A stretch of DNA of 64,000 bases from positions 736,001 to 800,000 of the forward strand of contig CAVSHB010000001.1 of assembly GCA_963727775.1 (NCBI GenBank), in the 5' to 3' direction. Below are positions 1 through 64,000 of the stretch, one piece after another. Position 1 is the stretch's first letter. Each line of letters begins with the position of its first letter. Source of the stretch: an uncultured Nitrospiraceae bacterium. GTDB taxonomy: Bacteria; Nitrospirota; Thermodesulfovibrionia; Thermodesulfovibrionales; SM23-35. The position numbers were made by a program, and so were the translations under genes. The notes beneath the pieces are model-generated. The model was not told where the DNA came from, did no database searches, and saw only the letters and a list, made by a program, of their open reading frames with translations.

Positions 1-875
1 ATGGGATCCAGGAGATAATCTTTGTAGGTGATCGTGGAATGGTTACTCATGCCAATTACGAAAAGGTTAAGGATGTAAAAGGGCTCAATATAATATCGGC
101 ATTAACACACCACCAGATAAAAGAGCTACTGGAACGCAAGGTGATTCAGATCGATATGTTTGATGAAAAGGAGATTATTGAAGTAGTGGATCCTGAGGCG
201 ATAGGACGGCGATACTGCTTATGCCGCAATCCAAAGACCGCTACAAGGGAAGCTGTGACACGCAAAGGCTTGATTGAGGTCACCAGAAAGGCATTGGATA
301 GCATAGCCCAATCAAAACGGAAGTCGTCAAACGAGAAGATAGCGGCAAGGGTGGGGAAGGTTCTGGGAAAGTGGAAGACAGGTAAATTTGTAGAGTGGTC
401 AGTACAGGATGGACGTCTCACATGGAAATTAAAAACAGAGAAGATCGAGACTGAGGAATTGATTGACGGCTGTTACATCATTGCCTCCGATGTTCCTGCC
501 GGGCTGATGGCAAAGCAGGCAATAGTGGCATCATATAAAAAGCTTGCTCTTGTAGAACAGGCGTTTCGGAACTTAAAGAGCGTACAGCTTGAGGTGCGGC
601 CCGTTTATCACAAGACCGACGACCGAATCCGCTGTCATGTGTTTCTTTGCATGCTTGCCTACTACTTGCAGTGGCATATGAATCAGAGACTAAAGCCTCT
701 GTTTCAGTCTGACGGAAAAAATAAACACCGCAGATGGACATTTGAGTATGTGATTGAGAGATTAAAGAGCCTGAGAAGGCAGAGACTTCAAGTGCAGGGC
801 TCTTCGTGCCGAATTGTTTGCACCCCGGATAACAGTCAGCAAAAGATTCTTGATCTGCTCAAGGTAAAATTGTAG
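1..875 (+). mobile_element. IS1634-family DDE transposase, C-terminal part (5'-truncated by window edge)
   Basis: Frame open from the window start (FVGDRGM just before the called ORF). Motifs DGCYII, Y..LALVEQAFRNLKS, VRPVYHKTDDRIRCHVFLCMLAYYL are typical of IS1634. Confidence 0.85.
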
Positions 876-1108
876 CCATTTTCTTGAAATTAGAAATCGC
901 CTTCAAATCATTGCAGCATATGGAGTTCCTCGTAGTTTTTAAAAAGAAAATACGTTAAATGAGAGTAATAGTTAAGGAATCTGATGACGAATATTATTAT
1001 CTGCAATTAAGCCTGGACTTATGGTTAGATTTCTGTTAACAATCAATTGAGAACATAAAATGAGCCGTGAACCGCCGGATAAACGGTATCTGAGGTGAAG
1101 TTTTTACG

Positions 1109-1915
1109 ATGAATATGTTCATAATTGACAAAGAGATTTATTTAAGGCTTGGCTTCTTTTTCAGCATTTTATTTATTATGGCAATGTGGGAAATCGCTGC
1201 GCCGAGACGGGTATTGACAACAGAAAAAAAGAAGAGATGGTTTATCAACCTTTTTGTAACTTTTTCCAATGCTGTTATGCTGCGCCTGATTTTTCCAGTT
1301 GCCCCGGCGGGGATCGCCTTAATGGCAGAAAAGCACGGCTGGGGGGTATTTAATATAACCGGCACGCACGGTATCCTATCTATTATTTTTCCCATATTCA
1401 TGCTCGACTTAACTATCTGGTTCCAGCATCTATCATTTCACCGGATACGGTTATTCTGGAGATTCCACATGATACACCATATGGACCTTGATATTGATGT
1501 AACAACCGGCGCGAGATTTCATCCTGTTGAGATCGTTCTCTCTGTGATAATCAAAATGATTATGATTATACTGATAGGTCCGCCTGTTTTGTCTGTAATA
1601 GTTTTTGAGATATTGCTTAACGGCTCGTCAATGTTCAATCACAGCAATGCCCTTATACCCCGGAACCTTGACGGAATATTGAGAAGATTTGTGGTTACAC
1701 CTGACATGCATCGTGTTCACCATTCTATTCAAACAAGGGAGACAAACAGCAACTTTGGGTTCAATTTTCCATGGTGGGACCGTCTTTTCGGAACTTATAT
1801 TGAGCAGCCGTCAGCCGGACATGAAGGCATGAAGATCGGTCTGGCAGACTACAGAGACGGAGAGTATCTCACTCTCCTGAATATCTTATCTTTGCCGTTT
1901 TACAGACAAAAATAA
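1109..1915 (+). CDS. Sterol desaturase / fatty acid hydroxylase family membrane protein
   Basis: His boxes HLSFH, HMIHH, HRVHH; C-terminal NFG..FPWWDRLFGT; several hydrophobic segments. Confidence 0.9.
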   Translation: MNMFIIDKEIYLRLGFFFSILFIMAMWEIAAPRRVLTTEKKKRWFINLFVTFSNAVMLRLIFPVAPAGIALMAEKHGWGVFNITGTHGILSIIFPIFMLDLTIWFQHLSFHRIRLFWRFHMIHHMDLDIDVTTGARFHPVEIVLSVIIKMIMIILIGPPVLSVIVFEILLNGSSMFNHSNALIPRNLDGILRRFVVTPDMHRVHHSIQTRETNSNFGFNFPWWDRLFGTYIEQPSAGHEGMKIGLADYRDGEYLTLLNILSLPFYRQK

Positions 1916-1936
1916 TCTTCAGGTAAGTTCATCTTC

Positions 1937-3325
1937 TTATAGCCCGATTGTCTGAGGCGCTCTCGGGCATGGTATAACATCCCGGATATTTACCATACCG
2001 GTTATATACTGCACTAACCGTTCAAACCCAAGTCCAAACCCTGCATGCGGGGCTGAACCGAACCTGCGCAGGTCGAGATACCATTGCAGGTTTTCAGCAG
2101 GCACATTTGTCTGCAGCATCCTCTCTTCAAGTATCGATAGCCTTTCTTCACGCTGGCTTCCGCCGATGATCTCGCCGATCTTAGGGACCAATACATCCAT
2201 TGCCGCAACTGTTATTTCGTCCGGGTTCAGTCTCATGTAAAAGGCCTTTATCTCTTTTGGATAATCCGTCACAATGACAGGCGTTTTAAAAACCTTGTCT
2301 GTCAGATAACGCTCATGTTCGGACTGCAGATCGGAACCCCATGCCACAGGGAATTCAAAGTTCTCTTTCGCGGTTTTTAATTCTTTTATTGCTTCTGTAT
2401 AGGTGATATGGACAAAGGGTTTTTCAGCGAGATTGTTCAGCTCTTCGAAGGAGATCCTTTGGTACTGCTTCTCTAAAAATGCGAGTTCACTTTTTCCACT
2501 ATCCAGGACCTTTCTGCAGAGGAAGCGTAAAAAATCTTCGGCCAGACGCATATCGTCTGTTAGGTCCGCAAAGGCCATCTCAGGTTCGATCATCCAGAAC
2601 TCGGACAGGTGGCGCGTTGTATTTGAATTCTCTGCCCTGAAGGTGGGGCCGAAGGTATAAACGTTTCCGAGCGCCATGGCAAGGAACTCTGCTTCAAGCT
2701 GGCCGCTTACCGTCAAAAAGGCCCGCTTTCCGAAAAAATCCTGAGTGAAATCTATCTCACCATTTTCTTTTCTCGGCAGGTTCTTGAGATCGAGAGAGGT
2801 CACAGAAAAAAGCTCTCCGGCCCCCTCGCAGTCGCTTGATGTAATAATCGGCGTATGTACCCAAACAAAGCCGCAGTCCTGGAAAAATTCATGCACCGCA
2901 TCCGCAAGGATATTCCTCACCCTGAAGACAGCTCCAAAGGTATTGGTGCGGGGCCTTAAATGGCCGATCTCTCTAAGGAATTCAAGAGTATGTCCTTTCT
3001 TCTGTAAAGGATATCTGTCAGGATCAGCTTCGCCGAATACCTTTATATCCGAGACCTCCACTTCAAATCTCTGGCCTTTTGCAGGCGACTCCTTAAGAAT
3101 CCCTTTTGATTTTATGGCTGTGCCGGTATTGCAGCGGTGCAGCTCTTTAAAAGCAGTAGTTTGATCAGAGACGACGAGCTGTAATGTCTCCTGAGAAGAA
3201 CCGTCGTTAAGGACAATGAAAGCAAAACCTTTCGATTCACGTTTTGTTCTTACCCACCCGCATACGTTAACCTGCTGTCCGGTATTTCCAGCTCTAAGAA
3301 TATCTTTTATCAGTGAACGTTCCAA
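1937..3325 (-). CDS. asnS: Asparagine--tRNA ligase
   Basis: OB-fold GWVRTKR, LTVSGQLEAE, FRAENSNTTRHLSEFWMIEPE, GEIIGGSQRE, PHAGFGLGFER. Confidence 0.97.
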   Translation of the reverse strand: MERSLIKDILRAGNTGQQVNVCGWVRTKRESKGFAFIVLNDGSSQETLQLVVSDQTTAFKELHRCNTGTAIKSKGILKESPAKGQRFEVEVSDIKVFGEADPDRYPLQKKGHTLEFLREIGHLRPRTNTFGAVFRVRNILADAVHEFFQDCGFVWVHTPIITSSDCEGAGELFSVTSLDLKNLPRKENGEIDFTQDFFGKRAFLTVSGQLEAEFLAMALGNVYTFGPTFRAENSNTTRHLSEFWMIEPEMAFADLTDDMRLAEDFLRFLCRKVLDSGKSELAFLEKQYQRISFEELNNLAEKPFVHITYTEAIKELKTAKENFEFPVAWGSDLQSEHERYLTDKVFKTPVIVTDYPKEIKAFYMRLNPDEITVAAMDVLVPKIGEIIGGSQREERLSILEERMLQTNVPAENLQWYLDLRRFGSAPHAGFGLGFERLVQYITGMVNIRDVIPCPRAPQTIGL

Positions 3326-3477
3326 ATTTGCCTCAAATAAATTATATCAGTTCGCGCAGAAGACAATCTATTTAGAATTAATAGTGTAACAAAACAAAAT
3401 CGGGCAATATGCCCTGTCAAATGACAATTTGCTATCGGCAAAAATAAGAAATCTCAATAAATTTAATACTATAGAAC

Positions 3478-3493
3478 TGGCATTGAAATTGCT
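3478..3493 (+). promoter_or_regulatory. Sigma54 (-24/-12) promoter
   Basis: TGGCATTGAAATTGCT = GG-N10-GC consensus, about 55 nt upstream of the ATG at 3547. Confidence 0.65.
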
Positions 3494-3546
3494 TTATTAA
3501 AATTATTAATGTAAAAATAGGCTTGTTCAGAAAGGAGAATCAATAT

Positions 3547-3825
3547 ATGAAGGTAAACCATCTTGCAGAAGCCATTATCATGCAGTCGATTGAGGACTTA
3601 TGGGCCGAGAATCACAGAGAGGATTGTATAAGGTTTTTTACGGGTGAGGATTTCAGGACATGCGCTGCAATCGCAGGAATGGATACTTGTGAGCAAATAA
3701 AGGTACTCACCATGCTCAGCCGGATGATAAAAGATTTGAGCAAGCCGGGGAAAGACAAAAAGAAAACAACTTATGGACACATTTCTCCACGATACAATTA
3801 CAGCAGGGAATTAGTCGGGATATAA
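3547..3825 (+). CDS. Hypothetical protein
   Basis: SD AAGGAG before ATG 3547; preceded by a sigma54 motif; no family recognised. Confidence 0.7.
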   Translation: MKVNHLAEAIIMQSIEDLWAENHREDCIRFFTGEDFRTCAAIAGMDTCEQIKVLTMLSRMIKDLSKPGKDKKKTTYGHISPRYNYSRELVGI

Positions 3826-3922
3826 GGTTTCAAGTACAAATGAAGTGTATTGACAGGTTCTGCCCGGCATATTAACCGTGCAAGTTTTGATTGTGTTTTG
3901 GTGTTTTTCGCATTAATTTAAA

Positions 3923-4135
3923 ATGATAGATAAAGAACAAAAGGAATTGCGAAATTTGCTCGAAGAGGGCATCGCTGCCCTGGTTGCGATGAGAAAGGGC
4001 ATCGAACATTCCTGCGCCGAACTGAGGGATATGTATGCTGGGACAATGCTATGCGGCACCCAGCCTATGGAACCCAAAAGAAGAGAAAAATACATTAACC
4101 CGAAAAATGCAGATATTGTCCAAAAAATTATTTAA
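3923..4135 (+). CDS. Hypothetical small protein
   Basis: 70-aa ORF with plausible composition but no clear SD. Confidence 0.35.
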   Translation: MIDKEQKELRNLLEEGIAALVAMRKGIEHSCAELRDMYAGTMLCGTQPMEPKRREKYINPKNADIVQKII

Positions 4136-4340
4136 CTCGATGAATTTATTGAGAATATTGTTATGTTGGTAATCAATAAATATTATCGGGATCATTTGTT
4201 AAAGGTACAGTAAGGTATCGAAAAATAATTTTTTTCACAACACCCGCATTTTTCTAATTGCATTTTTTGTGGTAAGAATAAATTTTGACTTGAAGAAATA
4301 TCTTGCATTATTTAAATAAATCAGTTACTATAAAAATAGG

Positions 4341-4721
4341 GTGAAAAGTATGATAAAACAAATTGTTAAAATCAGTGCTTTTCTTTTTCTGTTTGGTTTA
4401 TGCCTTTCTTTTATTGTTCAGGGTGCTATCGCGGCTCAATCAGAGGAAAATCCTGCAGGCGGTCTTGTAACGAGAATGAATTTAAACACAACGGGCATTT
4501 CCGTACAGGAACAAAGGACCGGTGCGATGGATAAAAAGGACAGCAACGATGATTCTGCGGTGTTATCTCAGGTTTCATTGAGCCAGCGTCTGAAGGCTTT
4601 CTTCTCTTTAAAATCACCTTCTACGGTAGATAAAATGGACCTTGTTGAAAATCAAAAAAATAACGAAAAGCAGAAGTTCAATTATCGCCGTGCTCTGTTA
4701 GGCCTCAATATATCTTTCTGA
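4341..4721 (+). CDS. Hypothetical exported protein
   Basis: Signal-peptide-like N-terminus ending AIA; C-terminal ...LGLNISF resembles an outer-membrane beta-signal. Confidence 0.6.
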   Translation: MKSMIKQIVKISAFLFLFGLCLSFIVQGAIAAQSEENPAGGLVTRMNLNTTGISVQEQRTGAMDKKDSNDDSAVLSQVSLSQRLKAFFSLKSPSTVDKMDLVENQKNNEKQKFNYRRALLGLNISF

Positions 4722-4832
4722 GACTTATTTCCTTTTCAATCTCCTTATTACTTAAATTACTTTCAATCTACTGAAATCTCTGTGTACTTTCTTTAGCTAT
4801 TTCCCCATAATATTTTATGGGGAGTCTCTAAA

Positions 4833-6077
4833 ATGCATTTTCAAGGAATAATCGGGTTAATAATATTAACGGGAATTGCCTGGATTATAAGTGAAAACAG
4901 GAGAGGAATTAATCGTAAAGAGGTAATAATAGGGGTAATCCTTCAAATTATAATTGCCGCGATATTGCTTAATGTCCCTGCGTTCAAAAAAATATTTTTG
5001 CTTCTTAACAGTATCGTAATGTCTCTCGATACAGCGACAAAAGCAGGGACATCGTTTGTATTCGGCTATTTAGGCGGAAGTCCTTTACCTTTTGTTGAAA
5101 AGAATCATGGCTCAAGCTTTATTTTAGCCTTACAGTCGCTCCCTCTGGTGCTAGTAGTGGGAGCTTTATCTTCCCTCCTTTTTTACTGGCGTATTTTGCC
5201 GTTTATAGTAAGGATATTTTCCATTCTTTTTCAAAAAACGCTGCGTATCGGAGGCGTGCTCAGTCTCGGCGCGTCATCGACTATTTTTCTGGGGATGATT
5301 GAGGCGCCGTTGATCATAAAGCCTTATTTGAAGGAGATGACAAAAAGTGAGCTTTTTTCATTAATGGTGTGTGGTATGTCATCTATAGCAGGCACGGTTA
5401 TGGTTTTGTATTCAACGCTTTTGAAAGGCATTATACCTGATCCATTGGGACATATTTTAACCGCATCGTTGATTCATATTCCTGCAGCTTTGACAATTTC
5501 GAGGATAATGATCCCCGAGGCGGACAAACAAACAGCGGGGACTTTGGTCCCGCAACAGACATCCACAAGCTCTGTAGACGCCATTACTAAAGGTACAATC
5601 GATGGTCTCAGCCTTTTTATTAACATCGTAGCCATGCTCATAGTAATGGTCGCATTGGTTAATCTTGTGAATCAGTGCCTTTATTTGTTGCCTGAGATCG
5701 GGGGTAAGGCCGTTACCCTGCAAATGCTTCTGGGTTATGTTATGGCCCCGATCGTATGGCTTTTCGGCATTCCATGGAATGAAGCGCAGACCGCAGGTTA
5801 TCTGATGGGCACAAAGACAATACTGAATGAACTGCTTGCATTCCTTGACCTTTCAAATTTGCCGCCTAATGCGCTGAGTCCGCGGAGTAGGTTAATCATG
5901 ACATATGCCTTAACCAGCTTTGCCAATTTCGGGAGTCTTGGAATAATGATCGGCGGCCTCGGCAGCTTGGTGCCCGAGCGGAGAACCGAGATAGTTTCAC
6001 TCGGCATTAAATCAGTTATTGCCGGAACATTAGCTACATGTATGACCGGAGCCGTTGTGAGTCTGTTTATATTATAG
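4833..6077 (+). CDS. Concentrative nucleoside transporter (NupC/CNT family)
   Basis: G..FVFGYLGG, IFLGMIEAPL, MGTKTILNEL, YAL..FANFGSLGIMIGG, AGTLATCMTGA. Confidence 0.93.
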   Translation: MHFQGIIGLIILTGIAWIISENRRGINRKEVIIGVILQIIIAAILLNVPAFKKIFLLLNSIVMSLDTATKAGTSFVFGYLGGSPLPFVEKNHGSSFILALQSLPLVLVVGALSSLLFYWRILPFIVRIFSILFQKTLRIGGVLSLGASSTIFLGMIEAPLIIKPYLKEMTKSELFSLMVCGMSSIAGTVMVLYSTLLKGIIPDPLGHILTASLIHIPAALTISRIMIPEADKQTAGTLVPQQTSTSSVDAITKGTIDGLSLFINIVAMLIVMVALVNLVNQCLYLLPEIGGKAVTLQMLLGYVMAPIVWLFGIPWNEAQTAGYLMGTKTILNELLAFLDLSNLPPNALSPRSRLIMTYALTSFANFGSLGIMIGGLGSLVPERRTEIVSLGIKSVIAGTLATCMTGAVVSLFIL

Positions 6078-6193
6078 ACTCAGGGAGATACAAAATGGCT
6101 TGACAACTGGTGAATTTTACTGTTAGCAATTTTTTAAAAGTGAACTCTTTAAGAATTAAAAGTGAACCCTTGTTAAAGGACGGAATAGGAAGG

Positions 6194-6236
6194 AAATGAA
6201 CGAAGTGAAAGAGTGCGTTTTTCACTTCGTTCATTT
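6194..6236 (-). terminator. Hairpin downstream of the IS1202-family transposase
   Basis: AAATGAACGAAGTGAAA / TTTCACTTCGTTCATTT 17-bp inverted repeat just after the stop codon. Confidence 0.55.
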
Positions 6237-6241
6237 TTGCT

Positions 6242-7498
6242 TTACCATATCGGCAAATTCAAATCCTTATTTTTAGCTCGTTGGACGTCAACGAGGTGGC
6301 CGTTGCACCAGAATCTGACTTCAGAGAGAATCTTGTTCATGGGATAAATGCGGATATTCACCTTTTCACCTGGGGTAACATGATTAATTTTCAGGACCAG
6401 GTTATTGATGGATATTCTACGGTGAGAATCAACAGTTCTGTTAAGCCTTAGACAAAATATATCTTTGGGGGATTGATAGGGAGGGATAACTTTGAACCGT
6501 CTAAAAAGGGACGTACCTTCTTTTAATGCTTTTTGGAATCTGAAATATGGGACTTCCTGAATTGTGGAATGTACCTGACGGTAATTATATCTGTGGATTT
6601 CCTGATTGAGTATAGTTTGCGCTCGACTTATATCAGCCACATCTTCTCTGACACATGTTCTGACAAGTCTATCTTGGAGCCATTGATAAGGCCGTTCAAT
6701 CTTCCCTTTTGCTTGGAGAGATAATGCATAGATGATTTTTACGTTGCAGTCATATAGAACCTGCTTCCATTGAGGGTCTGCTTCATCAGTTATCTTATGA
6801 TGCTTGCGCCAGAAAGAGTCTCTGCCCTGCACAAACCGGAAGATAGAGTGTGAATCAACATAATAGGAGAAGGGTAAGCCGTGTGTAAGGATCAGGCTTT
6901 CCAGAGCGAGGATATGTGCCCACGAGGTTTCCTTCTTCAGCAATTTTGCGTAGAGGATATAACGGCTGTAATCATCCAGAGAAGTGATCAAATACCATTT
7001 CTCTTGCGCGTTCGGTGCCCAAAGGTGATAGGAGGAATCATGCTGGATCAATTCCCCGGCATAGTTGGTCAATACTTCCCGGTCATGAACGGTTCTTTTT
7101 GGCTTCCTCAGATAAAAGTCGTTCTTCTTGGCTCTGTCAATGATCGTAGATAGAGCCACCGTCTGCTTATATTGCCTTTCCAGACGATCTTTGATATAGC
7201 TGTAGTTGTAAGAGCGGACGGGTACATCTTTGTCCTCTATCAACTTCTTCTCAATTACTAATTCTTTTAAAATATTGAATTCTACCGCTTCGGGTATCGC
7301 TCGGGTTTTGCCTTTCCGTACATACTGTATCGTGAATGCGGAAGGATTATAACGATATGCTTTTACTAAAGCAAAGAACCTTGTTTTGTTAATCCCAAGA
7401 ATCTCTTGGAGATATTTTCTCCCTACCTCTTCCCTTAGATATTTCTCGATCAGTTCCTTGACTTGTTCATCGGTGAACTTCCTGTGTAACTGTGTCAA
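6242..7498 (-). CDS. IS1202/ISNCY-family DDE transposase (integrase core)
   Basis: N-terminal HTH; IQHDSSYH, SLDDYSR, YVDSHSIF, QAKGKIER..WLQDRL. True start is TTG 7498 after SD AAGGAGG; the ORF-track extension to 7669 lies inside the IS256. Confidence 0.88.
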   Translation of the reverse strand: MTQLHRKFTDEQVKELIEKYLREEVGRKYLQEILGINKTRFFALVKAYRYNPSAFTIQYVRKGKTRAIPEAVEFNILKELVIEKKLIEDKDVPVRSYNYSYIKDRLERQYKQTVALSTIIDRAKKNDFYLRKPKRTVHDREVLTNYAGELIQHDSSYHLWAPNAQEKWYLITSLDDYSRYILYAKLLKKETSWAHILALESLILTHGLPFSYYVDSHSIFRFVQGRDSFWRKHHKITDEADPQWKQVLYDCNVKIIYALSLQAKGKIERPYQWLQDRLVRTCVREDVADISRAQTILNQEIHRYNYRQVHSTIQEVPYFRFQKALKEGTSLFRRFKVIPPYQSPKDIFCLRLNRTVDSHRRISINNLVLKINHVTPGEKVNIRIYPMNKILSEVRFWCNGHLVDVQRAKNKDLNLPIW

Positions 7499-7517
7499 AA
7501 TACGAGCCTCCTTTTTT

Positions 7518-8900
7518 GACAGTGTCAAGTCTTTTCTGTAAATTCTCTTCAGGGCTTTATTCTCAAGGGTTTTCATTGATACGATTATGCCGCAACCCTT
7601 TGCATCCTTGATGCCCGGATCCTCGTAAGGATTGCCTTTGCCTCCTTGGTCATGCTTACACCGTTCCATCTAAGTTCGTGGAGCTGCCAGTAAACCATGG
7701 TGAGCGCACGCTCCTCCTTCTGAAACCGGCCTGCTACCTTTACCCTTCGCTTCACCTCCTTGAAGCTCCTCTCCACTATATTGGTCGTCCGAATTCTAAG
7801 CCAGTGCTGGTAAGGATATTTGTAATAGGTCAGACAGTCTTCTATATTTTCAGTCAGGCATTCCACTGCCGAAGGATATTTCATGCGCCACTTCTTCTTG
7901 AACATTTCCACGGCCTCCTTTGCGTGCTCATAGGTCGAGGCGTAAAACACCTTCCTTACTGACTCTTTTACTGATGCCTTGTCCTGTTCCAGTACTTTAT
8001 CCAGCACGTTTTCAGTCCTGTGCTTCGTGCAGCGCTGTTTGTCTGATTCAGGGAAGACTTCATCCACCGCCTTGATAAGGCCGGGACAGCCATCGATAAC
8101 CGTGAGCATTGGTTCACTTATGCCCCGTTTCGTGAGATCCTCCAGAAAACCTTTCCACGCATTGTACGATTCACTGTTGCCAAGGGACACGCCCACGAGC
8201 TCCCGGCTGCCGTCCTCCAGAAACGCCCAGGCCACCAGCACCGCCTCTTTCTCCTTGGTCCCGGCCCTTACTCCCATCCGTACGCCGTCCAGAACAAGAT
8301 ACACCACCTGCAGCATCGATAAGTCCCGCTTCTTCCATGCATTGAACTCATCGACGATCCTGCCGCTGATCCTTATGACATTCTGATGGCTCAGGCCTTT
8401 CTTGCCTATGAGTTTACCCACAGCTTTCTTTACCTTCCTGCTGGACAGGCCGTTCATATACAAAAGAGGGATGATTTCCTGTATTTCATCCATCTGGGTC
8501 ATCCGTGGCGGCAATATCCGGGAATGAAATGGGCCACCGGCATTCCTTACCTGCGGCATCTTTAGCCCTATATCACCGCTACCGATCTTCACGGTTCTGG
8601 GCTTCGATCCACTCCGGCTTCCTTTAGCGCAGGCATTCCTCTCATAATAGTCTCTCTGAAGATATGCCGTCACTTCTTCTTCCATCGCCGACTCTAACAT
8701 CATCCTCGCTCCGATCCTCGTCAACTCCGCTAACGGGGGCATCGCCATAAACTCCTGCACTCCATCCTCAATGACTTTTTTCGCCTTCTTTGATAAAATT
8801 CTTCTCATGGGTATAATTCTCCTTTCTCTCTTTGAGAGATTGCTTTTTCCATTGAGAATTATACCCTGATTCATATTTGCAGAATTGATCTTACGCTATC
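7518..8900 (-). mobile_element. IS256-family insertion sequence with 8-bp target duplication
   Basis: 26-bp imperfect IRs GACAGTGTCAAGTCTTTTCTGTAAAT / GATAGCGTAAGATCAATTCTGCAAAT; direct repeat CCTTTTTT at 7510-7517 and 8901-8908. Confidence 0.92.
7585..8808 (-). CDS. IS256-family (mutator-type) transposase
   Basis: LYMNGLSSRKV, YLVLDG, VIDGCPGL, QRCTKH, IRTTNIVERSFKEVKRR; ATG 8808 follows SD AAGGAG. Confidence 0.95.
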   Translation of the reverse strand: MRRILSKKAKKVIEDGVQEFMAMPPLAELTRIGARMMLESAMEEEVTAYLQRDYYERNACAKGSRSGSKPRTVKIGSGDIGLKMPQVRNAGGPFHSRILPPRMTQMDEIQEIIPLLYMNGLSSRKVKKAVGKLIGKKGLSHQNVIRISGRIVDEFNAWKKRDLSMLQVVYLVLDGVRMGVRAGTKEKEAVLVAWAFLEDGSRELVGVSLGNSESYNAWKGFLEDLTKRGISEPMLTVIDGCPGLIKAVDEVFPESDKQRCTKHRTENVLDKVLEQDKASVKESVRKVFYASTYEHAKEAVEMFKKKWRMKYPSAVECLTENIEDCLTYYKYPYQHWLRIRTTNIVERSFKEVKRRVKVAGRFQKEERALTMVYWQLHELRWNGVSMTKEAKAILTRIRASRMQRVAA

Positions 8901-9039
8901 CCTTTTTTGATGCTCATATTACACTTTCTCAGGTGTTCACTTTTAATTCGTAACTGACAACTGGTGAATTTTACTTGACAAAAATATAAAAAAGTTTTTA
9001 TGGTAATTAACATAGATCTTTGACATTGCTTTATTAGAC

Positions 9040-9143
9040 GTTTCCGAAAAGGTAAACTCTGGGTAACCAGGGGGCACAAAGCCAGTGGATCCTTTCTTGG
9101 TCCTGAGTGGGAGGGAGAAGGATAGCCAGGCTGCCGAAGAAAC
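9040..9143 (+). promoter_or_regulatory. c-di-GMP-I (GEMM-I) riboswitch aptamer
   Basis: GGTAAACTCTGG-GTAA-CCAGGGGGCACAAAGCC...GGATAGCCAGGCTGCCG matches the GEMM-I architecture: P2 with GNRA loop, CAAAG junction, P3, and P1 GTTTC/GAAAC. Confidence 0.88.
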
Positions 9144-9171
9144 AGTGCTTGCCCGGAATTTTACCTTTTTG

Positions 9172-9211
9172 AAAAAAGCCTGTTTCCCTTTGAGGAAACA
9201 GGTTTTTTTTT
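9172..9211 (+). terminator. Intrinsic terminator (riboswitch expression platform)
   Basis: Stem GCCTGTTTCC / GGAAACAGGT followed by a long T run, between the aptamer and the sigma-factor ATG. Confidence 0.85.
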
Positions 9212-9256
9212 GCTTTTTTGTTTTCAAAAAGATTATGTGATAACCGGAGGTGGAAC

Positions 9257-10666
9257 ATGAAAAACAGTGATCTATTTGCAGAGGTTACAGATACAGGTAA
9301 TGAGGTAGGATTGCTTCCCTGTGATACCATAGACGTTACCTTTGCGTCGGAGATTGTACTTGCGGATGAGCTTGAAGACCAGATGGATCTTCTGCAGGAC
9401 CTCGGTATTGACGAAGAGGAAATTGAAGAACACGATGTCCTTGAGGAGCCGCTCATAGAAGATAAGAGGGAAGGAAGACAGGAAAAAACAGGAGACCTTG
9501 TCCAGACATATTTTTGCTCGATTAAAGATACTTCAGTTCTTACAAAAGGTGAAGAAACAGCGCTTGCAAAGAGACTGGAAAAAGGTAGACGGGTCATTAA
9601 AGGAATAATTACAAACATGCCTTTATACAAAAAAGTGGAATCTGCTTTAGACGTGCAGGAAGAAGAGAAAGATGAAAAAGCCGATAAGGCACTGGATCTG
9701 AGTTTGAAGGCACTTGAAGACCTCATGGATAAAATAGAGTCAACGGCAAAAAGCGCTGAGGGATACGGAGAAACAAACGGCGCCGGCAGATCAGCTGATG
9801 AAAAGAAAAATGGTAATGGTGTGGTACGGCATATAAGCATAAAAAAAGAGATTGAAGAGAAACGCAGACGAGTCGAAACAGAAATTGGCATGAAGATAGA
9901 GGATTTCAAGTATCTGTGGAGCAGGATTCGGAGAGAGACAGCTGTTATCGCGGACGCCCGGAATGAACTGATAACCCGGAATCTCAGGCTGGTAATTCAT
10001 ATGGCTAAACACTATCTCGGGAAAGGACTCCCTTTGCTCGACCTTATTCAGGAAGGTAATATAGGCCTTATGAAGGCCGTCGACAGATTCAAACATGAAA
10101 AGGGCTGCAAGTTCAGCACATACGCAAAGTGGTGGATCAAACAGGCGATAGCAAGGGCCGTCATAAACCAGGCTAAAACCATCAGAGTTCCCATTCATGT
10201 TATGGATTATTACCGGACCCTTACCCAAACATCCAGGGAATTAACCCAGCGGCTTGGAAGGGAGCCTGAGTATGAGGAAATTGCTCAGGAGTTAGGGATA
10301 ACCTCAAAAAAGGTTGAAGAACATTTTAAAGTCATGCAAAAGACCATATCACTTCAAAACGGGATAGGAGATGAAGATTCAAAGCTCGAAGATTTTATTG
10401 AGGACCGGAGCACACCTACACCCGAAGCCTGTTTTGAAGAAAAAGAAATAAGTGAAAAGATCTCCAAAATATTAAAAACTCTTACAAGGAGAGAAGAGAA
10501 AATAATAAGGATGAGATTCGGTATCGGAGTAAAGAAGGACTACACACTTGAAGAAATAGGGAAGCAGTTTTTTATCACACGCGAGGGGGTCAGGCAGTTA
10601 GAGGTAAAAGCACTGAGGAGACTCAGGCATCCGAGCAGGCAAATGGTGTTCAAGGCTTTGACTTAG
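9257..10666 (+). CDS. RpoD-like sigma70-family RNA polymerase sigma factor (paralog)
   Basis: Regions 1.2 (DLVQTYF), 2 ([40 protein letters not shown]), 3 and 4 ([28 protein letters not shown]); SD GGAGG before ATG 9257. Confidence 0.93.
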
Positions 10667-10969
10667 GATCGATAACCTTTCTCAATCCTAAGTTGATCTT
10701 ATCTTTTGAAAGTTAATTGTTTTCAATACCTCTTCAATTTCTTTTCTTACAGAAATCCATATCGGATGGATCCTGCACGTTTTGCTCAGGTCGCAACTTC
10801 TTTATGTAGCGCCACTATAAAACTTATTGATTTATTGTGGAAGTTTTTAAAAAGTCATGAAGTAATATTCGGGTAATTTTCTTGTCCTTGAGGAAATATG
10901 GGATTATTCATTCATCAGCAGATTTACGCTAAAATAGAGGGACACAAAATTCGGCTGAGAGGAGATACT

Positions 10970-12229
10970 GTGAAAATATACGCTGTTATTGTTCTGTTCC
11001 TTTACTTGTTTAAGGAAGGTTTTGAATATTCCATGCAATATCTCAATCTCAGATACATGAAGAGCTTCGGTTTATCCGTACCTCCGGAATTTGAAGGGCA
11101 TATAGACGAAAGCCTGCTGAAAAAGACGCTGGCTTATGAAGTGGAAAAGACCGGGTTCAGTCTTATTTCATCAATGTTCGGCAATGTGATCACGATCTTA
11201 TTCTTCTTCGGAGGAATTCTGGATATGTATAATTCGTGGGATGTATCCTTAAACTTGTCATTTATATTATCAGGTATAATATTTTCCATACTTTTGAGCT
11301 ATGCGAGCACTCTGCTTTCAGTACCGTTAGACCTTTACAATACATTTAAAATCGAAAACAAATACGGGTTTAATACAATGACGCCGAAATTGTGGACAGC
11401 CGATTTCTTTAAATCCCTTTTCCTTTCAACCGTTCTTACAGTCATTTTGGTTTCGATAGGTTTGTGGTTGGTCCAATCAACCCTGAATTACTGGTGGATA
11501 TGGGTCTGGGGATTTTTCCTTGTCTTCAGTCTGTTCATGATGTATATTTCGCCCTATGTCATTGAACCGCTATTCAATAAATTCACGCCGATTGAAGAAA
11601 AAGGGCTGGAAGATAAAATCAAAGACCTTATGCAGAAAGCAGACATAAAGATAAGCCGGGTTTTCAGGATGGATGCGTCCAAAAGGAGCCGGCATACCAA
11701 CGCATATTTTTCAGGAATAGGCAGGGTGAAAAGGATAATTCTTTATGATACCCTACTTGAAAGAATGGATGAAGCTGAGATACTTTCGGTACTGGCGCAC
11801 GAAGCGGGCCACTGGAAGAAAAAGCATGTTTTGAAAATGATCATCATCATGGAGATTGTTTCTTTGGCCGGGATTTATATTTCTTTCAGGGTCCTTCATA
11901 CAGATTTTCTCGCGGATCTCTTCAACATCAAGCAGGGGACCTTCTTTGCCAAGATAGTTATCCTTGGTTTTATCGGAGGTATTGTTTCTTTGCCGTTTAT
12001 TCCTTTGGGCAGCTATATTTCAAGACGGTTCGAAAACGAGGCAGACAGGTTTGCATGTCAGCTTACCGAAAATGCGGAGGCAATGGCGAGTGCGCTGATA
12101 AAACTCTCAAAAGATAACCTCTCAAATCTCCATCCCCATCCCTTGTATGCAGCGTTTTATTATTCCCATCCGCCTGTTCTGCAGAGGATAAGGAATATAA
12201 GAAAACAATTAAATCTTCACGGAATTTAA
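10970..12229 (+). CDS. M48 family (Ste24-like) membrane zinc metallopeptidase
   Basis: NAYFSG, LAHEAGH zinc motif, EAD, SHPP; GTG 10970 after SD AGGAG. Confidence 0.93.
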   Translation: MKIYAVIVLFLYLFKEGFEYSMQYLNLRYMKSFGLSVPPEFEGHIDESLLKKTLAYEVEKTGFSLISSMFGNVITILFFFGGILDMYNSWDVSLNLSFILSGIIFSILLSYASTLLSVPLDLYNTFKIENKYGFNTMTPKLWTADFFKSLFLSTVLTVILVSIGLWLVQSTLNYWWIWVWGFFLVFSLFMMYISPYVIEPLFNKFTPIEEKGLEDKIKDLMQKADIKISRVFRMDASKRSRHTNAYFSGIGRVKRIILYDTLLERMDEAEILSVLAHEAGHWKKKHVLKMIIIMEIVSLAGIYISFRVLHTDFLADLFNIKQGTFFAKIVILGFIGGIVSLPFIPLGSYISRRFENEADRFACQLTENAEAMASALIKLSKDNLSNLHPHPLYAAFYYSHPPVLQRIRNIRKQLNLHGI

Positions 12230-12255
12230 AGCCGCTCGAAACTGCGGCTCTATTA

Positions 12256-12741
12256 TTAATAAAATCTGTTTCTGAAAACAGCGCCGTATATTTTTGATTT
12301 TCCAAGACTGATTACGGCCAGGGTATAATTGACGGTTTTCCAAAGGCCTGATCGCATATTTATAAACCTTATTCTGTCTCCTGTAATTTTCTTTTCAATC
12401 ACGCAAACCTTTCCGATAATATTATGTTCTGATACGGGCTCGTCCATGCTCAGGAGGGCGTCGCCTTTTGTTTGAAAGATATGGATATTACTATTAAATC
12501 GTTTTCCGACAATCCTGTGTATTAAAGGCAAGCCGTCATGGGTTTTGAAGAATATCAGGTCTCCTGTCCGCAAAGAACAGGAAGGGACTTTTTGTATGAT
12601 CAGTATTTCTCCTCCCCGCAGGAAAGGGGACATGCTTCTGCCTGTTGCCTTAACGCGGAGACTAAGCCCGCTGTTCAGTATATCTTCAAAAAGCTTAAAT
12701 TCCCGAGGCGCTGATATTTCCGGTTCCAAGATGAAATCCAT
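12256..12741 (-). CDS. S26/S24 signal-peptidase-like protein
   Basis: G.SM.P catalytic Ser motif, GDL, IHRIV, TKGD; last gene of the radical SAM operon. Confidence 0.85.
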   Translation of the reverse strand: MDFILEPEISAPREFKLFEDILNSGLSLRVKATGRSMSPFLRGGEILIIQKVPSCSLRTGDLIFFKTHDGLPLIHRIVGKRFNSNIHIFQTKGDALLSMDEPVSEHNIIGKVCVIEKKITGDRIRFINMRSGLWKTVNYTLAVISLGKSKIYGAVFRNRFY

Positions 12742-12745
12742 TTTT

Positions 12746-13651
12746 CTATCCTGTAATAAATTTTTCGAATAAATCCGCTATTCCGGTATCAGGCTTAAAA
12801 TACAGTTCATATGCAGGAATTCCGGAAGTCAGGTTTTCACACACAACGAGAATATTAGTCATTATTTCCCTGTCATACCATGGTATGGATACAACAGGCA
12901 ATAATTTTTCCAGTGCTTTCTGAGTGCTGATTTCGGATATCCTGTTATAATCACCGTGTGATATGAAAAAAATGCCCGCAAGCGGGACGTTTTTATTGAT
13001 CGCTATTTTTCCTTCTCCCGGCCACGGCGTCCCGAATGCTTTAAAAGCAGTGTCTGTTTTTCTGACGGCAATACGGTCGTCACTGAGAATCTCCAAATAT
13101 TGTAAGGCAGCGAATTGTTTTGACAGAGTGCTTTTGCCTGCCCCCGACTTCCCGGGAAATATATATCCTTTTCCATATACGTTAGCGCCGGCGGCATGGA
13201 CCAGAGCGCCATCTCTGTGAGCTAAAAAATACATAAGTATAATCTGATCAAGAGGATAACAAAAAGGGCTCGAAACCTCAGTATTGTGATTTGTCTTTTT
13301 GATAAGTCTTTCGCCGCAATAAACAGTGATGTCGGTAAAGTTATGATTGGCTCTCGCTAAAAAAAGTGGGTTATTTTCAGCCCCTGTTTGTCTGAACTCG
13401 ATATAATAACCATTGTCATTACGGTACATTGACCATGACTCGCTGCTGTCGAATTCTTTTGAGAGACTGCCGGTCTGAGGGAGATTTCCTAATTCAAGGT
13501 TGATTTTTATATCTGCCGAGAATGTTAGGGGGTCTTTAATGGTTTTTAAAAATGCCTTGTAAGATGGATCATGATAAGGAAGAATAATTGCATCTGTACA
13601 GCGAACGGCAATATTGATGTCGGCAATTTCAAGGTTCATCAAATTTGCCAT
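12746..13651 (-). CDS. HPr kinase-like P-loop protein of peptide-modification cluster
   Basis: VHAAG, Walker A GKSGAGKST, LSDD, GTPW. Confidence 0.8.
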   Translation of the reverse strand: MANLMNLEIADINIAVRCTDAIILPYHDPSYKAFLKTIKDPLTFSADIKINLELGNLPQTGSLSKEFDSSESWSMYRNDNGYYIEFRQTGAENNPLFLARANHNFTDITVYCGERLIKKTNHNTEVSSPFCYPLDQIILMYFLAHRDGALVHAAGANVYGKGYIFPGKSGAGKSTLSKQFAALQYLEILSDDRIAVRKTDTAFKAFGTPWPGEGKIAINKNVPLAGIFFISHGDYNRISEISTQKALEKLLPVVSIPWYDREIMTNILVVCENLTSGIPAYELYFKPDTGIADLFEKFITG

Positions 13652-13683
13652 CTGGTGTTTTTGTCAGAAAAACGGCCGGTCTG

Positions 13684-13860
13684 TCAAGACCCTTTTTTTG
13701 ATGAACAAACTCCCGTCAGACATCCATTACCGGCAACGTTCGGATCGGAAAACTTTGTTTTACAGCCCACAGCCAGTACTTCTTCCGCAGCCAGTTCTAT
13801 TGCCCTCAGCTTCGGTTTTTCATAGACCTGCGTGCCTTTTTTGTCTTTTTCCTGCTGCAT
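13684..13860 (-). CDS. Putative RiPP precursor peptide, 58 aa (MQQEKDKKGTQVYEKPKLRAIELAAEEVLAVGCKTKFSDPNVAGNGCLTGVCSSKKGS)
   Basis: SD AAGGAG before ATG 13860; YxxPxL RRE-recognition motif; 3-Cys C-terminal core; lies between the radical SAM and kinase genes. Confidence 0.85.
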   Translation of the reverse strand: MQQEKDKKGTQVYEKPKLRAIELAAEEVLAVGCKTKFSDPNVAGNGCLTGVCSSKKGS

Positions 13861-13870
13861 TCTTAACTCC

Positions 13871-14953
13871 TTATACAACGCCTTTATTGATGAGTTGTAA
13901 CCTGCAACGGCCCATAGAGCAGAGATATTCAGAATAAATATCTTCCGCGCCGTTTTCCCATTTGAAAAAAGCCGGGCAAAAACCACATATGTGGTAACTT
14001 TCACATTTATTGCAACCGGCTATGTTGTCCGTTTTCCTGTCTCTTATGCCTGATATGATACCATACCAGCCTGATTCGAAACTACCCGATGAAAGGTTGT
14101 GTTGTATAAAATTTGTCATAATGCATGGCTGAAGATTGCCGTATGGGTCGATGTGGAATCCGGTGAGCCCCGCTCCGCAGTTGTAAAGCTTATTGTTCGG
14201 TAATTTCTCTTGAGACCTTTGGAAATACTTTACCCATTGCTGTGCTCTTTCAGCATCCAAAAATTCCTTTTCTATGGCCTCCGCTGCTGAAACTCTCAAA
14301 CTAATTGGAGATTTATCGCCGTTTATGCGCGGGAATATTGCAGCGTCAAAACGGAATTTTACGCCGAAGTTTTTTGCTATACCTTCGATATCGAAAAATT
14401 CGTGCCGGTTAAAGGTCATGAGGATAGTTTTCAATCCCACGGGTATTTTTCGTTCCACGAGCTTTGTGATGGCGTTTAAGCATTTTTCATAAGAACCGGG
14501 CACGCCTGTGATTTTTTCGTATGTAGAGGCAGTTGCTCCGTAAAGACTAATCTCAACGAGCTGGGGGGGCATATCCTCAAAAAGTTCAAGTATCCCGTCG
14601 GTGATCAAAGTCCCGTTTGTAAAAACAGTGATAACAAGGCCGCGTTTTTTTGCGTGGCTGTAAATCTCCGGGAAATCCTTCCTCAACAAAGGTTCGCCGC
14701 CTGTGATCAGGAGATAGAGGCATCCAGCTTCGGTAATTTCATCAATGAGGTCCAATATGCGGCCGGCGCTCATCTCATTGTGGTAGTTTATATGGCGCTC
14801 AGAATTGCCGGAAAGATAACAGTGCACACACCTGAGGTTACAGCGGTGGGTCAGATCGATGCTGCCGGAAATAGGTATGCGCAGGCGTTCTGTCTTCTCA
14901 TTAAACGCCCGGATGAAGTCCAGATCACTTTTCCATTTTTCTTCGCATTGCAT
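13871..14953 (-). CDS. Radical SAM/SPASM domain peptide maturase
   Basis: CNLRCVHC, ITGGEP, SPASM CGAG...IDPYGNLQPC...CNKC....ICGFCPA...C. Confidence 0.93.
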   Translation of the reverse strand: MQCEEKWKSDLDFIRAFNEKTERLRIPISGSIDLTHRCNLRCVHCYLSGNSERHINYHNEMSAGRILDLIDEITEAGCLYLLITGGEPLLRKDFPEIYSHAKKRGLVITVFTNGTLITDGILELFEDMPPQLVEISLYGATASTYEKITGVPGSYEKCLNAITKLVERKIPVGLKTILMTFNRHEFFDIEGIAKNFGVKFRFDAAIFPRINGDKSPISLRVSAAEAIEKEFLDAERAQQWVKYFQRSQEKLPNNKLYNCGAGLTGFHIDPYGNLQPCIMTNFIQHNLSSGSFESGWYGIISGIRDRKTDNIAGCNKCESYHICGFCPAFFKWENGAEDIYSEYLCSMGRCRLQLINKGVV

Positions 14954-14957
14954 TCAG

Positions 14958-15248
14958 TTACTCTCTGATTAACTCTGCTTCCAGAAGCTCGGCAATAAAT
15001 TCGCTGATATCGGCGTCTGCCCTTTCTTTTTCAACATCAAACTGTGCAAGTATCCCTTTGCGTATTTCATTAAGGCTTTGCTTATCGATCTGCTGCCATA
15101 CATATTCGGCAACAGGATTTAGAGTGAATATCCTTTGCATGTCGGCTACCTTCCCCCTAATCGGAACAAGGAAAAGCTCGCCTGCAATCTTGCGTGTGAC
15201 GATATCTTCATTGCGTCTATAAATCTTCTCTCCTATGTTGTCGCTCAT
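14958..15248 (-). CDS. PqqD-family RiPP recognition element (RRE)
   Basis: R.IAGE..LVP, LN.VA..VW, DI..F..EL....LI; 96 aa. Confidence 0.92.
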   Translation of the reverse strand: MSDNIGEKIYRRNEDIVTRKIAGELFLVPIRGKVADMQRIFTLNPVAEYVWQQIDKQSLNEIRKGILAQFDVEKERADADISEFIAELLEAELIRE

Positions 15249-15256
15249 ATCTTCAT

Positions 15257-18200
15257 CTACCTCAGTTTCAAAGCAGGGTCGCCGAGGAGGTTATAGATAT
15301 CCATCATGAAGTCCTGGCCGCCTGCTTTGTTAAAGCCGTTAAGCGCCTTAAGGATAACGTCGCCGAGCACCGCTTTTTTGGCTTTGAACCCCGCCTTGAA
15401 GAACTCTTCATCGAGTATCAGGGCCTCTGAGTCGAATGACATCCCCGTGGGAGACCAGACAGCCGCCGCCCCGCCGCCGTTTTGCAGCACCAGCACTTCG
15501 CTCAGTGAGTTATAACCCGGTATGCCATACTCTCCCACAACACACGTCATGGCCGCCATTACAGGCAGTTTCGTGCTGTTGGTCATGTGGAAAACAACAT
15601 CGTCTTCTGTGAGAACGGGTTGCATGGCAAGGTGGTCTACCCCTCCGTGCCCTATGTAGTTTAAGAACACGATCCCCTTATTATTTATCCAGTCCATGAG
15701 CGTGTCGTGAGCTGTACCGACAGGCTGCCCGGCCAGGTAGATTGTCTCTGCGCTGTAGCTTTTAGTTAATAGAGCTAACACAGCATTGCTGTCCTTCGTG
15801 AAAGCCCCCGCGTCATCGGGCACATCGGCCAGCATGATGACCTTATTGCCGGTAGCGCCCTCGTATACGGCGATCTTGTTGATTACATTTGTCAGGTCCG
15901 AGGCTGTCAGCACAGGCAGCCTGCCTATGGCGATCCTCGGGACATGATCGTTTTCCACCTCTGCAAAGAGGTTGTCCGAAGGATAAACTCCAGATGGTGT
16001 GGAGGTCATAAGCGTCGGGATCAGGTTATCATTCTTGCCAAGGTTGTTTTTGTAGTCAAATGTGCCGTTGCCTGCGAGAACTACGTAACCGGGCGCTTTT
16101 TTCCAGCTATGATAGGCGTAGCTGAGAAAGTCTCTGATCGCCTCCGGACTGTATATGCCGTAATTGAATTCATTGAGGATCTCTTCAAGCAATACGGTTT
16201 GAACGGTAAGCCCCTGGTTGCTCCGGTAGGCGGCCAGTGTATTTGCCGCGTCACTGAGCTCGGCCGTGGTAATGATGATATAGTCTGCCTTGTTTTTATT
16301 GTCTTTGAGCCAGGGAACTGTGCCAGCCCTGACATTTGCCGTCGGAATAGGAATAACAGCGTCCTGCTTTAAGGCCAGATAAACGGCACCAGACGATGCG
16401 GGATTGAAGCTTAGGGCATAACCGCCGCCTGTAGAGGTTATCTTCGCGGCTGTTACGTTCCTGGGGTTCAGAGGGTCTGTGATATCGAAAAGCGATAAGT
16501 CAGGTCCTGTGAACCCGGTAATGGTCACCACCGGGTTTGTATTGTCGTGGCAGACCAGACTGTTGTTTGTGGCATGGTAAAGCCTCTGGTATGTCAGGTC
16601 GAATGAGTTTAAATAGAAGATGCTGTAATCCGTGTCCGGATTATCCAGCAAGCCTGTGATTTCAACTGTATTGCTGCCTTCATAAAGCTGGCCGGGACTG
16701 TAATTAATGGTGATTGTTTTGGGGTTCGGGCCGTACCATACTTTATCTGCTGTATCGGCTATCTGTGTGCCGTTGAGTTTGAATGAAGCATGGTGTTTGG
16801 TATTGGTGAACCCCTGCAGGTTTATACTCAGGCTGCCTGAGGCATTGGCCACACCGTTTGCCTGGATTGTGAAGGTCTTGACGCCATCGTCAGGGTCTCC
16901 GGCTACAATATAGTCCCAGAACCAGTAGTCTGATTCAGGGTCAGTGGTTATGACCGGCACTATGATGTTGTCCTGCTCCACATGGATAGTCTCTGTAAAG
17001 GTGTTATTTCCGGCAACGGGCTGGGGTCCTTTGCCTTTTACATTGACCATCTGAACTCCGTTACCCACGGCTAACCAGTAGATGTTTTCGTCTGTATAGT
17101 TATCATTGCTTATGCCTGTGCCGTAAAACAGTATGCCTGCGTTTCCGGCGTCGGGCATATAGGCTGCTTTTTGGTCTTTGTTCGTCAGCTGCAATCCATT
17201 GTTTTTTATCAGCTGTATTATTTTTTGCTCTGATATCCCCAATAGTGTTGCTATGGTCGAGGACGACAGAGAATAAAGACCATTTGTGCTTACGGGTATC
17301 TTTATCGATGTCCCGGTCTGTATCGAAGCGCTTCCGGTGCTTGCCGCTAAAGCTCTTATATGCACTGCCTGGGTTGCTTTGGGGACTGTGTTCTCTTTGG
17401 CCTTCCTTACATAGTTGGAATAAAGGTCCTGACCTGAATCGACGGTTGTTTTGTACGGGTCGTTACGGACGCTTATGTTGGAACTTCCGTCTGAGGCAAA
17501 AGACCTGACTACTGTGTTTGTAGATACCTTCGGAGGATTAAGCAATAGCTCGGGGTTTATCGCATTTGACCTGCCAAGGTTATTGATAGCGGTACCTGTT
17601 GTGCTAACAGTGAACGGTCCGTGTATGTTCTTTGCGCCGCCGGCTTCTACTTCCATGAGTAAGTAGGTGTAGCTTTGCTCCGGAGATGCCCCCTTGTCGA
17701 TAAGGCTGTAGGTGCCTCCCTGTAACGATGTAAGCAATGCAGGCAAAAGCCTCCGGTTTATGCGCTGGTACCCTCCGGTTGAGGCGTCCTTCCTGAATAG
17801 ATAAAACCCTGCCGTGCCTGACTCTGAGGAGGTTGTCCATTCGATTACCATGCTGCCGTTGTCTTCGTATGCGCGGAAATCAGATAGTACTACATGAGTC
17901 GGAGAGATGCTTGTACAACTCGTATTGTTATTGGAGTTGGAATCAGCTGGTGTGGATGAAGCCAGATTCGCGCAGTTTTGTATGGTCGTTTCCGTCTGCT
18001 GCACAATTGTTGTAAGGGTCAGGGTAACGGAACTCCCCCCCGTGATTGATGATGCTACTGTCCATGTGAGTGTGCCGCCGCCGGTGCTGTTGCAGCCGGA
18101 ACATGTAGCTGTGCCGGCGGTCGCTGTGTATGAGCTATATGCCAGGTTAGCAGGCAATGCGTCTGTAACCTGCGCCGCAGTGACAGTGGTTGTCCCGACA

Positions 18201-21200
18201 TTCTTTAAGGTGATAAGAAAGACAGCATGGCATGTGCCATCTGCATAACAAGGGGCGTCAATGCTCTGCACCGCCTTTGTTACCTGAAGATCGGTCGGAT
18301 AGGTAACAGGATTGCCTACAGATGCTTTAGTTGTGGCCGACTGGGCACTCGATACCGCCGCTTCGTTAAATATCTGAGTGACACCCGATGGCAATGAACT
18401 ATTAACCTGTACTTGGTAGGTTACTGTCATCGATTCGCCCGGGTTTAGAGAAAAGCCGTCAGCAGGCATTAACAGGTTAGGGGATACTCCGTTTGTAAGA
18501 GGGTTCGGATCTCCAACTCTGTTGGTCTTAGTGTCGTATCTAACTGTAAGTCGTTCGTCATTTGCCGAGGACCGGCTGTTTATGGCGGCTGTCTGATTAG
18601 CACCAGCTGTTCCTATAAGTATCACGCCGTGGTTATTGGCAGGGGTAGTTACCCAATTCTGAACGCTAGTAAGAAGATTGGCGGTATTTATCCCACGATA
18701 ACCGACAGGGCTTACAATGAACGACCCAAGAAGAGTAGGACTGTAATCTCCTCCTCCAGTGGTCCAGGTATTCGCACAGTTGTACTGATTCCAGGTTGCG
18801 CCATTACCGGTTCCTGCGCTGCAGACAGCACCAGGGTTTCTTGTGCCTTCATTCCAGTCACGGGTCAGGCCATATGCGTTGGCCGTAAGGTTTGCGTTGG
18901 CAGTTGAAACGTTAAATTCCATCAATGCGGACCCAACCCTTGCCGTAGAAAGAATGGATGATAGATCGAACTGCACGAGCGGCTGCCTCATCCTGCCGGC
19001 TCTGTACTGAATACTCATCGGTTCCACGCTGCCATAATTGTATGTCGGGTTCTGCTGATCGAGATATGTGTCTTTTACAGCATATAAGATAACTGACGAA
19101 ATTGTATTATTTGAGGGCGCGCCTTTGACAACGGTGCTGTTGTTTACATATGTCGTATAGGTCGGCAGCAAGTCGTAAACGGTTATGCCTGTCTGTGTTG
19201 TTGTGGCGCTATTATTGGTAATCGTGATGGTATAGGTTATAGTGTCTCCCGGGGCCACGTTGCCTGTACCTGCACTGCTGACTTTTGTCACCACCAAGTT
19301 AGAAACAGCAGCGGCGGCAAACCCGAAGTTGTTATTTGGATAAGTCGCATTCAATTGGGTGACAGACACCGTCTTTTGATCGCCCGGGGCAAGGGGCCAG
19401 TCATCGGTGGTCGTCAGCGTCTTGGAGATGAGTGGAGACTGAGTGTCGTCGATGCTCACAAAATACTTTCCGATTGAGGACACCTGGAAACTGTAATATC
19501 CGCCGGAGTCGGTGGTAGTGGTTGCGACAAGTGTATCCGTAGACGGATCGAAGATGTTATTACTGTTTGTATCACTGTACAGCTGAACCGTGACGCCGGA
19601 AATGCCGGCTTCTCCGGTATCCTGGCTTTTGTTGCTGTTCAGGTCGTTCCAGACAAGCCCGGTTATGGCCGATGTGCCCGGCGCGTTATAGCCGAAATCG
19701 GCGGTGAGGTCGCTTGTATTTAGATTGAGGAAAAGGACCGTTCTCTGGGCACCGGCAACCGAAGGCTGGTCGTCATTTGTTGTCAATACCAATCCGCTGA
19801 GAGGTGTCTGGCCATCGTCAATGCTCACAAAAAACCTTCCCTCTTCCGATACCTGAAACATATATTTGCCGTCTGCATCAGTGGTAGTGGTTGCAACAAG
19901 CTGGTCCGTTCCCGTATCGAGCAGTCCGTTCCCATTTGTATCTTTGTAAAGTTTAACGGTCACTCCCGCGATGCCCGGTTCCCCGATCTCCTGGATGCCG
20001 TTCCTGTTATAATCACTCCAAATCGTGTCGCCGATTTTACCCGGAGCGTTGTACCCGAAATTTGTACCGGAAACATTTGCGTTTAATACAGTCACCGCAA
20101 GATTACCCGCTTGCGCGGCAGTGGTAGTGCCGGCAAATCCGATCAGCTTTCCGTTGGCATCCTCAATGCTGATCGTGTAAGATCCGTTCGGGACGCCGGT
20201 GAAAGAGAAATTTCCGTATACATCGCTGGTAGTTACCGCCGCTACTACGTTGCCGGCTTTAAGAAGTGTAATCGTAACGCCTTTAATTCCCGGCTCACCC
20301 GGATCGAGCGCTGCGTTGTCATTTAAATCGAACCATACACGGTCGCTGATTGTATAAAGAGATGGGTTATAGTAACCGAAATCCATCATAACATAGCTGT
20401 TCCCGCCTGTTACGGTTATGGGGGCGCTGTTATTGGCGCCTATGCTCTGCGGTCCGACGGTCGGTGAATATCCTGACAATATTCCGGCGGTATCCGACTT
20501 AACCACATATGTTCCGGGAGAGACATTCGTAAAGAGATATATCCCGAAGGCATTGGTAGTCGCCCAAGCAACATGAACATTGCCGGGAGAGGTCACCAGT
20601 TCCATGGTAACGCCTCCAAGCCCCAATTCGCCCGGTTCCTGGATTCCGTTGTTATTTGCGTCGCTCCAGACGTAGTCGCCTATTATGGCTACATTTGATC
20701 CGGCATTCTTATAGCCAAAGTCGTTATTGAGAAACTGCTCCTGTCCGGTAATCACTATTGGGGAAGTTGGGTTATTGTTCGTGGAGATCGTTAACCCCGG
20801 AGGGAGCGTAGTCTCATCTACATAGACCCTGTATGTTCCCGGGAGGAGGCCGTCAAAGACATATTTCCCGTCTGTACCCGTGCGGGTCTCGAGATCCCCG
20901 GCATCAAAGACCCCGTTATTGTTGGTATCAAGCCACACTCTGACATTATAGAGGCCGGGCTCTCCGGTGTCATGGACCCCGTTAGGGACCGTGTCCAGCC
21001 AGACAAGATCTCCGATAGCACCGCCTGTACTCACCGGATCAATCGTTGTTGAGGAGGCAGGAGGAGCTTTTTCGTAACTCGTTGCGGTCGCCGTGTTCAC
21101 GATCCGTGTCTCATTTATAGGATTCTTGGCCTGGACGGTGTATGTTATCGTCATCGTTTCACCGGCAGCTAGGGCAAAGCCGTCGGCAGGCATGACGAGA

Positions 21201-23881
21201 TTTGGTGGAACTCCGTTTATCAGGTCAGGATTGCTCCCGCCGGTAATGTTATCTTTGGTTACAGTAACGGGCAGCTCATTTGTTTTTATCGCGACATTAT
21301 CTGCGTAGAAGTAATCGCCGGCATAGCCGTTAGAAACACTGAAACGCACAGTCGTATCCGATCCGATATAAGATGAGATATCATAGCTTTTTGTGCCCGT
21401 AGTCTGTCCGGTAATGTTATTGATAGTATCAATGACTGTGAGGCCGTGCCCGTTCCCGGACATTATTACCTGCACTGCATCTGCGGCAGCAACACTCGGA
21501 CTTGTGCGAAAGTCGAAACTTAATGTTGCGGACGTAAAATTCTGGGCCGGTATCCCTGTTGTCAGGTTTGCAGTTCTGGATGCCCATGATCCGGCGGCTG
21601 TCAGACGCAGCGAACCATTGATTACCTGGACATTCCCCGTCAATGGGTCCTGTGGGTTTCCGGCCGCGTCATTCTCACTCCAGTTTGCAGCCCAATTTTC
21701 CGGACCGTCATTATTGCTGTATAAAAGCTGATTAAATTTTTCCTTGACGAGTTTCTGCCTGTGACCTGTGACAGAAGTGCTGCTTGCAATGTAGTTCGTG
21801 CCGTCAGGTAACGGATCGTTTAACTGAATTCCTGTTTGAGATGTACTTGAAGCATTTGTTACGGTGATAGTGTAAGTAATATTGTCGCCGGGTTTTACTT
21901 TGTTCGGGGCTATACTTGAGGTCTTAAGAGTTTGAAGGACCCCCTGCTGGACAACGGAGTCGCGCGTATTAAGAAAAATCTCTGCCACTGAAGTGACCTT
22001 CGCATTATTGATTATATCGGTAGTGGTAGTGGGGGACAATGGATTATTCACCGTTGCCTGAAAAGTAAATAGTATGTCCTGCCCTGGTTGCAATGTGGAA
22101 GGGATAGGATATCCCGTCTCGTCGAGAGGGAAACGTGTGCCCGACGCATTGTCCGATAAGGCAGAGCCGTCCATAGTGGTTGTATTGGCAACATAGGTAG
22201 TATTCGTGTCGAGCGTGTCCAGGAGGTTGATACTGGATATCGGGACTATGCCGCTGTTATGCACCCTTATTGTATATTCCAATAATTCACCGGGATCTAT
22301 TCCTCCGTTACTGTTAAAGTCTCCTATAAGTTCGGCATATTTATAAGCGACTAAGGAAGGAAACGGCAGCACGGTTGTCCCGAGATCGAGTTCTGTCGGT
22401 TGGTTTGCAGAAGAGCTTCCGCCATCCTGTCCATAGGCAACGGCAATCCTCGTATTGTCGGTTGTATAGACCCTCCAGCCTGTATGATCGTAAGAGCCTG
22501 CAGGACCCGGTGAGAATATCTTTTGAGCTTCCAATGCCTGGACATTGATTGCAACATCGCAGTGGTTGCCTAACGAGTCAAGTATCGGACCGGTTGTGGG
22601 ATCTCCGTCATAGTCCACATAAACTGTAGTGGTGGTAACAGCTGTTACCCATATCGGGTTTGCATCTCTCTGTTTATCGGTAGTTCCAGGAGACCAGCCA
22701 ACGACTGCGGAAGTCGTCAGCGATGTCTCGGGGATCATATTAAAGCCCCAATTATGGACTGTATTGTTTATGTCGATTGCGGCAATCGCATAGAAGCTTT
22801 CACCACCTGTGGTGGTAAGCTTGGCGCCTGTTAAGTTACCTGGCGATGTCGGTGATAAGGGCAATTGAAAGAATCCGGCAGTATGAGCTAAGAGGGTTTG
22901 AGATACGGGACATCCGGCGGTACCTGCCATGCAGGTGACATTCACAGTGATTGAGGCGCTGTTTGGGTTGTAGGCGATTATGTTGTTATATACCATGGTG
23001 CCGCCTGTCTCCCTGGTCGTCGAAACCGGACTGTAGTAAGTGTTTCCCAAATTAGAAATAGGAAGCAAGCTATATAGTCTGCCATCGTATCCTGACGGCG
23101 ATTGTGCAGTTAACATATCGACTTGGACAGGACCGCCTGTAGATGTGACGGTGGCCCCCACTTTTATTCCTTCGACATAGAAGGTCTGGCCCTCATTCAA
23201 CGTCTGTGTGACATTGACGGAAAGGTCCCTGTTTTGCACAGTCACACTTGTGCCGTTCTTCTGCGCCGAAATAGAAAGCGCAGTATAATTGAAAGAGACC
23301 GAACCGTTATTAATTCCAACGGGCACTTCGAAATTGCTTCCCCATTTGTTCGTTTCGAATACCTCAACCGCTCCGGCCATCTGCGCGCCTATTGTCTGTG
23401 GCGCTCCATTCGGCCAGAAAGCACGGGTGACGACGATCTGCTGGGTCGCGCTTATCTTGTCCATGCCGTCATGATATAAGTTGCCCTGGTCACGAATTCC
23501 ATTTGCAACCGGAATATCGTCTGCGAAGGTGATGACCTGACCGGCATTAATGGTAATGACCTGTGTTGTGCTTTGTTGAGGGTTTGTTATGTCATCTTCG
23601 TAGCCATCTTCCCAGTGGTCATAGTAGATGGTTGTGCCGTCATATGTGCCGGTGATCGAGATAACGGAATGTATAGTGTCGGCTTCAGCTGTTGCAGTCT
23701 GCGCCCTCATCCATGTCCTGGCCTGGGGTTCGGTGATAGGGACATAAAACGTCTGGACAATTTGATTGGCTGCTTTAGCGTCGTGCGTACCGTAGAACGC
23801 AAAGATTATCAATGCCGCGACGGCGAAAAGTATTACGCGAAGGTTGATGCCAGGTGAGACATACTGGTCCATCTTTTTCAT
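15257..23881 (-). CDS. Giant secreted multidomain protein (about 2870 aa): DUF11/Ig domains, five SdrD B-like repeats, DNRLRE-type module, C-terminal C25 (gingipain-family) cysteine peptidase
   Basis: Signal peptide ending AKA. PG..I.YTITV.N DUF11 motifs. Repeats GDLVWLD, GDYVWSD, SDRVWFD, GDTIWSD, TGLVWND, each with ..GE.G..GV.V.L. C25 motifs ADYIII, GRLP, NYIGHG, MTC, YNLLGDPAL. ATG 23881 after SD GGAGG. Confidence 0.9.
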   Translation of the reverse strand: MKKMDQYVSPGINLRVILFAVAALIIFAFYGTHDAKAANQIVQTFYVPITEPQARTWMRAQTATAEADTIHSVISITGTYDGTTIYYDHWEDGYEDDITNPQQSTTQVITINAGQVITFADDIPVANGIRDQGNLYHDGMDKISATQQIVVTRAFWPNGAPQTIGAQMAGAVEVFETNKWGSNFEVPVGINNGSVSFNYTALSISAQKNGTSVTVQNRDLSVNVTQTLNEGQTFYVEGIKVGATVTSTGGPVQVDMLTAQSPSGYDGRLYSLLPISNLGNTYYSPVSTTRETGGTMVYNNIIAYNPNSASITVNVTCMAGTAGCPVSQTLLAHTAGFFQLPLSPTSPGNLTGAKLTTTGGESFYAIAAIDINNTVHNWGFNMIPETSLTTSAVVGWSPGTTDKQRDANPIWVTAVTTTTVYVDYDGDPTTGPILDSLGNHCDVAINVQALEAQKIFSPGPAGSYDHTGWRVYTTDNTRIAVAYGQDGGSSSANQPTELDLGTTVLPFPSLVAYKYAELIGDFNSNGGIDPGELLEYTIRVHNSGIVPISSINLLDTLDTNTTYVANTTTMDGSALSDNASGTRFPLDETGYPIPSTLQPGQDILFTFQATVNNPLSPTTTTDIINNAKVTSVAEIFLNTRDSVVQQGVLQTLKTSSIAPNKVKPGDNITYTITVTNASSTSQTGIQLNDPLPDGTNYIASSTSVTGHRQKLVKEKFNQLLYSNNDGPENWAANWSENDAAGNPQDPLTGNVQVINGSLRLTAAGSWASRTANLTTGIPAQNFTSATLSFDFRTSPSVAAADAVQVIMSGNGHGLTVIDTINNITGQTTGTKSYDISSYIGSDTTVRFSVSNGYAGDYFYADNVAIKTNELPVTVTKDNITGGSNPDLINGVPPNLVMPADGFALAAGETMTITYTVQAKNPINETRIVNTATATSYEKAPPASSTTIDPVSTGGAIGDLVWLDTVPNGVHDTGEPGLYNVRVWLDTNNNGVFDAGDLETRTGTDGKYVFDGLLPGTYRVYVDETTLPPGLTISTNNNPTSPIVITGQEQFLNNDFGYKNAGSNVAIIGDYVWSDANNNGIQEPGELGLGGVTMELVTSPGNVHVAWATTNAFGIYLFTNVSPGTYVVKSDTAGILSGYSPTVGPQSIGANNSAPITVTGGNSYVMMDFGYYNPSLYTISDRVWFDLNDNAALDPGEPGIKGVTITLLKAGNVVAAVTTSDVYGNFSFTGVPNGSYTISIEDANGKLIGFAGTTTAAQAGNLAVTVLNANVSGTNFGYNAPGKIGDTIWSDYNRNGIQEIGEPGIAGVTVKLYKDTNGNGLLDTGTDQLVATTTTDADGKYMFQVSEEGRFFVSIDDGQTPLSGLVLTTNDDQPSVAGAQRTVLFLNLNTSDLTADFGYNAPGTSAITGLVWNDLNSNKSQDTGEAGISGVTVQLYSDTNSNNIFDPSTDTLVATTTTDSGGYYSFQVSSIGKYFVSIDDTQSPLISKTLTTTDDWPLAPGDQKTVSVTQLNATYPNNNFGFAAAAVSNLVVTKVSSAGTGNVAPGDTITYTITITNNSATTTQTGITVYDLLPTYTTYVNNSTVVKGAPSNNTISSVILYAVKDTYLDQQNPTYNYGSVEPMSIQYRAGRMRQPLVQFDLSSILSTARVGSALMEFNVSTANANLTANAYGLTRDWNEGTRNPGAVCSAGTGNGATWNQYNCANTWTTGGGDYSPTLLGSFIVSPVGYRGINTANLLTSVQNWVTTPANNHGVILIGTAGANQTAAINSRSSANDERLTVRYDTKTNRVGDPNPLTNGVSPNLLMPADGFSLNPGESMTVTYQVQVNSSLPSGVTQIFNEAAVSSAQSATTKASVGNPVTYPTDLQVTKAVQSIDAPCYADGTCHAVFLITLKNVGTTTVTAAQVTDALPANLAYSSYTATAGTATCSGCNSTGGGTLTWTVASSITGGSSVTLTLTTIVQQTETTIQNCANLASSTPADSNSNNNTSCTSISPTHVVLSDFRAYEDNGSMVIEWTTSSESGTAGFYLFRKDASTGGYQRINRRLLPALLTSLQGGTYSLIDKGASPEQSYTYLLMEVEAGGAKNIHGPFTVSTTGTAINNLGRSNAINPELLLNPPKVSTNTVVRSFASDGSSNISVRNDPYKTTVDSGQDLYSNYVRKAKENTVPKATQAVHIRALAASTGSASIQTGTSIKIPVSTNGLYSLSSSTIATLLGISEQKIIQLIKNNGLQLTNKDQKAAYMPDAGNAGILFYGTGISNDNYTDENIYWLAVGNGVQMVNVKGKGPQPVAGNNTFTETIHVEQDNIIVPVITTDPESDYWFWDYIVAGDPDDGVKTFTIQANGVANASGSLSINLQGFTNTKHHASFKLNGTQIADTADKVWYGPNPKTITINYSPGQLYEGSNTVEITGLLDNPDTDYSIFYLNSFDLTYQRLYHATNNSLVCHDNTNPVVTITGFTGPDLSLFDITDPLNPRNVTAAKITSTGGGYALSFNPASSGAVYLALKQDAVIPIPTANVRAGTVPWLKDNKNKADYIIITTAELSDAANTLAAYRSNQGLTVQTVLLEEILNEFNYGIYSPEAIRDFLSYAYHSWKKAPGYVVLAGNGTFDYKNNLGKNDNLIPTLMTSTPSGVYPSDNLFAEVENDHVPRIAIGRLPVLTASDLTNVINKIAVYEGATGNKVIMLADVPDDAGAFTKDSNAVLALLTKSYSAETIYLAGQPVGTAHDTLMDWINNKGIVFLNYIGHGGVDHLAMQPVLTEDDVVFHMTNSTKLPVMAAMTCVVGEYGIPGYNSLSEVLVLQNGGGAAAVWSPTGMSFDSEALILDEEFFKAGFKAKKAVLGDVILKALNGFNKAGGQDFMMDIYNLLGDPALKLR

Positions 23882-24066
23882 TTTATCCTCCCAATTAGAG
23901 GGCAAGGAATTATGCGCATGTTAATAGGCCATGATGAGTGCATGGTCATTTCGATTATCAATTTGTTCTGCATAAAATTCTCCCTTCTTTCATCATAATC
24001 GGATGAAAGATATTTATATATTATATTCTAAATAATTTAGATTATAATTTCTATACATTAATATAT

Positions 24067-24082
24067 AGCAATTATTATGCCC
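24067..24082 (-). promoter_or_regulatory. Sigma54-like promoter of the giant-protein/radical SAM operon
   Basis: Minus strand GGGCATAATAATTGCT = GG-N10-GC, about 185 nt upstream of ATG 23881. Confidence 0.55.
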
Positions 24083-24443
24083 CATATCTTATTGGGATTA
24101 CGCCGAATGTTTGTATTTTTCTTGTCTGTTGAGGTAAGTAAGTTCAATTTTTATTGTAAATCTTAAAAACATATTTAAATCAATTAGTTGCGAACAAAAA
24201 ACAGATGTTCGAATCCTGTTGCCTTCACTAATCCGTAGAATTGACGATTTTATTATTAGGTCCCGCTACAATAAGTCTGCTAATTTTTGTGACTTCTTTT
24301 GTTACGCAGATTACATATTTTGTTACTTGTTTTACATATTTTGTTGTCGGTTTTCAAATAAAAAAGAAAATCCTTTAATCTTTTATAAAGCAAAAAACCG
24401 GGAAACTTTTTTGATATACTGTAAAAGGAGAATAAGAGAAAGA

Positions 24444-25337
24444 ATGAAAAAATATTCCACCAGATTTTTATCGGTAGTCTTTATCCTATTTTTCCTATGC
24501 ATGTCTGTTTTTCTTCGGGATGTTTCTGCGGACAAAAAAAACTTCTTATGGAAGGTCCGGTCTGAGACAGGCACTGTTTATATTCTGGGTTCCATCCACT
24601 TCATGAAAAAGGAGATTTACCCGCTAGACAAAAAAATCGAGGACGCTTTTGATAAATCCGACATCCTGTCTGTTGAAGCTGATGTCAATGATATAAGCCG
24701 GATTGACCTTCAGAAATTAATGGAATCCTCTCTCTACGCAGGCGATGATACCCTCGCAAATCATGTCTCCGGAGAGACCTATAGACTTGTAAAAAAAGAA
24801 GTTGAAAGAAACGGTATTCCTGTCTGGATTGTCGATAAGCAGAGACCGTGGATTCTGGCTTTGACATTGACGTCACTGGAACTTGCAAAGTTGGGGTTTG
24901 AGCCTGACTATGGGATAGACATTCATTTCCTGTCAAAGGCTTCAGGTAAAAAGAAGATCAAAGAACTCGAGAGCGTTGATTACCAGATAAATCTCCTGTC
25001 GGGGTTTTCCGACAAAGAACAGGAAGCGTTTTTGTTATATACGTTGAAGGACTTAAACTTGATCGAGAAAGAAGTTGACACTGCTCTCCGCGCATGGACG
25101 ACCGGGGACGTAAAAGGGATGGAGTCTATAATGGGAAGTCTTCAGGACGACCGGGGAATGTCTTCGATATATGAAAAACTCATCTATGAAAGAAACAAGA
25201 ATATGGCGGCAAAAATTGAAGGCTATCTCAAAACAAAGGAAAGCTATTTTGTCGTGGTGGGAGCAGGCCATGTCGTTGGAGAAAAGGGGATTGTCGAGAT
25301 CCTCAGAAGAAAGGGATATCGTGTCGCGCAATTGTAA
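24444..25337 (+). CDS. TraB/GumN family protein
   Basis: Signal peptide, FLWKV, YILGSIH, GIDIHF, LESVDYQ, RN..M, VVGAGH; ATG 24444 more likely than the called 24219. Confidence 0.92.
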   Translation: MKKYSTRFLSVVFILFFLCMSVFLRDVSADKKNFLWKVRSETGTVYILGSIHFMKKEIYPLDKKIEDAFDKSDILSVEADVNDISRIDLQKLMESSLYAGDDTLANHVSGETYRLVKKEVERNGIPVWIVDKQRPWILALTLTSLELAKLGFEPDYGIDIHFLSKASGKKKIKELESVDYQINLLSGFSDKEQEAFLLYTLKDLNLIEKEVDTALRAWTTGDVKGMESIMGSLQDDRGMSSIYEKLIYERNKNMAAKIEGYLKTKESYFVVVGAGHVVGEKGIVEILRRKGYRVAQL

Positions 25338-25363
25338 AATAATTATAAATATAGGGAGGTCCC

Positions 25364-25855
25364 ATTTCTTTTCTTATTATTGACGGGTATAACCTTATCG
25401 GTATCCATCACAAGGACCTTAAAAAACAGAGGGAGATGCTCATTAATGCTCTAATTGAATACAGGAAGAAAAAAGGCCATGATATAACAATCGTTTTTGA
25501 CGGCTGGAAATCAGGGGAGGGCAAGGAAAATAAATCCATGACAGGAGGTATAACTGTCGTCTATTCAAGAATCGGAGATAAAGCGGATGCAGTAATAAAA
25601 CGTACGATCTCTTCAATAAGGCGTGAATGGATTGTTGTGACATCGGACAGGGATATTGCAGACCATGCGTGGGCATCAGGCTCTGTCCCCGTGTCGTCAG
25701 AGGATTTCTTAAATGCGATTGAGAGAAAAAATATGCGTAGGGATATCGATGACGAAGAATATGATGAGGAAGACGATATTTACCCCAGAAAAGGTAATCC
25801 GAGAAAGCTTTCTAAAAAGGAAAAAGCGGTTGTGAGGGCTTTAAGCAAGCTTTGA
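25364..25855 (+). CDS. YacP-like NYN domain ribonuclease (probable ATT start)
   Basis: IIDGYNL lies upstream of the called ATG and in frame; IVFDG, ADAVI, VVTSDR. Confidence 0.85.
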   Translation: MSFLIIDGYNLIGIHHKDLKKQREMLINALIEYRKKKGHDITIVFDGWKSGEGKENKSMTGGITVVYSRIGDKADAVIKRTISSIRREWIVVTSDRDIADHAWASGSVPVSSEDFLNAIERKNMRRDIDDEEYDEEDDIYPRKGNPRKLSKKEKAVVRALSKL

Positions 25856-26736
25856 TGCGGGGTTTTATCGGAATCATAATCAAGCAACGACCCGCGGATA
25901 CGATAACTGTCGTTTTCCTTTTGTTCCTTACCGCGCTGACTTTTATTTTTTATCAGGCTGTCCCAAAAGCGTTTTTCTTAATAAGTCTTTATTCGTCCCT
26001 TATTTTTGCCCAGGTAATTCTCATTATGTACAAAAATAAAGGCAGGTTCATGCAATTTTTTTATGATCTGATTTTTCCGGTTATTTGCGTCCTGCTTATC
26101 TTTGACAGCCTCGAATGGCTTGTGCATTATATCAATCCCAAAGACATAGACCCGGTGCTTATCAGGCTTGATTATTTGTTGTTCAGCAACTATCCCACGG
26201 TAATGCTCGAAAGGATTATGAACCCGTACTTGACCGATATACTCCAGGCGGCTTATTCGACTTATTATTTTATTCCTGTTAGTTTTGGAGCTTTCCTTCT
26301 GTTAAATAGGCATAGGGCGGCATTCAATAAATCATTGTTTATGATTTTGTTCTGTTTTTATTTATCTTATCTCGGGTATATACTTATGCCCGCGCTCGGA
26401 CCGAGGTTTACGATCAATAATCTGCAGACGAAAGAACTGCAAGGTTTTATCATTGCCGGACCGATTCAAGAGTTTTTGAACAGACTTGAAGGAATAAAAA
26501 GGGACGCCTTCCCGAGCGGACATACAGGTATTGCCTTAATTGTGCTCTACCTTGCATACAGGTTTAATCGAAGATTCTTTTGGATATGCCTGCCTGTTGT
26601 AGCGGCTCTAATATTTTCAACGGTATACTGCCGGTATCATTATGTTGTCGACGTAATAGCCGGGCTCGGATTGACAATAGTAACTATTTTGCTGGGAGAG
26701 CGGTATTATGAGTGGTGGCTGCAAAGGGAGCTGTAA
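25852..26736 (+). CDS. PAP2-family membrane phosphatase/phosphotransferase
   Basis: PALGPR, AFPSGH, STVYCRYHYVVDVIAG. Confidence 0.9.
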   Translation: MMRGFIGIIIKQRPADTITVVFLLFLTALTFIFYQAVPKAFFLISLYSSLIFAQVILIMYKNKGRFMQFFYDLIFPVICVLLIFDSLEWLVHYINPKDIDPVLIRLDYLLFSNYPTVMLERIMNPYLTDILQAAYSTYYFIPVSFGAFLLLNRHRAAFNKSLFMILFCFYLSYLGYILMPALGPRFTINNLQTKELQGFIIAGPIQEFLNRLEGIKRDAFPSGHTGIALIVLYLAYRFNRRFFWICLPVVAALIFSTVYCRYHYVVDVIAGLGLTIVTILLGERYYEWWLQREL

Positions 26737-26744
26737 AAGCTATT

Positions 26745-26912
26745 TTATCTGATCTTCGCCGCCTTCATCTTCTGAAAGTTCGATTTGTTGCCGCTTTTCA
26801 AGAGGTCTTTAAGCTCCAGAGACATTGCAGACAACCCTAATTTGCACAAGACACAAACACCGTCTGCCTGATGCGTCTCATTAAGGCACTTGGTGCATTT
26901 TTTTGTCTTCAT
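26745..26912 (-). CDS. Small CxxC...CxxC protein, 55 aa (MKTKKCTKCLNETHQADGVCVLCKLGLSAMSLELKDLLKSGNKSNFQKMKAAKIR)
   Basis: Translated by hand; SD-like AAGGCGG; two CxxC motifs; below the ORF-track length cutoff. Confidence 0.65.
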   Translation of the reverse strand: MKTKKCTKCLNETHQADGVCVLCKLGLSAMSLELKDLLKSGNKSNFQKMKAAKIR

Positions 26913-27079
26913 ATATATACCGCCTTTATTGTTTTATTTATTATTAAATTAGCTGAAAATTGTGAAGAAGTCATTAAGAAAATGTGAAAAAAGGTTGAAT
27001 TTACGGCTGCATACATAAAATTTTATTAATAATCAGCCAGTTTTCCCATGTCGTAGAAAAATAAATTATAACAGTAAAT

Positions 27080-27123
27080 GATATGGCAGGCATGTATTTC
27101 AATCATACAGTGCCTGCCATATC
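27080..27123. terminator. Strong hairpin, probable terminator of the 27156-27278 gene
   Basis: GATATGGCAGGCA / TGCCTGCCATATC perfect 13-bp stem plus inner TGTAT/ATACA. Confidence 0.65.
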
Positions 27124-27137
27124 TGAATTGTGAGTTC

Positions 27138-27154
27138 GTTGCTTGACCAGCAAC
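27138..27154 (-). promoter_or_regulatory. Candidate bacterial SECIS element
   Basis: GUUGCU-GGUCA-AGCAAC hairpin starting 10 nt after the second in-frame UGA; resembles the E. coli fdhF SECIS apical stem-loop. Confidence 0.6.
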
Positions 27155-27155
27155 T

Positions 27156-27278
27156 TTAGCTTTTTCAGCTCTTTCACTTGTGGCATATCTTAGCGGGATT
27201 CTCCCTTAAAACTTTCTTGAGATTGTCCCAGAAAGCAGCCTCTTTCTCGATTGACTTATTGTTTAAAGGTCTCTTCAT
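27156..27278 (-). CDS. Candidate selenocysteine microprotein MKRPLNNKSIEKEAAFWDNLKKVLRENPAKICHK-U-KS-U-KS (34 aa if UGA is stop, 40 aa with Sec)
   Basis: SD AAAGGAGGTG; own promoter and downstream hairpin; in-frame TGA at 27176-27174 and 27167-27165, TAA at 27158-27156; SECIS-like hairpin. Confidence 0.65.
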
Positions 27279-27356
27279 CCTCTCTCACCTCCTTTCATGT
27301 TCGGATTAATGCAGTCTATCTATATCTGAACAACGATAGCTTTTGTCTATGAGTCA

Positions 27357-27384
27357 ATAATAGCATTTATTAGAGGTTTGTCAA
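27357..27384 (-). promoter_or_regulatory. Sigma70 promoter for the candidate Sec microprotein
   Basis: TTGACA-N16-TATTAT with extended -10 TG. Confidence 0.65.
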
Positions 27385-27487
27385 GGGGGCTATTTAAAAA
27401 ATTATTATAGATTTGTTTTGAAGGAAATAAGGATTCCGTTTTCACAGGAATCGACACGAGCCTTCGGCTCACAAAGGAGTACGAAAA

Positions 27488-27536
27488 TAACTCCCCCTCG
27501 CCCCCTCTTAGTTTAAGAGGGGGTTGGGGGGAGTTA
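27488..27536. repeat. REP-like GC-rich palindrome
   Basis: TAACTCCCCC..CCCCCTCTTA-GTT-TAAGAGGGGG..GGGGGAGTTA. Confidence 0.6.
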
Positions 27537-27742
27537 ATAAAATAAATAGAATCATTTTCGGGTAAAGGCCCCTTTCTGACGGAATTAACGGAATTAACAG
27601 TTTAGCATTCTTGCCTTAATATGTTTGTTCTTGTGTTTCAGTTCAAAGTCTGTTGATTTTGAATATCTCTTGAATCGTCTGTTGTCTTTTGTCCACATCG
27701 ACCATTTTAATAAAAGTATCATTGAAATATAAAGTTTTTTTA

Positions 27743-27771
27743 TTGACATAAAATAAATTCATCATTACAAT
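27743..27771 (+). promoter_or_regulatory. Sigma70 promoter (probably leaderless transcript)
   Basis: TTGACA-N17-TACAAT ending 7 nt before ATG 27779. Confidence 0.7.
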
Positions 27772-27778
27772 TCTATCG

Positions 27779-28147
27779 ATGAAAAATAAGATCCTGCTGG
27801 TTGATGACTCCAAAATTGTCCAGCAGATGTATGTTAACAAGCTGGTTTCGGAACAGTTCACCGTGCTTACCGCGGATAACGGGATAGAAGCTATTAAAAT
27901 ACTCTCCCGGGAACTGCCGGATATTATCCTCCTTGATCTTGTTATGCCTGTATTAGACGGATACAAAGTGCTTCAGGTCCTTAAAAAAGATCAGAGATTC
28001 TCATCCATCCCCGTATTAGTCTTTTCTGCAAGGGGCCGCCCTGAAGAAATAGAGAAAGCTTTGGCGCTCGGAGCATCAGGATACATTGTAAAATCGACCA
28101 CCAAGCCGAATGAGGTCATTGAACAGATAAGGAAGGTCCTCGGATAA
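27779..28147 (+). CDS. Single-domain response regulator (CheY-like)
   Basis: ILLVDDS, PDIILLDLVMP..DG, GA.GYIVK. Confidence 0.95.
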   Translation: MKNKILLVDDSKIVQQMYVNKLVSEQFTVLTADNGIEAIKILSRELPDIILLDLVMPVLDGYKVLQVLKKDQRFSSIPVLVFSARGRPEEIEKALALGASGYIVKSTTKPNEVIEQIRKVLG

Positions 28148-28229
28148 CTAATCCGTCTGTCGCTATATTAATAAAATAACCTGTCTTTAAGTCCCGCGAC
28201 ATATAATAATATTATTACTGAAAGAAAGG

Positions 28230-30137
28230 GTGTTGTATATGCCTCGGGATAACGGCAACGGGACTGCGGGTTCAAAACTGGCAAAGGCAGCGGAAATATT
28301 CTTGACCGGGACTGTCGGCGGGTCTATGGACAATTATGAGATAAGGCCTTCACAGATGGAATTGATGAACGCCTGCTCACGTACGATTGAAGAAGGCGGG
28401 AAACTGATGGCAGAGGCCGGTACAGGCACGGGGAAGACATTTGCTTACCTCGTCCCGATTATTATCTCAGGCAAAAAGTCTATCGTGTCTACAAAAACGA
28501 TCAACCTCCAGGAGCAGATCATAACCAAAGACTTGAGCTTTTTGTCAGGCTTGAAAGACTTCTCTTATGCGATAGCGAAGGGCAGGGGTAACTATCTCTG
28601 CCTCAGGCGTCTTAATGCCTTTAGGTCTGAAGATCGCGAGGAAGCCGAAGAATGCAGGAATATGGTGATCTGGGCGTCCGAAACCGATGCAGGAGATATT
28701 GAAGACCTTAATGCGAAGAATGTCCGTATATGGAGCAGGATAAGTTCCGATCCGGATGCGTGTAAAGGAATGCAGTGTAGTTATTACAGGCAGTGTTTTT
28801 ATTTCAAAGCGAGGCAGAAATGGGAAAGGTCCCAAATAATTGTAGCCAATCACTCTTTGGTCGGAATAAACAGCGCGCTCACAGAAAAATCAAAGATATT
28901 GCCCGAGGCGGAGGTCCTGATAATAGATGAAGCGCATACATTGGACCACGTCCTTTCAGAAGTAATCGGAAACACTTTGTCAAACAAAGGGTTTGAAAGC
29001 ATATTGAACAAGTTGCTGAGAATTGATGAACGCGGTATTTACAAGGGGCTGCTTTCAAAGTCACCCAACCTGTTTACCGCAATCGAATCTATCAGGTCGG
29101 AGATGAGACTGTTTTGGACAACCGTAAAAAATGAATTCAAAGGCAGGGACAAATATACGGTAAAGGGTCTTTTTAAATATTCGGAAACAGCGGCCGGGCT
29201 CTCGGAAGCAACAGAAGCATTGATTACCGACATAAACACATCAGTAAAAGGACTTTTCAAAGAGGATGAAGAGGTTGAATTAATTGCAGCTATAATAAAA
29301 CTTAAGGCGTTTTCAGAGGGGCTTGGAGAGTTTGTGCATGGGTTGGACGGACATGTGAGATGGATCGAAATAGAGAAAGAAAAAATCGCCCTCCGCATGC
29401 TGCCTGTATATCCCAGAGATTTTGTTCTTAACAGTATTGTGCCGGCGTATAAGTCCATCATACTTACTTCCGCGACGCTTTCTGTTTCAGGGGATTTCAG
29501 CTTTCTTTCAAATGTGATTGGTTTAAGGGAGGCCGATAAAGTGACCCTGCCGTCGCCCTTTGATCTCAGGGACCAGGTTACGATCGAAGTCAAGAATGGT
29601 ATAGACCTTAAGAATGAGGATGGAGTCGAAAAGCTCGCCGGAGTGATACTTGATGAAGCATCAAAAAAAGACGGGGGAATGCTTGTCCTATTTACGTCCA
29701 GAGAAGTGATGAAAAAGACATGGGACATCTGTTATGAAGATTTAAAAGATATGGACCTTAACCCCATGATTCAAGGGGAACTGCCAAATAAAGCCATGCT
29801 TCGGACTATGCGAGGAAGTGAGAATAGTATTATTTTCGGACTGGATTCGTTCTGGGAAGGCGTTGATGTTAGAGGGGATTCTCTTAAATGCCTGATAATC
29901 ACGAAATTGCCGTTCGAAGTCCCGACCGAGCCGATAGTTATGGCAAGAACAGAGATAATCGAGAGGGAAGGCGGCTCCCCGTTTTACGAATATAGTCTTC
30001 CCCGTGCCGTGCTGAAATTCAAACAGGGATTCGGAAGATTGATAAGGTCCAAAACCGACAGAGGTAGGATTGTTATCTGCGATGATAGGATCGATACAAA
30101 GACATACGGGCATGTATTCAGGAAAAGCCTTTTGTAA
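28230..30137 (+). CDS. DinG/YoaA-family ATP-dependent DNA helicase
   Basis: EAGTGTGKT, KGRGNYLC with Fe-S cysteines, IIDEAH, TSATL, FWEGVDV, QGFGRLIR. Confidence 0.93.
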   Translation: MLYMPRDNGNGTAGSKLAKAAEIFLTGTVGGSMDNYEIRPSQMELMNACSRTIEEGGKLMAEAGTGTGKTFAYLVPIIISGKKSIVSTKTINLQEQIITKDLSFLSGLKDFSYAIAKGRGNYLCLRRLNAFRSEDREEAEECRNMVIWASETDAGDIEDLNAKNVRIWSRISSDPDACKGMQCSYYRQCFYFKARQKWERSQIIVANHSLVGINSALTEKSKILPEAEVLIIDEAHTLDHVLSEVIGNTLSNKGFESILNKLLRIDERGIYKGLLSKSPNLFTAIESIRSEMRLFWTTVKNEFKGRDKYTVKGLFKYSETAAGLSEATEALITDINTSVKGLFKEDEEVELIAAIIKLKAFSEGLGEFVHGLDGHVRWIEIEKEKIALRMLPVYPRDFVLNSIVPAYKSIILTSATLSVSGDFSFLSNVIGLREADKVTLPSPFDLRDQVTIEVKNGIDLKNEDGVEKLAGVILDEASKKDGGMLVLFTSREVMKKTWDICYEDLKDMDLNPMIQGELPNKAMLRTMRGSENSIIFGLDSFWEGVDVRGDSLKCLIITKLPFEVPTEPIVMARTEIIEREGGSPFYEYSLPRAVLKFKQGFGRLIRSKTDRGRIVICDDRIDTKTYGHVFRKSLL

Positions 30138-30237
30138 ATGACATTGATCTCCGCCTGTTGTCCTGATAGAATCTGTAATTATGGAATATAGAGCTATGTT
30201 TTTTGCGGTTCCTTATCAAGGTATTCAACCATAAAAT

Positions 30238-31686
30238 ATGGCGGGTTATGATTTTGATATAGGGGTTTTGGGAGGAGGCGCAGCGGGGCTCACCATCGCA
30301 TCAGGGGCTTCACAGTTCGGCGCAAAGACCCTCCTCATCGAAAAGGAGAATGAACTGGGCGGAGACTGTCTCCATTTCGGCTGCGTCCCGAGCAAGACGC
30401 TTATCCGGACTGCGAATATTTATCACCTCATGAGGAATGCCGGAAAATATGGTCTTCCCCGCGTTGACCTCAAGCCTGTCGATTATCAGGAAGTAACAAG
30501 AAGAATACGGTCGGTCATAAGCGTTATACAGGAGCATGATTCAAAGGAGAGATTTTGTTCGCTCGGCGCAAGGGTCGAATTCGGCAATGCCGAATTTATT
30601 GACGAGCATTCCGTCCGCTTGAACGGAGAAATATATTCCGCCAAAAATTGGGTCATTTCCACGGGTTCTTCACCGTTTATCCCTCCGATAGAAGGAATTG
30701 ATAAAACACCTTACATCACCAATAAAGAAATCTTTTCGCTGGACAGACTGCCGGTATCCATGGTCTGTATCGGCGGCGGCCCCATCTCGATCGAGATGGC
30801 ACAGGCATTTGCCCGTCTGGGCACTAAGGTGACTGTGGTTGAGCTCGCCAACCAAATCCTCGGGGCCGAGGACAAAGATATGGCCGACCAGCTCATGAAT
30901 GTCCTTATTTCTGAGGGTATAACATTCCATTTGAATGCTGCTACCCTCAATGTGAAAGACCTTGGAAATGAAAAAGAGGTTGTTATCAAAAATAGTGAAG
31001 GCAACGTTGTGAATCTCAAGGCGGAGACCATCCTTGTTGCAGTCGGCAGGCAAGCAAACCTGAAAGGCCTCGGGCTTGAAAACATTTCAGTCGAATTCGA
31101 TAAGAAAGGCTTAAAGCTGGACAGGCGGCTCAGGACAAACCATAAGCATATCTATGCTGCCGGAGACGTAACAGGAACTTATCAATTTACCCATGCCGCA
31201 GGATATGAGGGCGGCATTGTACTTAGCAATGCGATCCTCCGACTGCCGAGGAAAGTGGACTACACAAATCTTCCTTGGTGCACTTATACAACGCCAGAGC
31301 TCGCAAGCATAGGGTTGAACGAAAAACGGGCCGCTGCAGCGGGTATCCGTTATTCTGTCTGGACAGAGGAGTTTAAAGCCAATGACAGAAGCCTTGCGGA
31401 AGGAGAAGAAGAAGGTAAAGTTAAACTTCTACTCGATGACAAAGAAAAACCCATAGGCATTCAGATTCTCGGTCCGAGCGCCGGAGAATTAATCAGCGAG
31501 TGGGTTGCCGTTATGAATGGCGGGGTCAAACTCTCGACTCTTGCATCGTCCGTTCATTCATATCCTACTCTCGCTGAGATCAATAAAAAGGTTGCGGGGA
31601 ATTTCTTTTCCGGCAAGATTTTTTCTAAAAAAGTAAAAAAAGCGCTGAGATTTTTCTTCAACCTTAAAGGTCGAGCATGCGGATAA
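30238..31686 (+). CDS. Pyridine nucleotide-disulfide oxidoreductase (dihydrolipoyl dehydrogenase/MerA-like, without the MerA CC tail)
   Basis: GGGAAG, GGDCLHFGCVPSK, GGGPI..E, YAAGDV, H.YPTLAE. Confidence 0.9.
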   Translation: MAGYDFDIGVLGGGAAGLTIASGASQFGAKTLLIEKENELGGDCLHFGCVPSKTLIRTANIYHLMRNAGKYGLPRVDLKPVDYQEVTRRIRSVISVIQEHDSKERFCSLGARVEFGNAEFIDEHSVRLNGEIYSAKNWVISTGSSPFIPPIEGIDKTPYITNKEIFSLDRLPVSMVCIGGGPISIEMAQAFARLGTKVTVVELANQILGAEDKDMADQLMNVLISEGITFHLNAATLNVKDLGNEKEVVIKNSEGNVVNLKAETILVAVGRQANLKGLGLENISVEFDKKGLKLDRRLRTNHKHIYAAGDVTGTYQFTHAAGYEGGIVLSNAILRLPRKVDYTNLPWCTYTTPELASIGLNEKRAAAAGIRYSVWTEEFKANDRSLAEGEEEGKVKLLLDDKEKPIGIQILGPSAGELISEWVAVMNGGVKLSTLASSVHSYPTLAEINKKVAGNFFSGKIFSKKVKKALRFFFNLKGRACG

Positions 31687-31772
31687 GTGAAGTCTGTTTT
31701 ATTGACTCGACCACGTTCTGTTTTCCCGTCACCCAATCCCCGGTCGGCTGGATGAATTCGTTAGCCCCTCTC

Positions 31773-32096
31773 TTAATAAATGTCTAATTGTATCTTAATG
31801 GCCTCACCTATCCTGAGCATATCTTCTTCTGAAAGTACGCCTGCACGTTTGAATAAGCGCAACTTGCTTACAGTAGCAAGTTGATCAGCCATGGCCTTGC
31901 TTTCATTGCCGTTAAATATGACAAGTGCTTCACTAGGATACAGACGATCTGTCTTACTGGTTAGAGGAACAACCTGAACTCGATTGAGGAACTTGTTTGA
32001 TGCATCGTTGCTAACTATTACGGCAGGACGTTTTTTCCTGATCTCTCCGCCGACCGAGGGATCAAAATTAACCCACCAGACCTCACCTCTTTTCAT
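31773..32096 (-). CDS. PemK/MazF family toxin
   Basis: [44 protein letters not shown]. Confidence 0.95.
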
Positions 32097-32313
32097 GCGC
32101 TATGTCCTTGAGAGTTGTCTCGGCCCAATCCAGGGCTTCTGCTTCTCGTTTTTTGTCCTTTGCCATTTGGGAGTATGCCAATTCAAGATTTGGGCGAACT
32201 ACGTGCGGGCGAACCAATTCCTCAACAAATTTGCTGATTTTGCGGGGGCCAATTGTCTTATGAAGTCCCGCATAGACTTCCTCATCTATAGTTATGGTCA
32301 ATTTTTTTTGCAT
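32083..32313 (-). CDS. Antitoxin (RHH-like) of the MazF module
   Basis: 76 aa; overlaps the toxin start; [15 protein letters not shown]-terminus, Y.QMA.D..RE.EA..W tail. Confidence 0.85.
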
Positions 32314-32441
32314 TGAAATCCTCCTTTCATTATACGTGTAGTATACGTATTACTATCAAATCATGTCAATGTTTATAGTAGTTTCTATTCTGGGGCTAAC
32401 GCAGAAATAAGGCGCGGGTGAACAGCCATAGCAAAATTATT

Positions 32442-32539
32442 TAAATAGGGACACATCCCATATCTTCTGTTACTATTCTTTTCCCTTATTCTACAAGAGT
32501 GGCTCAACATGCTCCGAAATAGGGATGTGTCCCTATTTA
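32442..32539. repeat. 98-bp MITE/REP-like element inside the attC site
   Basis: Perfect 18-bp IR TAAATAGGGACACATCCC / GGGATGTGTCCCTATTTA. Confidence 0.7.
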
Positions 32540-32599
32540 CTCCCTATTTACTCATTCCGCGTCTGGTTGAAGGCGGTGTTATGCATTGTATCGCCTTTT

Positions 32600-33175
32600 T
32601 TATGCGTCGTATTTCACGGTTGTGATTATTTTACTGAAAGCATCGGCCTTTCTTGCTAATTCTTCATATAATGGCTGAAATACTATTAACCATTTGGAGC
32701 CATCGGTATCGCCGGTTTTATATTGTTCTTTGTGGCCTTCGATGATTTCATTTAATTTGTCCCTTATATTAAGTATTTCCTTGAACGCTGGCTTAATTGA
32801 TGGGAAATATAAGTCTATCAGCATCATTATCCGGTGTGGCTCGAAGTCTCTTTGAGAGCTATTTTTTAGTGCCATGTCAAGTGCCTGATCATAAGATATT
32901 TGTTGCATCATCAAAGCACGATAAGGCACATAACGGGCCACCTGCATATCTAGAAATTTATTGGATAGCACGTAGAGTTCCTCCAAGCGATCCCGCAGAT
33001 GTTCTTCGTTTCTCTTTCTTCTTTCCTCATCTAATCGGATTTTTAATCTCTGGAAATTAGCTCGGTTGGTCAGCCATACTCCTAATAATGTCAATGCAGA
33101 CGTGAATATCGCAGTTATTAAGATAATCCATGCTTGTGAGGGTATACTTTGAAGAAGGGCAATAAAGTCTTTCAT
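32600..33175 (-). CDS. Hypothetical membrane-anchored protein (cassette cargo)
   Basis: N-terminal TM helix followed by a coiled segment; AT-richer than its neighbours. Confidence 0.75.
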   Translation of the reverse strand: MKDFIALLQSIPSQAWIILITAIFTSALTLLGVWLTNRANFQRLKIRLDEERRKRNEEHLRDRLEELYVLSNKFLDMQVARYVPYRALMMQQISYDQALDMALKNSSQRDFEPHRIMMLIDLYFPSIKPAFKEILNIRDKLNEIIEGHKEQYKTGDTDGSKWLIVFQPLYEELARKADAFSKIITTVKYDA

Positions 33176-33416
33176 ATTATTTTTCCATTAATTGCATAAC
33201 AATCTTATTAACTGGTTTCTCGGTATCATACGCAACGCCTGAAAATAATGCAATAAAGTTGACAACTTTTTAGGCACCGGGTTTTTGTCGCTGCGATGTT
33301 CTGCCCACTGCACTCTCTAATCTCTCCATTTTCAAAGTGTCTACCATTTCAATCTTTCTTCATTTCATAAAATCAAAAGAAATATTAAAATAACAACATA
33401 GAAGGAGGGGATTATT

Positions 33417-33749
33417 ATGACTGAATATTACAAAGACGAAGACCTGAGCAGATTTGGTGAAATAGGAAAATACAAGCCGGACCTGTTCAGAAAGTTTATG
33501 GACTGGTATAACTCTTCATTGGAGGCCGGTGTTCTGAGCAAAAGGGAAAAGGCTCTTATAGGACTTGCAGTGGCGCATGTTGTCCAGTGCCCGTACTGCA
33601 TAGACTCATATTCGAAAAGCTGTCTTGAGGAAGGGATGAGCCTTGAACATATTACAGAGGCTATTCACGTAGCTTCTGCTGTTAGGGGTGGGGCCTCGCT
33701 TATACACGGCATTCAGGCCCATAATGTTGTAGATAAAATATCTCTGTAA
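33417..33749 (+). CDS. AhpD/CMD-family peroxidase-like protein (arsenosugar-cluster associated)
   Basis: REKALIGLAVAH..QCPYCID, EA.HVA...GGASL.HG; directly upstream of arsS. Confidence 0.88.
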   Translation: MTEYYKDEDLSRFGEIGKYKPDLFRKFMDWYNSSLEAGVLSKREKALIGLAVAHVVQCPYCIDSYSKSCLEEGMSLEHITEAIHVASAVRGGASLIHGIQAHNVVDKISL

Positions 33750-33759
33750 ATCCGGAGCC

Positions 33760-34740
33760 ATGGAATTCAAAGATAAAATAATGAGCATTAGCCCGAAACA
33801 ATTGGTTGCAAGTGAGGTCAAGATACTTCAGGTAAACCTCGGTTACAGATGTAATATGGCCTGTAAACACTGTCATATCAAAGCAGGGCCTGACAGGAAT
33901 GAGGAGATGGACGCAAAGACCATCGAAATGGTGCTCGATGTCCTGAGAGAGAACGATATCGGGACTCTCGACATTACCGGTGGGGCCCCCGAATTAAACC
34001 CTTATTTCAGATACCTTGTTACAGAGGCGGGGAAGATCGGTTCTCATATCATCGTCCGCAGTAATCTGACCGTTTTTTTTGAAGAAGGGCTGAGAGACCT
34101 GCCGGAATTTTATGCGGACAACTCTGTCGAGGTTACCGCTTCCCTTCCATATTATCTCGAAAATGACGTTGATAGAGTGAGAGGCAAGGGCAGCTTTCAA
34201 AAATGTGTAAATGCGCTTCATTTATTAAATCGCCTTGGCTATGCAGACGGTTCATTCGGCAGGAAACTCAATCTCGTTTACAATCCTCCGGGCGCCTTTT
34301 TAGCGCCCGAGCAGAAAACACTCGAGGAGGATTACCAAAGAGAACTGCGTGGGAGATACGGTATTACCTTTGATAAGCTTTATACGTTTTCAAATATGCC
34401 TATAGGCCGTTTTAGAGAATATCTGGTCCGCAGCAATAACCTCGAAGGATATATGAAAAAGCTGATTGCATCTTTTAACCCCGTCACTATCGACGGCTTA
34501 ATGTGCAGATATTTGATAAGTGTCGGCTGGGACGGAATGCTTTACGACTGCGACTTTAATCAGATTCTCGGCCTCAATCTCAGCAGCGGTCTGCCGTGCC
34601 ATATTAAAGACTTCGATTATTCAGGGCTTTCCCATAGGGAGATAATCGTCGGCGAACACTGCTATGGCTGCACAGCCGGCCAGGGTTCGTCCTGAGCGGG
34701 TGCAATCAATGAGCAGGCGGGCGCCTGCTATAAGAAATAA
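33760..34740 (+). CDS. arsS: Arsenosugar biosynthesis radical SAM (seleno)protein; probable Sec at TGA 34693-34695
   Basis: QVNLG..CNMACKHC, DITGGAPE, LMCR..ISVGWDG.LYDCDFN, HCYGCTAGQGSS-TGA-AGA...; hairpin AGCAGGC-GGGC-GCCTGCT at 34712-34729. Confidence 0.85.
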
Positions 34741-34767
34741 GATTTTTGCTTGACATGAAAATATAAT

Positions 34768-35640
34768 TTGCCTATTAAAAAAGTTGATGGCGGGGTAATA
34801 CTTGCTCTGCTGTCTGTATACATAATCTGGGGTTCAACCTATCTGGCTATTCGCATAGCACTGGAAGGATTCCCTCCGTTTTTTATGGCGGGTGTAAGAT
34901 TTTTGTGCGCGGGCTGTATGCTTTACATCTTCCTGAGAGCCAAAGGCGAGCCATTACCGACACTGCCTCAGGTGACTGGTGCCTCTATTGTCGGAGGGTT
35001 CCTGCTGCTGGTAGGCAACGGCGGAGTTGTATTTGCCGAACAGACTGTCGCGACCGGCCTTACTGCGCTGGCAATTGCTACTGTGCCGCTCTGGACAGTG
35101 CTTTTTTCAGGCATATGGAGACGATGGCCGGGACGTTTTGAATGGGCGGGTCTTGTCCTTGGATTAGCCGGTATCGTGCTCTTAAACCTGGAAGGGGACC
35201 TGAAGGCAAGCCCGGCCGGAGCGGTTGCTCTGATTATCGCAGCCGCGAGCTGGGCTTTCGGCTCTGCGTGGAGCGGAAATCTGCCGCTCCCCAAAGGTCT
35301 GATGGCCAGCGCCGTTGAGATGACGGCAGGAGGTTTGCTGCTGATCGTTGCAAGCCTTGTTATAGGAGAAAAGATAGATGTATTGCCTTCAACGCGCGCG
35401 GTAACGGCATTAACCTATCTGATTGTCTTCGGCTCGTTGGTAGGGTTCAGTTCATATGTATATCTTCTCAATAAGGTGAGACCTGCATTGGCGACGAGTT
35501 ATGCCTATGTTAATCCTGTTATCGCGGTTATATTGGGCATATGGTTTGCCGGCGAAAGGATAACCGGAACAGGAGTCTTGGCCATGACGGTCATACTGGC
35601 GGGGGTTGTGCTCGTGCTGATGGGGCAGAGAAAAAGGTAG
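34768..35640 (+). CDS. yedA: DMT/EamA family exporter, YedA-like
   Basis: VYIIWGSTYLAIR, ten TM segments, LATSYAYVNPVIAV.LG. Confidence 0.85.
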   Translation: MPIKKVDGGVILALLSVYIIWGSTYLAIRIALEGFPPFFMAGVRFLCAGCMLYIFLRAKGEPLPTLPQVTGASIVGGFLLLVGNGGVVFAEQTVATGLTALAIATVPLWTVLFSGIWRRWPGRFEWAGLVLGLAGIVLLNLEGDLKASPAGAVALIIAAASWAFGSAWSGNLPLPKGLMASAVEMTAGGLLLIVASLVIGEKIDVLPSTRAVTALTYLIVFGSLVGFSSYVYLLNKVRPALATSYAYVNPVIAVILGIWFAGERITGTGVLAMTVILAGVVLVLMGQRKR

Positions 35641-35740
35641 CTTTTCACCGTTCATCTTAATAGCTCCTTTTCAATCCATATTACCATACAATACAATGCG
35701 AAATACCTTTAGCCCACTTAATCCAAAAGAATTTGCGGGT

Positions 35741-35851
35741 GCCTACAGATACAGTATTTAAGCGGTTTTAAATTCTTTCAAAGAAAGAATTTACCTCGGA
35801 GGCCCGATCTGTACCGGGCCGAGAATGAACGCAAATACTGTATCTGTCGGT
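35741..35851. repeat. 111-bp MITE-like repeat, copy 1
   Basis: Terminal IR GCC(T/G)ACAGATACAGTATTT / AAATACTGTATCTGTCGG; near-identical inverted copy at 46400-46510. Confidence 0.85.
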
Positions 35852-35886
35852 AATCATATGAATAGGCCCACTGCGTTTTGCGGATA

Positions 35887-36918
35887 TTAAAGGTTGTTAA
35901 TTGCGTCTATGAAACGTCGCAGCCTTCCAAAGTCTTTGCGGTTGAAGTCCACTATGATGCGTGGTAGATGGGCAATCTCCGGCTCGTCGGCTTCCGCAGG
36001 TAAAGGCCCTGATAAATATATGCTTCCTCCAGGTATCAGGATATCTTGAAAACGGGCTTTCAGTTCTTCGACTGACCGGGGACCAATATCCGATGTGAGG
36101 CGGATGACCATCTTGTCTTCAACATATCGCAGGCTATGATATCGGTGGTAGAAACGACTGATCTTCTCCACTACGGCGTCCACGGAATCGACTCGTTCGA
36201 ACAGGTAAAAATCGGATGAGCTGATATAACCCTGATTCATAAGTTCTTCTTCAAAAAACTTGAGCCACTGCAGCCAATAGGTCCCCCCTGGTTCGTCCAC
36301 GAGCACCAATGGCAGGGGATCGCGTTTCCCGGTCTGTAAAAGTGTAAGAGTTTCCATTGCCTCATCCAATGTGCCGAATCCGCCCGGGAAAAGCACAATG
36401 GAGTCAGCCTCCTTGAGAAAGGCGACTTTTCTATTGAAAAAATATTTATACATAATAAGGCGGGGATTTCCATCGACTACGGGGTTGGGCTTCTGCTCAT
36501 GCGGAAGTCTGATGTTAACAGCGAAGGAATGTTCCGAACCGGCGCCCTCATTAATTGCCTGCATGATACCGCCTCCGCCGCCGGTGATCACCATACAGCC
36601 TGCTTCGGCAAGTTTACGGCCCAGAAGGCGGGCCATCTTATAAACCGGCTCCTCAGGCTGTGTTCTTGCCGATCCGAAGACAGTAACTTTCTTTACGCTG
36701 TGGTAAGGGCCGAACACTTTAGAAGTAAACCGCATTTCCTTTAGTGTGCTGTTCATAAGCTTGAGGTCTGCTTTTTCCGCGTCTTCCTGCCCGGCCTTCA
36801 GTGCAGCCAGTACCATTTCCCGGACAAGTTCCGGGCAACAGATATGGCCTGCAAGCTCCATTAATAGATCGATCGCATCATCTACAGGGCCATTGGATCT
36901 GTTAAAGTGAAGTTCCAT
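35887..36918 (-). CDS. LOG family (TIGR00730-like) nucleotide-binding protein
   Basis: VTVFGSART, ITGGGGGIM, YFFNRK, FPGGFGTLDE. Confidence 0.92.
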   Translation of the reverse strand: MELHFNRSNGPVDDAIDLLMELAGHICCPELVREMVLAALKAGQEDAEKADLKLMNSTLKEMRFTSKVFGPYHSVKKVTVFGSARTQPEEPVYKMARLLGRKLAEAGCMVITGGGGGIMQAINEGAGSEHSFAVNIRLPHEQKPNPVVDGNPRLIMYKYFFNRKVAFLKEADSIVLFPGGFGTLDEAMETLTLLQTGKRDPLPLVLVDEPGGTYWLQWLKFFEEELMNQGYISSSDFYLFERVDSVDAVVEKISRFYHRYHSLRYVEDKMVIRLTSDIGPRSVEELKARFQDILIPGGSIYLSGPLPAEADEPEIAHLPRIIVDFNRKDFGRLRRFIDAINNL

Positions 36919-36935
36919 GTTAAGAAAAAGAACAA

Positions 36936-37571
36936 TCAGGCAGAAAGTTCATCCTGAAATTTCCGGACAAATTTTCTTGAAAGATCGGAAATAGAGGCCC
37001 AGTCTTCATAGGTCACAAGTTCTTTCCTTAATATAGAGGACCCGACCAGTATGCACGAGGGTTTGGCTGCAATGTATTTAGAGGCATTGTCCAGGGTAAC
37101 ACCCCCGCAAAGCATATATTTTATGAAGGGCAGCGGGCCTCTGATGACCTTGAGAAAATCAAGTCCGCCGATCTCGACAAACGGGAAAAGCTTTATGATA
37201 TCTCCCCCCGCTTTGTATGCTCTATATATCTCAGTCGGAGTGCACGCGCCGGGAATGGCTATAAGTCCCTCTTTTTTTGTGAACCTTACAATCTCTTCAT
37301 CGAGATTGGGACTGACAATATATGAGGCCCCGGCTGTAACGGCCTTTTTTGCATCCGCTATATTGAGGACTGTGCCGGCGCCGATCATGGCGCCCGTTTC
37401 ACCGGTCAATTTCTTGATTACTTCCTCTGCTCCCGGCACGGAAAAGGTGATTTCCAAAAGATGGACACCACCGTGTATGCAGGCTATGGCGGCTTTATAG
37501 GCCTTTTCAGGCGTATCGGTGCGAACAGCGACCATCAGTTTGTGGTGTTCGATTGTTTCAATAAGAGTCAT
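36936..37571 (-). CDS. eda: KHG/KDPG aldolase family protein
   Basis: LEIT, IGAGTVL, YIVSP, PG..TPTEI, KLFP, GGV; real start ATG 37571. Confidence 0.88.
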   Translation of the reverse strand: MTLIETIEHHKLMVAVRTDTPEKAYKAAIACIHGGVHLLEITFSVPGAEEVIKKLTGETGAMIGAGTVLNIADAKKAVTAGASYIVSPNLDEEIVRFTKKEGLIAIPGACTPTEIYRAYKAGGDIIKLFPFVEIGGLDFLKVIRGPLPFIKYMLCGGVTLDNASKYIAAKPSCILVGSSILRKELVTYEDWASISDLSRKFVRKFQDELSA

Positions 37572-37647
37572 TTCAGTAGATATTTTTTCCGTCGGTATTC
37601 GTGAAAGAATGCTCAAAGCTTTCGAAACACACAGTAACCGGAAGCGC

Positions 37648-37830
37648 CTATGCCAGGCAGTCTTCCCTCCAGATGCAATTGACTTGATCGCATACACCGG
37701 AGATGGCGGTCCCAAAACAGTCAAAATTTCCTTCAGCCCTTTGGATGGACCTGATTATGTTCTCCTTTTTCATATTACCGACTTTTATGCCGTTGCTCTT
37801 TGCAATATCTTTTATCTTCTTGATAGTCAT
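37648..37830 (-). CDS. Small SAP/Rho-N-like domain protein with Cys-rich tail
   Basis: IK.IAK..GIK...MKK...IR.IQ.AEGNFDCF.T....CDQ..C.WR.DC; SD AGGAGG. Confidence 0.85.
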   Translation of the reverse strand: MTIKKIKDIAKSNGIKVGNMKKENIIRSIQRAEGNFDCFGTAISGVCDQVNCIWREDCLA

Positions 37831-37863
37831 TTGCTTCCTCCTTCTTATACATTATATAGCAGA

Positions 37864-38697
37864 CTATTTAAATATTTTCAAGGATATGTCTACGGAGGGG
37901 GCTGAATGAGTCAATGCGCCGACGGAAATCAAATCAACACCGGTTTCTGCAATGCCTCTGACGTTTTCAAGTGTAACGCCTCCTGAGGCCTCAAGGATTA
38001 CCCTGCCGGCTGATATATCTACCGCCTTCCTTATATCGCCGATCGTCATGTTGTCCAGCATTATGATGTCTGCGCCTGCCTCTATCGCCTCATTGAGGGC
38101 GCGAAGATCTTCAACCTCGATCTCGATCTTTGCCGGATGATGGCCGGTTTTCGCACGCCGGACCGCTTCCTTAATGCTGCCCACAGCCGCTATATGGTTG
38201 TCCTTTATCAGGATGCCGTCGTAAAGACCAAACCTGTGGTTGCTCCCTCCGCCGGTCCTTACGGCATATTTCTCTATAAACCTGTGGCACGGAGTTGTTT
38301 TCCTTGTATCGACTATTTTTGCCTTGAAGCCTTTGATTTTATCAACATACGTGCCTGTGAGCGTAGCTATGCCTGAGAGCCTCTGCAGGATATTAAGACT
38401 GACACGCTCCCCGGCGAGGACAACATGTGTCTTTCCTGAAATTTCGGCAATAACATGTCCCTTCATGATTTTAGCCCCATCATTGAAAAATATTTTAAAA
38501 TTTATTGAAGGGTCGAGTATCCGAAAAACTTCTACGGCGAAAGGAAGACCGGCCAAGACAAAATCTCCCTTTGCCAGATAGGCCGCTTTTGATTGATCAT
38601 CCTCGGGTATCAGAAGAGATGAGGTTATATCAGCCGGGCCGATATCCTCTTCAAGCGCGCGCCGGAGCATCTCACTAACGCCCGGAGGAACGTCCAT
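37864..38697 (-). CDS. nadC: Nicotinate-nucleotide diphosphorylase (carboxylating)
   Basis: ALEED...DIT, ERV.LN..QRLSGIAT, DTRKTTP, HRFGL.D.ILIKDNH, LDN, EASGG. Confidence 0.96.
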   Translation of the reverse strand: MDVPPGVSEMLRRALEEDIGPADITSSLLIPEDDQSKAAYLAKGDFVLAGLPFAVEVFRILDPSINFKIFFNDGAKIMKGHVIAEISGKTHVVLAGERVSLNILQRLSGIATLTGTYVDKIKGFKAKIVDTRKTTPCHRFIEKYAVRTGGGSNHRFGLYDGILIKDNHIAAVGSIKEAVRRAKTGHHPAKIEIEVEDLRALNEAIEAGADIIMLDNMTIGDIRKAVDISAGRVILEASGGVTLENVRGIAETGVDLISVGALTHSAPSVDISLKIFK

Positions 38698-38698
38698 G

Positions 38699-39187
38699 TT
38701 ATTTCTTTTTTGAGAGGAGAGAGACCAAGCCCCACACGCCTCCGAAAACAGCTCCAAATGCGACCGCAGAACGCCAGTCGAGCAAGGTCGTTACATTCCC
38801 TTCTACCTTATTCGAGATAACGAGGAAGGCGGATGTGTTCTCGGTTATTATTTCTTTTGCTGCCAGGATGCCTATAGCAGACCTGTTCGCCGTAGTTTTT
38901 TCTCTCGATATGGCCAGAGGTGAAAATGAAAAATTTATGGACACGTTCTCCCCTGAGGCAACAGCGGCGATACTCTGATTGAGGCTTACGTCATCACCCT
39001 TAAGGATGCCGGCTGCTCCCTGCGTGACTTCGACGCGTTCGCCGTCTATACTGAGAGCTCCCACCTGCTGGAGTTCAATATGACCTCCCTCAACGGACCT
39101 TATCGTGCTCTGTTTTACATTGACAAATTCCGCTTCGATGAACTCAATGCTGCTTTTTTCAAACTCCTTTGCCTCATTATGAGTCAT
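38699..39187 (-). CDS. Hypothetical protein (beta-repeat-like, C-terminal TM)
   Basis: Overlaps valS and directly abuts nadC in an operon-like arrangement. Confidence 0.75.
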   Translation of the reverse strand: MTHNEAKEFEKSSIEFIEAEFVNVKQSTIRSVEGGHIELQQVGALSIDGERVEVTQGAAGILKGDDVSLNQSIAAVASGENVSINFSFSPLAISREKTTANRSAIGILAAKEIITENTSAFLVISNKVEGNVTTLLDWRSAVAFGAVFGGVWGLVSLLSKKK

Positions 39188-41891
39188 TCTTTACCTCCGC
39201 TTCTTTAAGGATTTTAATACTTTCCGTAATCTTTTCCTTCATGTGTATGAGCTCTTCATATTTCGCTTTTTCCTTGTCGATGATGTCCTGCGGTGCTTTC
39301 CTCAGGAAGTCGTCATTCAGGAGTTTCCTGTTGATAGTTGTAAGAGCCGAATCAATTTTCGCGTTGTCCTTTTTAAGTCTATCTATTTCGGTTGCAATAT
39401 TCAAGACGCCTTTCAGAGGAACAAATATTTCCATAAAACTTTTTACAGAGGTCGCAGCTCCCTCAGGTTTTCCGACATTTGTACCTATCTCTACATCATC
39501 GGCCCTTGCAAGGCTTCTGATATACTGCACGTTTTCTTTTAATATGGTCTCTACTTTTTTCGAAACTGTCTTGATCGACGTGTTTAATTTGACCGCCGGC
39601 GAAATATTAAGCTCACCCCTAATAGTCCTTATGCCCATAACTGCTTCTGTGATATATGACATTTCTTCTTCCGCCTTAGCGTCTTTAGGCAAAGCCGCCG
39701 GATAATCGGATATCATGATGCTCTCTTTTTTGTCTGCTTTATAACTGCCAAGGTTTAATTCCATGGTGTTGATCTTTTGCCATATCTCCTCGGTAATATA
39801 AGGCATAAAAGGATGCAGCAGTCTTAAGGCCGTATTGAGCGTATAGAGCAGGCACCATTTAACTCCGTTCTCCAATTTCCGGTCCTGCATTTCAATTTTT
39901 GACATTTCGATGTACCAATCACAGAATTCATGCCATATAAATTGGTATATGATGCTTGCAGCATCATTGAACCTGTATTCTTCCAAAGCTTTGTTTGTAT
40001 CTTCCACAGTTACCGAAAGCCGGCTTAATATCCACCTGCCCGGCAGTGAAAAACTTAAGTCTGCTTCTGCGAAGCCGGCGCAGGAGGACTGCCCGGTATT
40101 CATCAGGATAAATCTTGAAGCATTCCAGAGCTTGTTCACGAAATGTCTGTATCCTTCAACCCTGTCTTCTGAGAACTTAACATCCCTTCCCTGTGCTGCA
40201 AAAGCGGCGAGGGTGAAGCGAAAGGCGTCCGTGCCGTATCTTTCTATCATTATCAGGGGATCAACAACATTCCCTTTGGATTTGGACATTTTCTGCCCTT
40301 TTATGTCCCTGACAAGGGCGTGAATATAAACATCTCTGAATGGGACATCTCCCATGAATTTAAGCCCCATCATGATCATCCGCGCGACCCAGAAAAAGAT
40401 GATATCAAAGCCGGTAACGAGGACACTCGTAGGATAGAATTTTTTCAGATCATCTGTAATAACCGGCCATCCCAGCGTAGAAAAAGGCCAGAGTGCGGAA
40501 GAAAACCATGTATCGAGGACGTCTTCATCCTGAATTAAGTCGCTGGAACCACAGTGTACGCAGGCGCATGGTGTCTCTATGGATACATTGATGCCCTTGC
40601 GCAGCTTGCACAGGTCGGTTTTCATTTCCCTGCAGTACCATACGGGGATCCTGTGCCCCCACCATATCTGCCTCGATATACACCAGTCCTTAATGTCTTC
40701 CATCCATGCAAAATACGTATTTTCCCATGACTTCGGTATAATACTGATCTTCTTTTCCCTGACGGCGGCAACTGCATCTCTGGCAATTGACTGTACATTC
40801 ACATACCACTGTAATGTCGGCAGAGGCTCGGTAATCGTCTTGCACCTGTAACAGTGGCCGACAGCATGCTTATGCGGTTCTTCCTTTTCTATAAGATCCA
40901 GCTCTCTTAAATCTGCGAGCACGAGTTTTCTGCATTCATATCTGCCGATACCCGCATACCGCTCTCCTGCGTCGGATGTCATGCGGACGTTGTCTCCGAT
41001 GACAGTTATAAATTCCAGAGTCGGACTCTGCCTTTTTGCCATGGCCTCGTCGTTAAAGTCATGGGCCGGCGTTACCTTTACCGCGCCGGTGCCGAAAGAC
41101 GGGTCTACTGCTTGATCGGAAATAATCGGAATACGTCTGCGGGTCAGGGGAAGGCTGAGAGTTTTACCTATGTATTTTTTGTATCTGTTGTCGTTCGGAT
41201 TTACGGCCACAGCAGTATCGCCGAGCATAGTCTCCGGTCTCGTTGTCGCAACTGTTATATGACCACTGCTGCCGTCCGAGAAAGGATACCGTATATAAGT
41301 CAGCTTTCCTTCCAATTCTTCGTGCTCTACCTCAAGGTCCGATAAGGCAGTGTGACACCGGTGGCACCAGTTTATGAGACGGTTGTCCCTGTATATCAGG
41401 CCTTCTTCGTAAAGTCTCACGAACACTTCTCTGACGGCTTTTGAAAGCCCCTCATCGAGGGTGAACCTTTCTCTTGACCAATCACACGAGGCCCCGAGCT
41501 TCTTGAGCTGGTGGATTATCCTCCCTCCCGATTCGGCTTTCCATTTCCATACGCGGGCTATAAAAGCATCACGGCCGAGGGTATGTCTGTCCAGACCTTC
41601 GGATGCAATCTGTTTTTCCACGACGTTTTGTGTAGCAATCCCCGCGTGGTCGGTGCCCGGCAGCCAGAGGACCCTATAGCCCGACATACGTTTCCAGCGG
41701 GCGAGGATATCCTGTAAGACCGTATTCAGGGCATGTCCCATATGCAGGGAGCCTGTAACGTTTGGAGGCGGGATTACGAGAGAATAAGCAGTGCCTTTAT
41801 GATCAAGTCCGGGCGCAAAAAAACCTTTTGATTCCCAGTATTGATACCACTTCTCTTCGATGCCTTGTGGATTAAAGCCCTTGTCTAAAAT
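39177..41891 (-). CDS. valS: Valine--tRNA ligase (probable non-canonical start)
   Basis: PPPNVTGSLHMGH (HIGH), GTDHAGIATQ, TTRPET, DWCISRQ, KMSKS. The frame is open 50 codons upstream of the called ATG (LDKGFNPQGIEEKWY...). Confidence 0.95.
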   Translation of the reverse strand: MLDKGFNPQGIEEKWYQYWESKGFFAPGLDHKGTAYSLVIPPPNVTGSLHMGHALNTVLQDILARWKRMSGYRVLWLPGTDHAGIATQNVVEKQIASEGLDRHTLGRDAFIARVWKWKAESGGRIIHQLKKLGASCDWSRERFTLDEGLSKAVREVFVRLYEEGLIYRDNRLINWCHRCHTALSDLEVEHEELEGKLTYIRYPFSDGSSGHITVATTRPETMLGDTAVAVNPNDNRYKKYIGKTLSLPLTRRRIPIISDQAVDPSFGTGAVKVTPAHDFNDEAMAKRQSPTLEFITVIGDNVRMTSDAGERYAGIGRYECRKLVLADLRELDLIEKEEPHKHAVGHCYRCKTITEPLPTLQWYVNVQSIARDAVAAVREKKISIIPKSWENTYFAWMEDIKDWCISRQIWWGHRIPVWYCREMKTDLCKLRKGINVSIETPCACVHCGSSDLIQDEDVLDTWFSSALWPFSTLGWPVITDDLKKFYPTSVLVTGFDIIFFWVARMIMMGLKFMGDVPFRDVYIHALVRDIKGQKMSKSKGNVVDPLIMIERYGTDAFRFTLAAFAAQGRDVKFSEDRVEGYRHFVNKLWNASRFILMNTGQSSCAGFAEADLSFSLPGRWILSRLSVTVEDTNKALEEYRFNDAASIIYQFIWHEFCDWYIEMSKIEMQDRKLENGVKWCLLYTLNTALRLLHPFMPYITEEIWQKINTMELNLGSYKADKKESIMISDYPAALPKDAKAEEEMSYITEAVMGIRTIRGELNISPAVKLNTSIKTVSKKVETILKENVQYIRSLARADDVEIGTNVGKPEGAATSVKSFMEIFVPLKGVLNIATEIDRLKKDNAKIDSALTTINRKLLNDDFLRKAPQDIIDKEKAKYEELIHMKEKITESIKILKEAEVKNDS

Positions 41892-42844
41892 TCTGACCTG
41901 ATCCTCTCTATCTCTTTTGAAATCATCGTTTCCGCGAGGTCGGGTACAGTCTCCCAGATTACCTTTTCAACCTCTTTTGTCAACGATTCAAGGGGACCTT
42001 TCAGCATCTCTTTCAACATCCGCTCGACAAGGTCGGGGGCAACTTCCCAAAGGATCTTTTCAACGGAATCCTTTAACAAAGGCGTCAAAGAACTAAGAAC
42101 AGATTCTTTTATATCGATTGAGGTCAATAATGCAGATATCTTCTCTTTGGCTGTATTTTCGAAGAGCGCTTTTAATTCTTCTTTTGAAGGAAGCCCGATC
42201 TCCGGGACCGTGATCCTCGCCTCTGCAGGTAATTTTTTTTCGGCAATTGGCGGTATCGTTTCTTCAGCAATCGCCGTGGCCTCGGCTTCAGCTTCTTCTG
42301 CGAGCTCGATCAATTCTTCTGTACCGGCCTCAGAGCCTTCTTCCGCCGGCCAGGCTTTGATATCAGTCTCGCTGATCTCTTCCAATGACCAGAGATCTTC
42401 TTCAACAGGCACTTCTTCCACTTCGATAGCCTCTGCCTCGAAGATACCCTCAGCCTCTTCTCCTTCAATTGCTGGAGAGACTGCAAGGACCGAATTTATT
42501 TTGTTTATGAGCTCCTGTGATTCGAAAGGTTTTATTATGATGTCGTCTGCCTGCACCTGCTTCGCAAGCTCTTCATCCACAGGTTCAAAAGCGCCTGTAA
42601 GCAATATCACCGGGATATCATGTGTGGAAATGTTCTGTTTTACCTTTTCACAGAGCTGGTAGCCGTTCATCCTGGGCATCTCGATGTCGGCAAGAATGAC
42701 GTCGGGCTTAAAAGAAGGGATTAGCGCTAAAGCCTCTTCTCCATTACCGGTTGACTTAATCTCGAAGTCTTCTTCAGCGAGGATCAGTTCAACAACCTTC
42801 TGTATTGTGATGCTGTCGTCCGCAAGCAGTAGCTTATGTGACAC
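41885..42844 (-). CDS. Response regulator (receiver + acidic linker + repeated EK..WEV.P.L.E C-terminal domain)
   Basis: LLLADDS, ADIEMP..NGY, KPF. Confidence 0.9.
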   Translation of the reverse strand: MSHKLLLADDSITIQKVVELILAEEDFEIKSTGNGEEALALIPSFKPDVILADIEMPRMNGYQLCEKVKQNISTHDIPVILLTGAFEPVDEELAKQVQADDIIIKPFESQELINKINSVLAVSPAIEGEEAEGIFEAEAIEVEEVPVEEDLWSLEEISETDIKAWPAEEGSEAGTEELIELAEEAEAEATAIAEETIPPIAEKKLPAEARITVPEIGLPSKEELKALFENTAKEKISALLTSIDIKESVLSSLTPLLKDSVEKILWEVAPDLVERMLKEMLKGPLESLTKEVEKVIWETVPDLAETMISKEIERIRSEF

Positions 42845-42896
42845 TTTTCACCTCTTGATAGGATATAAAAAATTGTATTGGTAAGTGCTGAAAAAG

Positions 42897-43724
42897 TCAA
42901 GGGATTTCGTTGAGGCTTTTATCATAAAGCTCTTTCTTGGACAACCCGTATGCCCCGGCTATCCTTTTCACAGCGTCTTTTCTGCTCAATCCCTTTTTCA
43001 TCAGGTTATTTATTTCCCAAAGAATATCTTCCGTCGGCAGTATTTTTTCCTGCTTCCTTCCTTCTATGATAATCACATATTCGCCTGCAATTTTTGTTTT
43101 TTCGAGCTCTGCGAGGATTTCAGAAATATCGCCTCTTACTACTTGTTCATGGATTTTGGTGATCTCTTTTATGACCGCGGCTTTTCTTTCTTTAAACATA
43201 TCTTCCATCTCCATGAGTGTTTCAAGAATCCTGTGGGGGGCTTCATAAAAGATAAGCGTTCTCGGTTCAAGACTCAGGTCTTTAAGCGCCTTCACGCGCT
43301 GGGTTTTTTTTGCGGGGAGAAATCCTGTAAATGTGAACTCGTCCGTTGAAAGTCCCGATAAAGACAGTGCGGCGACAAAAGCGGAAGGTCCAGGGACCGA
43401 TATAACCTGAATATTCTCATCAATAGCTTTTTCTATCACTAATGCCCCGGGGTCTGAAATGCCGGGGGTCCCGGCATCCGAAATAAGGGCAACTGATCGT
43501 CCGGAATGCAGTATGCTAATGATCTCATCGGATTTTATCTTCTCCCTTTCCCCCCAATAGCTGATCATCCGCTTTGAAATGCCGTAGTGGTTAAGCAGTT
43601 TTATTGAATGGCGTGTGTCTTCCGCGGCAATTACATCTGCTTCCTTAAGGACGCGCAGGGCCCTGAAGGTAATATCTTCAAGATTGCCTATCGGTGTTGC
43701 GACAATATAAAGGACGCCTTTCAC
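42897..43724 (-). CDS. rsmI: 16S rRNA (cytidine1402-2'-O)-methyltransferase
   Basis: LYIVATPIGNLEDIT.RA, AEDTR, SDAGTPGISDPG, FYEAPHR. Confidence 0.96.
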   Translation of the reverse strand: MKGVLYIVATPIGNLEDITFRALRVLKEADVIAAEDTRHSIKLLNHYGISKRMISYWGEREKIKSDEIISILHSGRSVALISDAGTPGISDPGALVIEKAIDENIQVISVPGPSAFVAALSLSGLSTDEFTFTGFLPAKKTQRVKALKDLSLEPRTLIFYEAPHRILETLMEMEDMFKERKAAVIKEITKIHEQVVRGDISEILAELEKTKIAGEYVIIIEGRKQEKILPTEDILWEINNLMKKGLSRKDAVKRIAGAYGLSKKELYDKSLNEIP

Positions 43725-43987
43725 TCTACATTCAGCAGTTTTTTCAGGCGTTTGTCCGCTCTCACAATATCATCCAGATCGTCACCCGTGAGTTCCCATG
43801 TGTATTTGCCTTCAGCTGAGCGTTTCAGCTTGATCTTTACCGGTTTTTTGGGTTTAATCTGCTGGAGTTCAGGCTGTTTCTTGATCTGGATGTTTTTGTT
43901 TTCCGCTGAAAAAGCACTGCCGGAAAAAAGGCATACTGAAATTGAAAGCGCAATGAAGCAGGCCAAGAAATTTTTTCTAAAAGTCAT
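43721..43987 (-). CDS. Small exported hypothetical protein
   Basis: Signal peptide; coupled between nadE and rsmI. Confidence 0.7.
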   Translation of the reverse strand: MTFRKNFLACFIALSISVCLFSGSAFSAENKNIQIKKQPELQQIKPKKPVKIKLKRSAEGKYTWELTGDDLDDIVRADKRLKKLLNVE

Positions 43988-43992
43988 GATCC

Positions 43993-45735
43993 TTAAAACT
44001 CCCTGTATTTATTTGTTATCGGAAATCGTCTGTCCCTGCCGAATGCCCTTTGGGTTATCTTTATCCCGGGCGGCGACTGTCTCCTTTTATATTCACTCTG
44101 ATCGATCATGCTGACGATCTTCTGTGCGCATTCCTGCTCACATCCGAGAGGCAATATCGCCTCAAAGCTCCTGTCTTCCTCAATATATGCCTTTAGTACA
44201 GGGTCAAGCACTGAATAAGGCGGCAACGTGTCGGTATCTTTCTGCCCCGGCTTTAGTTCTGCCGTCGGTTCTTTTAAGAACACGCTTTCAGGTATCACGG
44301 TCCTGTTTTGTTTCTCGTTCTTCCATTTGCACAGCTCATATACCATCGTTTTCGGCACGTCCTTTATGACCGCGAACCCTCCGGCCATATCTCCGTATAG
44401 GGTTGCATAGCCGACACTCATTTCAGATTTGTTCCCTGTGGTCAGAACAAGCAGTGCAAACTTATTCGAAAACGCCATGAGTATATTTCCCCTTATCCTT
44501 GCCTGGAGGTTTTCTTCTGTTGTATCCGCAGGCAGGTTACGGAACTCGCTTTTTAGCGGCGTGAGGTAGCTTTGGAATATATTGTCGATCGGCACCTCCG
44601 CAATTCTTATCCCCAAATTGCCTGCGAGCGCATAAGCGTCTTCCCTGCTTTCTTTCGATGTATACGGTGACGGCATAAACAACCCGGTCACATTTTTTTT
44701 GCCGAGCGCGTCAACCGCGATTGATGCTACGAGCGCGGAATCAATGCCGCCGCTTAGTCCTATGACCACACCCTTAAATCCGTTTTTGTTGACATAGTCG
44801 GATGTGCCGAGCACAAGCGCAGAGTAAATCTCTTCTAAAGGTGTCAGGACCGTATAGCTTTTTGGAGCCAAAAGGGGCAGTGGTTTTGCTTTTATCCGTG
44901 ACGTTTTCTCTGCCGTGACGACAATCCTTTCTACCTCTTCCTTTTTGAGTTTAATCATCTCCTGCCTTCTGCGCGGGGCGTGAAGCCTGCTCATCATGAC
45001 TCCGTCAAGATCTAAATCAACAATTATCAAGTCCTCTTCGAACTGTTTCCCTCTTGCCGTTACCGTGCCGTTCTGGTCAAGGATGACACTATGACCGTCG
45101 AAGACAAGCTCGTCCTGGCCTCCAACGGTATTGACATAAGCGACTATTACCAGATTGTCGGATGCGCGCGTGGAAAGCATATTCTCCCTGAACCGACCTT
45201 TGCCGATATGGTACGGCGAGGCATTGATGTTGATGATCGCTTCAGCGCCGGCAAGCGACTGCGTCCTTGCCGGACCTTCCGGATACCACACGTCTTCACA
45301 GATACTTATTCCTATCCAGGCATCGCCGATCTTATATATAGGACAGCGTGTGCCTGCCTGAAAGTAGCGGTACTCATCGAATACGCCGTAATTCGGTAGA
45401 TACATCTTGTGGTAGATATCAATAAGCTTTCTGTTGCGGATTATGGCGGCGGCATTATAAATATTATCTTTTCTGTCAACAAAACCGACTACGGCTGTTA
45501 TGTCATCAACATTTTTTTGCACTTTTTTCAGGGCATTGAGGTTGTCTTCTATGAATTGGGTTTTTAAAAGCAGGTCTTCAGGAGGATAGCCTGTTATCGC
45601 AAGCTCGGGAAATGCAATGATGTCGGAACCGGATTTCTGCGCTTCTTTAATGTAATCAATAATCCTGGAGACATTTCCGTTAAAGTCCCCCACAGTAGGA
45701 TTAATCTGTGCAAGCGCAATCCGCAGCGATTTCAC
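43993..45735 (-). CDS. nadE: Glutamine-dependent NAD+ synthetase
   Basis: Nitrilase domain ([18 protein letters not shown]) plus [21 protein letters not shown]. Confidence 0.96.
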
Positions 45736-45929
45736 GAACACCTCCGCCAAAGTTCGAACAACATTATTATTGTTTTTATAGAAGTAAGATTGAACTTATT
45801 ATAGCATTAGATTTAAATTTCAACAAAAACATGCCTGTAATTTTCCCTGCGATATCTGTAATGCTTGACATCCCATGAAAAAGGTTGGATCATATCTGTA
45901 AATTCAATCATGGAGTTAAGGTCAAAGGA

Positions 45930-46307
45930 ATGGTTTATCTTTTGTTAAGGATAATGATAAATGCCCTCTCTATTGCGGCTGCCGTAAAGCTTGTAGACGG
46001 TATAACCTTTACGGGTGAATGGTGGAAGATGATTATTGTCGGCGCTGTTTTCGGGGTTGTGAATTCTTTTATTAAGCCGGTGGTGACGTTCTTTGCATTG
46101 CCTCTGATTATCCTCACGTTAGGCCTGTTCACTTTGATCGTTAATACGCTGATGCTGACAATAACCGCGAAGCTTTCAGGCCCCCTCGAACTCGGTTTAC
46201 AGATCAATGGTTTCTGGCCCGCATTCAAAGGCGCTGTCATTATCAGCCTCGTGAGTATGCTCCTTTCCTGGCTCACAGGGATCAAAAGGATCAAGGTTTA
46301 CAAGTAG
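45930..46307 (+). CDS. Phage holin family (YvlD-like) 4-TM membrane protein
   Basis: G.VN.FIKP....ALPL.ILTLGLF.LIVN, GFW.A..GA. Confidence 0.85.
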   Translation: MVYLLLRIMINALSIAAAVKLVDGITFTGEWWKMIIVGAVFGVVNSFIKPVVTFFALPLIILTLGLFTLIVNTLMLTITAKLSGPLELGLQINGFWPAFKGAVIISLVSMLLSWLTGIKRIKVYK

Positions 46308-46399
46308 TCACAGCCCTGTGAGACTTGCAAAGTTAGTGGAAACAGCTATTCTTAATAATATGGGGAATATAGCCCGCTTAATTTATAAAATTTGAGGGC

Positions 46400-46510
46400 G
46401 CCGACAAATACAGTATTTGCGCTCATTCTCGGCCCGGTACAAATCGGGCCTCCGAGGTAAATTCTTTCTTTGAAAGAATTTAAAGCCGCTTAAATACTGT
46501 ATCTGTCGGC
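46400..46510. repeat. 111-bp MITE-like repeat, copy 2 (inverted relative to copy 1)
   Basis: Reverse complement of 35741-35851 with few mismatches. Confidence 0.85.
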
Positions 46511-46540
46511 AATCTTATAATGTAGGATAGGAATAAGACC

Positions 46541-47581
46541 ATGTCGACGAATAATGTCTTTGATTTTTTTATGCAATTGCATCTTACGGAGAGGTGCAAT
46601 CTTGTGTGTAAGCACTGTTATCAGTCCGGCGGGAAAGCGGATGAATTGTCGTTCGCGGAAGTAAGAAATCTCATAAATGAGATATCGGACACACTGAAAG
46701 AGTGGAAGGAAGCATACGAAATTGACTATTCTCCGAGCTTTAATGTAACCGGGGGAGAGCCTTTTTTGCGCATAGACCTTTTTGATATCCTCAAGGAAAT
46801 CAACGGGAAGGGATTTGATACATACCTCCTGACAAACGGTATTCTTATCAACCGGGAAAAAGCAAAATTACTGTCTGCTCTCGGCGTCAAAGGAGTACAG
46901 GTAAGCATTGAGGGACCTGAAGGAGTCCATGACTCAATCAGGGGGAAGGGCAGTTTTTCCGGCTCGATGAAAGGCGTCGGGTATCTTCTTGACGCCGGGC
47001 TGAAGGTGACGTTTAATGCTACATTATCTTCTATGAATGCCGCCTACTTTATGGACATGATAGAGCTTTCTTTGAAAGCGGACGTGCACAGGCTCGGGTT
47101 CTCAAGGCTTGTTCCTTCCGGGAGGGGCGAGGCGATGCTGACAAAAATGCTGCCGGCAGATGCGGTAAAAGATCTCTACGAAAAGATCTATTCTTCGAAT
47201 ACCGATGGACTTGAAATCGTGACGGGTGACCCTGTTGCGACGCAGTCGACCATAAAAGACAATGAGGACAAAGGGAATGTCCCGATAGGGGGCTGCGCAG
47301 CCGGTGTGTCCGGGATGACCATCCTGCCGGACGGAACAATGGTCCCTTGCAGAAGGTTGTACGTTCCCATAGGCAATGTGAGAAAAGATTCGTTCCGTGA
47401 GGTATGGGCGACTTCTGAGGTTTTGGAAGCCATACGGGACAGGAGCCGATATCAGGGGAAATGCGGGAGCTGCCCGAGATGGGCGCAGTGCCGGGGCTGC
47501 AGGGCGATAGCATATGCCTTCTCAAAGGCAAATGGGGAAGACAATTTTCTCGCCGATGATCCTCAGTGTTTTGTTTGCTGA
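46541..47581 (+). CDS. Radical SAM/SPASM domain protein
   Basis: CNLVCKHC, VTGGEP, CAAG...PDG...PC, CGSC.....CRGCRA...DPQC. Confidence 0.92.
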   Translation: MSTNNVFDFFMQLHLTERCNLVCKHCYQSGGKADELSFAEVRNLINEISDTLKEWKEAYEIDYSPSFNVTGGEPFLRIDLFDILKEINGKGFDTYLLTNGILINREKAKLLSALGVKGVQVSIEGPEGVHDSIRGKGSFSGSMKGVGYLLDAGLKVTFNATLSSMNAAYFMDMIELSLKADVHRLGFSRLVPSGRGEAMLTKMLPADAVKDLYEKIYSSNTDGLEIVTGDPVATQSTIKDNEDKGNVPIGGCAAGVSGMTILPDGTMVPCRRLYVPIGNVRKDSFREVWATSEVLEAIRDRSRYQGKCGSCPRWAQCRGCRAIAYAFSKANGEDNFLADDPQCFVC

Positions 47582-48019
47582 TCACGAACCGCTCTTTTGC
47601 CTCGCTTGACTCTGAGACTGTCGAGGATCTTCTAAATAAATAGTCGAAGAAGAGTAACAACAGACTCCCGTGCGACAGGCCATAAAATGCAGGCTCTTTT
47701 TGTTTCATTCATCTACTTATCCGCAGAACCGAGAAATTGAAACAAATGTTTATTCATCCCTATTTATTGAGGTATGTGCAACATCATCTGAAATTTCTAA
47801 TACACCTTCTACTGGTTTATTATTGTCAAGAACTTTTTACGGAGTAACTCCCCTCTGATAGAGACAAGCCACTACTAAGGTTTCCTGGCTTCAATGGTTT
47901 CTGCTTCGTTCTTTGCCCCCAGATCCCTTGTCTCATTACGTAATCCATTCTGCATGTTTGAGAGCCAATTCTGAAAAAGCGGCTTCGTAGAAAGCTATAG
48001 GATCGATTATCTCAGCATG

Positions 48020-48310
48020 ACCCATATTACGGTATCCCCTGGATTCGGCGTTTCTCTTTTTTATGCCTCCTCTTGGCTCCTTTCACTTAACCTTATATCA
48101 ACCTTCTCACTTCCATCTCCATTAGGAGGAAGTCACTTTAGTCTTTGGTGTAGCACCTTGCCTGACACTGGTAATTCGAGGGTCTCAACAGAGCCCTGAC
48201 CTTGCTTAATCGAGACTAAGGTGCAAGCGGGGAGTTACAAGCTCCGCATGAAGGTCGGCTCAGCCGCCTTAGGTATCAGGTCGGTAATCTCCCCGCTTAC
48301 ACGCCAATAC
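48020..48310 (-). ncRNA. Putative bridge/seek RNA of the IS110 element (limits approximate)
   Basis: Long stem 48221-48238 / 48284-48302; segments identical to the flanking target DNA (see findings). Confidence 0.6.
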
Positions 48311-48316
48311 TATAAG

Positions 48317-49579
48317 TTATGCAGCCTCCTGGTATTGAAGTGAGACTATAGAGAAATCTTTTTTGTATACACTTTGGTCACGCACAACAGCAAATATGAT
48401 TCCAAGAAGTTTTCTTGCTACGGCGATCAGCGCCTTGGTCTTAGGCATGCCCCGCTCAAGGTACTTTTGATATTGATCGTGCATTATTCCACCTCTGCGG
48501 ACTGTGTTGAGCGAGGCAAAGTACAAAAGTTTACGCAGCAGGTGACGGCCTCGCTTAGATATGCGTCGCTTCCCCTTGTATTGGCCAGAACTGATCTCAT
48601 AAAGGTCCAGCCCTGCGAGCTTTAGGATCTCGGAGAGGGTTTGAAACTTCCGAAAATCACCCACTTCACCGATAAGACCGGCAGTGGTAACCTCTTTAAT
48701 CCCCTTTATCGAGAGGATCGAGCCACTGTATGGAATCTGCTTCAGATAATACCCCATTTCCTTTTCCAGATCCCCGGTAAAGGACTCAGCAGCGTCCATG
48801 GCGATAAGAAGTTCTCTTATCTCACGTATAATGCTCGTCATGCCTTCGGTTACACCTATAGAAGCTGTTGCAGCCTCATAGAGGGCCTTGGCGCGATCTT
48901 CCTTCAGCTTTCCGCGGCTGACCTTATTGATCGTTGCACTCAAATTATCAAGACCGTACGCGACAATATCCTTGGGTGCTGGGCACTGCGCAAGGAGATA
49001 TCGGGCAGTCAACGTCTTTACATCCTTCATTACCTGCAAAAACTCAGGAAAGATAATCGCAAGCAAGCTCTGGAGCTGGTTCACCAGGGATACATAACGC
49101 TCGTTGCTCCTTTCCCTGGCCTGAGTGAGCCTCCTGAGTTCGGCCGCTGGACCTTCCGGGATCACTACAGTCAGGGCGTGGCCAAGTGCCATAATATCAG
49201 CGATAACCTTTGGGTCTTTCTGGTCGGTCTTGTTCGGCGAATTACCCTGAAGCTCCTTAAGCCTCTTAGTGTGCATAGGGCTTACTTGTACCATGTGTAC
49301 GCCTCTCGCACGCATGAAATGAACAAGAGGTTCGGCATACGGCCCGGTGGACTCGTATCCAAAAACAATATCTTCGATGTTATGGAGCTTTTTGGCATAA
49401 GATACACGATCCCAGAACTCTTGGAAACCCCTGCCGTTGTTCCAGAAGGCAAAGGGCTTCACATCGCTTCCGTCCGGACAGCGCCAGTATCCAAAATGTC
49501 TATCCTTTCCCATATCAGCTGTCACAATCATCGTTCTACCATTGACTACTTTAAACTTTTTTGTTTTACTCTTCTTCAT
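48317..49579 (-). CDS. IS110-family DEDD recombinase/transposase
   Basis: AD.GK, YESTG.Y, KTDQKD, AGL....SSG, ISKRG...LR, A.ARKL. Confidence 0.95.
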   Translation of the reverse strand: MKKSKTKKFKVVNGRTMIVTADMGKDRHFGYWRCPDGSDVKPFAFWNNGRGFQEFWDRVSYAKKLHNIEDIVFGYESTGPYAEPLVHFMRARGVHMVQVSPMHTKRLKELQGNSPNKTDQKDPKVIADIMALGHALTVVIPEGPAAELRRLTQARERSNERYVSLVNQLQSLLAIIFPEFLQVMKDVKTLTARYLLAQCPAPKDIVAYGLDNLSATINKVSRGKLKEDRAKALYEAATASIGVTEGMTSIIREIRELLIAMDAAESFTGDLEKEMGYYLKQIPYSGSILSIKGIKEVTTAGLIGEVGDFRKFQTLSEILKLAGLDLYEISSGQYKGKRRISKRGRHLLRKLLYFASLNTVRRGGIMHDQYQKYLERGMPKTKALIAVARKLLGIIFAVVRDQSVYKKDFSIVSLQYQEAA

Positions 49580-50147
49580 GGCTATACTCCTTTCTTTGGT
49601 TTGGATTTAACCAACTCGCACATTGGTCTGAATCAAGAAAGAGTATAGCCTTCTTTAACAAGGCCTAACTCTACAACAATATAGCAAGCTCCGCATTTAC
49701 GCGGAGCGGTAATTCACGAAGAGTTTGTCCCGAACTACGCACTGTACAATCGAAGCGGAGATTTCTGCTACTCGTCGGGCTGACACCTCTGAGAGATAGC
49801 CTGCAGTGTTAGTTATTTTTGATAATCAATGAAAAACGTGACCACTACACGGGAAATAAGGTTTCGCCCTGAAGTATGCACAGCCTTGGAGAGCTGACAA
49901 GGTAGTCTCGCGATCTGGACTTCACCGCGAACCAACACTGGCACTACTTTAACAGAGTAACAATTATCGGGCAAAACCTTCAGTCTTCTCAGGGACCTGA
50001 GCTTGAAAAGTACATGTCGTTATCGGCACTTGAGATGGATAGGCAAAGCCGGACTAAACAACTTTTCTGAACTTTACACTGTTTATGTTTGATATAATTA
50101 TGCTGATTACCTGGGAATTGCATATAAGAAAAAAGGGGAATATTGAA

Positions 50148-51176
50148 ATGACTGTACTGACTCAGGAGAACCTCCCTCTGGTTTCTGTAATCGTCCCTAG
50201 CTTTAATAATGGACGTTTTATTGGACCTGCCCTAGAGAGCCTTTTTCTACAAACCTATCCTAAAGAAAAGAGGGAAATAATAGTCATTGACGATGGCTCC
50301 ACTGATAACACTCCGGAGGTCCTTAAAAAGTTCGACCAAAACATTCTTCACGTTCGACAGCAGCATCAAGGGATTTCAAGCGCGAGGAATGCCGGCATAT
50401 CCCATGCGGGCGGAGAAATAATTACGTTTCTCGACTCTGACGACCTATGGTATGAGGAGAGACTCCAGAGAGTCGTTGAGAGATTTGTAAAGGATCCCCG
50501 CTTAGGTATAGTGTATCACCCTATTGAATTGATCAACAGCGAGGGAGTTACTATTGAAAAGAATTTTTATGCCGCCTTTGGCTATGAAGAGGGAATCAGC
50601 GGTTGGGTGGGAAATGAGATGGCTTCCGGAAAAATATTTTCAGGAGGGAGTTCCTTTGCATTCAGGAGAGATATTGTCGATCTACTCTATCCCCTTCCTG
50701 AGGATGTAAGAAGAGGTGTCGATTATTATATGACCGTAATCTTCTCCTGCTATGCCCCTGCTGAATATATACCACAAATACTCGGCAAATACCGAGTACA
50801 TTCCGGCAATGTCACAATGTCGGTGGGGTTAGACGACAGGATAACATTGGCCACAATTAATAAGGATTTCGCCCATACAAGACAAAAGGTTATGGAGAAA
50901 ATCTCGAGCCTGCTTCCCCCTCATGCTAAAAGACTGGATTTCAACATACTCAATAGGCTTCAGGCAAAAGAGATGATCTTTTTCCATGTACTTTCGGGAG
51001 AACGCGCAAACGCAATAAAAAAAATTCCAGCCCTTTTTAGAGGAAGTCCGCCCCTAAAAGAGCTTTTACGGGGCGTTACAGTAAGCATTATGGCTTTCTC
51101 TATTCCTGGATTTCTTTATCCAAAAATGGTGAGAGCTCACCGACTTCTCACGAGACTAAAGATGCTTACGCTCTGA
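50148..51176 (+). CDS. Glycosyltransferase family 2
   Basis: VSVIVPSFN, IDDGSTD, SARNAG, FLDSDD. Confidence 0.93.
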   Translation: MTVLTQENLPLVSVIVPSFNNGRFIGPALESLFLQTYPKEKREIIVIDDGSTDNTPEVLKKFDQNILHVRQQHQGISSARNAGISHAGGEIITFLDSDDLWYEERLQRVVERFVKDPRLGIVYHPIELINSEGVTIEKNFYAAFGYEEGISGWVGNEMASGKIFSGGSSFAFRRDIVDLLYPLPEDVRRGVDYYMTVIFSCYAPAEYIPQILGKYRVHSGNVTMSVGLDDRITLATINKDFAHTRQKVMEKISSLLPPHAKRLDFNILNRLQAKEMIFFHVLSGERANAIKKIPALFRGSPPLKELLRGVTVSIMAFSIPGFLYPKMVRAHRLLTRLKMLTL

Positions 51177-51191
51177 GAATAAAGGACAACA

Positions 51192-52274
51192 ATGACGATA
51201 AGAAGGAAAAGTAAAATTATCTTCAAGAAGGCGATTTGGCGATTAAAAGACAATCTTGTTCAGTGGCTTTGGTTTGTTCTTAATGTGCAAAGAAATCGTA
51301 TAGGGTTTTACAAAGGGCTTTTAACATGGCAAAGGGAATCGAGGCATAGGAGACTCAGAAGGAAGGTACACATTTGTCTCCTGGAAGTGTACCCTAAGGA
51401 GGGAAAGTTTGGTCGCTTCACTGCGTTCTGGATAAATGAGAGAAGCCGCATCTGTTCTGCATCTTTGAATACAAGGATAGAGGATGCTGATGTGTTATGG
51501 GTTTACTCGCAAGATCCCTTGCCGCCTGACAGCAAAAAAGAACTGCTGCAAATGGTCAAAAAAGCAAAGGAGGGAACCCCGGTCATCAATCATCCGGAAG
51601 TGTATAACTCTTACCATGAAGATTATGCCTTCAGGGCTCTGGAAAATGCGGGAGTGAACGTACCGCGGTCGATGTTTACAGAGCATGATGTCGGAAAGAC
51701 ACCTGTCGTATATAAAATAAGTGGGAAGCACTGGTCTCCCAAGCTTCTGTCGCTTTACCGTGGTCCTATTAAGGGATATCGTCCTTTTGAGTTTATTGAT
51801 TCAAAAGGACTGGACGGTCTTTACAGACAGTACAGGGTTCTCTATGTGGTGGGCATCATTCATCCCAATTATATAGCCTACAGCCACAAATGGAATGTAG
51901 AACGTACGAACAGAGAACACTTTGAATACACATTTGAGATGTTACCCATTGAAACCGAATCCATTCACTTAATTGCTCGGGTCCTCAACATTCAATACTT
52001 TTCCGTTGATTATCTGAGAAGAAGCTCTGACAATCTTCCGTTTTTTACTGACATCAATGTCTATCCCCTCCCCATTGATTTTACTGAAACAGCACGGGAA
52101 TTTGGGTACTATGGCCGGTGGCACCTCGTTGACAACCGTTTGCGGCTGGACATGTCCGAGCCTTCGGGAAGACCTTTTTGGGAAGATTTCGATGAGACCA
52201 TGTTATCCTTTGCCGGCAAGACTTTTCAGAAGAATAATATTTTCAAGGAAACTTGTAGAAATAGAATAAGATAA
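51192..52274 (+). CDS. Hypothetical protein, ATP-grasp-like
   Basis: PVINHP, L..AGV.VP, FEFID, YRV, FSVDYL...FF.DIN.YP resemble ATP-grasp motifs. Confidence 0.55.
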   Translation: MTIRRKSKIIFKKAIWRLKDNLVQWLWFVLNVQRNRIGFYKGLLTWQRESRHRRLRRKVHICLLEVYPKEGKFGRFTAFWINERSRICSASLNTRIEDADVLWVYSQDPLPPDSKKELLQMVKKAKEGTPVINHPEVYNSYHEDYAFRALENAGVNVPRSMFTEHDVGKTPVVYKISGKHWSPKLLSLYRGPIKGYRPFEFIDSKGLDGLYRQYRVLYVVGIIHPNYIAYSHKWNVERTNREHFEYTFEMLPIETESIHLIARVLNIQYFSVDYLRRSSDNLPFFTDINVYPLPIDFTETAREFGYYGRWHLVDNRLRLDMSEPSGRPFWEDFDETMLSFAGKTFQKNNIFKETCRNRIR

Positions 52275-52327
52275 GGATAAGATATTTTTTGCATTGTCAC
52301 TTTTTGGTGTTGCACATGATATGAATT

Positions 52328-53728
52328 ATGGGAGTACTTGAGGTTGCCAAAAAATTTATAAAGTTATCATCATTTGCGGAAAGAGCTGCTCTGAATATTT
52401 GTGAACGTTTACCGCGCTCTCTCTGGTATAGGATATTTTGCGGACCAACATTTTTTTACTGGCTATCCTTTTTGAAGGAATCAGAATATTGGGACAAAGA
52501 CAGGTTCTTTAATTACCAATTTGAACAGACAAAGAATCTCCTTGTACATGCAATGAACAATGTTCCCTACTATAGAAGACTTTTTTCAGATACCGGTTTC
52601 CGACCTCATAAAATGCAGAGTTTAGACTATTTAGAGTCCCTTCCTTATCTCAGTAAAGAAGTGGTAAGGGACCATCCCGATCAGTTCATTGATGAGCGTA
52701 TAGCATCGAACTCCCTCGTTGAGAAACGCACGAGCGGTTCTACCGGTATCCCGATGACCGTCTATGAAACTCGTGAGTCTCATGCAGCATTCCATGCCTT
52801 CAGAGCGAACCTGTTGGATAGAGTGGGCTACACCCTGAACTCAAGGGAAGTGATACTGTGGCCATTCATTAAGATAGGGCAAAGGAAAAACCTTCCGTTT
52901 ATGAGATACGGCAATAAACTGATCTTTTCCATACGATATCTGACCGGGGAATGGCTTTCCCGATGCTATGATATGATAAGTAAGTTCAACCCCGAGTATA
53001 TTTCCGGCTATCCATCTTCCCTGACTGTTCTTTCATCCTTTATCAAAAGCAATAGTCTGCCTTCCGCTAAGAAGTTAAGGGCGGTTATCACTTATTCAGA
53101 AACCCTTTATGGATGGCAAAGGGACCTTATAGAAAAGGCTTTTGACACCAGGGTTTTTCCCATGTATTCCATGGTGGAGTGCGCAGTACTTGGCGGTGAC
53201 TGTGAACACTCCACAGATATCCACACGTACCCCCAATATGGTTTGACAGAGCTTGTGGAGTCGGTTGAAGGTCATAAGGAAATCGTTGCCACTGGATTCA
53301 CGAATTATGCCATGCCATTTATACGGTACAAGACATGCGATCTGGTGACAGGGTCCAAAGAATCCTGCCCGAAATGCGGACGCAATCACAGAACGTTAAA
53401 GACAATAGAAGGCAGGATACAGGACTTCCTTGTGGGGAAGACCGGTGAGATAATACCCAGGCTTATGCCTTGGATAAAGACCTTTCCCAATGTGCTTCAG
53501 CTGCAATTTTATCAGGAAGAGCCGGGAAGAGCTTATTTGAAAATTGTCAGAGGGAATGCATATGCAGATAGAGATACTAACTACATCAAGGAAAGGCTTG
53601 ACGAGATGCTTGGCTTGATGACCACTCAAATTGCGATAGAAATAGTTTTTGTCGATCATATTCAATCGACTTCGTCAGGAAAGGTTAGGATGGTGGACCA
53701 GAAACTGGACTTGAAGCATTTTTTATGA
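52328..53728 (+). CDS. Phenylacetate-CoA ligase-like adenylate-forming enzyme (CapK-like)
   Basis: NVPYYR, TSGSTG.P, GYPS, YSM.E, MPFIRY.T.D, IEGR..D, SGK. Confidence 0.88.
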   Translation: MGVLEVAKKFIKLSSFAERAALNICERLPRSLWYRIFCGPTFFYWLSFLKESEYWDKDRFFNYQFEQTKNLLVHAMNNVPYYRRLFSDTGFRPHKMQSLDYLESLPYLSKEVVRDHPDQFIDERIASNSLVEKRTSGSTGIPMTVYETRESHAAFHAFRANLLDRVGYTLNSREVILWPFIKIGQRKNLPFMRYGNKLIFSIRYLTGEWLSRCYDMISKFNPEYISGYPSSLTVLSSFIKSNSLPSAKKLRAVITYSETLYGWQRDLIEKAFDTRVFPMYSMVECAVLGGDCEHSTDIHTYPQYGLTELVESVEGHKEIVATGFTNYAMPFIRYKTCDLVTGSKESCPKCGRNHRTLKTIEGRIQDFLVGKTGEIIPRLMPWIKTFPNVLQLQFYQEEPGRAYLKIVRGNAYADRDTNYIKERLDEMLGLMTTQIAIEIVFVDHIQSTSSGKVRMVDQKLDLKHFL

Positions 53729-53761
53729 AACGGGAATTAGAAGGAGGTAGGGGTTAGCGAT

Positions 53762-55705
53762 ATGTGCGGGATATTGGGAATGATTTCACGTGATCTACCC
53801 CAAACCACAGTCATCAGGGAGGCACTGAACTCTATTAAGCACCGAGGGCCTGATGACGAAGGATACTTATTCCTCAACACCTTTGATGGCAACTGTATCC
53901 AGGCGTTAGGTGATGATGCCTGCTCAGATCTCCAGGGTAAGTATAAAAATATAAAAGATGCGGACATAACAACTTCGCACGCTATGCTCGGGCATAGAAG
54001 ACTCGCCATCATTGATGTATCCTCAAGGGGGCATCAGCCCATGAATTATGACAACGGCAATCTCTGGATTACGTACAATGGCGAGATTTTCAATTACAAG
54101 GAACTGAAGATGGAATTGCAGGCAAGTGGATACCGTTTTTCTTCAGGTACCGACACAGAGGTGATACTCGCTGCGTACTCAAAATGGGGAGAGGACTGTG
54201 TTAACAGATTCAATGGCCAATGGGCGTTCTGTATCTACGATAAGAGGAACAAAATGTTTTTTTGTTCAAGGGACAGATTTGGGATAAAGCCCTTTTATTA
54301 CTGGTTTGACGGCAGGAATTTTGCTTTTGCTTCAGAAATCAAGGTACTTCTGAAAATACCCTTTGTGAAAAGAGAGATAAACAGAGAGTTGATGTTTGAA
54401 TTTATTGTGTTCCATATGATGCACCATTCAGAAGAGAACATGTACAAAGGTATTTATCAACTCCTGCCCTCACACAACCTTACTTTTGATCTGGAGAGAC
54501 AGTGTATTTTGGTCAAGAGATACTATGAATTGCCCTTTAATGAGGAATTGGGCAGATATGATGAGCGACAAGCGTTAAGATATGCGGATGACATCAGGGA
54601 TTTGCTCGTTGATGCAGTAAAAGTGCGGCTGATATCTGATGTTCCTGTTGGGAGCTGCCTATCAGGGGGACTGGATTCCTCTTCTATTGTGGCCATTATC
54701 AATAAGCTTTTAAAGGCAGGAACCATTAGTGAAAGATCAATTGGCGAAAAGCAAAAAACCTTTACCGCATCCTTTGACGACCCTTTAATTGATGAGAAGC
54801 TTTATGCAGATGAGGTTATCAAACACACCGGAATTGAAAGCTTTTTCGTTTATCCCACAGCAGAGAGGTTGTGGAAGGAACTTGATAATTTCCTGTTTTA
54901 TCATGACGAACTCTGCAAAAACACGAACATCTATGCAGGGTGGGAAGTGATGCGCCTGGCATCACGCCACGTTAAGGTGGTATTGAACGGCCAGGGAGGC
55001 GATGAACTTTTTGGAGGGTATCCCCAGTACGAACCGGTTTATCTGGCAGACCTGATAAAAAAAATGCGGGTGAAAGACCTTTGTCTATTCTTGTCAGGGA
55101 GAAGTAAGCGGTATAGTCTAAAGCGCTCTTTTTCTGATGGTGTAATGGGCTGTTATATTGCGTTCATTCCTGACAGTCTCAAGAAATATCTATTCAAGAA
55201 AAGGAATAGGGAACAATTTAAACACATTAAGAATCTTTTGGGGGATTTAGACTTTGATGAGAGAGGCCTTAAAAGAATGACGGAACGATTGAGATCATTG
55301 AATTATCTCCTCCATTGCGATATAACGAAAGATTATTTGAGGGAGCTTCTTAAGGACGATGACAGAAATGCATCAGCATTTTCCATTGAAAATCGTGTAC
55401 CTTTTATTGACCATAGGCTTGTTGAATATGTATCGGGAATCCCTTCCATCTATAAAATTTACAACGGCTGGAGCAAATGGCTCCTCAGGCTCGCAATGAG
55501 AGAATTACTGCCAGAGAAGATACTATGGAGAAAAGACAAGATCGGCTTTGCAACGCCGTTTGAGAGCTGGATGCGGCATAAAGATTCTCCCATTCCATTC
55601 GTAATGTCTCAGTATTGGCTGCGAGGTAACGTCCCGTTTTTTCTGTGGAAGATTTACCTTGTGCAGAGATTGCTTGCACGAGATGGTCAGAATGTCTCTG
55701 CCTGA
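53762..55705 (+). CDS. asnB: Asparagine synthase (glutamine-hydrolysing)-like amidotransferase
   Basis: MCGI, HRGPD, HRRLAIID, NGEIFN, RDRFGIKP, LSGGLDSS, GQGGDELFGGY. Confidence 0.92.
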   Translation: MCGILGMISRDLPQTTVIREALNSIKHRGPDDEGYLFLNTFDGNCIQALGDDACSDLQGKYKNIKDADITTSHAMLGHRRLAIIDVSSRGHQPMNYDNGNLWITYNGEIFNYKELKMELQASGYRFSSGTDTEVILAAYSKWGEDCVNRFNGQWAFCIYDKRNKMFFCSRDRFGIKPFYYWFDGRNFAFASEIKVLLKIPFVKREINRELMFEFIVFHMMHHSEENMYKGIYQLLPSHNLTFDLERQCILVKRYYELPFNEELGRYDERQALRYADDIRDLLVDAVKVRLISDVPVGSCLSGGLDSSSIVAIINKLLKAGTISERSIGEKQKTFTASFDDPLIDEKLYADEVIKHTGIESFFVYPTAERLWKELDNFLFYHDELCKNTNIYAGWEVMRLASRHVKVVLNGQGGDELFGGYPQYEPVYLADLIKKMRVKDLCLFLSGRSKRYSLKRSFSDGVMGCYIAFIPDSLKKYLFKKRNREQFKHIKNLLGDLDFDERGLKRMTERLRSLNYLLHCDITKDYLRELLKDDDRNASAFSIENRVPFIDHRLVEYVSGIPSIYKIYNGWSKWLLRLAMRELLPEKILWRKDKIGFATPFESWMRHKDSPIPFVMSQYWLRGNVPFFLWKIYLVQRLLARDGQNVSA

Positions 55706-56056
55706 TGAGTTCTTGAGTAGGGGTTCTCTACTTTATTGAGCGCTTATTGGCGCCGCGGGTAACTACTCGTTACCTTCATCTGTCAGCTTTCCATTGACTA
55801 TCTATTTCCAAAAGAATCTCTCGCCTGTGGCAGAAAAGCGACAGTGACGTATAGCAGGAAGTAGCAAACGCTGAATATTTAGATAAAAAGCTGTTACGAC
55901 CATGGGGAAGAAAAGAATAGTTTTTTAACATAGACACAAAATATAGACACAAAATAAAGAGAGCCAATTTAAGGGTTGTGCCTGATTGGACAGTCTTCCT
56001 GCACCGGCAACTTCTGCCTGCATTGGCAGGATGACTAAATACCCTTATATGGCTCC

Positions 56057-56238
56057 AGAATAACTTGCGATCTCAGTTCCGGGATACCTTGAACTCTTTC
56101 GTCTAAGTGGGTGCTTCGGTAGATGCCTTTAGGTTTCCTCCTCGCTGCTGGAGGCTTACTCACCGACACCTAACTCCTGCTTCCCCTTCTACGTTTGATC
56201 CTCAGGTTTAATCCGTCCTGAGTATCGCAATTTCTTCT
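56057..56238 (-). ncRNA. ssrS: Probable 6S RNA
   Basis: About 182 nt; ends pair (AGAA..TTGCGAT.CTCAG / CTGAGATCGCAA..TTCT); internal CCTGA...GGGGAAGC and GCACCCAC...GTTCAAGG motifs; TATAAT at 56248-56243 just upstream. Confidence 0.6.
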
Positions 56239-56545
56239 CTTGATTATAAGATTACTCTTTTTTAGAGTTATTTCAAGAGCTGATTAATTGATAAAAATGA
56301 TGTCTGCAGTCAATCTAATCCGGATTATAATTGTTATTGATTAATATCCCTCTCAATCATCAGTATTTAAGGTCTTTTAAGGCTTGTATTGAAAATCAGT
56401 CAAGGCTTTTCCCAAGCGTATAAAATAATGCTATGAAGTTGAAGTATGCACTGCGCTGTGCTTCCTTGCAGTTCACACCCTTGGGGTTTGCTATAATGAT
56501 AAATATTACAAACGGTATTAATTACTTGCTAAGGAGGGACTACGA

Positions 56546-56974
56546 ATGAAGGGTAGCAAAGGTTTATTCTCGACAGGATGTGTACTCTTAATTCTCTTAA
56601 GCTGGATGCCAGCTCTTGCGAATGAAACGGCTGAAGAAAGAGCAAATAAGGCTTCTGATACGTGGCTAAAATTAATTGATAACAATCAATATGCAAAAAG
56701 CTGGGAAATAGCTGCTGAACTCTTTAAGAACTTTGTTAGTGAGGACCAGTGGAATCAATCACTTAATGCAGTACGAAAAACCCTTGGAAAAGTTATAGAA
56801 AGAACTGTGAAGTCAAAGCAGTACACCACGACTTTGCCGGGAGCGCCGGATGGCGAATATGTTGTCATTCAGTATGCAACTTCCTTTGAAAATAAGAAAT
56901 CCGCAATTGAGACTGTTACCCCCATGCTTGATAAAGACGGTAAATGGCGAGTATCTGGGTACTACATAAAATAG
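56546..56974 (+). CDS. DUF4019 domain exported protein
   Basis: WL.LID...Y..SW, LPGAPDGEYVVIQY.TSF..K..A.ETVT, WRV.GY. Confidence 0.88.
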   Translation: MKGSKGLFSTGCVLLILLSWMPALANETAEERANKASDTWLKLIDNNQYAKSWEIAAELFKNFVSEDQWNQSLNAVRKTLGKVIERTVKSKQYTTTLPGAPDGEYVVIQYATSFENKKSAIETVTPMLDKDGKWRVSGYYIK

Positions 56975-57143
56975 AATAGCCCAATATGATGGTTGACTAT
57001 CCTAATATGAAAGAGCACCATTGATAACTTTTTCTTTCTGTACTCGATATTTTCAAAACTTGATATAATGTGCATAGTACAATCGGAAATTATCAATGAA
57101 AAGATTTTCGCGACACAGGACTCGATAGGGAAGAGAACATATT

Positions 57144-57698
57144 ATGAAACTTACACATACACAGGTAGGCTATCTTACCGTTGCGGTTGTTATTCTCATT
57201 TTCTACTCACCGTCCGCCGCCGATATATATAAGTACATTGACGATAACGGCAACGCCAGATTTACCGACGATCCGGGGGATAAGGCTCAAATAGTATCCC
57301 GCGACGCTCAGGATAGTAACAGTCTGACCGAGACGTCTTTCAAACTTGTAGACAATCATATCGTGGTTCCGGTCACAGTCAGCTACAAGGGGCGTGAGGT
57401 CAAAGGTCAGTTTGTGTTTGATACCGGCGCTGCTACCTCGCTCATCAGTCCGAATATTGCTAGGCAGCTGGAAATAAACTCTAGATACGACCATCATTCG
57501 TGGATACAAGGGGTCGGGGGGATCACCTTGGCTGGTTCGGTGGTCCTCGATTCGATCAGCATCGGCCCGAGACGGGTTAGTAGTGTCAAAGTGCCGGTTA
57601 CCTCGGTCGGAAGTTACGACGGCCTGCTCGGCAATGATCTGCTGAAAAGTTCCCGCTTCCAGATAGACTACGAAGACCGTCTCATCCGTTGGCAATGA
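57144..57698 (+). CDS. DUF4124 + retropepsin-like aspartyl protease
   Basis: ADIYKYID.NG...FTD, FDTGA, GLLG.D.L. Confidence 0.88.
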   Translation: MKLTHTQVGYLTVAVVILIFYSPSAADIYKYIDDNGNARFTDDPGDKAQIVSRDAQDSNSLTETSFKLVDNHIVVPVTVSYKGREVKGQFVFDTGAATSLISPNIARQLEINSRYDHHSWIQGVGGITLAGSVVLDSISIGPRRVSSVKVPVTSVGSYDGLLGNDLLKSSRFQIDYEDRLIRWQ

Positions 57699-57898
57699 GT
57701 GCCGCACGTATGTGGTACCAAACGGAATATGGGGTCAGGTCTATAAAAAGTGACGACGGGTCACCCGTTGACGTGGGACAAGGAGAGTCCATGTGCAAGC
57801 TTCCTTCCTGAAAGCCGCAAGAATAATCTGTGATATAATTGTCCAGATTATAAATGGTAATCGGCGGCTTGCAAATTATTCGTAGACATGTTCGGTGA

Positions 57899-58699
57899 AT
57901 GACTATAAACATTACGAAATGTGCGCACATTATGGTAATCATACTAATGCTATCGGGGTGTGATCTTCAATACAAACTTCTCTATTACCCAAATACCTCT
58001 ATGCCCTCTAAGGATGTACTCACTGCCAACAACATTCAATGCTAGCCATCAAATGCAGGCAATTATAAAGGGTTTGTCAGCACCGCCGAGAGCACTCACT
58101 TAATGGGCACAATTATAGTTTTTCACGGGAATGCTGGCACGGCAGCAGATAGGACCTACTATATAGAAGCTTTGGCACCATTGGGGTATCGGGTTATCCT
58201 TGCAGAATATCCAGGGTATGGAGCAAGAGTAGGGAAATTGGGAGAAAAGGCATTTGTAAGCGATGCGAAAGAAATAGTACACGATGTCTACAAACATTAT
58301 GGGAGTCCTATTTTTCTTTTAGGAGAATCTTTAGGATGCGGCGTAGCAGCGGCGGTAGCGAAGGAACCGCCTGTTACCATCGACGGAATATTTCTCATTA
58401 CCCCTTGGGATACGCTCCTGTCTGTTGCTAAATCTAAATTCTCTTGGCTTCCGTTACAGTTCTTTATGAAAGACAAATATGACAGCATGAGTAGTCTTAA
58501 AGGCTATCAGGGAAGGATTGCTATAGTGGGAGCGGAAAGGGATGAGGTAATACCAATGAGGCACGCTGTTGCATTATATCAATCATTACCTGGAAGAAAA
58601 GCCATGTGGGTGGTTAAGGGGGCGGGGCACAACGATTGGCCAATGATTGTAGACAAACTGTGGTGGCGAGAAATTATGGAATTCCTCTCTACAAAATAA
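57899..58699 (+). pseudogene. Alpha/beta hydrolase lipoprotein interrupted by an in-frame TAG at 58043-58045
   Basis: ATG 57899 gives a lipobox LSGC and LLYYP in frame with FHGNAG, EYPGYG, GESLG, GHND. Confidence 0.75.
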
Positions 58700-58840
58700 C
58701 TTCTGAAGCAAACATTTACTAACCTTGAAATAGTTCTGAGGAGTACGAATGGAATTGATGGGGAAAGCTCATCGAGCCTCAAAAGTGTGTCTAAAGAAGG
58801 AACAGATATTTCGCAAGGCGTGTCCCATTCTATATAAAAT

Positions 58841-59209
58841 ATGTCGATAATCAAAGAAGATGAGATTAGAGAAGACCGCATTCTCATGGAAATTGTCGTT
58901 GACGCTTACAACGAGGAAGAGCGTTCACTGGGATGGTATTATTACCTCGAAGACAAACTGAGATTTCCATTCAAAGCGAAGTGTATTGCTACAAGAAAAA
59001 CATCGCCACTTCTTATCGGGGAGGAAGTAGAAGTAACAAAGATGGCCCCAGAAACGGAGTGTGAGCATGATATGTTTGTCATGATCATCTGGCAAAAACG
59101 ATCTTTGGCGGTTCCATTGTGCCAGCTCAAAGTATCTAAGGCAGATAAGCAGACCATAGAAGCCGTTGCCGATTGGCATTACTGGGTGAAGAGAGGATAT
59201 GAGTTTTGA
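58841..59209 (+). CDS. Calcium-binding (CcbP-like) family protein
   Basis: RE.RI.MEIVVDAY..EE...GWYYYL...L.FPF.A, VPL.QL, DW.YW. Confidence 0.8.
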   Translation: MSIIKEDEIREDRILMEIVVDAYNEEERSLGWYYYLEDKLRFPFKAKCIATRKTSPLLIGEEVEVTKMAPETECEHDMFVMIIWQKRSLAVPLCQLKVSKADKQTIEAVADWHYWVKRGYEF

Positions 59210-59497
59210 GCAGAATCATAGGCAACAATCCTTCCTCTTCTAAACAACGCGTCTGGACGCGCTTCCCAGAAGGAATAGTGCCCCTGTAAGTTTGCATTGG
59301 AAGTGGTTGAAATTATTGAGTATTACCGTTAGAAAGATATATACTTGTCGAAGCATTCGAGTACAGGATCGTTGGAAAGGTTGAGGAGAATGTGTAGCGT
59401 GCGATATATATAATGGTGCAAAAGGGCAAGCTTTTTTGTCGAAAATGCCATTATTTCGTGAGCAACAGCATTTTGGATAGACTCTGCTTGTATAAAA

Positions 59498-60331
59498 ATG
59501 AAAACAATACTGATTTTAAAAGACATTGTTAGGCCCAACTGGCGTTATTTAATCGACGCTATCTCTTTGAGATGGAAAAAACTTGGCTATAAAGTTTTAA
59601 CTCATTATGGGACAAAAAACCTTCCAGATGCTGATATAGTCATTCTGCATGTCGATGCAACTATTGTCCCGGACAAATTTGTTGAGTGTCTAGCAAAATA
59701 CCCCGTTGTATTGAATCGCGACGTTATAGACATTTCCAAAACCAAGATTAGCAGAAATATTGTGAGGCAGTATGACGACTATTCCGAGCCTGTCATAGTA
59801 AAGACGAACGCGAATTTTGGTGGTGTGCCAGAGGCGACTTATAACCGTATATCCTCCCCAAAAAGGTGGTGGCTCGGATGGCTATTGACAATGATGCGAA
59901 ACTGGGAGAAAGTTGATGTGCTGAATCCAGATAAGTATCCAGTTTTTAAGAATAAAGAAAGCATACCCGTCGGAGTATGGAAAAACAAAAATTTGATAGT
60001 TGAAAAATTTCTACCTGAAAGGATAGACGGTTTATTTTTTCTAAGATACTGGATTTTTTTCGGTGAAGAGGGATGGGCAGGCCGATTTGGAGCTACGAAA
60101 CCGATTGTGAAGTTCGGTGCGATGGCGACAAAAGATGAGTCCGTACCTGTGCCGGAAGAATTAAGAATATTGAGGAAAAGCCTTGGTTTTGATTATGGCC
60201 GTTTCGACTATGCGGTACACAACGGGGAGACAATTCTTTATGATGCAAACAAAACCTTGGGGGGCGCACATCATTTGGAGGATTATTCAGCTCAGCTGGA
60301 TTTACTAGCAAGCGGAATTAACGGGTTTTAA
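59498..60331 (+). CDS. Hypothetical protein, ATP-grasp-like
   Basis: VLN....DISK, PVIVK...N.GG, VEKF, GFDYGRFDY......LYDANKT. Confidence 0.6.
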   Translation: MKTILILKDIVRPNWRYLIDAISLRWKKLGYKVLTHYGTKNLPDADIVILHVDATIVPDKFVECLAKYPVVLNRDVIDISKTKISRNIVRQYDDYSEPVIVKTNANFGGVPEATYNRISSPKRWWLGWLLTMMRNWEKVDVLNPDKYPVFKNKESIPVGVWKNKNLIVEKFLPERIDGLFFLRYWIFFGEEGWAGRFGATKPIVKFGAMATKDESVPVPEELRILRKSLGFDYGRFDYAVHNGETILYDANKTLGGAHHLEDYSAQLDLLASGINGF

Positions 60332-60358
60332 TGTAAGTGTAATAGGGGAGGAAACCAC

Positions 60359-61267
60359 ATGGCACAGAATCAGGAGAATGTACAATTGTTCAAAAGTGTT
60401 TGGAGTAACTTGTGTGTACCGGTTCGGCCTGGACCAGAGGGATTAAATCTGTATCGCGTCCAGATGCAGCGTTTCCCTGAAAAACATATTCTGGTATTGG
60501 GAGCTACCCCGGAATTGGTAGATATGGCCCTTGAACTCAATGCCATGAAGGTGGTCAGCGTTGAACGTAATCCGGAGATAATGGAAGCAATGAGAGAACT
60601 CGGGACAAAAGATTGGACTAAAGTGCAACTGGTTGCAGGTGATTGGCTTGAAGAGCGTCCAGATTTCTATGCTTCTTTTAACTGTGTCGTCTGCGACGGC
60701 GGATTGTTATTTCTAGAATATCCCGGACAATGGGAACAGTTATTCAATCTGGTTTATAGCTATCTGACACCAAGCGGAGTTTTCGTGGCAAAAGAATGGG
60801 CGGAACCACTTGGCGACCGGGATTACGAACCCTTTAAAGAGAAAATGATCGGACGCTTTGAAGCCGAAAGTAAGGGTCAGAATCGCGCAGAGCTGATGGA
60901 ATTATATATCCGCCTCGCCTCAGAGCTGCGGCTTGCTACATTCATCAAAACTACTCGAAAAGACGGATCTTTCGATCAGGATATACTGGTGAAACGACTC
61001 GATACTCTTTTAGATGAGCTTAGCCAAAGATTTCCTGACCCGGTGATGGTTCAGATTGCTCAGGCGGCGCTAAAATATCTGGCAAGATCGCAACCAGACA
61101 AAACTGATGTCATCACTGGTGTGGGGTTTGAGAACGCGGAAAAACTCCTTTGTAAGCTCGGATTCAAGTCTGAGCACTTCCCGTTACCAGACCCCCCAAT
61201 ACCCGGTGCAAATTATATGGTCGTGGCCCATAAAACAAGTGATATCTCTAAATGTGTTGTTTTCTAA
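60359..61267 (+). CDS. Class I SAM-dependent methyltransferase-like protein
   Basis: LVLGATPE, VSVE, GDW, F..V.CDG, L.P.G.F. Confidence 0.75.
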   Translation: MAQNQENVQLFKSVWSNLCVPVRPGPEGLNLYRVQMQRFPEKHILVLGATPELVDMALELNAMKVVSVERNPEIMEAMRELGTKDWTKVQLVAGDWLEERPDFYASFNCVVCDGGLLFLEYPGQWEQLFNLVYSYLTPSGVFVAKEWAEPLGDRDYEPFKEKMIGRFEAESKGQNRAELMELYIRLASELRLATFIKTTRKDGSFDQDILVKRLDTLLDELSQRFPDPVMVQIAQAALKYLARSQPDKTDVITGVGFENAEKLLCKLGFKSEHFPLPDPPIPGANYMVVAHKTSDISKCVVF

Positions 61268-61363
61268 CGAAACGAGAAGGCTGAACCCTATCATTCACTG
61301 TCCGTCAGATCAAGTATTAGTAAATATATTTAATACCTGTCGTTATTTATTTTATAGGGAAAA

Positions 61364-61538
61364 CCACTGACAATGTCAGTGGTGGGGTGTGGGGGCGGAG
61401 ACCCCACACCTTTGGCGAACCGACAAGGTCGGTGAGCCTTATATGGAATTAATGAAAACTCCTTATCAGGCGAGGCGAAGGACATTGTCCGTAGTCTCGC
61501 CGCACTGCAAGCCACCGACAAGGTCGGTGGTAGTTGAC
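61364..61538 (-). mobile_element. Non-autonomous IS200/IS605-type end element (palindrome-rich)
   Basis: Minus strand starts GTCAACTACCACCGAC-CTT-GTCGGTGGCTTG; hairpin ACCGACAAGGTCGGTG repeated at 61419 and 61514; CCACTGACAATGTCAGTGG at the other end. Confidence 0.6.
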
Positions 61539-62070
61539 TGATGTAGAAAATAGTTTTTAAAAAGGACGCGATTCAATATCTCGCCCTTTTTATTTCATCT
61601 TTCAAATGTTAAGTTTCATTTCTACACATATCTTCAAATTCAGGTGGACCAAACAAAAAAGCTTACGGTTGCACTTAGGAGATTACTCGCCTGGGAGGGA
61701 ATATGTTATTCAGAGATTTTTGCAGCAAATAAAATCAGCACTCGAAGCGCTTGATTGTAAAGGGAATGTTAAGACCCTGATGCCTGTCTCACTCAGACAT
61801 AGTGTAATAAGATCATGGGAAAAGGACAGCGTGAGCCGCTTTATTAGCTCTATTGTAACTTTTGCACTGGATAAATACTATTGCTACAATTCCCATATCG
61901 TTACTATGCATCAATGAGAAAAGGACTAATAAAAGCTTCTGCAAAGATGTACGATTTACGAAAGGAATGTTAAATCTCAACGGTCGTTCCTTCATGGTGA
62001 GTCTGAAAAATCACTTGCCCCGTCCATTGTAAAGTTCGCAGATATAATAGACGGTACCTTTATTGCGCGA

Positions 62071-62213
62071 CTAGGAGTCTGTCGGACTTAGCGTGTTTTC
62101 GGCAAAAATGAATGATTTTGGGTGTCCAGTTTGCCCTAAAAAAGTTTTTTAAGCGAAGGGCTTCTCAGGAGGTCGACTTTTCAAAAAATATTGAAAGTCC
62201 GACAGGCTCCTAG
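62071..62213. mobile_element. MITE with 15-bp terminal IRs flanked by CTAG
   Basis: CTAG-GAGTCTGTCGGACTT ... AAGTCCGACAGGCTC-CTAG. Confidence 0.8.
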
Positions 62214-62263
62214 AGGTTAATTCATCGGAGGCTATGCATCACATGTCGTATTTATCATGTCTG

Positions 62264-63670
62264 TCATGTTTTGAGGAATGATCTGACATCAAGCTGCTGG
62301 TTAACCATCTGTGCCTTGCCTGAACGCGATGAAGGTATTTCATCGACAAACTCTATCGCTATGGATATTGAATCTTTCATTATATCGAGCATGTCGTCAA
62401 GACAGACCTTGATTTTTATCGTGTCACGGTCTGTATATCGTTCTCCCCGTGAGATGAACAACGCTGCTCTCCCCGGCTCTTCCTGATAAAACTGGAACTG
62501 TTGCACATTGGGAAAGGTCTTTATCCATGGCATGAGCCGAGGTATGACTTCTCCCCCGCGGCCGACAAGGAAATCATTGACCCGTCCATATAGCGAATCG
62601 ACCACCACGTGGTAACGACCACAACTCGGACAAAAATCGTTGCTCTCCTTCACAATATCGCCGGTGCGATACCGAATGAACGGCATACACTGATTGGCAA
62701 AGCCCGTAGCAATAATCTCTTTATATCCGTACGCCGAATCAATGAACTCCGTGTACCCATATAGAGGGTGAAGATGCATATTGTTTGTATGTTCGCACTC
62801 TCCACCGATCACCGAATTCTCATTCATGGCATACATAGAAAAGACCCTGACGCCGAAAGCCTCTTCTATCAAGTTTCTCTGCCAGTCGTAAATGGTCTCG
62901 GCATAGGATATCATTGACTTGAGTCCTGGAAAAACAGCAGAGCTTTCATGTTTGATATAAGAGGAGATTATGGCGAGTACCGAAGGGAAACCCATTATGT
63001 ACTCTGGATCAAAGTCAGTTATCATTCTCACGAAACGACTAAGCCAATTAGGGGTAAGATGGCGTATAGACAGTATGAGTTTGTTTCCATATCTCATATA
63101 AGGAAGGGATATGTTTTTACCATGGCTTACCATTGGCCAGAACATAACTTCTTTTACCCCTGGGACATAGCCTGTTCTTCCAAGGATATTTTTCCTGAAA
63201 GCGAGAAAAGCGGCCTTAAGTGACTTGTCCGTGTATATTTCCAGTGGAATCCCCGATGAACCACTTGTGGACCTTAGCATCAGTGCCGTCATTGGAAGAC
63301 GCTTGTCAATCATCTTTGCTGACGACTTTCTGACTTCTTCACGAAGGAGAAATGGAATTTTCCTGAAATCATCGAAATCCTTCATCTTTTCGGGATGAAA
63401 ATCAATTGCCGAAAATATATCTCTGTAATAATACACATTTTTTGCTGCGTGGATAAGGAGATTCTTTGTTTGCTCAAACTGGTAATTCCTGAATGTCTCG
63501 AAATTCCAGCCTTCGGATGCCTTAAGAAGCATTGTCCATCGGACGAAAGCTCTACCCAAGAGCATCCTATTCCGTATATCATATGGTATTGTTTCATACA
63601 CGTTATGAGCCATTTTTTCGAGCAGGCTGCTCTTCTTCAAAAACCTCGTTATAAACTCCTGGATATTCAT
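62264..63670 (-). CDS. Phenylacetate-CoA ligase-like adenylate-forming enzyme (CapK-like), paralog of 52328-53728
   Basis: TSGSSG.P, GFPS, MPFIRY.TGD; shares IPRLMPWIKTFPNV.Q.QFYQEEPGRA with the other copy. Confidence 0.88.
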   Translation of the reverse strand: MNIQEFITRFLKKSSLLEKMAHNVYETIPYDIRNRMLLGRAFVRWTMLLKASEGWNFETFRNYQFEQTKNLLIHAAKNVYYYRDIFSAIDFHPEKMKDFDDFRKIPFLLREEVRKSSAKMIDKRLPMTALMLRSTSGSSGIPLEIYTDKSLKAAFLAFRKNILGRTGYVPGVKEVMFWPMVSHGKNISLPYMRYGNKLILSIRHLTPNWLSRFVRMITDFDPEYIMGFPSVLAIISSYIKHESSAVFPGLKSMISYAETIYDWQRNLIEEAFGVRVFSMYAMNENSVIGGECEHTNNMHLHPLYGYTEFIDSAYGYKEIIATGFANQCMPFIRYRTGDIVKESNDFCPSCGRYHVVVDSLYGRVNDFLVGRGGEVIPRLMPWIKTFPNVQQFQFYQEEPGRAALFISRGERYTDRDTIKIKVCLDDMLDIMKDSISIAIEFVDEIPSSRSGKAQMVNQQLDVRSFLKT

Positions 63671-64000
63671 TACATATTGTATTTTATACGCGAAATTATT
63701 TTCTTATAGATAATTTTACCCGTTTCTTTTTTCAATATTGAGATGTTTCGCCATCAATGATATTTCCTGGTCATTATGTTCTATATATTAATATATTGTT
63801 CTCTTGTTACCGTCCTGCAGAATTAGAGTTAAGATTATTTTTCCCTAAATATCTCATCAACGATCCCCTCTGCAAATTATTTCATAATATCAAATTACAA
63901 TACATTTAATTCATGCAGCTTCTTGAAGAACTTGGGCCGGTTCATGAAGTTCTGACCGTGGATTATATGACACAAGATTATAGGATCAAGCAGAAATGCA

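Follow-up and report, generated by a model that had tools for sequence, protein, structure and literature searches.

Related Systems and the Present Locus

The closest described systems to the locus reported here are the bridge-RNA element IS621 and the seekRNA elements of the IS1111 group, represented by ISEc11, ISKpn4, ISPa11, IS4321/IS5075 and ISPa25 in the sections of PMC11187229 used here. IS621 combines a DEDD plus Tnp-serine protein (328 aa in the PDB chain) with an RNA encoded upstream of the gene, and the portions of PMC11208160 that describe this RNA present two simple internal loops, target then donor. According to the pairing counts given in 10.64898/2026.10.21.760802, IS621 uses 28 paired bases, and the median in that recent survey is 25. 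IS1111-group elements carry the RNA region downstream of the gene, have a predicted promoter across the circle junction, subterminal repeats of 7–17 bp and proteins of 330–350 aa, and place the complement of the top strand 5′ of the bottom-strand match (PMC11187229, in the same sections); many of their RNAs are noted to have a multi-loop in place of a simple donor loop. IS110-branch proteins with a 3′ non-coding region are already in print as the green group of Fig. 1b in PMC11187229; the text of that paper, in the parts bearing on this group, holds no guide order or RNA model, and the present clade may belong to it. Another point of comparison is ISPpu9, with an AG dinucleotide at both ends as here, according to the passages of PMC12288879 devoted to it, and with a downstream Ssr9 RNA that was unnecessary for transposition.

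The element described here lies in a window of 64,000 nucleotides, the whole stretch of DNA that we analyzed, from an uncultured Nitrospiraceae bacterium. It has in common with IS621 the DEDD and Tnp-serine protein, the two simple loops in the order target then donor, a core contained within the guides (CT on the strand repeated by the 5′ guides), handshake bases after the 3′ guides, a predicted junction promoter, a short ATA/TAT-like subterminal symmetry, and 27–29 paired bases by our count. Unlike in IS621, the RNA lies downstream of the gene, the donor orientation is reversed relative to the gene so that the coding strand carries an AG core, and the protein is 420 aa long with weak similarity (E 1e-7). 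The 5′ target guide also differs: it has a predicted bulged purine next to a conserved C, and this C stands opposite a target G that is likewise conserved. Each loop has a single covarying handshake position. The downstream RNA, the predicted promoter across the circle junction and the guide order are held in common with the IS1111 group, whereas the subterminal repeats of 4–6 bp, the 420-aa protein and the simple donor loop are not.

Taken together, we put at about 90% the probability that the locus is an intact, four-copy IS110-family insertion sequence with a downstream predicted bridge RNA of ~150 nt, whose target and donor loops would lead the transposase to recombine DNA at a 2-bp core. 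Judged from its sequence, the element likely works as an RNA-guided recombinase of a kind already known, with a layout that has been little studied. The literature searched, with figures and supplements covered in part only, contained no description of the clade. Its end motifs were absent from the searched part of the PMC11208160 supplements, and the searched portion of a review (PMC13604230) held nothing further on the clade, which may be represented in the set of 86 bridge-RNA models presented in 10.64898/2026.10.21.760802.

Element Ends, Core, and Copies

The complete element, with both 2-bp cores, spans 1879 bp at 47812..49690 on the minus strand. Three other copies are present in the same genome (G000:C1:345356-347234, C2:300496-302374, and C4:233683-235561), making four in all; each differs from the window copy by 1–2 internal bases, and the near-identical sequence common to all four runs from about 47803 to 49695. 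The core dinucleotides, at 49689..49690 for the left end and 47812..47813 for the right end, read CT on the plus strand and AG on the coding strand, and in an empty paralogue of the insertion site (C1:~489995) the core position is occupied by a single CT. To place these observations in a wider family, we brought together 159 loci, of which 75 are relatives on genome contigs, 80 are the best of 241 on metagenome contigs, and the remaining four are the element's own copies. Among them the left-end motif occurs in 152/159 and the right-end motif in 136/159, many of the misses being truncated contigs. The 2-bp core was recovered in 4/4 own copies, in the one empty paralogue, and in the 131/159 loci with both ends found, with no longer duplication. 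Eight relative genomes hold several near-identical copies with identical end motifs, and the flanks in such multi-copy genomes are often members of one repeat family. What the sequence shows includes the ends, the core, the copies, and intact catalytic residues (see below).

Joining the two ends at the core would place the −35 half TTGACA (47824..47829) 17 nt from the −10 half TATATT (49678..49683), both on the minus strand, yielding a predicted circle-junction promoter. Both halves are conserved, and this conservation is the evidence for the promoter, the 17-nt spacing being fixed by the end search patterns and hence no independent count. No end-to-end joint was found in the contigs of 4 out of 20 sequencing runs, and no RNA run with the element was among the runs listed; neither result is evidence for or against the predicted circle and RNA.

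The right end is long, with 508 nt downstream of the gene (median 255 in 136 loci), vs. about 110 nt on the gene's upstream side. The additional length falls in a non-coding segment at 47830..48135 (minus strand) that exceeds its counterpart in most relatives by about 250 nt and is also present in the relatives L077 and L157. One copy of a dispersed ~65-nt repeat, found elsewhere in the genome as well, lies inside this segment at about 47974-48040. A 29-codon open reading frame was also noted by eye at about 48021-47932.

Transposase and Classification

The 420-aa IS110 transposase/recombinase, encoded at 48317..49579 on the minus strand, has DEDD RuvC-like and Tnp domains. It matches PF01548 and PF02371 above the cut-off, and NF033542 with 189 bits (cut-off 140). 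The DEDD RuvC-like residues are D22, E76, D119, and D122, and S331 of the Tnp domain aligns with the catalytic serine loop of IS621. These five residues are kept in 117, 118, 119, 119, and 119 of 119 homologues, respectively, the misses being gaps. Protein identity within the family ranges from 44 to 100%, and the ends and RNA scaffold are almost invariant.

We then asked where this protein belongs, using a quick tree of 26 proteins to which true IS1111 references had been added and from which ten redundant or long-branch rows of a first tree had been dropped. The AU test rejected a single clade uniting the transposase with three IS1111-type proteins, IS5075 and ISPa25 among them (p=0.0025). 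The transposase grouped instead with ISEc20, ISMav6, ISBth13, and ISBth166 at 94% SH-aLRT, a value below the tool's starred level. Its nearest relatives outside the family are unnamed transposases of 390–430 aa with 30–34% identity, including some from Bacillota, and the named elements among the plasmid matches listed reach at most 26% identity (ISBth13). Alignment to IS5075 covers 143 C-terminal residues only, at 25%, and the likeness to ISPa25 is also confined to the C-terminus.

The structural features used to define these groups give a mixed picture. As in IS1111 elements, a long non-coding region (508 nt) follows the gene and the complement of the top strand comes before the match to the bottom strand, guide 1 (the complement) lying 5′ of guide 2. 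The 7–17 bp subterminal repeats and the 330–350 aa transposase related over its full length are lacking: the window copy has subterminal inverted repeats of 4 bp or 6 bp depending on register, and repeats of at least 7 occur in 1/131 loci in the 7/4 register and in 0/131 in the 7/7 register. The IS1111 membership implied by the preliminary description therefore fails on both the protein and the subterminal repeats. The IS621 layout, with the RNA upstream of the gene and the bottom-strand guide first on the coding strand, is not found either. The element does have the features of the canonical IS110 group (absent or short subterminal repeats and a protein outside the IS1111 clade), and its predicted, covarying fold provides the two-loop structured non-coding region expected of bridge recombinases. 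Read from the plus strand, the guides stand in IS621 order around the CT core; relative to IS621, the donor site therefore has the opposite orientation and occupies the RNA's other side, and this flip is how a long-branch IS110 protein comes to have an IS1111-like layout. By sequence comparison, then, the element is IS621-like in its predicted working and IS1111-like in its layout, yet outside IS1111.

Predicted RNA and Target Guides

Among 135 loci with a complete RNA region, 84 were non-redundant, and 64 of these were chosen for alignment. The predicted fold has two arms, each an internal loop with a central hairpin. Two-sided changes were found at 32/41 pairs, and the observed values were reached by 0/500 shuffles; in slid controls 35–52% of cells were paired, vs. 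97% for the actual fold. The predicted target-loop arm (48221..48302, minus strand) is closed by a 14-bp stem (48221-48234/48289-48302), and its helices 1 and 2 show two-sided changes at 14/14 and 4/8 pairs. The predicted donor-binding loop (48153..48224, minus strand), with helices 3 and 4, is a simple internal loop with a central hairpin.

A model of this RNA (R1) placed it downstream of the gene in 5/5 family members of the genome. These five were the only strong matches in the genome, all inside family elements, and weak opposite-strand matches overlapped the same place as the downstream RNA. The RNA region matched no relevant Rfam family at the gathering level, and model R1 found nothing significant near the Bacillota transposases of the sister clade (31–34% identical), the relative L075, or IS1111-type references.

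Within the target loop, guide 1 (48272..48283, minus strand) consists of guide bases 48281-48274 followed by two core-facing bases. These guide bases are the complement of the coding strand in the flank outside the right end (47803..47811 on the plus strand), and 7–8 of them vary across relatives. Conservation in the family extends to the outermost base of this flank, which reads G on the coding strand: 46/56 well-matched sites have G at the position beyond guide 1, opposite a purine. Guide 1 is preceded by an invariant C and then a purine, and we infer that the purine is bulged and that the invariant C ahead of it pairs with the target G. Guide 2 (48241..48248, minus strand) comprises 5 nt and the AG core, then a likely handshake C at 48241, and faces the left-end host flank at 49691..49695 (plus strand), with five covarying positions. 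Where the 5′ guides face the core, their bases are mostly non-canonical. The resulting target measures about 15–16 bp here (5 + core + 8, plus the conserved G) and 14–15 bp in most relatives.

Guides and flanks change together across the family. Guide 2 matched the left-end flank at 4.5/6 positions, vs. 1.9 shuffled (46 distinct guides, 139 loci); its sixth, outermost position (49696) did not covary (9/46). Guide 1 matched the right-end flank at 5.77/7 positions, vs. 3.39 shuffled (65 distinct guides, 118 loci), the score being the best of two registers in data and null alike; the registers were used by 49 and 16 of the 65 guides. For both guides together the match was 10.2/12, vs. 4.49 shuffled with a maximum of 6.44 in 10,000 shuffles; this was calculated on 25 guide sets, differing from one another at 4 or more positions and taken from the 114 loci for which both flanks are available. 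The shuffles leave some relatedness among loci. Twelve of the 114 loci matched at 8/12 positions or fewer, and wobble-type differences were the commonest class of guide 1 mismatch. Such guide-target covariation among homologous elements was the check proposed in the preliminary description, and it bears out that description's central idea of an IS110-family RNA-guided recombinase with downstream guides readable for both target strands. Across the family the target guides have been retargeted many times, on ends and a scaffold that stay almost invariant.

Donor Guides and Handshake Bases

Two short guides in the other loop correspond to the element's own ends. The donor guide AGCAAG (48201..48206, minus strand) is complementary to the first six left-end bases (49688-49683), and ACCAG, followed by a handshake base (together 48167..48172, minus strand), repeats the last three right-end bases and the core. 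Both change in step with the ends in one relative, L064, and ACCAG shows a compensatory change in L067 and in the element at C2:272832-276046 as well. The latter is a second, interrupted family member of the same genome, 46–48% identical, with target guides that fit its own flanks. Donor covariation comes from these three elements, the donor guides being otherwise almost invariant, and uncompensated changes occur in L013, L018, and L043.

The predicted handshake positions fit those described for IS621 in the relevant part of PMC11208158. Handshake base 48167 equals the first host-flank base in the window element, and across the family the first flank base is the same as the one following ACCAG in 57/73 cases, vs. 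34.2 shuffled. On the target side, the base after the loop's AG is C, the first left-end base, in 88/96. Donor-loop handshake positions 2–7 gave no clear covariation signal. The window copy itself shows longer agreement, in that the 7 nt following ACCAG match the flank of the C1:345k copy if one wobble is allowed, and the 4 nt following AG in the target loop match the left end. A long handshake was rejected, as relatives bear out no more than the initial base of either stretch and the rest is stem or chance. We also considered whether the handshake overrides the guide where the two disagree. An apparent excess of 25 vs. 10 on redundant loci shrank once redundancy was removed: of the 19 remaining cases, the flank agreed with the handshake in 9, with the guide in 6, and with neither in 4. 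No such override is claimed.

Proposed Mechanism and Alternative Explanations

By analogy with IS621 (mechanism as given in the pertinent part of PMC13626964), the seekRNA elements, and CazIS110-1, the element would excise or copy out to a circle, and at the circle's junction a sigma-70-type promoter would arise from which transposase and RNA would be transcribed. One RNA loop likely selects the target and the other likely binds the joined element ends. With both loops paired, the protein–RNA complex would exchange strands at the core, and handshake pairs would favor insertion.

The preliminary description had read the locus differently, with ends at AGCA repeats, a 12-nt target guide, and a second guide split so as to skip four target bases. 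Several of its observations hold. The 12-nt identity between 48238-48249 and 49685-49696 is beyond chance (0/2000 shuffles of the 41-nt junction region, maximum 10), the 12-mer does lie inside a loop closed by a long stem, the 14-bp one given above, and the RNA strand does read UCGAUUA-AGCAAG at 48213-48201, with heptamer and AGCAAG present in that order. The interpretation placed on them is another matter. Five nucleotides of the 12-mer and the core do form target guide 2, but 49685-49688 (CAAG) is the element's own left end, the motif of which occurs in 152/159 loci; the 12-mer is thus made up of five guide bases, one non-covarying base, the core, the handshake base, and three more bases, and its four-base extension is complete in only 7/96 guides. 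What AGCAAG and four of the 12 nt match is the conserved end of the element itself. The supposed split guide consists of a donor guide, AGCAAG, and a variable stem strand, UCGAUUA, leaving no longer or split guide; the actual second target guide is at 48274-48281. The match of UCGAUUA to 48003-48009 is at chance level, 1672/2000 shuffles of the RNA region against the right-end remainder giving at least 7 nt. This heptamer precedes AGCAAG in 4/145 loci, all of them own copies, and in the truncated close relative L157, and its partner sits in the dispersed repeat, in the extra ~250-nt segment absent from most relatives. The CT core assigned to the element strand exists, but on the plus strand, so that the coding strand carries AG. 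Finally, that description held that its reading would fall if the true ends lay elsewhere than at the AGCA repeats, and all four copies run about 200 bp past 48014. The proposed left target TCGATTATCTC is about 190 bp inside the element, 48003-48018 being internal, and the reconstructed empty site and circle junction have no correspondence with the element. We accordingly give this reading almost no chance of being correct.

It is also conceivable that only the target loop is functional, as in a short seekRNA, with the ends recognized by the protein and the second loop structural or accessory. SeekRNAs of 70–100 nt with target matches only supported movement in the experiments covered by the cited sections of PMC11187229, and in CazIS110-1 an RNA with the target-binding loop only makes up 90% of transcripts, as stated in the part of 10.1101/2025.10.25.684509 that was available. 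The near-invariance of the donor guides fits such a reading as well, conservation by itself being no proof of pairing. We nevertheless consider it improbable, given the compensatory donor changes in three elements and the requirement for full-length RNA in both excision and integration of CazIS110-1 (10.1101/2025.10.25.684509, same part). Moreover, there is covariation between the host flank and the base following ACCAG, and therefore the second loop must contact DNA. Less probable still is recognition of REP-like repeats by the protein, the RNA resembling the flanks through copied flank DNA and guiding nothing. Many relatives do lie in repetitive sequences, and three of the element's own copies mismatch guide 1; against this, two opposite-strand guides at fixed scaffold positions track 25 unrelated targets with ends and scaffold constant, and wobble-type differences are the commonest class among guide 1 mismatches. 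The two-loop bridge RNA acting at a 2-bp core is thus the reading that we retain.

Off-Guide Flank Bases in Three Copies

One feature of the element's own insertion sites calls for separate treatment. The guide 1 flank has two adjacent mismatches in three of the four copies, the window's included, and the two bases are the same in each. The C1:345k copy matches guide 1 in full, and the same fully matching flank is found at L157, which has lost the target loop. The off-guide 16-mer shared by the mismatched copies would be expected 0.0012 times per genome, and no empty copy of it was found in the genome. An empty site with one guide 1 mismatch is present at C3:558807; allowing up to 2 mismatches, the genome has no empty site for the 17-mer reconstructed from the window. 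The flank of the C4 copy has two empty paralogues, which differ from it at the four bases adjoining the core, and flank halves look shuffled among copies. An exact repeat family may be the target; the repeats seen were all degenerate, centered on AGGTG and differing upstream of it in several ways. A second guide or an orphan RNA behind the off-guide flanks was likewise dismissed, the 5 strong RNA matches all lying in family elements.

The two-base mismatch to guide 1 has the geometry of a tandem G.A pair. Tandem G.A pairs are unusually stable. Native repeats combined with mismatch tolerance are a simpler account of the shared bases than copying of donor flanks. The copying alternative is flank co-conversion, in which the element overwrites the first bases of its new flank with bases from its previous site, either by direct junction-to-target strand transfer or by branch migration. 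Such a process would explain the shared off-guide bases and the differences of the C4 paralogues; we regard it as unlikely, and found no description of it in the literature searched. If it were true, bridge recombination would not be strictly scarless.

Implications

Given that bridge and seek RNAs are already established, the mechanism proposed here is no surprise, and the element does not contain a new long or split guide. What it offers is a natural, well-resolved family from which rules can be read: a target of 5+2+7/8 bp, a conserved G beyond a predicted bulge, and one covarying handshake base. RNA position and guide order, which are often used to split IS1111 from IS110, are separable from protein clade and subterminal repeats, and the "reversed order" may be viewed as that of an IS621-type RNA whose donor site is flipped. 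The family is also a candidate orthogonal programmable recombinase.

Related Elements and Their Insertion Sites

The source genome (G000) holds a second member of the window element's family, locus L193 (G000:C2:272832-276046), whose left end is that of the window element and whose guides differ, fitting L193's own flanks. Its transposase gene is broken by an ORF of 460 aa on the opposite strand, which itself looks like another transposase. In another genome, a truncated relative (L157, G095:C116:3367-3792) has lost both the target loop and the gene; what remains of it (83% identical) is the donor loop together with the right end and the extra segment.

The flank at the left end of the window element belongs to a small repeat family, with copies at window 49689-49916, G000:C1:489768-489994 and C1:345312-345357. 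This repeat ends in a hairpin whose 3' arm is the target half-site, and both arms vary jointly from copy to copy. Many relatives, as seen in the flanks of loci L016-L155, sit in CGCAGAG-type repeats with a period of 8 or 9 nt or in GGGAGGG hairpins, and among those so placed the register of guide 1 differs by one base.

Other IS110 Elements and Dispersed Repeats

A whole-genome tblastn search of G000 gave 21 IS110-like matches of several types, the four copies of the element included. Degenerate AGGTG-containing repeats flank copies of the element, and two unrelated IS110 elements also end near these repeats (G000:C3:463786 and C1:813620-813700).

Elsewhere in the window, a 2882-aa ORF occupies 15257-23905 (-), and a MITE-like repeat of about 150 bp (46370-46518), upstream of a radical SAM/SPASM gene, has more than 50 BLAST matches spread over all four contigs of G000. 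We also observed a degenerate repeat of about 65 nt, with a conserved ATCGAT centre, scattered through the genome; an Rfam search with it returned no match. One copy lies inside the right end of the window element (47974-48040), and others were found on contigs C1 (1077868-1077946, 138403-138472 and 1147084-1147139) and C3 (289273-289339 and 118497-118612). Four copies are identical (C4:54037, C4:178736, C1:487335 and C1:1510408), and one copy of the repeat is directly preceded by another IS110 gene.
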